From Rhina ancylostomus (lineage: Eukaryota): 64,000 nt of DNA. The stretch lies in contig JARFYF010000012.1 of assembly GCA_030265395.1 (NCBI GenBank), positions 15,061,375 through 15,125,374 on the forward strand. The letters run 5' to 3'. The stretch's first letter is position 1, and each line of letters starts with the position of its first letter. The notes under the pieces are model-generated. The model did no database searches, was not told where the DNA came from, and saw nothing but the letters and a program-made list of their open reading frames with translations. Of this stretch, positions 1 to 64,000 are shown one piece after another. The position numbers and the translations under genes are program-made.

Positions 1-1004
1 CTCCAAGTCTCAGGAAAATCCAGGCCAAATACCTTTTTTAAAGTCTAAGCCGCACTCCAGCTTTGTTGTGACAGATAAGACCTAAAAATAGTTCAGTATC
101 CTGTTACCTCATTGTGCCTGTTGGATGAGATTGATCAATCAATGTTGGAGGTGAAGTTCTATGTCTGCTAACCTTGTGTGTGGAGTACCCACCTCCAGTT
201 GAGCTGCTGTAGAAATTTTTTTATCTTCAGTTTACTTCATGATGGCATGCAAACCATGATCCTAACCAGCGGATTCACAATCTCCATGCAGACTGATAAC
301 AAACAAGGCTACATTACTGCCTGGAAGGATGGTGGAGACAGAAAGCCTCACCACATTTTATAAAACATATTTGAATGAGCAGCAGGAGAGCCATAATTTA
401 TTAGACTATGGATTAAAAGATACAAAATGAGATTAATCTAGATAGACCATTTTTGACCAGCATAGCCCAAATGAGCTAAGTGGTGCTCTGTGCCATAGAC
501 TTGTATATTTCTATGATTTTTCTGAATCTAAAGTGCACAATTGAGTGAAGAATAGGGTCGAATGTGTGGAGGTCTTTTCCATGTCAGTCTTAAGCCAGTA
601 TCAAACTTACTGGAAATTCCATATGAGAGGAATATCTTGGCAGACAGATTAGTGAATTACAGATCCAAGTCGATAAAACAATGCAGGTCCACTTATTTGC
701 AGTAACTCAGTAAATATCTAATGTGAATCCCACTGGACTGAAACCAGCTCTCGCAACAAAATCCTAAGCACAGCTCTTTGGCTGAAGACTTTGCTGCTTC
801 CTTGGGAAATGCATTTATTCACTTTTCTTTTCCTGTGGGTCTTTCATTATCCTGTGTTTCAAGGTTAGCAATATGCTGTAGTGAAAAACAATCAGTATTG
901 TTGAGTAAATCATTCAAGAAGTCATAAATGGTGATGAAGCAGGAAATTCAATGTAGCTGAGTGCTCTTGAGAACTTCTCATACTTTACAATCAGCCTCCA
1001 AATG

Positions 1005-1340
1005 GTCACAAGATAAGGGAGCAGAAGAAGGCCATTCAGCCCATCGAGCCTGCTCCATGGAAATGAGAGGGAGAAGTGGCAGGGGAGAAGAGGAAAAGAA
1101 GAAACTTTTAACCCCAATTTNNNNNNNNNNNNNNNNNNNNNNNNNNNNNNNNNNNNNNNNNNNNNNNNNNNNNNNNNNNNNNNNNNNNNNNNNNNNNNNN
1201 NNNNNNNNNNNNNNNNNNNNAGAAGAAAATTTTAACCCCAATTTCCTGCCATCCCCATAATCCTTGATACCTTGACTAATTAGATATCTGTCTATCTCCT
1301 CTTTGAATGCGCCCGACGATCTGGCCTCCACTGCAGTATA
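1005..1340 (-). mobile_element. CR1/HER1-like LINE 3' fragment, split by an assembly gap
   Basis: Minus-strand translation AVEARSSGAFKEEIDRYLISQGIKDYG is a typical CR1 ORF2 C-terminus, followed by a tail containing GATGGGCTGAATGGCCT. Confidence 0.85.
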
Positions 1341-2914
1341 ACACTGAAGTGCATTGAATATTGAGCAATGTACATGGAATGATGAACCTGCAGTTTGCTC
1401 CACTGGTAAAGACAAAAACATCATGAAGATTTAATTATGAATTAGAAGCTCACTTTGTGTTCTGTCTAACGGTGTAGATTGAATATAAAACAAAGTTGTT
1501 GTATTAACTGTGTTGTCCTGTGGGAGAGTGACAAGGATGAAACATGTGTGGCTTGAAATTATGTTTGGACACAATCCATGGGTCCTAGTATCATTGAGGA
1601 TATCCTGCACAAAGATGCAAGTTTGGCCTTTGCTCTGCTAGCCATAACATTTTCAGGATTGAGTTCCTCTTGCAGTTATATGATTCTTGACCGTCACACA
1701 ATGAGTTGGCAACTATTAGCTCACAATCCTCGGTAAAAGTGCGTGCAGTTTCTTGTTTGTGTGTTGTGCACCAAGCAGAAAATTTGGACTGCAGATGAAT
1801 TGCATTGCCAGTCACCATAAAGCTCCTCATGAAATCTATTTCCAAGCATTATTGGGTGAGCTTGGACCACCCCTTCGGACACTGATCTGCTGTGGATGGA
1901 TTCTTGAAGTACCTTTTTGATTTTAAAATTACATCGAAAAGTTTTGATTGACTTGGCTGAAGTGATAATAGTTTGCAGTTGCTTCCTGTTCTTGCTGCTT
2001 TCAATGTGGAAGGCACTGTTTTTGCAAAGTTTACTATTTTTGTTCATTGTTTCCACAGTATTGTTGATTGAAGTTCCATATCCTAGGTTCCTGGAGCTAG
2101 GAATCTGCTCAATAGAAGGCTTTTTCAGCTATTTTAATCCAGTTCCAATGCCACATGTAAGTGCCACTTTGAGTATGCCATCATTGTAATGCTGCAACAA
2201 CAATCTCTGTTCCTAATTTAAAAAAAACTTGTATCAAGGTGACATGCACTCATATTTGACTGATGAAAGAGTGTAAAAAGCTCTAATTTTTGAGGAGTGA
2301 CTTAAAAATAATTGGAAACGATAATATATGATATTGGAAAAGGTACTGCTAAAAATGTAAAGACTTAATCTAAAGAAATCCATGTACAACAGGCACAATT
2401 TTTCTCCCTTAGTTTTAGATGCACATAGAGAACCCTTGAAAATTTCAGTGGAGTTATTTTTGAGTTCTGAGATTGCTGGAGGATAGAAATCTGGTTGCTG
2501 TGGAGGGAACTATAGTATCAAAGGAGACTATTTCAGTTGCTGCTTAAATTGTAGTTTAATTATTCATGGTGTGGAAGAGATGGAAAAGTGGCATTATGTG
2601 GATTGTTGAAGTAATCCCCAATGTTTTGGTGAGGGAACATGCATCTGTGCACTCCAGCAGTCTTAGAGTGCCATGCTGTCTGTTTAGTTGGGGAGTAGTT
2701 CAATTGATTTCTTAAGTCAATCTGACGTGTGGCATGCATGCTCAAGGCTGAACAAGATTGAGGAGGAGTGAAATTTGCAAGGGAACTTGTAACTTTTACT
2801 ATTTGGACAACATTGGACTTGGCAGTTTGTGTGTCCATTGTTAAACCCAACTGATTTTTTTTCATGTCTCAGATTTCAAATGAAATTAATTCTCTCCTTC
2901 AATCAGGAGAGCAC

Positions 2915-3275
2915 AAGTAAGTTGATTTATTATTGTCAGATTCACTGAGGTGCAGTGGAAAATCTTGTCTTGCATAGTGTTGTTACACATCAATTCATTA
3001 CACAGTGCATTGAGGTACTACAAGGTAAAACAATAACAGAATGCAGAATCAAGTGTTAGTTACAGAGTGCAGTGCAGGTTGACAATAAGGTGCAAGTTCA
3101 TAAGGTAGATTATGGTGTCAAGAGTCCATCTTAAAGTACATGGGAACTGTTCAGTATCTCATAACAGCGGGATAGAAGCTGTTGCCTGGTGATGCGTGCT
3201 TTCAGGCTTTTGTATCTTCTGCCTGATGGGAGAGGAGAGAAAAGAATGTCTGGGGTGGGTGGGGTGTTTGAGTAT
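2915..3275 (-). mobile_element. Rex1/Babar-like LINE 3' fragment
   Basis: Minus strand encodes an SPLPSGRRYKSLKAR-type C-terminal motif; the 3' UTR is shared with copies at 8213, 36915 and 58485. Confidence 0.75.
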
Positions 3276-3621
3276 GAGTGGTGGTCATGTTTTCTGCTTG
3301 CACCATGCCCATACTGAGCCTGAGCTCATACAAATTCTGCTGCCTGCTTTCCAGCCCATCCCTTGTCCTGCTCACTCATCACTTATTGTGTCCTAACCTA
3401 TGATGACTCCAGGTCTGATATCACTTCACTTTTGAGATTCTCATCCCTCTCTCCATAATCATATCCAGCCTTGCAGCTTCATAATATTCTGTGCTCCAAT
3501 TCTAATTCCTTGTCCATCCCTGAATTTCATTACTCCATCACTGTCAGCCATGTCTTGAATTGCCGAGACCCTAAACTTCGGAATTCCCTTCCTGTAAATC
3601 CCCACCTCCGAAATCTTCTTT

Positions 3622-3715
3622 CAAAGCATCAAACAATCTGCTGGAGGAACTCGGCAGTTTGAGCCGCATCTGTGAGAGGAAAGGAATTATCGATGGTTCA
3701 GTGCAATTGTTGGCC
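3622..3715. mobile_element. Penelope-like terminal fragment
   Basis: caaacaatctgctggaggaactc is identical to 52501-52523 and homologous to the arms at 56262-56973. Confidence 0.65.
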
Positions 3716-3721
3716 ATCGAT

Positions 3722-3968
3722 TATAGTAAGACTTCGATAATCTGGTATCCAGTTGTTCAGAAATTTTGATAGTTTGGCATCTGGTTTCAATGGGTCACCA
3801 TTCTTATGCTCCCTTTAAACTCACCAGGTTCACGGGAAGGATTATTATACAACTGTGTAATGTCTTAAATTAAGTTTACTGGCATATTAATATCCAGTAG
3901 TCTGGATAATCTGCCATTCTGGCACTCCACAAGTCCCAAAGGTGCAGGATTTTAGGAGTTTTACTGTA
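3722..3968. mobile_element. Tigger/pogo-like MITE
   Basis: Imperfect TIRs ta-tagtaagacttcgataatc and gattttaggagttttactg-ta, with TA flanks. Confidence 0.65.
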
Positions 3969-5284
3969 CCCTTTTCTAATGTCCCATTATGTGGCACGAT
4001 CTAGTTTATCTGATAGTGCCATATGAAGCACTTTGGGCCTCTTCAAAGGAGCCTTCTAAATGAAAGTTATTGTATCCATTTACCGAAATACGTGCGGAGT
4101 CTAAACAAAAACAAGTTAGGAGCTCTGATTGCGGATGGGAGGCTTTTGTTCAAAGATGAACCATTTCCTAATTTAGTTGGGTGCAGATGCAATACATAAT
4201 TTCAGTCCATGACTGAATAATGCATTTCTTAAAAAGGGTCAGTGGTACAGCTTGGATAAAAGGACATCCAAGGTAAAGTTGTTTGATGTCAAGTATCCCA
4301 GACAGAGAAAGCATAACTGCATTATTGAGGCCACTTGATGGAATAGTTTTGCTTGCTTTGCACTTTGCTTAAAATATTAATGATATCTCCAAGCTGAATT
4401 AACCACTGGATCAATAAATAAGTAAAAGCTTTAGATCCATTCTTCTGGCTATCAAAGTGCAGAGTCAAGTAGCTGAGAGGGAGCTCTGATTGGATAATGA
4501 AAACTTGTGGTCACTGATGATCTACATCACTTGCCGGATAAATGGGTTGCACAATGACAAAGCATTCCAGGAATTTTTATTCTCTATGGCAGACAGTTAC
4601 TGTTGTAGCATTTAATTTTTTGATCTTTCATACAAGCTGAAGACTAAGTAACAAACGTAATTTTTTTAAAAAGTGCAAACTAAGATACTTGGAGGTCTGG
4701 TTAGGAGGGTTCCAGATGGAAAGATTATTCATGTGCACAATTTCATTCCATTAACTTGTGAATGAACGTAAGGGGGCCATTTCTTTTCTCTTGGCTTTGT
4801 ATACAAACTGAACAGTAAGAATGAGCATTGGTTACCTTTCTCAAACAGTTAAGGGGGTTTCTTCTTATTCTAGAAGTTCAATAGAGTTTCTCCAGCACAT
4901 CAGTCACTGTCATTGGTACTTGAGTATTTGGTCTATCTCACCAGTATGATGTGGTATTGAAGTTGTATTGAAGGATGAGGAAAAGTAGTAAAATGAGAAT
5001 TGTGCTTTGGAATCTTTGCTAATGAAATGTTCAAAATTGAGTGCAAGGATATAATGTAGGTACTCCCAAACTCCTTAGCAATCTCCATTTCTACAACCAG
5101 GAATGACTGGTCAGAAATAGAATTGATGCTTGGAATTATCTCAAAGCACAAAAAAATGAAGATATCATAGAAAACTGAACATTCACAATATTGTGTTTAT
5201 TGTATGAAGGACACCTTCAGTATTTTGGAGAACCCCTAGTCTCATATTGGACGTGTGCTTTGTGTTGAAAAAATGTTGTTGTTC

Positions 5285-5580
5285 TTGACCTGATAGAAGT
5301 TTACAAGAAGTACAGATGGAGTAGACAGATGTTTTTTCTAGGGTCAAAATGTCTAATACTAGAGGGCATGCATTTAAGGTGGGGGTGGGGGGGGGGTAAG
5401 TTCAAAGGAAACATGCAGGGAAAGTTGCTTAGTGGTGGGTAGCTGGAATGTACTGTCAGGGGTAGTGGTGGAGGCAGATACTATAGAAGCATTTAAGAGG
5501 CCTCAGATTGGCACATGAATGTACGGAGAATGGAGGGATATAAACATTGTGTGGGCAGTAGGGATGAGTTTGGTTAGGCA
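5285..5580 (+). mobile_element. CR1-like LINE 3' fragment
   Basis: Decayed motifs DLIEVYK, TRGHAFKV, VVVEADTIEAFKR. Confidence 0.85.
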
Positions 5581-5632
5581 GTAACTACTTGTTCCTGTGC
5601 TTTCTTCCAAACTGTCAGTTACCAGGCTCCAT

Positions 5633-5662
5633 CCAGGGCCAGGGCCAGGGCCAGGGTCAGGG
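5633..5662 (+). repeat. (CCAGGG)n hexamer microsatellite, about 5 units
   Basis: ccaggg x4 plus tcaggg, read directly. Confidence 0.9.
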
Positions 5663-6851
5663 GGTCCTCCAGCTGTGTCCTGCCAGTGCTACCTTTGGGA
5701 TTATCACTGGCAATTGTGTAAGAGAAAGGCTGAATCTTCACTCTATATCAAGTGTAGCTGCTGATCCAGCTCCTTGCCAGTTGAGAAATGGTGGCATTCA
5801 GAGACATTTTAAAGTTATTGAAATTGAAGTCAATAATCAAAGAATGCAAGCTGATTAGAAACAAACATTTGAGATTTTTCCTTTCCCTTTGCTTCCTAAT
5901 CCCCCAAGTGCACATTAAAATCAATGGTGTTTCAAGCTTATTGTAAAATCCAAATGGTGGTTCTGCAGTGTAACACTGGGGAGTCCCAGCAAGACTGGGT
6001 CCTATCTAAAATAAACCTGGAGGGGGTCGTTTTTAAACTAGTGCTCCCGACAAGAGAACCACAGGATGGCTGTAACTCCAGATTTACCTCTAGCCTTGTA
6101 TGACTCTCTAATTGAAAGCAAAATTGGACTTGATGTAAAACCAGCATTGCACTTCATCTCGGCAGTCTCCTGACAGGCAGGTTGGGTCTTGCTCCAGTGT
6201 TGGATATTGTATGTAGATTGCTGGAACTTAAAGTAAAATGCACACAAATAATATACAGCAATTTGCAAATGCTCCATGAATTAATGCAGTTAATCAAGGC
6301 AGTTTCTCATTGAGCTCCTCCTGTTGAGTAGAAATGACCTATTAATACGCCATTATTTAAAGTCAGAGCAAGAATAAAAATAAATAATTCAAAACTGAAT
6401 AGAGTAACAAGCTACAGCTGTATGAATTGCATCATTTATTTTTTGAGATTATTTGCTGGTATCTAAACTGATGAGCTAATCATACTTTAAATGGGCTTTG
6501 AGCTGCTTTATGAATGGTCAGCAGTTTGCATTTATGCCTGAATAATTAATAAAATCATCCATGTAGTAACTCCAGACTGCAATGCTGGTGAGTGGAGAAT
6601 GGCTGTACATACAGACAGACTCTAGTTTGCACCGCAAGAAAATATCAGCATGTGGAATTAGGAATGCTCACAACATCACAGAAAGGCACACTTTACATTT
6701 GCTGGTAATTGTAAGCATTTAGACTTGGACTAGGATTGAAACATCTGTTAACATTGGATCAAATCTTTGTGTTAAGTTCCAACAGGATTGTTGCAGAACT
6801 GAACCAATGTAGCCAACACCCAGATGCACATCTGAGCAGAGCTTCAGAGGG

Positions 6852-7040
6852 TTACAAAAGCAAAACACTGCAGATGCTGGAACTCTGAAATAAAAATGGG
6901 AGATGTTGGAAATATTCAGCAGGTCACCAATGGAGAGACAAACCACGTAAATGCTTCATGTTGATAACCTGAAGAAAGGTCAAATGAAATGTCCTCCTTC
7001 TCAGATGTCTATCTGCTGAGTATTTCCAATATTTTCTGCT
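6852..7040. mobile_element. Short fold-back Penelope-derived element
   Basis: Inverted arms atgttggaaatattcagcag and ctgctgagtatttccaatat; head ctgcagatgctggaa...tgaaataaaaa is shared with 40200-40830. Confidence 0.6.
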
Positions 7041-8212
7041 GCATTTTATAGGCATTCAACCAATCCACTATGAGCAGGAACGCAAAAGGGAGGGTCATCA
7101 GCTGCTGAGTTTATGCTCCTTGGTGTTCTTTTATTGCAATATACCATTTCGTGAGAAAAAGGAGTGGATGATCTCCCAGTACATTATACAAGACACACCT
7201 ATCCAGCCACATTCCAGGCCTGAGAAGCAGCAGCAGTCATTTGTAACTTAATTTAATACAGTATATTCATGCAACTCTGTTTTAGTTTATCTCTAAGTTT
7301 GAACGGATGCAGTGATTTCATGTAAATCCCTGGAAGTTGGGGCTTAGCTTGACAGGTTGAATTTTAAACCAATTCAGAGGCAATAAGTAGTTTAATTCTT
7401 TCTGCAATGTAGTTTGGGGAGTTCAATAGTAGGAAACTAGATGTCCTCTAAAGATTTTGGCCCAGAATCTGCACTGCTGCTTACTTTTTGGTGGCACTGG
7501 TGCAAGTGCAGAAAATTCCTTGGTGACATTATTCATTTTGTCTTGGCAGAAAGCAAACCTGTAAATGAATTAAATGTGCAGATCTAAGAAATAATTCCTT
7601 TGATGTACTGCCTGCAACTTTTATGTTTTTCAGTGTTTGGGAGTGAACATAAAGACTGCCTGCATTGCAAAAGACTTTGGAGATTTATCATTTGGCATCA
7701 AATAGACAGCACTGAGAAAGCGAAGAATTATTTCTACATCTTAAGTTGCACACATTTTTGGGTAGTATTAAAAGATTTTGAAATTTAGTGTGTGTTTTTT
7801 ATAAAATCCTCTTGGTTGGAAATGTACAGAAAAATGTGCTTCTGTCAGATTTTAATCTAAATTTTGGTCAGAGCAATTATGAAATCTTTTTTAGAAGAAA
7901 CTTGCTGTCTTTAAGATTATCTGAACAATAATCTCATGGAAATGATCCATTTTAGGTCGTGCTATTTCTGATACTTTACAGCAAAACTCCACGTGCTCAG
8001 GAATGATGGTTTGTCCTTTAATTTCCCCCATGTACAAAAACAGGGGAGCAGACAGTACCATGTTTTGTGCTTATGGCACTGATCTTTGTTGACCTACATA
8101 AAGGGTTGTTGAAGACTCAGATGTGTTCATTGTATTAGTTCCCATTTATGGATTTTCAGACATCAGAAAAAAGTTCAGTATGATTTGTGGTGAAATTTGC
8201 AAAACTTCAAGA

Positions 8213-8508
8213 ATTGAAATTGGTTTATTATTGTCACTTATACTGAGGTACAGTGGAAAAACTTGTCTTGCATACCGTTCATACAGATCAATTCATTACT
8301 CTGCATTCTATATTGTTTTACCTTGTACTACCTCAATGCACTGTGTAAAGTGTCACAGTTACAGAGAAAGTGTAGTGTAGGCAGACAGAGGTGTAAGGTC
8401 ATAACGAGGTAGATTGTGAGGTCGAGACCATCTTATTGTAGTAGGGAACAGTTCAATAGTCTTATAATGGTGAGAAAGAAGCTGTCCTTGAGCCTGGTGG
8501 TACGTGCT
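8213..8508 (-). mobile_element. Rex1/Babar-like LINE 3' fragment with an internal micro-inversion
   Basis: Colinear with 2915-3200 except for 8296-8348; minus strand encodes ARTTRLKDSF. Confidence 0.8.
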
Positions 8509-8534
8509 AATCTAACACAGCGGATGTAATTTTT

Positions 8535-9240
8535 TAAGAGACATGGAGCCGTACAGCACAGAAACAGGCCCTTTGGCCCAACTGGTCCATGTCAACCAGG
8601 ATGCCCATCCAAGCTAGTCGCATCTAAACCTTTCCTATTTGTGTACTTGTCCAACTGTCTTTTAAAAATTGTTATTGTACCTGCCTCAACCACTTCCTCT
8701 GGCAGCTCATTCTACCTACATACCACCCTCTGATATTTAAAAGAACAAAGTTGCCCCTTGGGTACCTATAAATCTTTCCCCTCTCACCTTAACCCTATGG
8801 CCTCTAGTTCTTGATTCTCCAACCCTGGGGAAAAAGTCTGAGTGCATTCACCCAATCTATACCCTTCATGATTTTATACACCTCTACAAGATTATCTCTC
8901 AGCCTCCTATGCTCCAAGGGGGAAAAATGTCCTAGCCTGTCCAACTTCCCCTTCAATCGCTTGAATCCTGGCAACATCCTTGTAAACCTTTTCTGCACTC
9001 TTACCAAGTTAATAACAATTTTCCTATCGAAGGGTGACCAAAACTGAAAACAATACTCCCAAGTGTGGCCTCACCAGCCTCCTGTACAACCGCACCATGA
9101 CCTCTCAACTTTTATAATGCCCTGAGTTATGAAGGCTAGCATGCCAAAAGCTGCCTTCAACACCCTTTCTGCCTGTGACTCGATGTTCAAGGAACAGTGT
9201 ACCTGGACTCCAAGGTCCCTCTCCAGGGCCCTACTGTTCA
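8535..9240 (-). mobile_element. CR1-like LINE, 5'-truncated
   Basis: ORF track 8804-9007: VRVQKRFTRMLPG...LEHRRLRDNLVEVYKIMKGID; tail GGGCCAAAGGGCCTGTTTCTGTGCTGTA. Confidence 0.92.
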
Positions 9241-9458
9241 CTTTTCAGGGAACTCTTAAACAGCTTGCAAACAAGACAGGAGTGACTCTCCAAAATGAAT
9301 GGCTGCTTCAAAGAGCAGTTGCTTCCTTTTTTGCAGCACAATAATCAGTTATTTTAAAATCATTTGTTTTTAAGAGATGCCAATAAACCCGTGTGTTGGT
9401 GAGGCTTAGCAGGGGTGGGATGTGCTGCCATTTCATTTCACAATGGGCAGATTTCACT

Positions 9459-9514
9459 TTTGATTTTGATGTGTTAATTAACAAGTTTGATTTTGATGTG
9501 TTAATTAACAAGTT
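9459..9514. repeat. Perfect 27-bp tandem duplication
   Basis: tttgattttgatgtgttaattaacaag x2. Confidence 0.95.
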
Positions 9515-11039
9515 GTACTGGCAGTTCAGTCTAAATTCCTGTGAAGGAATCTTAATATGTATAATCCCCCGAACAATCTTTTTAGATGGACCCCGTTTGT
9601 CCTTGTGTATCATGTCCTGCAGCTGTGATTTCTTATGCTGTTCACTCATTAAAAAGTCTTGTAAACTATGTTATGTTACACTTGGCCGCTGAACAATACT
9701 GAGTGAAAACCTTCATCATGTGGACTGCAGTTCAAGATGGTGGCTCTTTATTGTGCATTATTAAAATGCCTTAAATGCTGCAGTTAACATTCAGCATTTA
9801 GACTAATAAAAGTAAAATCTGACAATTTCAAATGACACCTCTTTCTAATTAAATACTAAGAATGCTAATGTATTGTTAATGGTCATTTGTTTGTAGATCA
9901 AGCATGCAGCATATCTTTTTCAAGACAATACTTATTGGTACTGTTCACATTAGGAAATTGTAGAATTTGTTATACTACTTTCTATTAATGTGTGAGTAGT
10001 TATGTGTCATGTCACTCTTAAAGCAATGCTCAATTAAGTTGAATTAATATCAGTCATTAGTTGAGCATACCCTTCAGCTTTGCAATATTAAATCATACTT
10101 GTGTTTCTAGTTGGCACATTATTCTCCTCCTTGCTGTTGCACTATTACAGATGGGTGTCAACCTCACGAGTAGGGTGCTAGATATTTAAGCAATCAGAGA
10201 ATTTGTGTTTTGTGCCAGTAATGTGATTCTAACTCTAGCCTTTAACTCCCAAGTTGAATTGGGCAGGGTTGGATGGTTGGGGAGTGGCAGGAAGATCCCA
10301 TGGCATTTCCAGATTTATTGCTTTTGGGGATTTAAAAGAAAACTCACCAGGTTTATACTGGTGATTGAAGTTATTTTTTTTGTGTATAAATGGTGCAAGT
10401 TTTCAAATTTGTCTATGGGCTGATGGAGATGGGTGCCTCTGGTCTGAGAATACTTGGGGTTTAGGATGTGGATTAGGAGCATGTGAAATACTCTTCAGCT
10501 GAAATAATCATCCAATATTCTACTATCATTGGACAAGCAAGGTTAAACTTGGCTTTATATCACCTGGGGATCATGATAACAGCAGTTTGTCTTCACTCCA
10601 AATCCAACAATAATCCTGCTCTTGGTTAAACACTTTCATTAATCCCTCTGATATAAATGAAAGCAGAATCTAATTATTTGCATTTGGGCTGAAGAAAACC
10701 CAGAACTAACTGCTGAGAATATGGAACAGACTCTAAACTTGGTAGTTTAAGGTTAACTAACCTCCTTGAAATGGAGATAATGGAGAAACCAATATTCAGA
10801 CCAGAAGATCATTGATTTCTGGTTGGTGTGTGGGGCACATGGACTTTAAATCAGATTTTCTCACCCCAAATCAGTTTTTTCATTATTTTAGCATTTCTAT
10901 TCTTTCCTATGTTTTCTGTGAACTCACAGTTGTATATTGGGCTGCCAAAATGTTTTTAGTAAGGTTTAAGCTGGAGGGCCAAGTGGATGATCCCTCCTGA
11001 CTTTTACTTGAAGTTCCAAGTATCTCAGAACCCAGCCTT

Positions 11040-12040
11040 CAGCTGGTTCAATTCATTCTCCAGGGTATCAAGAAGTGCATGCAGCAAAGGCTGCAGATCA
11101 GAAAAACATCCCCAAAGTACAGCTGAAGGCTTGTGCTCTATCATCCACCTGCCAATGTGGAAAATTGTTTTGAGTCTTATGCACACAAGTAATTCTACCC
11201 CATTAGTCTGCTCAAAATCATCAGCTGACTGATGGAAATAGTTATCAACAGTGCTGTCAGGCAGCACTTCCTCAACTAAACCCTGCTCACTGATTCCAGG
11301 ACCACTTTGCTTCAGACACTTGGCCTAAACGTGGATTCTAGAGGTGAGTTGGAAGTGATTTGGTCTTGACCTCAAAGCAGCACTTGACTGAGTATGTCAC
11401 TAACTCTCAAGAAGCTCTGGTGAAGCTGGTGTTAGTGAAAGTTGAGGGGATGGGAAACTCTCCACCAGCTAGAGTTATAGCTACTTGGGAAAAAAAATGG
11501 TTGTAGTTTCTCAAGGCCAGTCACCTCGATCCCAGGACACTGCTGCAGGAGTTTGTCAGGGGAATGTCTTAAATATTTGTACCTTCAGTTGCTTCATCTT
11601 AAGGTCAGCACCGGAGAATTTTGATGATTACATCATGAACAATTTGCCACTCCTCGCGCAATGAAGTAGTCAGTGTATGAGCACAGCAAGACCCTGACAA
11701 AGCTTGGATATGGGATGTGGCAATGAACATTCATGGCACACAAATGCTGGGCGATGAACATCTCGAACATGAGGGAGTCCAACCACTCCCTTTTTACATT
11801 CAATGGGATTGCCATTATTGAATTTCCCAGCCTGGGGATCTTCAATTGAGCAGAAACTTGACTGGATCAGCCACCTGAATATTGTTTACAACAGGAGGTT
11901 GAATATTGTCTCTGGAAAGGTGACACTCTAATTCAACAGAACCGCACTTTTATCTACAAAGCATAAATGAGGAGTCTAATCTAATACTTTCCATATTCCT
12001 GAAGATCCAACAGCATTCAAGAAACTCACTGTCAATCCAG
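11040..12040 (+). mobile_element. Ancient, heavily decayed CR1-clade LINE reverse transcriptase region
   Basis: Frameshifted remnants PMWKI, PISLLKIIS, LDLKAALD, KMVVVSQGQSPRSQDTAAGVCQGNVL correspond to RT motifs (WK..V, YRPISLL, LDxxxAFD, GVPQGSVLGP). Confidence 0.75.
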
Positions 12041-15000
12041 GCACCTCCTCCAATTTTTCACTTGGGATTAAGCAACCCATTCTGGCTAAGGCACTACTGC
12101 AAAGATCCTTTGAAAGAATAAACAAGTTATCCACGATGCCTGTTAGCTTCCAATCAACTTTTCAGCTGAATTACTTTCATTTATCTATGGGCATTATTGA
12201 CAACCATTTGTTCCTACAAGATAAAAAGGCATTTCCTTCAGTTTACAAACCCTGATTGCAACAATATAGACCCAAGTGTGTACAGTGGCAAAGTGGTTAA
12301 ATTAACTGAAGGTCTGAACCATTGAAAAAACATTAGTGTTAGTTCTGTTCGTCTTGATTTTTTTGCCAGTGTATTGACTTTGGTTGACTCCCAGTGCAGT
12401 TTTCACTCTCAGAATGTTACAGGATACATCTTGCTCATTAAACAGCTGGAGTTGTAATTGTCCAGCTGACTGAAATTCAATTTACAAAATGGAGACACTC
12501 CCTAGTTTAGCAGCTCTTTGCTACCGACTCCTTCAGCTGGTCTAGGAATGTAATGAGATGGATAATTGGATTGGGGATAAGCATATTTCCACCTCGGTGA
12601 TTTTTGCAATAAATCTTCCCATTATACCTTGCATTAATATGCTGTGACCTGGGGGATTTGCTTGAATTTTATGTTACAAAAAACTTCCTAAAGTACTGGG
12701 CAGATTGAATTATATTTCTATTTGTTGTGATTCATTGTGTGTGTGATGCAAAGTGGTTTTGCATAGTTTTTCATGCAAAATTAAAGTCTGGTTTCTGGAA
12801 TTTAGTAAAGAATTTAGTGATTTGGAATATAATTGTGAAACTTTCCTAATTACAACAAATTGCAGGGAGACCAGTCTTTGGAAAATGTCTGGAGTGACAA
12901 ATCAGGAGCTTGTCTGTCTGCTGCACTTGTTGTATGGAACAGTACAAGAAACATGGACTTTTTCTTTAGAGTGATACTCTTCATACAATGCTGTGTTATA
13001 CCAGTAATCAGACAGGATTGTTGTGGAAGGAAGTAGTTGGTTTCTGAAGACCTATTCTTCAAATGGAAACATTCAGTAAATTAAATACCCCCATTGATCT
13101 AACCATTCAAATGAAGTGGATCCAATCTGGCTGGGTGAAACTGTTTCACCTTTGACCTTCAATCTCGATCATCTATCAGAAGTCTTCAGGGTTCACTGCA
13201 ATGTCCTGGTAGCCCTTAAAAGTACAGACGCTGTAAATTGTCTTTCACCAGTCCAATTATCCAATGAAACGACCTATTGTCAAAGAGGAATATCAGATTA
13301 TTATTGTTTTGGTGACCTATCAATTGACCTAAGGCAAATGGGGAGAGAAATTAGTCTTTGGTCATAAGTACATGCTTGTGAGAATATGGGCTTCTCGATG
13401 TACTCACCTCCACATGTTTAACTTCATTGGGCTGGATTGTGGTCAGCAAAGGAGCCATTGCTTGTCTCATCCCCAGTGATTTAACAGGGGTTACCAGCCC
13501 CAAATAAAAAGTACATGCAGGTAAGTACTTATTTTTCTCTATTTATCTCCATTAATTTACTTAATTTTAATTGATTCTAGCTTTCTTTTAATTATTCAAG
13601 CTTGTTGAACAGTTTTTACAAGTCCGTTTTCAAAACCATTTTAAAAATAGTTTAAGGGCCTTTGCAGCAGCAACCTGTTCAAAAGCAATCAGGGAATTCT
13701 AGCCATGAGGTCTTGGGGTGTGCCTCCTAATGGCTCACTCCACCTTGTGGGGACAACATGCAAGGAGCAAGGGTCACCTTAGTTCCCCATCATATCCAGA
13801 TCAGGTTAGCGAGAGTTTGACAGTCACCAAGAGCTGGATCTGGTACAATTCACCTCATGGTCTTGAAGGACAGAATACTAAAGACATGGAAGAGAATTTA
13901 CTTGTGGTTGCACTTAACACAAACTAAATGAAATGTGTGGTGGTGATCATTGCTGGTAACTGACATTCCTAGTAGCAGTCAAATGCACACTTCACTTCCA
14001 CTTTTCCAAATGAAAAATTTTGGTGGACATATTTGAACAATCCCTGTCATTGCTACTGATTCACATTTAAGTATTGCTCAAAATGATTTGCATTTCTATA
14101 TTTGCATAACAAGGGATTGACCAAATTCCAGAAAGTGGTGTAGGACTGCTCAGAAGTGGTTACCTCACAGCTTGCTTTAGTTTAGGATGACATTGAAAGG
14201 TGTAAAAGAACTGTTCTTGAGCCAACTTTAAACATACCTGGACCACATTTGAAACACTTGGAGTTTATGGAAGTGTTTAGACAGTGTATACTGTTGCCAA
14301 CTCTAACGGCCAATAACAATTTTAGTAATACAAAACCCCAATTTATCTGANNNNNNNNNNGTTGTCAAGAGTTTCGACAAAGACAAGCAGACTAGAAGCT
14401 TCATTTTAAACAGAATGCCAGTCGTGCATTGTAAATAAGTACTGTCTGCATGGAACAACTTGAAATCAATGGAGGTAGAATAAATACAACTTGAACAGTA
14501 TACTGATCTAGCAGACAACTGTATCACCACTCAGCTTCTAATTGCACATCTGCAATTGTACTTTGACAGTAATAAATAGTGTACTTTGGTTCTCTCCACC
14601 ATATGAGGGAACGTAGTTAACATATGTGAAATAGTTAGAATTTGGAAGATCCATTCTAACTTGGGCCTCAGATTGCCATAACACTGAAATGGCAGAAGTC
14701 GGTCTTCCTTATGAAAATGTCAGTGAAATGTGTTGCTCTTTAACCAGTGACCCCAAGCTCTGAGTTTAATGACAAAACATTCCAGAATGAGAATTTACTT
14801 TGACTCAAGTGGGTGCAGTTGGGTGATGCAACTTGGCTTAGACATAGTCATCAGATTAGAAAAATAACATGCACAGCACAAGATTTTTGTTGAATGTCTT
14901 CATTTTTCTTTCTACAGATGTTGTTACTCATTTGCCCAATGGATGGGTTATTTCCAAATAGGAATTCCCTACATCTGCAGTAACAGTATCAAAGGCTTCC

Positions 15001-15669
15001 TTCTACAGTTTCTTCAATGGTTTTATGAATAACCCATCATTGGAAATAATAGGTGATATGGCCATTACAGGTTTTGCTGAGTCCCAGGTCTTAATGTTCA
15101 GGAAACAGGTGTATGGTATCAATTAACATCTTGGGGAGGTTTACCAATTGGACCCTGAAATACATAATTTTCAACCTCTATCTGCTGGTGAGCTTAAGGC
15201 ATTGCAGATGGCCAGCATACTCCCATCTATTACAAATAATGTCAAGACCTGGGAGGTGGTGGGTCTTTCATTACATCTTGATTCTAGTGACATAATAGTA
15301 CTAAGGGCATTCCAAGCTCAATGTTCATTGTGTAAGTTTGTTCTGAGTCATTGTTAATGTAACAGTAATTACTTAGTGTAAATACAAGAAAATAAATGGG
15401 TGAAATAGATTTGAAACAGAGGTTGCAGCTGAAGATTGACAGTGTAGCTGATAGACTGTTCTCAATGTCAAGGAATAGGCTGATCCATATCCAAGAATTT
15501 CCAGGTTAATTGAGGCTGTAATGCAGTTTATTTCCAAATAAAACCACCCTTTGTAAGCTTTAGTTTTTTTTTACCTCCATCACTGCCACTGCTTTAAAGT
15601 TTCAACTATCAACTGTGCGGCTTTTCTTTCATGATATCTGAGGAGATCTGCTCTTAGTTTAGAGATGTA

Positions 15670-15820
15670 CGTACCTTTTAAAAGCTAGTTGGACAGGTTC
15701 ATGGACGAGAGGTTTAGACAGATGTGTTCCAAATGTAGGCAAATGGGACCAGCTTAGATGGAAATCTTAGTCAGCATAGATTAGTTGGGCCGAAGGGCCA
15801 GTTTCCATGCTGTACAACTG
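15670..15820 (+). mobile_element. CR1-like LINE 3' tail
   Basis: FKS*LDRFMD followed by gttgggccgaagggccagtttccatgctgta. Confidence 0.8.
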
Positions 15821-16749
15821 AGTAACATCTGCTCAGCGATACAGTAGCACATGTGTGTTACACTCTGCTTCTGAAATTTGGTTTCATTGAGTGAAGAAAT
15901 CAAGGATCAGAAATAGCATTTGGTATAACATAGATTGCCCTCTGGTTAATCATACTGAATGCAGTCTTCAGCCAATGCCAACCAAACACTGCTGGGCTGT
16001 TTCAACAGAGTACCAGAACTCTGAATGATTTGTCTGAATAACACCAGCATACATTACTCAGAACTGCACCTATTAAAAGGAAAGCACATTCTATGATAAA
16101 TGGCGCAGTGTGGGAGAGAACAGACCATGGTTTTTGGCCATAAAGTAGGGGGAACGTTCTATAGCTGCAGGGGGTCAGGAAGCCCTCCAGACATAGTCAG
16201 AAGGTATTGAGGAGATCATTGATACAGTGTCAGTGTGAAGAATCAAGCTCCAAGGACCTGTCAGAAGTTCAATAACCTCCCTGGAGTGGCTAAGTGAATG
16301 CATCTTGAAATGCCACATGTCACCAAGGAGCACACTCCACAATTCACCACAACCCAATCACTTAAAAAAAAACAATCATAATTTTGTATTTGCTGTCTAC
16401 ATCATTTTGAAACTTTAAAGACACCCTTCCTTTCAGAAGAAAGGAGATGCAGAGTCCACTTTCCCTCAGTGTTAGATAATGTGATAATCTCAGTTGCATT
16501 GATTACATCTTCCCTTGGAATTCACTTTTTGCTTTAATATTAGACAAACACAATCAAGCAGCTTTGGCTTCTTCACCTATCCTTGGTTGGAATTGCAGCC
16601 AGATTTTAGAATCTGGCTGATTCAAGTTATTGATTTTGAGAATTTTCTAGCTTGACTGGTCACTTTTTCAAATGGATCTGACTTATCAACTCCTGGAAAG
16701 GGGTGCAACCATTGACATACCGACCCAAGAAATCACTCTCCAGACCATC

Positions 16750-17185
16750 ACTAGTCCCCATTGTAGGCTTACTGCAATGTTGGAGATCCTACCTTTAGAA
16801 TGGATTTTAAAATGATATCTTGTTACAGAGGAGATATTAAAATGAGATTGGGTTGATGTTGATGTAAACTTGATTGTGGAAGAACTACATGAAATCTTGT
16901 TCACTGTTTATCCCAGTCAAGGTACAGATCAGTCGATTAAGCTGCAGGATAGATTTGTGAGGGCCTGAATGACCCATTCTCGTTCTTGTGATCCCCTGCA
17001 TGCAAATTTTCTGCTGCATTTAGTTGCGTTTATTTGACTATATGTTAAATGTAATTCAGTAACTATGGAGTTCTTACAGAACAGCAATGCTATGCTACAT
17101 TTGTGAATTGTCTAAACAATTGAAAATTTTGTGAGAAACAAACATTATACAAGGCTTATATTAAATAAGGACTTCTTTTTATTTC
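16750..17185 (+). mobile_element. Decayed DeuSINE-like remnant with a possible CR1 tail (about 16915-16995) inside
   Basis: Weak similarity to 27480-27760 and to the reverse complement of 30815-31240; gagggcctgaatgacccattctcgttcttgtg resembles a CR1 tail. Confidence 0.35.
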
Positions 17186-19234
17186 AAAATGGGTTTATTT
17201 AATATCAGTTTTGTTCTCATTCTACCCTTCTCATCTAACCCAAGAATACTGATGATCAGTTTCTATGACACCATCATCAAGTGAGTAAAGTCAGGTTCTT
17301 TTTTTTCTGAGATGATACCAATCCTTTGGTTTGGAGGTGAGCTTTAGTTGAAAGGGTACTTAAAGCTGAATGTACTTGGATCTTTNNNNNNNNNNNNNNN
17401 NNNNNNNNNNNNNNNNNNNNNNNNNNNNNNNNNNNNNNNNNNNNNNNNNNNNNNNNNNNNNNNNNNNNNNNNNNNNNNNNNNNNNCTTTTGGGGTTAATG
17501 CTCATTTGTAAAAGTGCAATAATTTATCATGTAAGCACAGCAGAAGAAAGTAAATATCATGTTAACTGATGGCACTCTCTACTTTGACATTGCATTAAAG
17601 TTGGTCTTACAATGGTGGTTAATAACTAGTTTTCAAAAGCATTATTAGGCCCCAGACTCATCATTCAATCAACTTATGCTGCTGTAATTACTTGTTCAAT
17701 GTTTGCCAATGCTAACATCTACCAAACAGTGAGTTCCACTATCTTAAATTGACAGTATCTCTGAAATTAAATGGAGGGTAGCTGAGTTACAAAAAGCGCA
17801 ATGGAAATTAGTGAGCAGTTTCAAGAAGCAACAACAATGATCAGATAATGATTGTATCTATATCGTGAGGGCCAGTTATATTCCAAGTCTGCAGTATCTA
17901 CCTTTTTAAATATGAAATGCATTGAGAAGTCATTTTTGCAGAGCTGATGTTGCTTTGCAGACATGATATCAATATCACTGAGTTCCAATTTCAAAATTTT
18001 ATTGCACTGCCATGTGTTCAAATACATTTGAAGCTTTAGTACTATCACAAAATGGATTGGCACTTCAATAGAGTTTCACAAGAAATTTCACTGCAGTGCT
18101 TGGTGCATTTGATGTTCCTGCCAGGGAGGCCAATTGGGTATGCAAAAGATACCTCAGTCAGCATGCAACTCATGGTTTGTATTGCTGCTGCTGCTATGTT
18201 TAAGCAAGTAGGTGTGCTTTGGACTCTGCATAGATCTCAACTAGTGTAAATTAGTGGGCTCACCCTTACCTGAGCTACAATCAGAAAGTCTGTCACAGAA
18301 GATGTGTTATGAAGCCTTTTGCTGAGGACTAGATGTCTCTGATGCTGTAGGTTAGGCCTGCTTTGGGGGCAGGATTGACTCTTCCTGTGATTGTTCCAGA
18401 ATCGTGCTTCTGGGCATCATCCCAACTTGCACTTCAAGAAAAGAACCTACTTAATTGCCTCTCACTACATGTTGCAATGGTTCTGAATGAGCAGCTGGTT
18501 TAACAGCTCCCTCCATGATGGAAGATCACACACTATTTTGAACTTGCATAAGGTTGTTGCATGTGCTGCATGAATGTGGTATGCAATGCATATGCGTGCA
18601 ATGTTCTATACAAACTGCAAGAAACTAATGTAGGTTCCCTGCATAGTACTGTTTGATTCTGAGGGTCTGTGTCACATTATCCAGAGCAATCAATGAAGAT
18701 TATATTTGTAATTTACTCTGGTACTTTTAGTACACCCATCTCCTGCCCTAAATATTTTTTCATTTTCTTCCTGAACATTTGTTCACTGCAAACAATAACA
18801 ACTATGATTTGTACAGCCTCTGTGAGGAAATTAGCCTAATGCCATAATTACATGGATTATGCCAGTTATAATGTCAACTGGATAACGATAAGAAAATCTC
18901 CAGAAATCTACAGAAAAGAAATTGCTGCAAAGTGAGGACACAACAAGCAGAATTCCTACTACTTGTCATGCAACAATGAAATTAGCGTGTAGATTCTGTC
19001 TCTGCCAAAACTAACTAGTTCATATCTCTGGGAAAAGCATCCAGGTATGGGCAAAGCAAGGAAGAAATTGGGTTAGACAACAGTTTTTTGCAGAGAAAAC
19101 TCTAAGTACTTAATTTACTTCCAGGATGAATAGCAGTTTGTAAGCTTTGAAGAAAATTATCCTAGTTATTTTTCCTTCTAGAAGAAAGTTGCTTATTAAA
19201 TTAATTTCACAAAGTTCATTTTTTTTTAATCAAC

Positions 19235-19720
19235 AACAGTGTGCATTTATATTGTTCCTTGTATGTTGCCAAATGTCCCAAAGCAATGGGATATCACACA
19301 GGAATGTTGTTAAACAAAAGTTGACACCAAGAAATTGGGAGAGATATCCAGGCAAATGACCAAGTCAATTTTATTGAGCAACTTGGAGGAAAGAGACATG
19401 AGGGACAGAATTCTGGAGTTTGAGGCCTTGGTGATTTAATTCAGTGTCACCAGTAGTAAAAACCAATTAAATTCAAGGATGATGAAGGTGGTTGAACTGG
19501 AGAAGTAGAGAAATGTCAGATGATTTCAGAATTAATAAAGGCCAAGGTCATGGAAGGATTTTAAAACAATGGTAAGAATTTGAATCAAGGTGTTGCTTAA
19601 CCAGGAAACATTGTTGGTCGGCAAGCNNNNNNNNNNTGGGTGAATAGAACTTGGCAGCACAGATTGGATAATGAGTTTACAGGGAATGGAAAGGGGGAGG
19701 TCAGGCAGGAATGCATACAA
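19235..19720 (-). mobile_element. Old L2-like LINE 3' remnant
   Basis: Purine-rich mirror of the L2-like remnants (aggtcatggaaggattttaaaacaatggtaagaattt; gaattctggagtttgaggcc). Confidence 0.5.
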
Positions 19721-20151
19721 AAGTGAAAACAATACAGAAAGGTGTGCTCAAGGATTTTTAGTGCAATTTACCTGCTGAGATCAAGTAATTATGAAGGTTC
19801 GTGTCTTTTAAGAGACCTCTCGCCCATTACTATTGACAAGCACTTCTGTTCTTCTGGAGTTTTGAGGGAGACAAAGTTCCTGAATTTGTTCTTGCAACCT
19901 AGCTGAAAGCTGCAGTGTGAGTGTCGCAAGGCAAGTTTACACAGTACTTTTTCCCCTCTGTGGTATCGAATAAAGGTGTAAAATGTCAGAAGGATTTGAC
20001 AGTTTGATTGTTTAACTCCTTCAATTAAACTTTCATAATGCACGATTGCATGATGTGCCAGACAGTGAAAGAACAGAATTCATTTAAAATATGTGCCTCA
20101 ATATGTTAACTATTGCCACCCTGGCCATTCCCTTTTTTTCTCTCCTACCTT

Positions 20152-20920
20152 TTTAGAAAGATAGGAAAAACTGCAGCACAATTCAGGGCCTTCTGCCCAC
20201 AAAGCTGTACCGAACATGTTCCTACCCTAGAAATTACTAGGCCTACCCATAGCCCTCTATATTACTCAGCTCCATGTACCTATCTAACAGTCTCTTAAAG
20301 ACCCTATCATATCCGCCTCCACCACCATTGCCGGCAGCCCATTCCACGCACTCACCACTCTGAGTAAAAAAAACTTACCCCNNNNNNNNNNNNNNNNNNN
20401 NNNNNNNNNNNNNNNNNNNNNNNNNNNNNNNNNNNNNNNNNNNNNNNNNNNNNNNNNNNNNNNNNNNNNNNNNNNNNNNNNTACCCGATCAATACCTCTC
20501 ATCATCTTATACACCTCTATCAGGTCCCCCCTCATCCTCCGTCGCTCCAAGGAGAAAAAGCTGAGTTCCCTCAACCTGCTTTATAAGGCATGCCCCGCAT
20601 TCCAGGCAGTATCCTTGTAAATCTTCTCTGCACCCTTTCTATGGCTTCCACATCCTTTCTGTAGTGAGGCGACCAGAACTGTGCACAGAACTCCAAGTGG
20701 GGTCTGACCAGGGACCTATATAACTGCAACAAACCTCTTGGCTCCTAAATTCAATTCCCCAATTGGTGAAGGACAATACGCCATATGCCTTCTTAATCAC
20801 AGAGTCAACTGCACAGCTTCTTTGAGCAGCCTATGGACTCAGACCCCGATCCCTCTGATCCTCCACACTGCCAAGAGTCCTACCATTAATACTATATTCT
20901 GCCATCATATTTGACCTACC
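20152..20920 (-). mobile_element. Relatively young CR1-like LINE, 5'-truncated, spanning a gap
   Basis: ORF track 20284-20574: ELSFFSLERRRMRGDLIEVYKMMRGIDRV...LRVVSAWNGLPAMVVEAD; upstream LVRPHLEFCAQFWSP motif. Confidence 0.95.
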
Positions 20921-20921
20921 T

Positions 20922-21245
20922 TCTGAGGGAAGATGCAGGAGCTTGAAAGCCCAGACTCAGGAACAGCTTCCTGTTGTCAGACTTCTGAACCAATCCCCTC
21001 TCTCACATCACCTTCCCAGTGGTGCTAGCACGTTTTCAGTCTCTTAATTTTATCTGTTATTTTGTTATTGTCAACTTAGCATTTCTTTTTGCACTACTCT
21101 CTTTGCACCGTTCTGTTGTACTTTGCACTGTTCTGTTTGTGTTCGTCGGTGTAGTTATTATTACCATGTATAATTTTTGCGAGCTTAACGCGAGCAAGGA
21201 AGTTCATTGCATCTTGGTGGATGTGACAATAAACCAACTAAATAA
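20922..21245 (+). mobile_element. Rex1/Babar-like LINE 3' fragment
   Basis: ggaagatgcaggagcttgaaagccc...caggaacagcttc, and a tail ending gtgacaataaacc. Confidence 0.7.
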
Positions 21246-24200
21246 CTCGCATTGGATAATGTAAATACAGTTCTACCAATTTGCTCTTAATGCACAGGGT
21301 CTCAGATGTGTGAATCAGAAATGATTATAAATATGACACTGCTTATAATGTTTCATTGGTGGAGGTAACACATTACCAAACTGGAGTTCAGGACCAATTT
21401 AAAAATTTTGTATTTTATGTTTTTCAAGAATATTTTCAAGAGTGTCATTAAGATCTGGAATGAAATTCAAAAGCAATTGGGCATAAATTTGAATGGTTAT
21501 GGGGACAAGTCTTGGTTGTGGGACAACATTTTATCAAGACTTTTTTTCAATGATTTCATATTGATATGATGGGACCAACAATCATCTGTGTTGTTGGATT
21601 ATGTTATTTTCTTAATATAGTATAAGGGTTCCTTTAAAGGTGTCTTTGATCTCTTCTGTTGTGTTTTCTTTCACTCTGAAGTATGAACAGTTACAATCTG
21701 TTGAAACTTACTGGATTCAGTTTCCTGTTTGTGCAATTGCAAAATGTAACTCTTGGCTCTTACAAGTCCACAGTACAATAGCTGCCGTTTTCATTCAGGA
21801 AATTTGGTACAGTAACAATGGCACAAGTCCATTCCACCCTTTCCACTTGAGGACTTTTTCCATTTACAAATTCTGGATGTTAATCTCAGACATAATGTGG
21901 AAAAGTTGCCAAGCAGAAATGACAGGTGTTTCCTTGAAGTGAGGATGGGAAAATAGGAAGGTAAAAATTAGATTTTCATGAGTTCATTGAGTATACAGCT
22001 TGTCTCAGTGACATAAAGTTAAACCTGAGTTTTATCGCAATTAAAGCATGATTTATATTAGTTTTTGGTGTGTCTGGGGTATGAGAAGGCTGGAAATATA
22101 GGGCAACTCTTTTTTGCTGAAAAGATGGAAATTTGATATTTACAGTCTTGTTCTCTTGCAGTTTATTTAGTCTGTCAATGGAAGCAAAGTAAAAAGATGC
22201 AACTAATGATATGTGGCAAGTTTAGGCCGACGCAACAGGGAATTAATTTCTAGGCATTCATGCACTTTCATTTTGTGAAGTGTCTTTGGGTACTGATGCT
22301 GCTTTCAACAGTTAGCTGATTAAGTTTTCTGTTAACATATTTAATTTTGAAGAAATTATTGAATTTAGTGCAATCCAAATTTATTCTGGTCATACTTGTG
22401 TTTTTTAAATTTTGGATTGGAACTTACAAACTAGTAATAGTGTCTCAAAAGATTTGTTGCCTTTTTTAAAAAAAAGAGGGCTGACCAGAACATATCTCAA
22501 TAGATACGTCAAGAGGAATGGAGTGCATATATAAAAGCTGTATATGGGAAATGATTTTAGTTTATTTTTAGAGGCTACAATGCCACCTAAGAAGCCGGAT
22601 CAATAATTAATGATTCTTTTATCAAAAATATTATGTTGAGTCTGGTAATATCTTCTGAACGAATGAACATTTTTCTATCTTGATTTATTGCCAACTTGCA
22701 TTTTTTTTAAAAAGCTGGCGATTGACATTTCCCTAGAGAAATTGAGTTATATTACTTAGAATTTGATCACATTACACAGTCTTCTTCCCTGAGTGGAAAG
22801 TAGTAGTAGTGCTCTACAGGTAGAAGCATGCTGTGAAAATGCAAGTGTTCCTCCCCTCTTGTGAATTGGTTTATGTGCTTGAAGTATGCAAAATATAGCA
22901 ATTGCTTGTGCAACACTCATTTAGAGCCAGTCAAGATTTAGGGAATGTTCCAAGTATGCTTGGCACTTGATGCTCACAGTCCAACCCAATGTTCATAGCA
23001 CTGCAGAGTGGGGTGAAGTAAAGGGGGCCTCAATGAACTAAGTTCCAGCCAGTGCTTGGAACTTAGCTGAAGCTATTTACTTAAGGGCTCCCTATAAGGA
23101 AACCCTGCTGCAATATGCTGAACTGCCGTGCCCCCCACCCCACCACACCACACCACATGTTATTGATTCCCACTTTCCCCTGGTGCTCTCAAACCTCATT
23201 GTGACTCAAAGGGTTTCATGACTAGGTGGACCAGATAGTCTTGGGCAAGACCTTTTACATGCTTGAATGTTTTAGGCATCTAAGAAACGTGCATGGATAA
23301 TAATGTTGATTTTACATTCTTTGAGCCCAGCACACAGCACCTATTGAGACCCTGGGAGGGAGGTAACATTTTATTAACAGCCTATTGCTGAACCTTTGGG
23401 AGGGAGCCAAAGATATTGACAGTCTACTTGAGGTCAGTCACTTTCAACTGTGAGTGGCAAGCCTTGAAATAGGTAACAAAGTAATGTATAGCCAATCACC
23501 TTTTGGTGAGAAGGACTGGAACATTTAATAAGGAGTGGGAGGGAGAGCTTTGGTTTTAGTGCTTGGTTATGATAAGCACGAGAGAAGTTTTGTGAAAACT
23601 GTAAAGATTCATTTTGGTTAGGTCATTCTCATCTTGGATTAACGTCAACTCAGTGCACTTAATGGCTTGGAAAAGTTGCATGATGTAAGAAGAATTGGTG
23701 GAGAAATTTTGTCTTTTTATAACCAGCATTAAATACATTTGAGGTATCCCGGGCAGAGGAGATGGTGACCAATACTTAAGGTGTTTATTGCTGTTGACAA
23801 CACAAGTTTCTCCTTAATGGTATCTGGCTGCTGTAACGAGGATGGCACATTATTACAACCCCCAGGGTACCTATTGTATAACCAGATGTTGGAATAATAT
23901 GCATCACCATGGAAAAGTATTATCAGATATCCATAAAGGTAATCTAGCTTTTTCATCCAGAACAATGCAGCTAAATTGGAGTGATTTGGTTTTGATACAA
24001 TTTTAGTACACAAAGCAGCCATTACACATTATATTTTAAAGTTCACTTTAAAAAAAATCACAGGATAAGGTTTGAACCCTATTAAGGTATATAAAAAAAT
24101 AGATGTGAGGACCTGGTGAATGAATAACTTGCCCCTTCATAATGTGTTGCTTCCCCATGCATTACCTCCTATGATATTGCTTTCTTCACCTCCTTTACAA

Positions 24201-25339
24201 TAAGTTTTCCAGAACAAAAATAAATGGGAAATAATAGTTGTTTGTTATTGGGATAAGCTGTGGTCTCTTGTACGTCAGTGGAAAATAGACGAGGTTGTGT
24301 GGAACTGTCAGCATCTTTTGAGAGCAGCTGTGGATAATTTATCAGAAGTCAGCACACCTCAACAGCAAGTAAGAGTCTGTTTTGTTTCAGCTGGTGATTC
24401 ATCGACAAAACGCAATCACTGCTGCTAAACCACTTCACTTCGATGTGAGCCATCTGGTCTTGCACAATGTATCAGAAGATAATTGAGTTGAGAAAAACTG
24501 AATATCAAGGTAGAGGATCAGCTCGTATATTAATCTTTTCACTTGTGATACAGCTGCACACAAGCCATATTTTCCAATTACTGGAAAGAAATTTTTTAAT
24601 CAGTTTATTTGATCTGGCTTATTTAAAATATACATATATTGTTCCTTGGCCTTTTTTAAGGTTGTTTTGAAATCTTCAACAAAATAAGCATGCATCCTAC
24701 TTTTTTTGTAATTTCATACACATTTTTAAAATCCTTACAAGAACTCTAATTCAACCTATCTTGTGTTTTCTCTGCTTCTAATCAATGCACAAACCATGAT
24801 GTCTTCAGTCAGAGCTTCAGTTTGTGCCTGTGAAATATTCTGCATATTCGTTGATTCTCAAGAGTCTGTTCTTCCATTTCACTCCCCTCTCCTCCTCATT
24901 GAGTAAATCCTCTTGCAGCATATATAAACAATACAGTGGTAGGGGGACAGAGAGAGATTACCAAGTGGTATCCAATGAGAAAAGAGCAATGGAGCTTCTG
25001 GGGAAACACTCAACTTCGACTGCAACTGATGACAAAGGATGCTGGTTTATTTCCATGTGTTAGTGACACCTTGTCTATGTGACTGCCCTGGCATTGAGGT
25101 GAAGTTCCACTTAAACAGAGGCACCCACGACTCTCATTACTTAATCCTGAGGGTAATGCTCAGCCTTTCTTAGTTTCTGCATTTCTTTCTTAGAGATAAT
25201 AGTAAAACAAAGTTGCAGGTGATAATGTAAAAATGATTAAAATTGACATCATGACCACTTTGGTAATGATGATAATTGTGGTGACCATTTGTGGACACAG
25301 CTCTCAACATCTTACTGCACAGATCAGGAATTGAACTCT

Positions 25340-25670
25340 GGGCTTTCTTGTAGCTTTCAACAACTTGGTGCAATCTAATTCTCTGTCACCTCAGCTCTTC
25401 TTTTCTGGCCTCTTGCACATCCTGAATTTTATCTGCTCCACCATCTTTGACCATATTTTGTACTTCAGAGGTCCTAAGCTCCCAAATCCCTTCACTTCTT
25501 TCACTTTCAATCTTCTAAGTTTCTGAAAACCTGCTTCCTTGATTGCCTGACCAAAACTTTTCTTTCAGTCGCTTGGTGCCATATTTTATTTCTTTAATCT
25601 GTCTTGACAAATGCTTTGGAATGTTCAACTCTGTCAATGGTGCTATATAAATGTGCAGGATTATTGTTGT
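25340..25670 (+). mobile_element. Old L2-like LINE 3' remnant
   Basis: Similar to 3345-4075; tail aatgctttggaatgtt...ggtgctatataaatg...ttattgttgt. Confidence 0.5.
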
Positions 25671-27479
25671 AGCTCAAGTTACTGTATATATTTACTCATC
25701 AGAACAACTTAAAAAGATGACAAATTATTTAATAAAACATTTTAGATTCTGATGTAATATTGTATAATGGGTTCCTGGGTATCATTGTCAATATATTTTC
25801 ATAAGAAATGAAATCAAACAATGAAGTGATGAAAGAGCCAAGAATGGCCCTTTTTGGAATCTGTTTTTATATGTGGTGGGCTGACAGGAAATGCTTGGCT
25901 TTGTGATTTGATTGCTACACACTTGTCATTTTGTGCTTCATTTGCTGACCAGTTAAAGTGATACTTTGCTATTTACTTTACAAAACTTTATTGTGTTCGC
26001 CATTGTGAATTGATCATGAGTGTAAAAGCAAGACATCAAGCCCAGTAGGAAGTAGCAAGGAGGAAATCTGCACAGGTGATTCCAGTAGGAGCATGTGTGG
26101 TGGTTTAAATGTTTAATTGTATCCAGCAAAATCCTTCCTCGTCTGTGGAAAATAGTTCCATTGTAGCAAACTCAGATTTGAATATTATCATCGAAGATGA
26201 AGGACTGTTTCTTGCCGGGATTTGGTCTGAGGTGAGTCCGCAGTCTCCTCCACATTTTGGAGGGGCCATCTCACTGATTTTAGTCTCTGAAGGATGACAT
26301 TTCATGTTGCTTTGAGATTGAAAAGGCATTGTTCTACTGGAAGTCCCAGTGCCAGGTGAAAGACCACCTGCAGGTTCAACTGCCGAAGTTCTGCAGCTGC
26401 ATTGTAAAATTCTAAAATGTCAGACAAGGCAAGGCACAAAGCTCCAACTTTTGGAGTAATATGCTGTGTTGGTGTTTTTGGGAATTGTGTAGTTGCTAAT
26501 TGAGGTCATCAAGTATTCAGAAGGCCATTTGCTTTTTTGTAGAAGGGAGCTTCATCATTTGAGTCTTCTCTCGATAGTCTCTTTTGCTGTGCAGATGTGC
26601 GCTTATAAATTAGTGATCAATAAAAGACTTGCAGTCCAAAGCAAACCTTACTTTCCGATACCATTTCCTGCAGTTGCAAATTAAAGAGCACTTAAACTTT
26701 CAAGTGTTGGCATGCCTGTGTTTTGTCTTTCACCAATAATAACGTGTAAATATCTTACAAAATGAGTTAATACTATGAAACTAATTTATAATACTTTTGT
26801 GACAATTTTAATATGTTATGCATGTGGGTCTTATGATAAGCTCAGGATGGGTATCGAGACCAGCTGGGCTTGGTACTCAATTAATATTGAATTAACTTCG
26901 TAATGGGTGAACAATGAATCTGGCAACGAGCCTGAGAGATGTACAGTGACATAACAAAGGAGGGGGAGTGGAAATGAAAACCACATACTGAGCAAAAGAT
27001 TCCATCTGTGACAGTTTGCAACTGTGTTATAACTGTTATTTCTTGTTGTTGTTATAATTTCCATTTTTCTACTCCTGAGAGTGTAAAATAACCATTTGAC
27101 AATGTAATTTTTTTAAAGCACATTTCCTGCTTTTGTGATGGTGGAACCAAGAAACATAGTGATTATCACTCTTTTCACAGCCTCTTCTTCATTAAATGCA
27201 CTTTAAATCTGGATATATTTAAAACCCATGGAATCATCCTCCCAAGTATGCATACACTCAGTCTTTCAGATATATTGCAGCTTGATTTCTTCACCTTAAA
27301 TATGCTGTTAGCTCTTAATGGAACACTAATGGGATTTCTCATTCTCACTCGGATTCCTACAGAACAGAGGGCAAACACGGAATTGTCCTGAGCCATTCAC
27401 ACGAAACAAGCAATATGGCAGCAACTGGACTTCAGACTTTGCATTGAAGTTCCATTCCATTGAGTTCATTGGAATCAAA

Positions 27480-27760
27480 TTGCAGAGTCAGTGTGCTTCT
27501 GTATGAACATGTTGAGCGTAACTTGTTAAAGTGCTCAACATCCTACTATGGATCCTGCAACACTATTTTCAAGAGAATGGGGATTTCCATGACATTTCTT
27601 CTCAACCAACATCACCAAAACAGATAATCTATTAGTGAGATATCACAGATTTTGTTGTTCTTGTATTGCAACAGTGTCTATAATTTGGAAGTAATTTATT
27701 GACACTTTTGAGTATCAATAGTCTGTGCAAGGCACTATTTATATTCAAGTCTTTCTTTGA
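27480..27760 (+). mobile_element. Decayed DeuSINE (SacSINE1/AmnSINE1-like) fragment
   Basis: ggatcctgcaacactattttcaagag...ctcaaccaacatcaccaaaacagat matches the recalled Deu-domain core and the reverse complement of 30815-31240. Confidence 0.6.
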
Positions 27761-30109
27761 TATGAGAGTCTTTACCACTGACACATCAGTTCAAGTCAGT
27801 GTGTTAGGATCACAACAGTCCTTAACTTCAAATTTGAATTTTGTGCCCAGTTTTGAAAATTCTATACTTTTTCTATTTTTGGTATCTTTTATCAATTTGA
27901 TAAAACCAAAGCCAAGATGTGGATGGACTGAAGATCAATTTCCCTGACATTGACACTGCAGTTTAATTCCTAACCACAAGAGAACCACCCCTCTTCTGCA
28001 TTAATGGTGGTGCTGTTTCTCAACCAGTGCTTATGATATCCTTGATAGAAAGTGTGTGTCAATCTAGCATTAAATCATCATTCTGGCANNNNNNNNNNNN
28101 NNNNNNNNNNNNNNNNNNNNNNNNNNNNNNNNNNNNNNNNNNNNNNNNNNNNNNNNNNNNNNNNNNNNNNNNNNNNNNNNNNNNNNNNNNNNNNNNNNNN
28201 NNNNNNNNNNNNNNNNNNNNNNNNNNNNNNNNNNNNNNNNNNNNNNNNNNNNNNNNNNNNNNNNNNNNNNNNNNNNNNNNNNNNNNNNNNNNNNNNNGCA
28301 CTGTGTGCCTACCTGTATTTCTGCTGAATAATACTATGGATCTTTTAGGACAGGGGTCATACATAGATTAAAGATTTTAGTACCAAGTGAAATGTAGTGG
28401 TCCCTTTTTCTGCACCCATCTTTCTCAGTGTGGCTGACGAATTCTGCCAGTGATCAATCTAAGGGTGACAATGAAATCAAATAGGAAAATATCTGAAGAG
28501 CGTCCATTATGAAACTATCTTATTGATCAAATGACAGACCACGGTTTTTGCCAGGTCACTGGTTTATATTATGCACCCTCATGAGCTCTATGTAATGTAG
28601 TCGATACCAATGGCTGTGATGTTGCACTGAATGTTCCTATTAATTTGTACAGATCTGAAGCTAATGTTGCTATCAGATTTTGGTGTCATGGTTGTCATGT
28701 ACCAAAGGATGAGACAACTGCATTTATCCTTTGTAAACATTCTGACAGACAATTTTAAAAAAAGGACAAAGTAATGAGAACTAGACACAGAAATATGGTT
28801 CACAGGCTGCCATTTGAAAACCCAACCAAATACTTCATTCAACTGCTTCAAATCTCTTGTCCTTGTTTACAGCCTTGCAGCAGCCCAGTCAGTTGGAGCA
28901 ATTGTGTGGTAGGGACTCTTTGCTTTGGCTCAGACTTGGAGCTTCCATTATCAAGCAACTAATGACATCACAAACCAACATGAGATTAATGGCAAGTTGT
29001 GGCAGTCATTGGGTGGTATGTACTGTACAGTTAGCAGGAGTGCCAGCTGTGAAAACTATGCACAAGCATCCCTACAATATGCCCAGCAAGAACTAGTTTT
29101 AAAAAAAATTGGATTTGCTCTCCTATTTTAAAGGGAGGAAGTTGTTTGAGACAGTTTTACAGATGTGAGTGCCTGACCAGAATAGGACCCTAAAANNNNN
29201 NNNNNGTGTTGTAAACCAGACTGCCAATTTGGTGGGTTTTAAACTGGACAGTCAATCTTGTTGGACTGTTTGACAACTGACAGTCCATCCACCATCACTT
29301 TGAGATTTGTATATGTGCCTGTTTGCAATCTTTATTATTCCATTGACTTCTGCCATTTTGAAATTGTGACCTTCAGATACTTTGGCAATATTTTGACATT
29401 ATTGATATCTTTAATGTTTCAGTTAGTTCTGTAAATGCAGTAATGACAGAGTTGTACAATCCCTCTCAACCTAATCCATTCCAGATCCTCTTGTAATCCC
29501 ATTCCCAACACTTATCTGATTGCAAATGGGAGGAGTTTACAGCAGAGGGTGACACTCATGACCCAACTACTCCAGTTGGGGATTGGATGGATGACACATT
29601 AATGAGGCTCTTGCATTAAAATAACCCCTCCACCAGGGTTGAGGTTCCAATATACTCTACCTGTAGCTAAAAATAAAGATCCAGGTGCATAATTGAGAAT
29701 ATTGCTCAGGCATTTCTGACCATGAACCCAATCAATGCAAGTGAGCTGAGTGGCTTCAATCTTGCATTTAATAGTGACCCAAGGTGGAGTGAGTTTCCAC
29801 TTCCATGGAAAATCAACCAACTAGCACGCAACTGTCTAGAATATAAGCTTCTTTGTGGGGCCAATCAGAACAAGGCCTTATGGCCAAGGAAGATATGGAA
29901 GGAGGTAAAAATAACTAGAACCAGAGGCCTTGTGTCCCTTTTCCTGGTCATACCTGAACATGATATTTCCTTCTGAAAGGGGCTTCTTTGGTTTGACCAG
30001 GTGCATTCTGAGGAGAGGTTAATGCTTTGGGGTTGACGAATCATTTTCTTGTATCCATGGGCCTAAATATATTTGGCGGGGGGGAATAAATATATGTACC
30101 ATGAAAATA

Positions 30110-30335
30110 ATGGTGACTGTACGTCCCATGTGGTTCACTATTGTTCTTCAGGGAAATCTATCCTCCAGTCTCGCCCACATGCAATCCCAAGCCCATGGCA
30201 ATGCTGTTGACTCTTAACTGGTCTCTGGAATGGCTGAGCAAGCCATTCAGATCAAAGGCACTTGGGGATCGCCAACAAATGCTGGCCCAGCCACAGCAAT
30301 ATCCACATCCCATGAATGAGTAAATGGAAAAAATC
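30110..30335 (+). mobile_element. MetaSINE-like SINE 3' half
   Basis: tggttcactattgttcttcagggaaatct...gttgactcttaactg..ctctggaatggc..agcaagcca..cag, and tail aaatgctggcc...cacatcccatgaatgag. Confidence 0.6.
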
Positions 30336-30814
30336 TGATTTGTACACTTGGAGCTTCCTTTTCACTTGTTAACCCAACTTGGTGGACAGTTTAAATTTTG
30401 GTGAATTGCAGACGTTTTCCTGACAAGAGTCTCAATTAGTCCCTGAGTGGTGGGAAACCCAAACAACTTTGGTTTCCCTTCAATTTCCAGACACACCCCC
30501 TTTATGAGTTACTCCTTGCATGAAGCAGGTCTGCTTGAGCGCTCAACATGTTCTTGGCTAGTTGCCACCTCAAAAGCATAAGATCTGGGGATGGGTGGCT
30601 CCTTTATAATAAAAAGGGAATTAACACAGTTCCCTTGAAGCAAAGGGATTAATCATTGGGAGGTCAGCTGAGAGAACTGGATATGGTACAGTACATTGCT
30701 TACAGTTAGCTGGATGGGATTAACATGGCCTCTAATATTATTGCACTCTTTATTCTTTCTGTTAGATCTACTTTAACTCTATGTACTGAATGTCACTTTG
30801 TGAAACAGAACCAA

Positions 30815-31240
30815 AAGAAAAAACTTGCAATTATATAATGTCTTTCATGATGCAAAGCTGCCCCAAAGCAGTTTATAACTTATTAAATGTGGGCACTGTG
30901 GTAACATAAAAAAAGCACAGCATCCAATTGGCACAAAGCAAGCTCCCACAAGCAGTAAAATCATAATAACCAGATAATTTGTTTCTAAAATATTGTCTGA
31001 GGAATACGTATTGGCCATAAAAGTGAGAGAACCCCTAACCTCTTCAAATTGTGCTACTGGATCTTGTGTATCCACTTGTGACAACAGATGTGCCCTGGGC
31101 TTAATCTCCTCAGCAAAGCAGAATCAATTAACTGCCCTGGAATACCAGCCTGAAGCCTCTGCTCAAGCCCCTATAGTGATACTGGAATCCACAGTCTTCT
31201 GATCTACACCTGCAAATGCCACCATTGAGCCTAACTGATA
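30815..31240 (-). mobile_element. Near full-length decayed DeuSINE (SacSINE1-like)
   Basis: On + it reads aacttgcaattatataatgtctttca (tail), gcaagctcccacaagcag, ccagataatttgttt, tcttcaaattgtgctactggatctt, then a tRNA-like head near 31180-31240. Confidence 0.7.
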
Positions 31241-31344
31241 CCTACACAAGATGCATCATTTCAGGTTTTGACCAGTCCATGGCTTGCAGAGTTGCCCAGG
31301 ACCTTTTATTGTTCTTGCGTGAGCAGATTTCCATTGTTAAAATA

Positions 31345-32170
31345 AGAAACAGAAGTCGGAGTAGACCTTTCAATTGGATATGGGTGATCTTCCCCCTTGG
31401 TACCACTTTCCTCCACTAACTACATATCCCTTGATTCCCTTAATATTCAAGGATGTTCCATTTTCTGACTTAGATTGGTCTTCCTCTGCTATCCTGGGCA
31501 GAGAATTTAAATATTCACAATTCTAGGGGTGAAGAATTTTTTTATTATCTTTATCCTTAATGGCTGACCCCTTTAGGACTACAAGCCCGAGTTCAGGACT
31601 CTCCAGGCAGTGAAAATTTCTGCATCTGCCCTGCCAAGCACTTTTGTATATTTCATTGAAATCACCCTCATTCTTCTAAATCCTAGACAGCATAAACCCA
31701 ACTTGCTTAATCTTTCCTCCTAGGACAGTTGCCCCATCCTAAAAATCAGTCTGATGAACCTTCACTGTATTCCCTCCATTGCAAACATATCCTTCCTTGA
31801 GCAGGGAGACAGGACCTGTGCAGTCTTACCTGCTTGATTTCAGTCAGATGTCCATGTTTTTTGGCCTCAGATCATCTTGCAATGAAAACCAACATACCAC
31901 ATGTGATTCTAATTGTTAGTTGTAACTGCACGTTAAGTTTCAGTGATTTTTGTCTACAGGGACGCTCATGTCTCTCTGAATAACAACATCTTTCATTCTC
32001 TTACCATTTAAAAAAATGCATTGCTTTTCAATTTTTTTTAAACCGAGAAGCATTACCTCATGTTTCCAGATTATCTTCTCTCTGCCTTGTCCTCACCCAT
32101 TCACTTAACTTACCTCTCTCTGTATTCTCATCTCACTGCCCACCCAGATTTGTTCATCAGCAAACGCCCT
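31345..32170 (-). mobile_element. Decayed CR1-like LINE
   Basis: Tail agaagtcggagtagaccttt...atccccttgattcccttaat; internal atcaccctcattcttctaaa is the reverse complement of an FRRMRV-type motif. Confidence 0.75.
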
Positions 32171-33002
32171 CCATTCCCAACACTGGATGCTGTAAATGAG
32201 CTGTGTGGAGTTCCTGTAGAAACTCCATCCAATCCCATTGCAAACAAACTCATCTGAGGAGAGCTGGGCTATGATATTATTCAGAGTTGAGTATCAAAGA
32301 GCTTGAGTTGAGTGGAATACTGGGCTGCTGATCTTCAGGAGAAGTAGCTGGATTTCAGTGCATGGCATGGCTGTCATCATTTCCACAGATCAGTTTGAGA
32401 CCAGAGTGAGAATCACTGTGTGTAAACTTGCTGTCTAGCAAACCACTTTCATACTTTAGTACCTCTGGGTTTACTGAATCAATTTGAAAGAGACAAAAAT
32501 TCAAAGCTTTGAATGGCCCGAGTAACCGTGTAGTTACTTATTGATTGGACGTCTGTGCAAGAACCAATCAGATTTATAAATGCATGGTTGTCAGCTGTAT
32601 TTCTGAACGAAAATAAAGGACCTCATGCCATTGAAAATAAAAGAGAAACTACACATGCTGTGCAGAAAAATCATTATGGTGTACATATTGACAATTCCAC
32701 CTTTTATGGTCATTTCTTTAGTTTTGCCACCTCCTGCCCAGATCACAATGGCTAGTGCTTGGTGGCATTGACACCAGCAGCCTTCCACCCCAACAACACA
32801 ATTAACTTTTCCTGTGTGAGCATAGACAATAAGGATGTTAAGTTCCATTGTATTCAACTAGTCTCACTAGTTGTCTCAGTAACTCATGGCAGCTTGCAGA
32901 GAACTTTCCGCAAAATGTATGTGTGCATGATTCATGGGACAGGATTGTCTCTTGAACATACTGGAAGTAGACAGATCATGATGTCAAACTTTGCACAACA
33001 CT

Positions 33003-33400
33003 GATAGAACATGGAACAGTACAGGAACAGGCCCTTCAGCCCATGATGTTGTGCTGAACTAACTAAATTAGTAATCAAATGCTCAACTAAACTAATCCCT
33101 TCTGCCTACACAGTGTCCCTATCCCTCCATTTCCTATACATTTGTGTGCCTATCTAAGAGCCTCTCGAATGCCTCTATTGTATTTGCCTCAACTACCACC
33201 CCTTGCAGTCCATTCCAGGCACCCACCACTCTGTGTAGGGTGATAAAAAATACTTGTCTCGCACATCTCCTTTGAACTGTCCCCCTCTCATCTTGAATGC
33301 ATGCCCCCCGGTATTAGACTCTTCAACCCAGGGAAAAAGATACCAGCTGTCTATCTCTGCCTCTCATATTATAAATGTCTGTCAGATCTCCTCTCAGCCT
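33003..33400 (-). mobile_element. CR1-like LINE 3' fragment
   Basis: Tail gaacaggcccttcagcccatgatgttgtgc; reverse complement encodes TGGHAFKMRGGQFKGDVR and VVGAWNGLQGVVVEA. Confidence 0.9.
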
Positions 33401-33996
33401 GATCTGATGCCCATTCAACCAAACTGGACTTGGGAGGTTCAAAGAACCTGTGTTCAACTTGTCTGGAAAAGCCAAAGCAGGAAGAATCCCCATCTCCCTG
33501 AGTGGATATCAAGCAGCTGGATGGTGGAGTAGCATCCTTACATTTACCTTTCCTAAAATCTGCACATGTACTTTCTGGGACTAACTACGAAGAAGCATTC
33601 AGGACCGAGCACTGTCTGAAAGATTTATTATGCCTTCTGTTTTATCACAGTACTCCAGTAACTGAATGTAATATCTACCACAACTCTGGATAAAACTGTA
33701 ATACCTTAGCAGAGATCCAAGTGGTACAGGTGAAGATTTACCTGGATGGCCAGGGTAGTGGTTCTTCCACTGAGGTGGAAACTTAGGAGAAACCATGTTT
33801 TCACTGAGAATTTGGAAAAATAAGGGCTACATAGTTTAGTTACAAAACCAGATGTATATTCAATTTATTTTGGCAGCTAGCTAAATGTACTTGATAATAT
33901 TACACCAAGAATAGACCATGCCAAGCTTTGTAAACAAAATAAAAATAAGGCAGAAGTCAGTCTAATCGACTGAAATGAGTTGAAATCTCAAGTAGC

Positions 33997-34248
33997 AGAA
34001 CATAGAACACAGAAACATAGAAAAACTACGGCACAGTTCAGGCCCTTCAGCCCACAAAGCTGTGCCGAACATGTCCCTACCCTAGAANNNNNNNNNNNNN
34101 NNNNNNNNNNNNNNNNNNNNNNNNNNNNNNNNNNNNNNNNNNNNNNNNNNNNNNNNNNNNNNNNNNNNNNNNNNNNNNNNNNNNNNNCAGTTCAGGCCCT
34201 TCAGCCCACAAAGCTGTGCCGAACATGTCCCTACCCTAGAAATTACTA
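33997..34248 (-). mobile_element. CR1-like 3' tail, duplicated across a 100-N gap
   Basis: Same subfamily tail as 20152-20240; the same ~50 bp appears on both sides of the gap. Confidence 0.85.
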
Positions 34249-34984
34249 TGCTAAAGGTTTGCATATTTTTTATATTGCATGTAGTATAGAATGTAAATTC
34301 CAAACAGAATTGTGCCTCAAATAAGGAAGTTAACAGCCTTTATCTCCCAGACTCCATTTGTTGTGAACAGGGATACTTTTCCATGTTATTTCCAGGTTCC
34401 CCGTGTGTACAAAACAACAGAAGGACTAACGTTCAGCTCTAGAAGTTGGAGGAAAAAATATATTTGCAAGAGAAGGGAAATGAATGCTTTAATTGGATGG
34501 AAAAGTGGAAAATAATCTTTTGTTTATGAACAAGCACATTCTGAACACTGGCTGTGGAGTCATTTGATATCGATATTGTGATGCAAGGCAGTAATGTGCC
34601 ATATTTTATATCATACATTCTGACAGGATATTTGCAAATCTGAAGTGACAGTAAAGGGCTTCTGTTGGACTTTGAGCAAAGGAGAGATCATTGGAAACAC
34701 CTGATTATAAATCAATTTTGGATTTCAGGGTCCTGGCACATAGGCTGGAATAGAATACTAGCATCCAGCAGCAATGCCAGTGAACTGTATTATTTTCCAT
34801 TCATTATATTTCAGTTCATTAAGTCATACATTCTCTCCTGAATGGTTTATGCATGTGAGCAGATACAAAGATCTCTTTATTGCATCTGGTGAAACACTCA
34901 CTGGAGTAGGGGTAATGTACTCATAAAAGGTGCTGGCTACAAGGTTGAAATTGCTCACACACTGACATTAACACATCTGTAGCT

Positions 34985-35006
34985 TGACGTCAGTAGACTG
35001 ACGTCA
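34985..35006. promoter_or_regulatory. Two full palindromic CRE sites (TGACGTCA), with a third at 35471-35478
   Basis: TGACGTCA at 34985-34992, 34999-35006 and 35471-35478. The motifs are certain; function is unproven. Confidence 0.5.
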
Positions 35007-35611
35007 GCGGTATGCTTGTGTGTGCTTGCTGAGCATTTGGAAGTAACTAAGTCAATTCCTAACATTTATCGGGGATTATGTCGCCACTGCATGGAGCAAA
35101 ATTTGTCTTTTAAATTCAATATCATTTTGTACAATTTTGAACAATCCTCAGGTTTCCAAACAATGCTGTTTATTTGTGACAAAATGCACCCTAATATATA
35201 AGATAAAACACAATGTAGACAGTTAATACCAGTTTTAATCTTTGCTAAATAGAAACAGTATCTTTTTGTGAAAGGAATAATCTTTGAAGTGTGTGGTGTT
35301 TTGTAGAGCAAAACTGGAAATTTGTCTTTTTATCTGGAAATAATATGATCAGTCTTCCTATTTGTTGTGACTTACATGAAGTACCAAAGAATTGTTAATG
35401 GACATTGGGCTCTTTAATTCTGTGCCATGGAATTGGGGGACCAGCCCTCCTTTGCACCACTGAGAACTTCTGACGTCAGGTTTAATAGAACAAACGCATT
35501 CATAAACTCTGTGGTTCAATGCAAAATAAAAGATATGACTATTGATCAAGCTGTGAACTCAATCAAGGTTGGGGTTAGGGCAAAGTGGTGAAATTATCAT
35601 TGACATTGGAT

Positions 35612-35782
35612 TGTTCCTGTTTCCTTCCATATCCCAAAGATGTATGGGTTAGGAAGTTGTGGGCATGCTATGTTGAGGCCAAAAGCGTGGCAACACTTGC
35701 GGGCTGCCCCTAGAACATTCTACGCAAAAGATGCATTTTACTATGTTTCGATGTACATGTGACTAATAAAGATATCTTATCA
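35612..35782 (+). mobile_element. 3' half of a V-SINE
   Basis: High identity to 60865-61030 (cccaaagatgtatgggttagg...acacttgcgggctgccc...gatgtacatgtgactaataaagatatctt). Confidence 0.85.
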
Positions 35783-36179
35783 ATGGACCCATTGTCACCT
35801 CTCAGTAATGGTTACATCCTTCAGTTAGTGGGCTCGTGAGTCATGAGAAGTTGAAGATTAGTGTGGTCCCTTATGCCGAATAAAATAGTTGGAATTATAT
35901 TCAGATTTAATTTATTAGTTAATACCAGACACCAGCCTCATAAATAAGAACCTTCTTAGGAATATATGTATTTAAAAAAAGTATGAATAAAAGATGTTAC
36001 CTATGGACATAATGATCAGGACCTAATTGTGAAAAGTAAATTTTTTTAGGAATTGCGAAGACATAAATGGAGATCATGTGTTTAAACTATGTATGAATAC
36101 TGCTTTTGGGTTTAAATCTAATCCAGGGAGAAGCACTCAAGATGTCTTCAGGAGATGGTACCACAAGAAGGCAACATCT

Positions 36180-36302
36180 GGCACTTTTTTTTTGCACTAT
36201 TTATTTCTTCTTGGTAATTTGTAGATTTTGTGTCTTTGCACTGTCCTGCTGCCGCAGAACAACAAATCTCATATATCAGTTATAAATCTGATTCTGATTC
36301 AG
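36180..36302 (+). mobile_element. Rex1/Babar-like 3' UTR tail
   Basis: Matches 59080-59192 (ttttgcactatttattt...tgcactg.cctgctgccgca.aacaacaaat...aaatctgattctga). Confidence 0.8.
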
Positions 36303-36914
36303 ATGGTTCCTCTCTCCAGTGGCATGACATTCTATTATGTTCCTATAATACGGCAGTGAGTACCCTTCAAAAATACTTATTGGTTATTATATCTTTGGAT
36401 GTCCTCTAGAAATACACTCTATAAGTGCAAGTTTTTGTTTTCAGTTAAGGATTGTACGTGAAATGGCTTATATATATATAGAGCCCAATAAAGATGATCT
36501 GCTCAACAAAGATCCATTAGTTCAGATAGTGATTGGATAATGTCTCAGTGACTGAGGAGCAAAATCATTCACTACAAAATATAACATTTACAAATAATAG
36601 CCTGAAAATTAGATAGATTTGTACGTATTATGTGAACGTGATGCATAATAGCAGTTTTACTTCCCCAGGGCAGATTGTGTTTGCAATCTCCTTCTGCTGA
36701 AGTCACACCCATTGGGAAATTGGCCTGTGCGCTTTCCTTGCACTTCACCAGAGCACAGCTGGCATTTGCCCAATATCAGCCCTGTACCCGATGGCATCGC
36801 AGGTCACGCGGTGCATGTTTTATTCACTGCCAGTACAATTTGGAGCTGTAGGCCACCACCTATGACCTTAGCAGATCACTCACTGAGAAATGAACAGCGC
36901 ATTGTGTAGGGGTA

Positions 36915-37157
36915 ATCGGTTTATTATTGTCACATCTACCAAGATACAGTGAAGACCTCTTGTTTGCATGCTAGTTAGATGGATCATTCCATGCAGAAGT
37001 ACATTGAGGTGGCCCAAAAGGAAAAACAATAACAGAATGCAGAATATAGTGTTAAATTGCAGAGAGTGCAGTGCAGGCAGACAATAAGGTACAAGGACCT
37101 TGACGAGGTAGACTGGGAGATGGAGTTCATCTTTATCATACACTAGGTCTGTTAAGC
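36915..37157 (-). mobile_element. Rex1/Babar-like 3' UTR
   Basis: Colinear with 2915-3160 and 8213-8460. Confidence 0.8.
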
Positions 37158-37949
37158 AATGAGACAGCTGAGTGTGCATTGTCACACTGACATCCTGCAC
37201 ACAGCACCTTCCAGCCTCAGTTTTCAATACTTAACTTTATGGAAAAGGATTCAATGGAGGTCCTTCAATCGCAGACTTTGTGTAATTTCTCAGTGTTTGA
37301 CCTTGCCAAAGGAAAAAAATTGCCCAGGGTGGAATCATTTGGACTGCTGTCATCTCTGCTCAAGTGTTTCTCAATTTCTTGTTATATTTGATTCAAGGTC
37401 AAAAAAGCATTCCTGAGACACCTGTGCAAGGTGTGGCATGGCATGGCATTGACGTACAAAGTCTGTTCACTGGCCCCTAGATCAGCTTTCACCTTCCACT
37501 GGTGTAAGGCCATTGGTGGTAAGCAAGGAGAGCCCCATGTCCACTCTCTCACGTTTTCCCTCACCTCCTTGGCTGCTTGTCTGCTGCTGTGCTGTGGCTG
37601 ACGTAGGAGACTTCTTTAAGTGCCAACTGGTTAGGGGCCATTGAGCACAACAGTGACGTGGCAGCTGTGGGTTCTGCAGCTGGCAGCTCAGTGGCATTTT
37701 ATCACATTATCCTGTGTGCAAAGTGCCAATGTGCTGCTCTCAACTTTCTGGGAGATCTAAAAGCTCTTTAGACCTATATGTAATACATCTTGACTGTGAG
37801 AAAAGAGGATGATGGTTAATATCTTGGCAAATGTTTTCTGAGTTTGAAGTTACTTGTAAAAGCCAGAAGGTGGACTGAAACTCCTTCCACATGGAGCAAG
37901 ACTGCACCAGCGTAATTGTTTCCTTTGGGATGGTTCTTCTGAACATAGC

Positions 37950-38360
37950 AAATTAGAAGTAGGTATAGGATATTCAGCTCCTTGGACCTGCTCCACCATG
38001 TGGTAAGATCATGGCTGGTCTGATTTATGAACCCAATTCTGTATTCTCATCTACCCATGGTAATCTTTCATCCCTTTGCTTCTCATGAATCTATCTACAT
38101 ATTCAAAAGCTCTGCTTCTACCAACCCTTGGAGAATTCCTAAGACCCTCTGAGAGAAAATAATTTGCCTTATCTCTGTTTGAAGTGGATGACTCCTTGTA
38201 TTTGGCCAGTGACCCCTATGTCTGGATTCTTTCATGAGAGGAAATGTCCTCTCCCCATCTACCTTGTCAAACACCCCTCAGGATCTTGTACATGTCACTC
38301 AAGCTGTCTCTAACTCTTCTGAACTCTCATAGATACAGACCTCGCTAGTTCAACCTTATC
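37950..38360 (-). mobile_element. Decayed CR1-like LINE 3' fragment
   Basis: Tail gaagtaggtataggatattcagctccttggacctgctccacc...aagatcatggctg is the reverse-complement homolog of 52975-53050. Confidence 0.8.
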
Positions 38361-39351
38361 ATCAGAGTCCCAGGAGTTACTGGGAACATTTCATTTCTTC
38401 AATAAGACTTTGAGCACATACTTGAATCTTGTTCCACGATCGAACTCAGAAAAGAGGATCAAATAGCCAGCACCAACTAATCTTGGCTGATGCAGCCAGC
38501 AGTTTTTGGTGGTGGGATGGTGGTTCTGCATTCTGACAGTATTACATTGACTTTCTGCAGTCTGTGCGGGGGGCCTGTGTTGTGCAATGTGAAAGCTGTC
38601 AGATATTGGAAAGAACAACTTAGAGTCAGAGTTACTGTGATGAAACTTGATTTCAACACAGACAGGATGGGGGAAGAGTGCAAAAAAAGTTTTCCTTGTT
38701 CATTCTTAGGATGAACAATGTATCCTTACTACCTTTTGGTGATTCTTGTGGTATTCAACAAGGAGTGGTGCTGATCCACTAGCTGAAGGAGGACTGGAGA
38801 NNNNNNNNNNNNNNNNTATTTTCTTGCTTATGTCTGATCTGATGAGTTTTATTGAGGTCCAGAATTAATGCTGAATGGCCCTCCCTTCCTCTGTGCACTG
38901 ATCTCAGAATGGTAAATGAGTATTTATAATTTTTTTTCAGACTTTTGCTTCTCTAGTTTTGTGTGACTACTTTGAACCAGTCACCTGTTGTGAGTAAGTA
39001 GGGCTTTGAGTGAGTAGTCCACAGCACTGGAATAAGCATGCAAATATCATTGTATGATTGTTTTTTACTCTTTAGTATTTGATGCAGCAGTTTGATAAAT
39101 GTTTAAAGGTTTTTAAGGCTATTTCTAAGTGCAACTAGATGTCAACTGGATTGGGTTGCAATTGGAGTTGCATATAGGCCAGACTTGATGACATCAGACA
39201 CATCATGTCCAATTTGTTTTAAACGGATTCCAACTTTTTTATTTGAGGGCTTAGCAAATGAATTCACATTCACAAATATAGGATTTGAAGCCACTTACTT
39301 TGTTTCTTTCATTCAGGCCTCTGAAGTATTTGTCCAAAAATGAAACCATTT

Positions 39352-39672
39352 GCATTGGGCAGGAGGTACGAAAGCCTGAAGTCCCACACCACCAAGTTCA
39401 AGAACAACTATTTCCTTTCAACCATTCTGTTCTTGAACCAACTGCAAAACCCAGTTTAGCAACACTATTGACGAGTTTGATCACTTTGCACTAAAATGGA
39501 CTTTGTTCTAATTGTGTTCTTTCTTGTAAATTATACACAATTTTTGTGTTTAATTTGGTTTTTCTTGTTAACGCTGCTTATATGATGCTATGTGTCTTTG
39601 ATGCTATTGTAAGTTTTTTTTATTGCACCTGCGCATACACGTACTTGTGCATATGACAATAAACTTGATTTT
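39352..39672 (+). mobile_element. Rex1/Babar-like LINE 3' fragment
   Basis: Encodes LGRRYESLKSHTTKFKNNYFLSTILFLN; reverse-complement homolog of 57880-58200. Confidence 0.85.
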
Positions 39673-39714
39673 AACCTTGTTATACCTAATGGAAGCAAAG
39701 TATTTGGGAAGAGT

Positions 39715-39870
39715 AATCAAAAGCAAACAAAAAAAAAGATGTTGGAAATTCTCAGAAACAGTTAATATTTCAGCTTGATGACCTTCTGCCATAACTGAGG
39801 AAACTTAGAAACCAAACATGTTTTAAATTGCAGAGAAGTAGCAGAGGTGGAGAGAACATTGGAAACTGAG
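39715..39870. mobile_element. Penelope-like terminal remnant
   Basis: gatgttggaaattctcag...agttaatatttcag is similar to 6900-6965 and 40240-40310. Confidence 0.45.
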
Positions 39871-40194
39871 ACTGAATGACTTTATTAAAGCTTTATATAT
39901 ACAGCATGGTAACAGGCTGTTCCACCCCAGTGAGCCCGCACTGCCCATTACACCCTGCTGGCTGAGAGAGGGTGTTGAAGGATTGTTAATAGCAGATCAT
40001 CTTTGGGGGGGGGGGAGGAGGAAAAAAAATAGATGTTCAAATTAAATAAAACACACTGGGCAAGTAAATCACTGCAGATGCCAGATATNNNNNNNNNNNN
40101 NNNNNNNNNNNNNNNNNNNNNNNNNNNNNNNNNNNNNNNNNNNNNNNNNNNNNNNNNNNNNNNNNNNNNNNNNNNNNNNNNNNNNNNNACACAC

Positions 40195-40830
40195 TGGGCA
40201 AGTAAATCACTGCAGAGGCCAGATATCTGAAGTAAAAACAGAAAATGCTGAAAATAGTCAGCAGGTCAGGTGGTGTCTCAGGAGAGGGAAACAAAGTTAA
40301 TGTTTGAGGTGGTTGGCCCATCGCTGATAATGGCCGGTTCTGAAACAAACTGGAAAGGCTGGTTATCTGAAACTCACTGTTTAGCCTTGACAAAATTTGT
40401 GTTCCAAATCAGAAGGGGAGATGCTACCCTTTTGAGCTTAAACTTGAGCTTCATTGGAAGAGTGTAAGAGACCAAAAAGAGGAGTGGTCAATGGGAGTAG
40501 GATAGAGAATTAAAGTGACAGGTAACTGAAAACTCAGGGTCACCTTTTGCAGACCGAACAGAACCCAATATGCATTTTGTTTCTGCAATGCAGAGGAGAC
40601 CTTGTCACCAGCACCATAAGCAGTAAAAGTTCTGAATGAATTGTTGCTTCGTGTGGGAGGGCTGTTTGAGTCCCTTAATGGTGAAAAGGGAAGACAGGAG
40701 ATGAAACACCTGCCCTGTTGTGGTTGCGCCAAAATCAGCAGTGAGGAGGAGTTCTGTTTCACTCGCTCTGTAGATGTTGTCTGACCCGCTGATTTACTTC
40801 CAGCACTTCCTGGTTTTATTTCAGATTTAG
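40195..40830 (-). mobile_element. Decayed Penelope-like element with a GIY-YIG endonuclease remnant and inverted termini
   Basis: Minus strand 40506-40541 encodes DPEFSVTCHFNS, followed (frameshifted) by FGLLHSSNEAQ and HLPF*FGT, typical of the PLE endonuclease C-terminus. Ends atctgaagtaaaaacagaaaatgctg and cagcacttcctggttttatttcagat are inverted. Confidence 0.7.
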
Positions 40831-40834
40831 AAGA

Positions 40835-41157
40835 AGATTATTTTCTTTAATTATTTCGGTGAAAATTGCCGGCAAGGTCATTTGGCCGATCGGGCCGTTT
40901 GGTTTTCTGGGCTGTTTCCCAAAGCAGTTGAGAATCAAAAACATTGGTGGGTCTGGAATGACCTGCGTAACGTTGTTGACCAGCGAAGGGCACCAGATTC
41001 CCTTTTCTGAAGGACATTAACGATGATATGAAGTTGCCATGAGTCGGACTGTTGTTTTATTTATTTAGTTCAATCTGAATTCCCCAGCCGTCACCTGTTC
41101 TGCATCAATAACTCGGACCCCTGGATATTAGTGAAATAACATATCCACTATGGAGCT
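40835..41157 (-). mobile_element. Decayed MetaSINE-like SINE abutting the ABLIM1 promoter
   Basis: gcagttgagaatcaaaacattggtgggtctgga and cagattcccttttctgaaggacatta are reverse-complement homologs of 30130-30225. Confidence 0.55.
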
Positions 41158-42330
41158 AATATTGTAATAATAGGGTATGGGGGGCGGGAGAGAAGGATTG
41201 GAAAGCAGACGGACTTTGTACGTTAATGCCACGCCGCACCTTGCACAGAATTCTCAAGATTTTTTGCCGACCTTGAATCAAAAATGAGGAGAAATTGAGA
41301 AACATTCGTGCAGAGATAACAGCTGTGTGAATGACTCCACCCTTGGCAATTTCTTCTGCTTTGCTAAGGTCAAACAGTGAGAGTAACGCCAGTGAATGGT
41401 AACCGCACCCGTGTGCGTTTCTGCAGAGAGTGTGTGGTTGTGTCATTGGAAGGGCAGGACGACAGAGACTAGTGGAATTTGTGTTCACTTCGGAGCAGCT
41501 GCCAATGGTTATTTCAGCGGGGTAGCGTCCACTGGGGGAATGCACAGCAATTCCTGAACACCAGTCGTTCTCAGACCTTTCTTTCGGTGGTCAGAGCAGC
41601 TTCGTGACTGCTGTTCAGCCGGAGGTAACTGTAAACCACGGGCACTAACACTCGAAGAGGTACTGTTGATGTGAATCTGGATTTGCGGACTGCACGGGAG
41701 ACACTGCTGATGAAATGGTCATGGTGGATGAAAAAGGTACAGGATTATTCATTCTTCTTTCACCCAGACGTTATTCCGAAGGCTATTACGTCTCTATTTA
41801 AACATGCAGTTTATTCACATTTTGCCTGTGTAAACGGCACGCAGATTTAATGCTCTGTTTCTTTCCCAGCATACATATTGCAGACTTAATACAGTCCGTC
41901 GAACAATCTCTGCACTTCATCAACGCTGGTGATGTAGGAACCCTTCCTCTTCGAAGCTTTCGCTAAAATTTTAGGCATTTCCTTTTCCTTTTACTGATTA
42001 ACAGTGGCGGCTTTTGGATAATCCAGTTCAAATGCTGTGGTGAATGTCCTTGCTGATGTATTGCGCCAGAACTCAAAGATCCGTGTGAAATGAGAAATGT
42101 TGACTATTTTGGTACAATAGTGTGATTATGCGGTGCTCAATGTGATAACCTCCCAAAAATAGCATGAAAAATACAGGGAACGAACGGAACACCCAAGAGG
42201 TGCGTTCTGCTGTGAGGTTCTGAAAACTGTGAAAGCTCATATTTACTCTCGTTAAAAGGAATAGTCGGGCAGGCTGAGTCCATTTTTACACTTGCATTGT
42301 TAGTATATGTCCGTGGAATGTTGTCGGGGT
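40855..42330 (+). promoter_or_regulatory. CpG-enriched region, putative ABLIM1 alternative promoter and 5' UTR
   Basis: CpG density is visibly far above the rest of the window. GC box GGGGCGGG at 41181-41188; CCAAT/ATTGG motifs near 41197, 41446 and 41502; surrounds the MVMVDEK exon. The TSS cannot be determined from sequence. Confidence 0.75.
41715..41736 (+). CDS. ABLIM1: ABLIM1 short alternative first coding exon, MVMVDEK + G (joins the next exon as V-AHPQDP)
   Basis: gaaATGG Kozak context; in-frame upstream stop at 41667-41669; donor AAG|gtacag at 41736/41737 is phase 1, matching the 63148 acceptor. Lies in the CpG-rich island. Resembles the recalled MV(MV)KEK-VAHPQD N-terminus of vertebrate ABLIM1 isoforms. 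Confidence 0.85.
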
Positions 42331-44479
42331 ACCTGCAGAGGCCAGCTAATACAGTGCACTGTCTGATGTCAAGGACTTCTAAAATGGGTGGAAATGTGTT
42401 TTTTGACCTTCATTTCAATTATATTAGACTCAAAGCTGTTGTGAAAATTGTTTTAATCAGATGAAAAGAATTAAGCAAATTCATTTTAAAATGCTTTTAC
42501 AGAAGCTTTTTTTTAAATGCTGTTATGTGGGATAACATCACAATCAGAAGGGCATTTGGCACATGGTTTTAGTGCTGTGTGTTTTGAGAGTGCAAATCAA
42601 ACCATTGTAGTCCCTGCCCTTTCCCCACAGCCTTACAAATATTTCCCTTCAGTTCTTTTTATTGTGGTAGATATTAGTCACTTGATGTTCTGGCCTCTTG
42701 CACACACCAGATGTCAGGAAATTCCTCAATGAGTTATTTCTCAGTTTATCAACCAAGTGTCAAAAACCATCGCCATCACACAGTCAGCAAACATAGCAGC
42801 AGCCTTTTGTAAACAAATTCATAAAGATATTTTCCTGGTAACATATTAACGAACATGATTAACTTTATGGGTATATCCTGTTGTTTGTTCCATATGGCCT
42901 GTTTACACTGGAAAAATGTCCCTTCAACTCTGGAGATAAAATATGTACACTAAATTAGAAGGATGTATTACAATATGTGACCAAAAGAAGCAAGTTTTAA
43001 GGAAATGACAGCAGTTTTATTGGGAGAATAAAGACTTCATGGAGTGAATAAAGAATATGGAGTGAAAGCTAGTCTCAGAGGTGGAGCAAAGAGATAGTAC
43101 ACTGGGGACTGTTCAGACCCACCACAAGAGATGTTAATTTACTGCAGAGCACTTGTCAGGTCCTCATCACAACCTGTTTTGGAAGTGAAGGGAGCAGAAG
43201 TTTAAGCAGGCCAGGCAAGTACTCAGTGAAAAGAAATAGTCTCTGAATGTTGTGGGGAGTTGGAGGTCAGGAATGTTCTTGAGTGTTGTGTGCAAGGTTT
43301 GGGTGGCACCTGGGGTGAGCAGACTCCGGCTAAGGTAGCAGCCAGCTGCAGTGATATCACTGGGGCACAGATCTGTGCACTTATGTTTTTCTTGATGGAT
43401 ATTTTACCTGCCAGCCTAGAAGAGCAAGTGAAAACTGGAACTGGTAGAACAGCAAGTAGGTCCCTGGGTGGCTTTTAAATGCCTTCCTGCTGGCTTCCAA
43501 TGAAAAGAAATGTCTGTGATATTGTAATGCAGTTCTGCCTTTATGGAATAATTTGGGAACAGTGATTTAACATTCTGAAAAAAATGGTAATATAAATCTC
43601 GCTTGGAATTCCACAAAGTATGTGCTGACCCATAGACTTGGTTAAAGTTTGAAGTGCAGTTAATTATCAACAGAAATAATCATGAAAGAATTTTTTAGAA
43701 ACATATAATATTGATAGCCCATTCTAACTTCTGACATCTTTGTGAATCTGGATGCTTTTTAAGAGATTCTGCACCTCACATTTATCATTGACCTGCAAAT
43801 GAAACCCAGCTCTATTACTTGTTTCCCTTGAGGAACCTTGCAGTTTCTGGCTTGGTAGGTAGGGCTGATAATAAATGGGATATTTTTCTAATGATTTCCT
43901 GTGATTGTTTTCTGTATCATAAATAAAATTTGAAGGGTGATTTAATTGATGTTCACAACTATGAANNNNNNNNNNNNNNNNNNNNNNNNNNNNNNNNNNN
44001 NNNNNNNNNNNNNNNNNNNNNNNNNNNNNGAACTTGCATAATATAACTTTTTATTGGTGCCTGGGGAGCTAAGGCATCTAATTTGCTTATTGATGAAAGT
44101 AAGGGATTACTTTTGAAGTGTTCACAATCTAGCCTTGAGGTAGACTTGCCACCTGGTCCTAAGTCCTTGCACACTGGGGGCCCATCAGTCATTGAACTTT
44201 TCATATCTCCTGATGTTCTTTCAGATCAAGGGCACACTTGCAATTCTCTTCAAGTTCCAGGATGGCTCCACCCTGCTCCCCTGAGGCTTGTGATTGTGGT
44301 GCAGCTCTCTCAGATTATTTCTGGTTGCTTTTCCTCCCATCTCTGGCAATGATGTCCCCTACTCCTACACAGTTGCCCTGGTATCCCTTAGCCCCTCCTC
44401 TTCCTCATCTACCTCAGCAACATCATTTGAAGGGATGGGGTCAGCTTCCCTGTGAATGCAGGCAGCAATAGATGGTGCT

Positions 44480-45280
44480 CTCTGACTGACTCTCTAACCC
44501 CCAATTAAATACTGGGAAGACTAAAGCCATTTAGAGTCTGTTGTACAGCATGGGAATAGGCCCTTCTGCCCAACTCATCCATGCCTATCAAAGTTAGTCC
44601 CACTTGCCTATATTCGACCCAATTTCTTTAGTTTCTGCCAGAATTTGTGTACCTTTTCATCCCTGTTTCAAGCCGTCATCTTGGTTTGAACCAGCTTGCC
44701 CAGTATTTTGGGATTCTGTTCCAACTTGTAACAAGGTACCATAAGACTGTGGCTTTTCTTCAGTCCTGAGGCTGCTTAAATTCTTGCCTTTCTCTGACTA
44801 AACTGTTCCAGTGCTCTCTCCAAGCACCCTTCCATCCTTCAGAAACTTTGACTCTATTCTGCTCTGTGTGGGACTGGCAGCAGAGTTTCACTTAATGATC
44901 TTTGGTCTTTGACCTGCATTTGCCTTCACTGGTGCAGCATATCCAGTTTAGAGTTCTTGTCCTCATCTTTGTGTACCTTCATGGCTTTGCTACTCCCTAT
45001 TCCTTCAACCTCCTCCAGCTTTCCCATCTCCCTGGAATACTATTCCTCCAGCTTAGACACAATGGTCCCCTTTGCGCTGTGAGTAGCCATGCCTCCAGCA
45101 GTTCTGTAAATTGCCTTCCTCTCCTCTTAAAGTCCAATTTCAGCAATTGAAGTGAGATCACCCCTGATCAGCAGGGGTGACTAAACCAAATTTTGGTGAC
45201 CCTGCTGATTCCTAATTGTTTCCTGGTATCCACTTGCTTGGATTGTTCTTTGTAATGTGGCTTCAGATACTTTTCTGTGT
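44480..45280 (+). mobile_element. Old L2-like LINE remnant with a CR1 tail (44533-44620, minus) inserted
   Basis: atactgggaagactaaagccatt resembles an L2 RT LNxxKT motif; gcatatccagtttagagttcttgtcctcatctttgtgtaccttcatggc resembles RIxFKILxLxFKxLHG. Confidence 0.55.
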
Positions 45281-47877
45281 TAATGGTGATGGTTCAGTTT
45301 GCTACAGTGCTGATTTCCTTTCCCCCTATGTATTTCTTCGGACTGGTCTTTACAGAACAAAAGCTGGCCTTCGATTAAAAATTGAACAGTCATAACTGGT
45401 TTATGCCACTGGATACATGGCCTTCCTGGAAATGGATAAATAATTAAGCAGGATTGACTTTTGTAACTTATTGAGAAAAATGTGCTACTTTGTGCATTGT
45501 ATACTTGCTGCATACATAGGTTCCCGCAAACACAGGGCAGCAGGGTAGTTTGAGGATAACAGTTTAATGGATTCATAACTGCACATCATGATGTCTTCTG
45601 CCTGCAAGCAGTAGAAGTGGGATAGTTTCTGGAAATTGTCTTCAGAAGTGTTGGAATGACTGAGAGACCCTGCATTTTATTGAGATTTGATAACCAGGTG
45701 TTCAGGTCAGGTCTGTAGTAATTGTAATATATTCTTGGAATTATAATACTCTGGAGCTAGAAATCCTCCTGTACATAAATGTCCATTCAAATGGTGCTGC
45801 ATGGAGGACTTGTACTTGTTCTGAAAAAACACTCAGTGGAAACCAGTTTTCTAATGCACACAGCAACCATGCATGTTGGAAATGCGAATCCTGGGCTGCC
45901 TTTCTGTAACTGTGCATAAACTGCAAAAGTATATGGTGCAAGATTTATTTTATGTTCTTGTGCCTTAGCTCTCAGTAGCGGATGAGTGAATGGATGGGCA
46001 GCTGGTGCCCCCAACAATTGAATCATGCTGATAGGTGAGCACCGGCAACTGTGGTGGTTGGAGCAGCCTACTAACGGGGAACAAAGTACTTTATCTTGAG
46101 AAGGTCGAGATTGGGACTATCAGTGAGATGAGGTCACAGCTTCTGTGCCGGACTTTCTGGTGATAGACCAGGTCAGAGTGAGCAGATTACCTGGTGATGG
46201 CATATGCATCCATGCTTCTACAGTCGAGGAATGTGCCAGTCACAAATGTGACATGGATTAATGTTGCAACTGCATTCACAGCAGCCTCTTTGCATTAAGC
46301 AGATTGCATTATGCGCTATGCTGATTGCATATAGCACAGAAAATGTTATTGTGCAGTGCACAAGAATATTGCACATTGCAGTTGATTAAGTCGTATATTT
46401 GCAATGGTGAACATGGAATTCATGAGATTTACAGAGCAGTCTCTCTTTATAGAAGAAAATAAATCAGTGCATACAGCCCACAACCGTGTAACAAAGACAA
46501 CTTAAATTCCAACTCACTTTGCAAAAATAAATCTTGAGAGTGTTGATAATATTTTGGTCAGTGAAAGTAATTGTTGTGTCCTTGCAGTTTAACCAAGTCA
46601 TGAAGTAAGTGGGAATGCCTAATTCCTATAAATATGCATTGTTAATCTCAGTTTATTTTCTACAGGGCATACCATTTTTCTCTAATCATCACAGATCAAC
46701 CTTGGAGGTAAGGTGCTAAATGTACCTCACTGCACTAACTCAGTAATTAAAGTGACTTGCAGAGGCGAGGAGCAACAATATTTTGGGGACAGTAAGACGA
46801 CCAACTTCAAGTGGCACACCATCCTGGAGTTCCTACCACACCATTGAGAAAATACCCAAGGGTGGTTGAAACAGCTACCGAGACCAGGCAAAGGGGCACA
46901 ATTGATTGAAGTGCTCAAGCATTAGAGTGTCAGTTTGCTTGATAATCGCATTCAACAAAATGGTGAATGTTCAATCAGCCGACCTCACCTTAGGGTTAAG
47001 TCTTATAGATTGTACACAGGCTTTGGGCTGGTGAAGGAAGTCAAACTACTTGTTCCAGATTACCCAGTACCTGCCTTGCTCATGTAGCCACAGAGTTGAT
47101 GTGCCTTGTCCAGTTCCACTTCTCGTCAGCGACAATGGGAGCATGCGGGGCATGGAAATTATGCCGCTGAAGATCAAATAGTAAATGACTAAGCTATCTC
47201 CTGTTTCAGATGGTCTCTGTGGGCTGGTGTGGTAAAAATGTAATCTGCCTGAACCCCAATCTTCTTGTAACTGAGATTCCATTATGAGTTGGTGTGGACT
47301 GCTTATAGCATTGGACATCTAAGTGGATCCAACTGCTGTTAAGCAGTTCCTTCATAACTTTACTCTGTTTAAATGGAGAAGATCATTGAAACAGATGAGG
47401 ATATTTCTCTGCAATGGGTGTTGCAGATCTAAAACCAACCGATCTGATACCTTATTGACCACTTCCTCATTTTCACAGTATCTTGTTTGTGCCATCCTTC
47501 CTTAAAATGAGTTTTATATATGTAATAAAAATAACTGACAAAAATAAACCATCCATTTCTATCTGTACTGACACACGCCTTCAAAATAACAAAACTTGCA
47601 TAGTACCTTAATGAACCTAGGTATCTCGCTACTACAGTTTAAATGAATACTTCAGTTCTTCTTTTGATTTATGCAAGTCTTTTTTATTAAAAAAAAGATT
47701 GTTGCCTGTGACAAGTGGGATGGGCAAAAGTAAATTTCCTTGCACCATTTTTTGGCTATTTCTTGCTGATTATTTCAAATTTAGTCTATGGTGTTTCGTT
47801 AATATAAAAGGCCACTCACCCCAGCAAATCTGAGCTGACTCTTTTAGCAATCCCATTCCTCCTCCCTTTAACCTGTT

Positions 47878-48148
47878 AGTCATACAGCACAGAAACAGGC
47901 CCTTCAGTCCTACTTGTCCATGCCGACCAAGATGCCAATCCAAGTCAGTCCCATTTGCCAGTGCATTCTTGTGTGCCCATTAACGTCCTCCTGAATCTTC
48001 CACCAACCACTACACTTGGGACAATTTACAGTCGCCAGTTAACCTAACAGCATGAATTTGGGACGTGGAAGGGAGAACTCATGTATTGACAAGGAAAATG
48101 TACAAAATCCACATGGATTCAGAATCAATGCTGGAACTGTGCTGCCCA
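47878..48148 (-). mobile_element. HE1-like V-SINE with a CR1-type tail
   Basis: On minus: gtggattttgtacattttccttgtc...cacgtcccaaa...ttaggttaactggcgactgtaaattgtccc V-domain, followed by tail ggactgaagggcctgtttctgtgctgtatgact. Confidence 0.65.
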
Positions 48149-50102
48149 AATAAAAGGCTATCTTTTAAATTCCTTATTAAATTTTTAATGTTTGGGTCGT
48201 TGTTGTGGATGTTAATCCTAGTGATCTGGAATGTTGATAGAGTGCTTAAGTGGGAGAGGAGAAAGTCAAAAGTGGGTGTTTTAAATGAAAGTCAAGTAAA
48301 CTTTGATTTGATGAGGCACATTGTTACAATAATCTGGCCTGAAATGTTACGTGAAACCATCTAAATAAGTATTTGGTACAATGCAAAAATGGTATGCACC
48401 CCAAAAAAGCATGAGCCTCATTGGTGTAATTAATCAATCATGGTCAGCAAGTGAAACCAGAGGCTCCAGTATGTTGAAGGAAATGGCCTGCAAAATGCAA
48501 GGAAGAGCCAAGTGAACTTGGATTTTAAAGCAACAGATGGTTAATAAGTTTGGAAAGCTGAAAGAAGTGGATGTGAAATTTGCAGGGAATACCAAAGGAG
48601 TAGCAATAATTTGTTTTGAAAAGACACTGAGTGGTGAAACAAGTTGGACATATTAGTGCAGGAATAATGTAATCAATGCTTTGCGTACCTCTTCACTTCA
48701 TAGAAGATAAAATAGCAGCAGTAAAGAGAATCTAGAATTTTGCAGGGCAAGAACTTCTGTTGCATGTTGAATTCAAGATGAGCGGTGAAATCAGCTTGGT
48801 TGTGGGGAGCAGTCAGTGAAAGTTATGTTGGTAAAACAACTTAAAGCCCAGAGTGTTCACTATTTTGTAAAGGCAATTTGTACAAATGTAACAAATGATT
48901 CCCACCACACTTGTGTTCGTGAACTGTAATTTAAAAAAATCTTAATGTTAAGCTTGATGTAATAAAGTCAACAGTCCATTTTTTTTTACATTTTACTTGT
49001 GAAGCTTTCCAGGTAATTGATTTGAATCTAAATTGTGGCTTAGTTTACTTTTTTAAAAAAAAATGGGTTTGACTATATCCTCGTCAAACTATTTCAGTTT
49101 TGATTTTATAAACTATCATAAGGTGTTCATCAGTCCTAAACACGCTTTTAAAATTTGCTTTGGTTCTTTGTATTTGCCCTTCCTAGTAACATTTGGGAGT
49201 AATGAAGCATTGAAAAGAAATGTCATTAACACTGGTGTGTGGAAGTAGATTCCTCTCAATCTGGAACATTAATAGAAAGTAAGGGGTTGTTACCAACAGA
49301 TTGGAGGATGGTTTCCTCCATAATAAAGCAGGACACCAGTTGCAATACATAACAAGTGCACTTTGGTACTTCTAACACTCCACTGAAGTTCTTGTAGTCT
49401 TGTACGAGTTCATCTAGGGGAATTATAGTGATTTTAATTAGAGCAGATCTGTTAATCCTGAGTTTGCTTATTGCTTACCTTTTGGAGTACAGAATTCCTT
49501 TTAGTATAGCCCTGGGCACAGGCTTCCAGCTCATCAGTGCAGCACCTCTCCCAGTACATTGGCTGTTCGTGATGACAGAAAGGCTTTGACAGTCAATGGG
49601 GACCCGATTCCAGGCTTGCCAGCTGTCAGAACTGTTTCTGTAATTAATTGACTAAAGTCTTTTATGTCCAAAAACATTCAGAATCACTTGAGGCCTCTTT
49701 AAAACGAGCTTTACTCAAAAATATTAATGTTTTTAAACTTGAACAGAGTTTAGTTTTAAAGCAATTAAAACTTGAATTGCTTGTAAAGGTTAATTTGTCT
49801 TTATCGCAAGAGTAGATTTTGATCCCTTTTAATGGGACTGCTGTACCTGTGTCAGGTACACCCAGGTGCCGGAAAATCTGTGGACATTGCTGCTGCCCTG
49901 TTGGATCTATGAGGAGTTCATCAACATTATGTAGGTGGCCCATGGCAAGTGCCTGTAGGGCACAGGGCTGCATTTTTCCTCACACTTGTACCTAATTTAA
50001 GCCTTATTTGCTGATCCAGTAATATTCTGGTAGAAGATCTACTCTGTTCGACTTCCCAGGAGATGGTAGAGGTGTGGAATGAACTAAATTACATTGTAGC
50101 AT

Positions 50103-50243
50103 CATAGAGTCATACAGCATGGAAACAGGCTCTTCAGCCCAATTGTTCCATGCTGACCAAGATTCCCATCTCAGCTAGTATCATTTGCCCACGTTCGGCC
50201 CATATACCTCTAAACCATTCCTATCCATGTACCTGTCCAAGTT
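50103..50243 (-). mobile_element. CR1-like 3' tail
   Basis: agagtcatacagcatggaaacaggctcttcagcccaa..., homologous to 8545-8655. Confidence 0.85.
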
Positions 50244-50816
50244 CCTTATTGGAACTGCAAACCGGGTATGTGTATTGGAACTGCGAACCAGCTAAAGCTG
50301 CATCATGCAAACTGGGAAGACTTTGTGAAATGGAGAAGTGAATATTTGCCCAATATAACTGTGCTGTTCCCTGTTAAGTCTGGGTATGTGGCTCTCAACC
50401 ATTTTGAATATACAGTATTTATCAGACGCCATTTCTTGCCTGCACTAATCAGATGTTTATTGAAGTTGCATTACTGTGTTGCTAAACTGGTAAATTCAGT
50501 TGGGTGGAAATAAACGTATGATTTATCTTAAATGCCTGTCATAAGTAAATCAATGGGCTAGTTTGGTATGAAATAAATGCACATTTTTAATGCCAGTGCA
50601 AGTTGCTTAATATTGTTGTTACTAAATGTAATTATTTTTCAGGCATTATATTGTCTGCTGATGACATAAATTTTGAAATAGGTCAAAATCAACATGCAAG
50701 TTAGATTGCTGTGAGATTAGTAGTGAAGATTAAAGCAGGTTATTTGACTGTGCTCCTGTATTTAATTCACTGTGGAGACTCAAAATAAATAATTGAAGGA
50801 AATGCATTGTGATGTA

Positions 50817-51102
50817 TACAGCTGTCCCCAGGTTATGAACATTTGACTTAGACGCATCTACTTATTCCCAAAATATTAAATTCAAAAGTTTGATGCAAGT
50901 ACATACATTCATTCCTACAGATAGCAGAACAAGTTTCCTCTCCACTTTTAGTAATTCTTTCTTATCAAAAGCATGCAAGTCTGATGCCATTTGTTACAAT
51001 ACAGTGGAAGTATGGTCACGACATCAAGTGATTTTGGTGTATTTTCCAAATTATGGACAGCTGCAGAAATGGAAACCGTTCATTACCCATGGATGGTCTG
51101 TA
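50817..51102. mobile_element. Tigger/pogo-like MITE
   Basis: ta-cagctgtccccaggttatgaac ... gttcattacccatggatggtctg-ta: imperfect TIRs with TA flanks. Confidence 0.65.
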
Positions 51103-52546
51103 GTTTGGCTTAAATTGGACAATTTTGAGGAAAGTAACTCTGTCTATTTTGAATCAGTTTCTTTAGTGCTTGTAATTATGAACTACACGTTTCAAGAATT
51201 TTAAACACAGAATGCTATAAATAGTCAACATTTGCATTGCTGAAACTTGCAGACAGTAACTTGCCTCTCATGCTTGCTAGTGAAGCTCCCCTGGTATTGA
51301 CTGGCTGGTAACTGAAGTTGGGATACCAAGTGGTGGCACCCCACATGTAACTTGGATGGGCCAGAAATGAGCCTCAACCACAGGACCATTGAAAGAAGAC
51401 AGCTAGCTAAGACCTCCTCCCCACAGCTTTGCTGTCAAGGATTTGATAGGCTTCTGAATGTCCCCATTGCCATTGAACCCAAATATTAAAATAATTTAAA
51501 TCCTCTGCCAAGGAATCACTTGACACACTTCATAATGTTTGCTCTAGAACAAGGAATGACTTGTCAGAAAACTGAAGAAGCAAAATCCATTGTGAGTTTT
51601 AAGAGGGTCATCAATAAATCTTCAAATAAGAAAGGGAATGCAAATGAGTGAGGGAGCTCCTCCTGAAGTATGAGCACAGGTTTTGTGGGCCTCGGCTCCC
51701 AATTTGCTGCAGAGTAGGTAAAATTTTCCATTGAATCAGTGGAAGCACGAACTTGGAAATATTTAGAATTCCACGGTTGAAGTATTCAACAACCATTGAT
51801 TAATGTTTGAAGGAATATAATCAGTGGTCTTGTATTATTGTAACCTACACATTGTGCACTAGGCTGGGAGCAGGAATATGTTCTAAATCCTGTTTCTGCC
51901 TACAGGCTGTGTAATGGTTTTGTGTGAACAGGCCAGAGTCAGGATTAAGAAGCAAGTGTATCCAGTTTATTTATGCTCAAACTAGAGAAAGTTGCTCATT
52001 GCTCAAAATTGGTAAGCACATGGAGTTTCTTAATGACTGAGAGCAATTAATCAGGGAGGAAAATCGGACAGCTTTGTCAGATGGGGATGGATTACTACTT
52101 GCTACCTACTACTAACTTCCATTTCTGTTATTTCTTAAACATTGGGAATATTACTTCTCAAAGGCTCACATTGAAGTAGCCCTAAATTTGATTGCTGTTG
52201 GAATACAAGTCACTTTGCAATGGGAAAGAGCAATAGTTTTTTCTCCCCATAAGTGAATGACCAGGAATAAATGCACTACAGCAGGATAATTTCCTGAGGA
52301 GCAATCTAATCAGCAGTCATGGGCAATAGTTGCACCATTTGAAATCCACCAATAATAATGATGTTAAGATTCTTATTAAGCAGTTAACCAGCCCATTGTC
52401 ACCTCCATCACTACCCCACGTCCCACTAATGTGTCATGCAGTGTTCAATTTTTTGTCACAGAAAAATGAAAACAAAATAGATAAATTTAATCTTAAGCAA
52501 CAAACAATCTGCTGGAGGAACTCAGTGAGCTGAGTAGCATCTGTCA

Positions 52547-53060
52547 AAAGATATACTGACTTTGGAGGTGGTGCAGAGGAGGTTCGCCAGATTGATTCTG
52601 GAGATGAGGGGGTTAGCCTATGAGGAGAGAGTGAGTCACCTGGGACTATACTCGCTAGAATTCAGAAGAATGAGAGGGGATCTTTATAGAAACACATAAA
52701 ACTATGAAAGGGATAGATAAGACAGAGGCAGGAACGCGTTTCCACTGGTAGGTGAGACTGGAACCAGGGGACGTAGCCTCAAGATTCAGGTGAATAGATT
52801 TAGGATGGAGATGAGGAGAAACTGCTTTTCCCAAAAGAGTGAATCTGGAATTCTCTGCCCAGGGAAGTAGCAGAGGCTACCTCACTAAATATATTTAAGG
52901 TAAGATAGATGTTTGCATAGTAGGGGCATTGAGGGTTAGGGGAAAAGGCAGGCAGGTGGATCTAAGTCCACGGCCAGATCAGCCATGATCTTATTGAATG
53001 GCAGAGCAGGTTCAGCGGGCTAGATGGCCGACTCCTGCTCCTATTTCTTATTTTCCTATG
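52547..53060 (+). mobile_element. CR1-like LINE 3' fragment nested in a Penelope-like remnant (52495-53200)
   Basis: Encodes KDILTLEVVQRRFARLILEMRGLAYEERVSHLGLYSLEFRRMRGDL; tail gatggccgactcctgctcctatttcttat. Confidence 0.93.
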
Positions 53061-56000
53061 AAAGAAATTGTCGAAGTTCTGGGTCAAAACCCTGCATTAG
53101 GGCTCAGTGGAGAGGCAAGATGGCCAGCTTGGGGAGGAGAAGGGAAGTAGCAAGGAAAATTACCTGGGTGATCGGTGAGCTGGGGGCAGCTAATGGGCTG
53201 GTTTGGGTTGATGTGCATTATAAATCCTGCAGCATTTTAAGCTGATAGTGAAGGCAATGGGAGTAAAGGTGGGGTGTCAAGCGAGTACTGACACCCTTTC
53301 ATTTTCTGGCAGGTGAGTAAGCTTAAAAAGAATCCGGTTTACTGAGGAGCAGTGCTCAACCCCATTGGCAACCAGTCTCCTCTGCAAGAATGATTTTCAG
53401 CCTTTGATCAACATTATTGCTTACAATTTCAGTGCTGTCACTGGGGCTTATCATCAGCTCCCAGATACACAATCTCCTGAAGCTGGACAGCAGAGTCTGT
53501 GAGCAAGGAATGAAATCTCATAGCCCAACTTTGAGCCAGATTTTGTACATTCTCTATACCTTTTGAGAGTGGGAAAACCTTTTTTAGAAAGAAATAAAAT
53601 TTGTATATTTTCTGCTTCATTATATACAGGATGTTCCTGGACTTGATTCAGACATACCATTTAAAACTAATAGTTGTGGTCGAGGACCCTTTTTTTACTA
53701 TTACATTGAGTAGAGTGATTTTCCACAGTGTTTTTTATTTTGCATGTGCCATGTGACACTTGACAAGTCAACATAGAGGGAACAGAAATGCAGCAAAAAT
53801 GTGCTTTCTTTTTCCAGTTATCACTCATATCTGCAAACAACTTGCTCTATTTCCCTTTGCCTCATGGTTAAGAAATATTTCAGTTTCAGACTTCCCTTGT
53901 TTACAAATTTGCCTTTGGCTTCCTTTTTNNNNNNNNNNNNNNNNNNNNNNNNNNNNNNNNNNNNNNNNNNNNNNNNNNNNNNNNNNNNNNNNNNNNNNNN
54001 NNNNNNNNNNNNNNNNNNNNNNNNNNNNNNNCTGTAGAACTCCGTGCCCAAACCAGCCACCAGCACTCCACTGTGATGGAGTGCTGTATCGGGGCTGTCT
54101 CAATGCACATGGCCCTTTGCACTCTCAGAATGACTTTGACATTTGGTGAGACTCCATCCTTGGGCCTGCTGGCTGCCAAAGGTGGTACTGTATTTGAATG
54201 TTTAAGAACGTATTAGACATTCAGTAACACTTGGGACGTGTCAAAAATAAAAAGTTGTTAAAAGTTTTTTCTCCAACAATTGGAAATCTTTAATGTTTTT
54301 CAAATAAACAGTGCTCTATTTCCCATGTAGCTGGCAGTTGTTTCTCCCAGTTATTTGAATGTACACTCACCAGATATAACTTGGTTCTGCTTCAACAAGC
54401 AGATTTCCAGTCTGGGAGTGGTAGGTATGTACAAGTTGATGTTTCCCTGAATCCACCAGCACAGTACAAGTCGAGCCACATGCACAGATGTCACTGTTGG
54501 ATTAGGCCCCTGTCAGTGCCACAAATAAACAGCAACATGGGAACTGTGCCAGCCTGAAATTGTTCAGAAAATTAACTTTGTGATATCATAATGCGCTAGG
54601 ACTGAAGACTAGCAAAACTCTTTGCATATAATGAAGAACACTTAAAAATCTGAGGATTGTGTTTTCAAGATTTTCCCCTGCATAGGGGTTCTACTTCATT
54701 GTATTTTCTCTATAATAGCAAGGCAAAATCATGCTTCAAGGTGAAACATCAGGGTGTACTGACATCACTGTACCTTGTTAATGATATACCTGTTGTCAGT
54801 ACAGTTTAGATTTACTAAATTGATGGGGTGGTTGTTCTACAAAGGGCACTTGAGGGAGCTGGCATATTCAACTAAATTCCAGTGCATATGAGAGAATCTC
54901 ATAAAGGTGTACAAAATTCTGAAAGGGGTTGACACAGGATAGATGATAAGCTGTTTCTTCTTTCTGGATGTGCTTTCACTATCATTATGCAAACTGTAAT
55001 TTAAACTAGTTGCACTTTATTTTCTTCCAACCACCTAATTCATTCAGTCACAAATCAATATTTTGGTTCTGTTGAAGGGAGGATCACATCAAGCCCTTTA
55101 CATTTCAGATAATGGATAAAATGGACAAGGGCAAAGCAATGTCTCATTAAAAGAATGCCAACAAAGCAATAACAGGAAAGCACATCATTTGCTGTTCAGG
55201 ACCTTGGCAAGTCTAATGCTACTATGATAAACTGAACAATATGATGTACTGTTTAAAAGCTTTGAAGAGGAAGTGATCGCACTTTCAGCTATGCAAAGCA
55301 CTTGGGCACAGTCCAAGGTGCATCTAAAAAAAAATATTTCTGAAGAGCTTTTTCTGAATTCAGTAAGCATTTTATGATATATCCAAAATTTAGTTAAATT
55401 GCATTGCTATTCATTTCTATTTTATCAGACTTGAGTATTTTAAAGAATGTCTTATCTTTACTTTTTAAATTGCAGTGATGGTCGTGTGAGGGAATGTTGT
55501 CATTTTCACAACCACTCATTTCCCGTAACACAACAGCCAAATTTTTAACCCCATGACCTAAATTTATAGTTTGAGAGTATCACCATGAAATTCTACTCGC
55601 ATTTTATTGTATATGGTGTAATCATACACAGAACAGTAGTTCCAACAATGGCACAATTATATAATAATACAATGTCATTTCACAATACTTTGGTATGATA
55701 GTGCCCCTCTTCCTTTATCCACCTGCCCAAGCCCACTGTTTAATGCACAGTTGGGAGTAACATTTGTGGATTGGCAAAGACTGTGTTGGAAGGTACATTA
55801 TAATCAATGAGCAGTTGGATTTTACAAAATAGTACTCCCAAATATATTAGAATTTGGGGACAATATTCCTGTTTACTCTGTGATTACTTGGTGTTAAAGA
55901 GGGTGAAATATTGTCTTGGGTACCTGGGCTTTTAAGTGTGCATTATTGGGAATGCACCAAGCAGTGACTTTTCCATTTGACACTTCCAGACAAAATAATT

Positions 56001-56321
56001 TCTTCCTTGGATTAACATTTGAAGGGGAAAATGTTAAAGCAAGAGCCGGTACATGAGCCTTGGTTGATACGCTTTGACACAATATTTCAATGGGAGGGGA
56101 GAGGGTAGCTCTGGTTCAGAGTTAGGATGTCCAAAATTGATCATGTCTCCCCTGTTTGCAAGGTGATGCTGTAACCTTAATGCATTAATTCTGCAGGCCA
56201 ATCTTTATAAATGAAGCCAAATGCATTTGATTTAATGGAAGCTGATGAATTCTCTCTTGTACAATACACAAAGTGCCAGAGGAACTCAGTGGATCAGGCA
56301 GCATCTATGGAGGGAAATGGA

Positions 56322-56356
56322 CAGTCGATGTTTCGGGCCGAGACCCTTCAGGACTG
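56322..56356 (-). ncRNA. Minimal type I hammerhead ribozyme-like motif (degenerate)
   Basis: Minus strand: cagtc-CTGA(3-nt gap)-aggg tctcgg ccc-GAAA-c-atc-gactg; perfect stem I and stem II, core deletion. Confidence 0.6.
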
Positions 56357-56825
56357 GAAGGAAGAGGGCAGAAGCCAGAATAAGAAGATGGGGGTAGGGG
56401 GAGGAACAACCACGGGTGGGTGATAGGTGAGTTCAGGGGATGTGAGTTTGTGTGAGAGGGGGAAGGTGGGTCGGGTAAGGGGGGGAAGATGTAATAAGCT
56501 GAGAGGTGATAGGAAGAAGNNNNNNNNNNNNNNNNNNNNNNNNNNNNNNNNNNNNNNNNNNNNNNNNNNNNNNNNNNNNNNNNNNNNNNNNNNNNNNNNN
56601 NNNNNNNNNNNNNNNNNNNNNNNNNNNNNNNNNNNNNNNNNNNNNNNNNNNNNNNNNNNNNNNNNNNNNNNNNNNNNNNNNNNNNNNNNNNNNNNNNNNN
56701 NNNNNNNNNNNNNNNNNNNNNNNNNNNNNNNNNNNNNNNNNNNNNNNNNNNNNNNNNNNNNNNNNNNNTCTGCCTGCGTGTGCTTCTTCCCCTCCCCCCA
56801 CCTTATTCTGGCGCCTACCCTCTTC

Positions 56826-56863
56826 CAGTGCTGATGAAGGGTCTCTGTCCGAAACGCCAACTG
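56826..56863 (+). ncRNA. Minimal type I hammerhead ribozyme-like motif (degenerate)
   Basis: cagtg-CTGATGA-aggg tctctg tcc-GAAA-c-gcc-aactg: intact core boxes and stem II, mutated cleavage triplet. Confidence 0.65.
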
Positions 56864-57324
56864 TTTGTTTGTTTATTTCCCTCCATAGATGCTGCCTGAC
56901 CTGCTGAGTTCCTCCAGCACTTTCAGTGTATTGCTCCAGATACATCTAGTATCTGCAGAATTTCATGCGTCTCTGAATTTTCTCTTGTATTCAGCCAACC
57001 ATTTTCTGGAGAGTATGTTCCTGGAGTACACTGAATATAACATGTCAGTTAAATGAATGAAATATGTAGAGTGTGTCTCAAATGTAATAAGCAGTCAAGA
57101 GATTTCTGCCTCTTTGCTCACATGGAATGAAACCAAGAAAGTGGATGCAAACTCTTAATGCAGCATTCTTTGTTAAAACCTAAAAGTCAATCGACTTATC
57201 CAAAGATTAAAACACTTCAAAGGGAAGTGCGCAGTAGATTGATGCAAATTAACTTTTTGGGGATAAATCAACCAACCTGGCTGTTTCTTTGCATTGATGA
57301 GAATGCCTCTAGTTAAACAATTCA

Positions 57325-57640
57325 TGCATGGTTCTGCAGGTAAGTAATTTTATGCTACCCATCTTGTCCCCGGTTCAGACTGATAAATAATTCTCTTGCC
57401 TGGTTCAGAGCAATAGGTAATTCAATCCTGTTCTATTCATGGTTGGTGCAGAATGACAGGTAATTCAATAATGTCCCTTTCATATCTTTTCTCAGATTAA
57501 TGGCTAATGTTTCTGGTTCAGTGCATCAGATAATTTCTCTTGAGTCCACTGAAAATCTCGTTTAGAGTGGTAGTTACTTCAAGAAGCTCAGTTCCTGTTT
57601 GGTGCAGAGTTCAATGTAATTATCTTTGATTAGGTTCTTA
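57325..57640 (+). repeat. Degenerate, irregularly spaced short repeat array
   Basis: About 6 copies of ggt(t/g)cag..N7-8..taatt(c), e.g. ggttcagactgataaataattctcttg, ggttcagagcaataggtaattcaat, ggtgcagaatgacaggtaattcaat, ggttcagtgcatcagataatttctcttg. Confidence 0.6.
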
Positions 57641-57879
57641 ATAAACAGCAAAGCAAAACTGCTGAATACTCCTGTTTGGTATTGGGTGCTAATGCACCAA
57701 CATATATAGGAAGGGCGTTGTACTTCCATCTCCTGACAGCAGATAAATTTTGGACAAAAGATTCTATTTTCTCTTAAATGATGCCATTTTGAACCAAGCT
57801 GTCAGCTCTAACAAAATATTTTGGGATGATTGTACCAAGTTAATTGCTACAATGAGACTACAAATCCATGGAGGATATG

Positions 57880-58272
57880 TCAAAGTGGAGTTTATTGTCA
57901 TATACACAAGGACATGTATGCACAAGTATAATAAAAAATTATTTGCAGCAGTATCACAGGCACGTAGCATCATATAACCAGCATTCACAAGAAAAACAAA
58001 TTAAACATATGCTTTTTTACAAGAAAGAACACAATTAGAACAGGAAAAAAAGTGCATTTTAGTGCAAAGTGGTTGTAGTGTTGTTAAACTGTAGTGGTTG
58101 GGGTTGTGCCGGTTGGTTCAAGAACTGAATGGTTGAGGGGAAGCAACTCTTCTATAACCTGGTGGTGTGGGATTTCAGGCTTCTGTACCTCCTGTCCAAT
58201 GGTAGCTGTGAGAAGATGGCATGGCCCGGATGGTGGGGATCTATGGATGTTGCCATTTTGAGGTGCTGCCGT
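57880..58272 (-). mobile_element. Rex1/Babar-like LINE 3' fragment
   Basis: Minus strand encodes IHRSPP/HHPGHAIFSQLPLDRRYRSLKSHTTRL*KSCFPSTIQFLN. Confidence 0.88.
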
Positions 58273-58479
58273 GCTTGACAATAGTGTGGAAAGATGGAGG
58301 GACAGAATAAACTGAAGACATCATTGATGTGAAATGAAGTTTTTGTGCTTGGAAATTCCAGTGGGCCTAGTTTGGAATGGTGTAATAAAGTTGTCGCCCA
58401 ATGCTGGGCATGCAGGTCATTTCACTAACTGACATAGGTCTCCATACCTGCTAGGCCTGAGTCCATACACCCTTATAAA

Positions 58480-58800
58480 ACAGCCTGAGAACACATACCA
58501 CCAGGTTCAAGGANNNNNNNNNNNNNNNNNNNNNNNNNNNNNNNNNNNNNNNNNNNNNNNNNNNNNNNNNNNNNNNNNNNNNNNNNNTCTACATCGTCAT
58601 GGCCCTTGCACCTTATTTGACTACTTGCACTTCACTTTCTCTGTAACTGTCACACTATATTCTGCATTCTGTTATGGTTTTCCTCTTGTGCTACCTCTAT
58701 GTAATTGTGTATGGAATAATTTGTCCAAATGGCATGCAGAGAAAACCTTTTCACTGTATCTCAATACATGTGACTATAATGAACCAATTACTATTTACTT
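58480..58800 (+). mobile_element. Rex1/Babar-like LINE 3' fragment spanning a gap
   Basis: SLRTHTTRFK before the gap; the 3' UTR is the reverse complement of 2915-3110. Confidence 0.8.
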
Positions 58801-58929
58801 GAGTTGAGCAGCACCAGGTATTCTTTCCCCTTCCAGATCAGTAAGGAGTGTAACTGATTGCATCACCCTTCCCTCCAGTAAAAGGTTTGTTTACTTTGGA
58901 GGACCCCATACGTGCTTTACCCAGGTCAT

Positions 58930-59192
58930 AAAGGACCCGGGAAGTGCCCTCTTCTCGTTACTACCATTGGAGAGGAGGTACAGGAGCCTGAAGACCCACA
59001 CTCGGCATTTCAGTAACAGCTTCTTCCCCTCTACCATCAGATTTCTGAACGGACCATGAACAGTGCCTCATTATTCCTCTTTTGCACTATTTATTTAATT
59101 TTGTAATTTTTATCTCTTTATCTTGCACTGCCCTGCTGCCGCAAAACAACAAATTTCGTTGACATGTCAGTGATAATAAATCTGATTCTGAT
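58930..59192 (+). mobile_element. Rex1/Babar-like LINE 3' fragment
   Basis: Encodes GSALFSLLPLERRYRSLKTHTRHFSNSFFPSTIRFLN; tail aataaatctgattctga. Confidence 0.9.
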
Positions 59193-60737
59193 GTCCTAGA
59201 GTCCTTGGTGAGTTTCCCTGGTTAGGGGTATTGGATTGAGGGAGGCAGTAACTACAGTTTCCTTCTATTTTCCACAATTGCAATGTAATCATCTTAGAAA
59301 TTTATGCAGAGGATAAATCAGATTACTTTTCAACTCCATATCCAATGTTCACGCGTTGTATAATTCATGAGTGCCAAGTATTAGATTAATTATCATATTT
59401 AAAAAGTGATTCCACTAATTGATTTGTCCCTTTGCTAACCTGAGGAGAAAAGCACTTAAATTCAGGTAGTAGAATTTGTTAAGAAGCATTTTGAAATCAG
59501 AGCAGCCACATCTGATCAAATTTAAGTCTGCTTTTTATAATTAGCTAGACTTTTTACTGTATTTTGTTAAAGAAAATCTTTTTCCACTTGGAAATGGTTG
59601 CATTCATTGGGGTCACCTTGGTCTGTATACACTCAAGCAACATTTGTAAAGTTTTTAATGATTTTAATGGGTATCAAAATGCAGAATATGATCAGAACAC
59701 TGCATGATCCAAATTGATTTTAGTCCGATTAAATCATGTTAGTAGATGGTTCTGTGTGTAATTGTGTCAACTGCCAAACAGGAGGCCTGAGCACTTCTAA
59801 TCAGCACCTGCACTAGGATGTCTGACAGTTTCCCTGTCTTGGGTGCATACCTAATGATGTCATTGTGCAATGTGAGTTTCAACCCACATCTATGTAATTT
59901 GGAGCTCAAAGCTCCAAATACTGGCTGTCATGAAAGAATCCTGGGAAAACTAGAAATACATTGTGCTACATTCTTACCTTGCTCAATTTTTAAAGGAATA
60001 TGTACTGTATTTTTAAATATGAATGTTACCTACATGTGTATGTATTTGTACCATGATCCTATTGGACAGGAGAGTCTTGTTGCATGTAATAAGCTTGTCT
60101 GAACCAACAGCTTAAAAATTCTGCATGTAAATAGTTCAAATATCTTGCAACTAAATCTCTAACTTTTTTGGATATGCTGTGCCTTAAAACCTTTTGCAAA
60201 GATGTTATAAGACGCTCTGCTGATATTGGACCAGTTCACGAGAGAGCTCCAAAACTCCTGGGAAATTGCTTAAACCAAATTGCTCAGTTGGAGCTGAAAT
60301 TAAAGAACTTTTTGGAAGATTTAATTGATGAGGTGGAATTGTTTTTAGCTGGGTGATTGTTTTGCAGGTAGCTCAAGCCTTCAGGTAGATGTGACAAGTG
60401 CACGGGAATTCACAATAGTGAAGACTTTCTCCTTAGCCTCATTCTTTTGGCAGAACAGTCTCTGTATCGCTGCCATGGGGATTGTGGTTGATAAGGCCTA
60501 ATGATCTTTTGCTTGTTTCATGCAGCAAAGTGGTGGAAGCTGCATTATGATATCATGGTTCCCATTGGGACCCATGCAGATACTGAGTCCACACATCTTG
60601 AAGTGGAGGCCAAGCCAACGTTGTCACACGTGCATTTAAATAATTTTCTGTTCTTTTGGGGGACATGATTTAGTATTGACATGCAATAACATTTGAATGC
60701 ATGTTATTCCAATTCAATTTCATATGTCTCATTATAT

Positions 60738-61032
60738 GGCAGACATGGTAGTGTAGCGGTTAGAACAAAGCAACACTGTTATAGCACCAGTGACCCAGCT
60801 TCAATTCCCACTGCTGTCTGTAAGGAGTTTCTCCCCGTGTCTGCGTGGGTTTCCTCCAGGTGATCCAGTTTCCCACCACATTCCAAAGACATACGGGTTA
60901 GGATCTGTGAGCATGCTATTTTTGCACTGGAAGAGTGGCGACACTTGCGGGCTGCCCCCAGAACACTCCACGCAAAAGATGCATTTCACTGTATTCTGAT
61001 GTACATGTGACTAATAAAGATATCTTGTATCT
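60738..61032 (+). mobile_element. Full-length tRNA-derived V-SINE
   Basis: A-box tggtagtgtagcgg, B-box-like gcttcaattccc, V-domain tctccccgtgtctgcgtgggtttcctccaggtgatccagtttcccaccacattccaaagac. Confidence 0.88.
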
Positions 61033-62584
61033 AGACATGCAAATGTCTGTGATATTTAAATTAGTGAATCAATATAATTTAACACAACTTTTTTTCTTTT
61101 TGGGTTTGTTGATTTTTGTCTTGGCTCCTTGTGTCAATCCCTTTATTGTAAATGAAGGAGATTTTCATCTGCAATTATGTCCTGTACCATCCTCTATCTC
61201 ATTGGAGTCTTCCCCCTGCCCTATTTCTCATGCATCTGTCATTTCAGTTTTGTTTTATAATTCTATTTTTTCTTCACTAACCTGGTTATTGCCATTAATC
61301 CATGCCTCATTGCTTTATTAAAAGGCACACTGCTGCCAGTGTACAAGTGCAATCTCTGTCTGAAATGTGAGTAAAAGTAGGTTGTCAAACTGCTACCCCC
61401 CTCTACTTGCATTGCATCAACAGTCTCAAGGGTGAAGAACTGCATGCACCTACTTGCGCATGTCCTTCCCAATTCGTAATAAAGGTAACTTAAGATGGTA
61501 CAGCTCATGTCTGATTTAAAGGAATTAGCAACTTAATACTTTCCATTTTATGCCTCATTCAGCATAAATAGGAAGGTAAGATTAATTTCCCCAGAATAGG
61601 TAGAATCTTGACGTGGCTGCTATGATAATACTATCAAGCACTTTGTTGACTTCATCTCTACCTGTGTACAAGATGTTCTGGGACACCACTGATGCATGCA
61701 CCATTGCTCTAGTGCCTGTTGTTTCCAAATTATCTTTCACCTTTTTAGTCATGGTTGCATTGCCAGAACATTACAAAATGTCTCATTAAATAGTAGCTTT
61801 CCATTGCTTATTCTGCATTCTTGATATGATGATAGAAGGTAATAGAATTTTGGATCAGATAACGAAGTTAATGGCAAAGATCAGTTTTGTGCCAGAACCA
61901 AGTGCATGAAGAGGACATTGGAACTTCCAAGAAGCCTCTACAATTAACACAAATGAATGCACAACCAGAATGCATATTGAGGATTTGGGCAGAGACTTTT
62001 TATTTATCGCTGCACAATTTTCTGGCTATAACATAAGCCAGAAAGCTGTACAACTTCTGTAAACTGACCAGACTAATTACAGATATGCATTTTGATCTTA
62101 TAAAGTTCTGTGTCAAAGTGCTAATTTGGAAAAGGTTCTCTGCTTATGCTGTTCTTCCAGTAGGTAATGCAGAGATAACTGTATATGCACAGACATCCAT
62201 GTACTTGCACTTAAACAGTGGCACAAAACTACATGTGTACTTGGATTGTTTGTGTACAGAGCTTTTGAACTTTGGTCAACTGCTTCTAGCTATTACTGAT
62301 CTTGACATTAAGGAAGAAATGGTATTCCTTACGTTTCAGACATTGTGTTTCACATGCAAAAGACTTAAAATCAAACTGATATGACTGTCTCCTCCTGACA
62401 CGGTTGCACTGTTCCAAACTACAAATATCTCTCAGTTTGATGTTACATATCAATTAAAATAATCTGAAATAGTTTTGCACCAGTGCAGAATTTACAGGAT
62501 GACTGACTTTTGAGATTATTATTAATATTTAAATTCTGCTTGGTTATGGTAATCTATTGGCCTTGGCATTGGATGAGGAACTGG

Positions 62585-62805
62585 AGATGCCATTGTGGAA
62601 TATTCTGAACGCTAGCTCAATTTGGTTAGATTGTGCCCTGGCATGCAATAATAACCATGAAAACTGTGGGATTATTGGAAAAACCTGATGCCCTCATGCC
62701 CCTTGGGGAGGAGGGTCTGGCAGCAATGCCAAGAAATTGACTCTTAATGCCCTTGAAAGCAGCCAGGAATGGGTAATGTAGCCCATTGTCCTGGCTAAGA
62801 ATAAA
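62585..62805 (+). mobile_element. Decayed MetaSINE-like remnant
   Basis: aaccatgaaaactgtgggattattggaaaaacc...ttgactcttaatgccctt, similar to 30095-30225. Confidence 0.45.
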
Positions 62806-63147
62806 ATCTTTTCAGTTCTGTCCTTAACATTTCTCCATTTTATTTTACATTTGCAAGTTGGATTTAAATTCCTGTCCAATGAAAGATGACATACTTCTGA
62901 AAAATCCTAAGCGGTGTTTCACGTGAGCTTATACAAACTGGGTGGTCTTCAAATGTTTCTGTGAAGTGCCAAATACAAAATGATCAACTAAAAATATATA
63001 TCATTTAACCATTTCTGTCTGGCGGTTGACATGTGATTTGCTTAGCTTGCCGCTCTCATCAATCTGATGCTGGAGGAACAAATGTGAGTTGAATTTTAAG
63101 AATTGTTGACTCGGAGAGATCACGTTTTGTCTTCTGCCTCTCTGCAG

Positions 63148-63282
63148 TGGCTCACCCTCAGGATCCACACCAGCCCACAGAAAAGCTAGCCATCCGCTGC
63201 TTCAAGTGTGGCGATCCATGTAAAGGACAAGTGCTACGTGTCCAGTCCAGACACTTTCACCTCAAATGCTTCACCTGCAAAG
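63148..63282 (+). CDS. ABLIM1: ABLIM1 internal coding exon (135 bp, phase 1-1): (V)AHPQDPHQPTEKLAIRCFKCGDPCKGQVLRVQSRHFHLKCFTCK, N-terminal half of LIM domain 1
   Basis: The translation has the LIM pattern CxxC-x17-HxxCxxC, preceded by VAHPQDPH, which matches my recollection of vertebrate ABLIM1 (VAHPQDPHHPSEKPVIHCHKCGEPCKGEVLRVQTKHFHIKCFTCK). Polypyrimidine tract plus cag acceptor ends at 63147; donor is AAG|gtagga at 63282/63283. Confidence 0.95.
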
Positions 63283-64000
63283 GTAGGACCACTGTCACTG
63301 TTTTTTGTCTCTTTTGTATTGTCTTGTTTTCTTTTCATTTTTTTTAAATGAGTAGAGGCCAAATCAGAGTACGTGGCCTATATTTTGTGGATGGAGCCAC
63401 CTTCTGAATATTTACTTCCTTGACAACATTGACATGATATTTCTCGAGCCCGTTATATAACCCAAGATAGTGGCATATCTTTACAGATTTGATGGGTGTC
63501 CTATTTATATTAAGGGGGTTGTTTTAGATAAAGGATGAAAATCGATCCTGAGCTAATTAAACACACTGGTTTAAAACTGGTTCTAGTTCAAAACTTTCAT
63601 TAGCTTATGGATGGAAAAACATTTATTCTTGGATGCTGGTGAGAGACCTTTAGCCTCTCCTTCAACTCATCTTCAGTTCTATTGACTTAATGGGTCTGAA
63701 GGGGAAAAGTGTACATCCTGCACAATGCTCCCATACTCATTTAATTCCTAAAGACAAGTTCCTTCGTTGTGGCATGCACTAACAGACACACCACAATATG
63801 ATGGCTTGGTATCGGCAAGAGAACACACCAGTTCTTAAAAATTGTACTGGAGATTCCAGAAGATATAGTTTATGGAAAAAATATTGTATTATCCCTGGAA
63901 AAACTGAAGGGACCCTCCCAAACTTTCCTTCTGCAGCAGTTGGTATTGCTCAGCCAGGTACATGTCCTCTTCCATCCCTTGATCAAGTATGCTTCACAGG

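Follow-up and report, generated by a model that had tools for sequence, protein, structure and literature searches.

A repeat insertion in the ABLIM1 region

We analysed a window of 64,000 nucleotides from the ray Rhina ancylostomus (contig JARFYF010000012.1). Its plus strand carries the exon for the start of the first LIM domain of ABLIM1 and, to the left of that exon, two arms of repeat DNA in inverted orientation that are separated by an assembly gap and enclosed by a short direct repeat. The features that matter here are as follows.

56246-56261, plus strand: left copy of the target-site duplication, 16 bp, 15/16 identical to 56974-56989, adjoining the short end of the left arm
56262-56519, minus strand: left arm, 258 nt, the 3' UTR/pLTR end of a Penelope-like element without a tail, reaching the gap
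56322-56356, minus strand: broken minimal hammerhead of the left arm, antisense to ABLIM1, with a 3-nt deletion in the CUGAUGA box and G-to-A at position 16.2
56520-56768, no strand: assembly gap of 249 N (nominal length), containing the arm-arm junction
56769-56973, plus strand: right arm, 205 nt, the 3' UTR/pLTR end of the element with a tail; the family 3' end falls at 56973
56826-56863, plus strand: broken minimal hammerhead of the right arm, sense to ABLIM1, with U16.1 changed to C (GCC), a G-A mismatch in stem I and a G-U pair in stem II
56934-56973, plus strand: one-sided 40-nt tail, right arm only; two 3'-end classes exist among 81 family copies
56974-56989, plus strand: right copy of the target-site duplication, adjoining the end of the tail
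63148-63282, plus strand: ABLIM1 exon, start of the first LIM domain, with AG/GT boundaries and 100% identity over 96% of the query

A first-pass annotation of this DNA had described inverted arms of ~150 bp, bounded by a 15/16-identical direct repeat and placed in an ABLIM1 intron. The direct repeat was confirmed at 56246-56261 and 56974-56989, and the arms are indeed inverted (74.8% identity over 155 columns, E about 1e-23), with three inverted segments pairing DNA that lies inside the direct repeat. They are longer than had been thought, since each runs up to the gap, and they are asymmetric, the 40-nt extension on the right being absent from the left. Identity to other best genomic copies is 80-83% along the whole length of the left arm, whose inner part is family sequence too, and 80-86% for the right arm (best 40 scored of 2804 first-look candidates in a genome search). 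The insertion measures at least 460 bp; family sequence touches both edges of the gap and the inner junction lies inside it. This gap, one of 14 N runs in the window, was spanned by none of the contig pieces listed from four runs.

The exon at 63148-63282 matches ABLIM1 of Hypanus, Pristis and Hemitrygon, and later exons follow downstream on the plus strand. This gene orientation puts the right arm in sense. The assignment to ABLIM1 stands on the exon at 63148-63282, and the placement within an intron comes from a weak upstream match: 21876-21960 (plus strand) resembles an alternative first exon of shark ABLIM1 (aligned over 21876-21953, 46% identity, E 5e-4). We regard the insertion as likely intronic, upstream of the first LIM exon. 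In this first-exon homologue, an in-frame stop immediately precedes the GT donor (at about 21960), and the aligned position lacks a start codon; the homologue may be non-coding in this ray. A search of the window and of 40 kb upstream did not find the commoner ray ABLIM1 first exon, MVMVNEK.

Elsewhere in the window there are four older and shorter Penelope ends from sister families, at 3630-3701 (minus), 40203-40309 (minus), 40755-40826 (plus) and 52489-52543 (minus). Six degenerate 23-nt repeats lie to the right of the insertion (57370-57621). The interval 57217-57559 is about 85% conserved in three distant organisms, the contigs of which end before the insertion, and is possibly a conserved non-coding element.

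An abundant Penelope-like family, likely of the Neptune clade

The arms had been read as a Penelope-like terminus, and this reading was borne out by other copies of the family, which run upstream into coding sequence for a reverse transcriptase (RT) and a GIY-YIG-type endonuclease. The peptide encoded 5' of the arm has an end like that of a Penelope endonuclease. This C-terminal peptide occurs upstream of the arm at seven loci (L005, L007, L008, L018, L024, L025 and L026), the distance from stop codon to hammerhead is about 320 nt in two gap-free loci, and the genome as a whole yielded 35,125 first-look candidates for the peptide.

At one locus, L057, the order of parts can be followed: RT, then frames for the thumb, linker and endonuclease, then the arm. 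The RT frame of L057 matched Pfam RVT_1 with an E of 4e-4, below the cut-off, and Pfam detected no GIY-YIG domain on this genome's own degraded endonuclease frames. An exhaustive search with the L057 endonuclease frame returned 3191 relatives, and a word-index search of the same frame against longer proteins passed none of 853 candidates. Nine homologues of the endonuclease were scanned: six contained both RVT_1 and GIY-YIG, two contained GIY-YIG alone, and one had no match. The arrangement that marks an endonuclease-bearing (EN+) Penelope-like element (PLE), i.e., an RT followed by a C-terminal GIY-YIG domain before the terminal repeat, is found in the family and is lacking in the truncated copy at ABLIM1. 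Long family copies are gapped in the assembly, and no intact full-length copy was recovered.

A CX4CX2C linker is present in L057, L060 and the homologues, and three of its cysteine/threonine columns are invariant. In the parts of a published account that cover it, a CX2-5CxxC linker between the RT and the C-terminal endonuclease is a feature of Neptune, with a reduced form in Nematis (PMC8557442). The linker sequence thus points to Neptune or Nematis, and we consider Neptune the likely clade.

The six genes that we sampled (see below) contain 12.8 close copies and 140 related matches per Mb, which extrapolates to genome totals of roughly 28,000 close and 300,000 related matches if the sampled introns are typical. 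With these densities, the suggestion that the arm belongs to one of the commonest repeats of this genome is plausible.

The family majority forms a minimal type I hammerhead motif

The first-pass annotation had merged the two damaged motifs into a single hammerhead and supplied its GTC triplet by inference. The merged motif, inferred triplet included, is identical to the majority of 32 family copies that were selected by likeness to the right arm: a CAGTC/GACTG stem I, CTGATGA, one extra A, stem II, GAAA, C and GTC. One element required correction. Stem II, given as 3 bp, actually has 4 bp (the last pair is U-G or U-A) and a 4-nt loop; in two intact copies, it is likewise 4 bp closed by a tetraloop. 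The family majority contains every hallmark of a minimal type I hammerhead, i.e., CUGANGA, GAAA, NUH, stem I, G10.1-C11.1 in stem II and a palindromic 15.2-16.2.

Genome-wide, the exact motif was matched 392 times (control, 0), and the core pattern 4162 times with a 12-nt spacer (control, 3) and 585 times with a 13-nt spacer (control, 0). At sampled loci, 47 of 68 short-spacer copies have C-G as the stem I pair next to the core, and 13 of 19 long-spacer copies have U-A; we read the swap as one compensatory event between sister families, not as independent counts. Folding energies of intact motifs were unremarkable (z-scores of -0.86 and -0.48), so the structure is not supported by folding alone. 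The Rfam check that had been proposed was negative: a scan of 54000-59000 gave no hammerhead match up to an E of 10, and there was no match even in five loci that carry the intact motif. The ray family amounts to some 4,700 core-intact minimal hammerhead matches in one vertebrate genome, invisible to Rfam, and its subfamilies differ naturally in stem I, in N7, in the loop and at position 17.

A separate locus (G000 C7:74622926-74623128, minus strand) has two exact motifs on the same strand, 170 bp apart, and could be a tandem able to act as a dimer, or a retrozyme-like unit.

Both local hammerheads are broken

As first noted, each arm contains a hammerhead-shaped motif, on the minus strand in the left arm and on the plus strand in the right arm. 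Neither motif keeps an intact core together with a cleavage triplet. In the left motif, the G-to-A change at position 16.2 falls on a CpG site and disrupts the stem III palindrome, and the resulting ATC is still an NUH triplet; judged from its sequence, this motif would be dead mainly through the 3-nt deletion in the CUGAUGA box. In the right motif, the mismatched G-A is the core-proximal pair of stem I and one pair of stem II is weakened to G-U; on folding, the hammerhead stems did not form.

The damage to the two motifs had been called complementary. This has no functional meaning, since the motifs sit on opposite strands; for that reason, they cannot pair as a ribozyme dimer. The predicted duplex between the arms has an energy of -205 kcal/mol versus a mean of -84 for 100 shuffles. 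In ABLIM1 pre-mRNA, the arms are predicted to pair together, which would mask the sense motif further.

A single insertion likely placed both arms

The duplication is flush with both outer ends of the arms (anchored score of 13 versus a null maximum of 9 among 147 mismatched junction pairs). To place this in context, 1.57 Mb of sampled family loci contain 60 adjacent inverted pairs, and eight of these, the ABLIM1 site included, combine a 13-17-bp duplication scoring at least 11 with the same short-end/tail-end geometry. The other 52 lack a strong duplication, and among them there are probably many decayed pairs or neighbours of unrelated origin. Family 3' ends fall into two classes, ending either at the short end or about 40 nt beyond it. 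The ABLIM1 site itself shows the attributes expected of an EN+ PLE insertion: an inverted 5'-truncated copy, a 30-40-bp tail on one end and a target-site duplication. The earlier claim of an inverted truncated copy accordingly holds, with inverted arms and a one-sided tail inside the 15/16 repeat.

The two arms are likely the product of a single insertion event. This is not proven, because the junction is hidden in the gap and no empty site was seen; in the empty-site comparison, contigs from four more distant organisms stop short of the junction. Contigs from other runs back the two junctions: the left one is bridged in X1, which is possibly the assembly's own sample, and the right one in X2, from another organism whose flanks diverge by about 3%. 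Contigs of X3 and X9 enter both arms by <31 letters, which is a hint only.

Several side observations concern the ends and other pairs. At short and tailed ends alike, a similar T-rich TTGTGT precedes the junction by a few bases and is a candidate signal for RT start points. The next ABLIM1 intron holds a second inverted pair from this family (L122, 2984-5141), 1.8 kb apart, with the short end on the left, the tail on the right and a weak 8/9 candidate duplication. At L093 (883-1814), an inverted pair without duplication consists of a short end and then a short reverse-complement piece of the tail.

We propose, with high confidence, that the locus represents decayed back-to-back 3' ends of an abundant EN-bearing PLE, likely Neptune, that most likely arrived in one insertion with a 16-bp duplication, and that both hammerheads were broken most likely by neutral decay. 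In the proposed mechanism, the element's endonuclease would have made staggered nicks about 16 bp apart, and cDNA synthesis would have started at two alternative 3' start points to give the tailed end and the short end. Both cDNA products would have been 5'-truncated and then joined head to head. For the hammerhead of the source element, cleavage would require a dimer or the help of the element's protein.

Under twin priming, both nicked strands would serve as primers of separate cDNAs, with RT starting at the tailed site for one and at the short site for the other, and the templates could be different RNAs; this seems to us unlikely as the course of events. Were it true, a two-template event would be recorded in the sister-subfamily variants of the left arm, and sequence alone could test for such events, as ray genomes would offer thousands of inverted pairs with duplications. 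Inverted insertions with clean duplications are, at any rate, material from which one could read in what order priming took place during Penelope retrotransposition.

We consider it improbable that two separate insertions of related subfamilies landed close together in opposite orientation, with the 16-bp repeat a chance match or the duplication of one insertion only. The repeat's fit to both outer ends, above anything in the null set, argues against this, as do the seven other loci at which a short-end/tail-end asymmetry is accompanied by a duplication, a combination also described in the covered parts of published work (PMC8557442 and PMC3846280). PLE ends are nevertheless dense in this genome at 140 matches per Mb, and the gap conceals the junction. 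The subfamily signal bears on both sides: the left arm clusters with a sister subfamily and not with the right arm, and has the TCC and CCA variants typical of that cluster, but over its 258 nt it is matched best by members of the right arm's family. The arms have only 1 difference from the family majority in common and diverge from each other by 14% over 118 columns.

Neutral decay rather than selection in the host transcript

Besides the deletion in its first box, the left arm carries 9 substitutions over 124 columns, and the right arm 11 over 123. We compared family copies by strand in 1.17 Mb covering six genes whose strand is known or inferred (ABLIM1, two paralogues and three laminin-G genes), counting both window arms. 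At 20 bits, the 164 matches divide into 74 sense and 90 antisense (p = 0.24), and at 60 bits into 24 sense and 22 antisense. At 100 bits, there are 12 sense versus 3 antisense copies, with an uncorrected p of 0.035 at one of three thresholds. Among the 34 copies of at least 60 bits that cover the motif, one is fully intact, in sense. Core loss is the norm on both strands.

GTC is kept in 9 of the 34 in-gene copies, and 19 of the 25 others show CpG-type transitions. Across 15 copies, CpG columns are changed in 40 of 117 cases versus 33 of 436 for other motif columns, an approximately 4.5-fold difference. The non-CpG change rate in the same 15 copies is 0.076 inside the motif versus 0.129 downstream, which we attribute to putative subfamily differences downstream. 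We therefore suggest that ordinary mutational decay, rather than selection, is the most likely cause of the damage to both motifs.

An idea raised earlier was that selection had silenced the sense hammerhead, which would otherwise cleave ABLIM1 pre-mRNA. We judge this very improbable. The sense copy did lose U16.1 through a non-CpG change, and tandem retrozymes are depleted in Xenopus introns in the covered part of a preprint (10.64898/2026.07.22.740005), but damage to the antisense arm is no lighter, intact cores number 1/19 in sense and 0/15 in antisense, and sense copies are not depleted at 20 or 60 bits and are in excess at 100 bits. A lone minimal copy would also be little threat, since single minimal hammerheads gave no detectable in vitro cleavage in the covered parts of one study (PMC4209133). 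A weak strand bias is possible given the small sample of 1.17 Mb and six genes.

Two further observations were made on these copies. A one-strand A-to-G scar of the ADAR type was not evident, plus-strand A-to-G accounting for 3 of 9 changes in the left arm and 0 of 11 in the right arm. At 40 bits or more in the six genes, 23 of 85 matches start just before the hammerhead core (model columns 50-59) and 2 start in columns 80-89, near the cut site; the cluster at columns 50-59 may partly consist of alignment starts of diverged sister families.

A non-autonomous, MITE-like element with terminal inverted repeats, or a retrozyme moving as its own unit, would also be short and non-coding with inverted arms inside a duplication, yet this is scarcely credible here, as the ends differ by 40 nt, arm length and spacing vary among loci, tandem same-strand units are absent at the site, and the majority of copies consist of one arm, extend 5' to varying degrees and continue into PLE coding sequence. 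Decayed PLE 3' ends from one insertion remain our preferred reading.

Comparison with known systems

The supported claims are already published for this class of elements, as far as the covered parts of those papers go (PMC4209133, PMC3846280 and PMC8557442). A search of the main literature found no paper that describes the ray family by sequence; Repbase, Dfam and supplements may well include the family. Cartilaginous fishes are not mentioned in the covered main-text parts of Cervera and De la Pena 2014 (PMC4209133). The locus is a real but ordinary dead repeat, of little importance alone, and the family is valuable as material.

Inverted 5'-truncated copies are described for the complex insertions of Pen2/Pen2a in Adineta vaga (PMC3846280) and in the general PLE scheme (PMC8557442), in the parts of both papers covered here. 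The ABLIM1 site resembles such EN+ PLE complex insertions in its head-to-head inverted 5'-truncated copy, the optional 30-40-bp tail at one end, the duplication and the trouble that it causes in short-read assembly. In contrast to Pen2/Pen2a as presented in those parts, its duplication is 16 bp (13-17 bp at sister loci) rather than 8-10 bp (PMC3846280), and the copy retains no ORF.

Minimal type I hammerheads are reported in the pLTRs of metazoan PLEs (Xena, Poseidon and Neptune), in hosts that include fishes, coelacanth and Xenopus, with no cleavage by single motifs and weak cleavage by dimers (PMC4209133, covered parts). The ray motif shares with these the core boxes, the extra nucleotide before stem II, G10.1-C11.1, a 5-bp stem I and a loopless palindromic stem III, and its genomic distribution is also alike, with thousands of scattered single copies and some opposite-strand pairs 100-700 bp apart. 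Its stem II is 4 bp, versus 7-8 bp in Schistosoma in the same source.

Non-LTR retrozymes are defined by a tandem of two or more units on one strand, each with a complete motif, and one chondrichthyan case appears in the covered part of the preprint that describes them (10.64898/2026.07.22.740005). The local insertion is similarly non-coding and PLE-derived with a type I hammerhead, but its arms lie on opposite strands, are broken and form no tandem.

Lastly, PAc, a Poseidon element of Anolis carolinensis, has been shown to cut and extend the two strands of its target; its tail is bounded by two RT start sites, and its hammerhead requires protein and is dispensable in vitro (PMC11167929). PAc belongs to the Poseidon clade and is without the cysteine linker, whereas the ray family has the linker. 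Like PAc, the ray family has a hammerhead in its pLTR and 3' ends of two classes, with a tail between them (PMC11167929).
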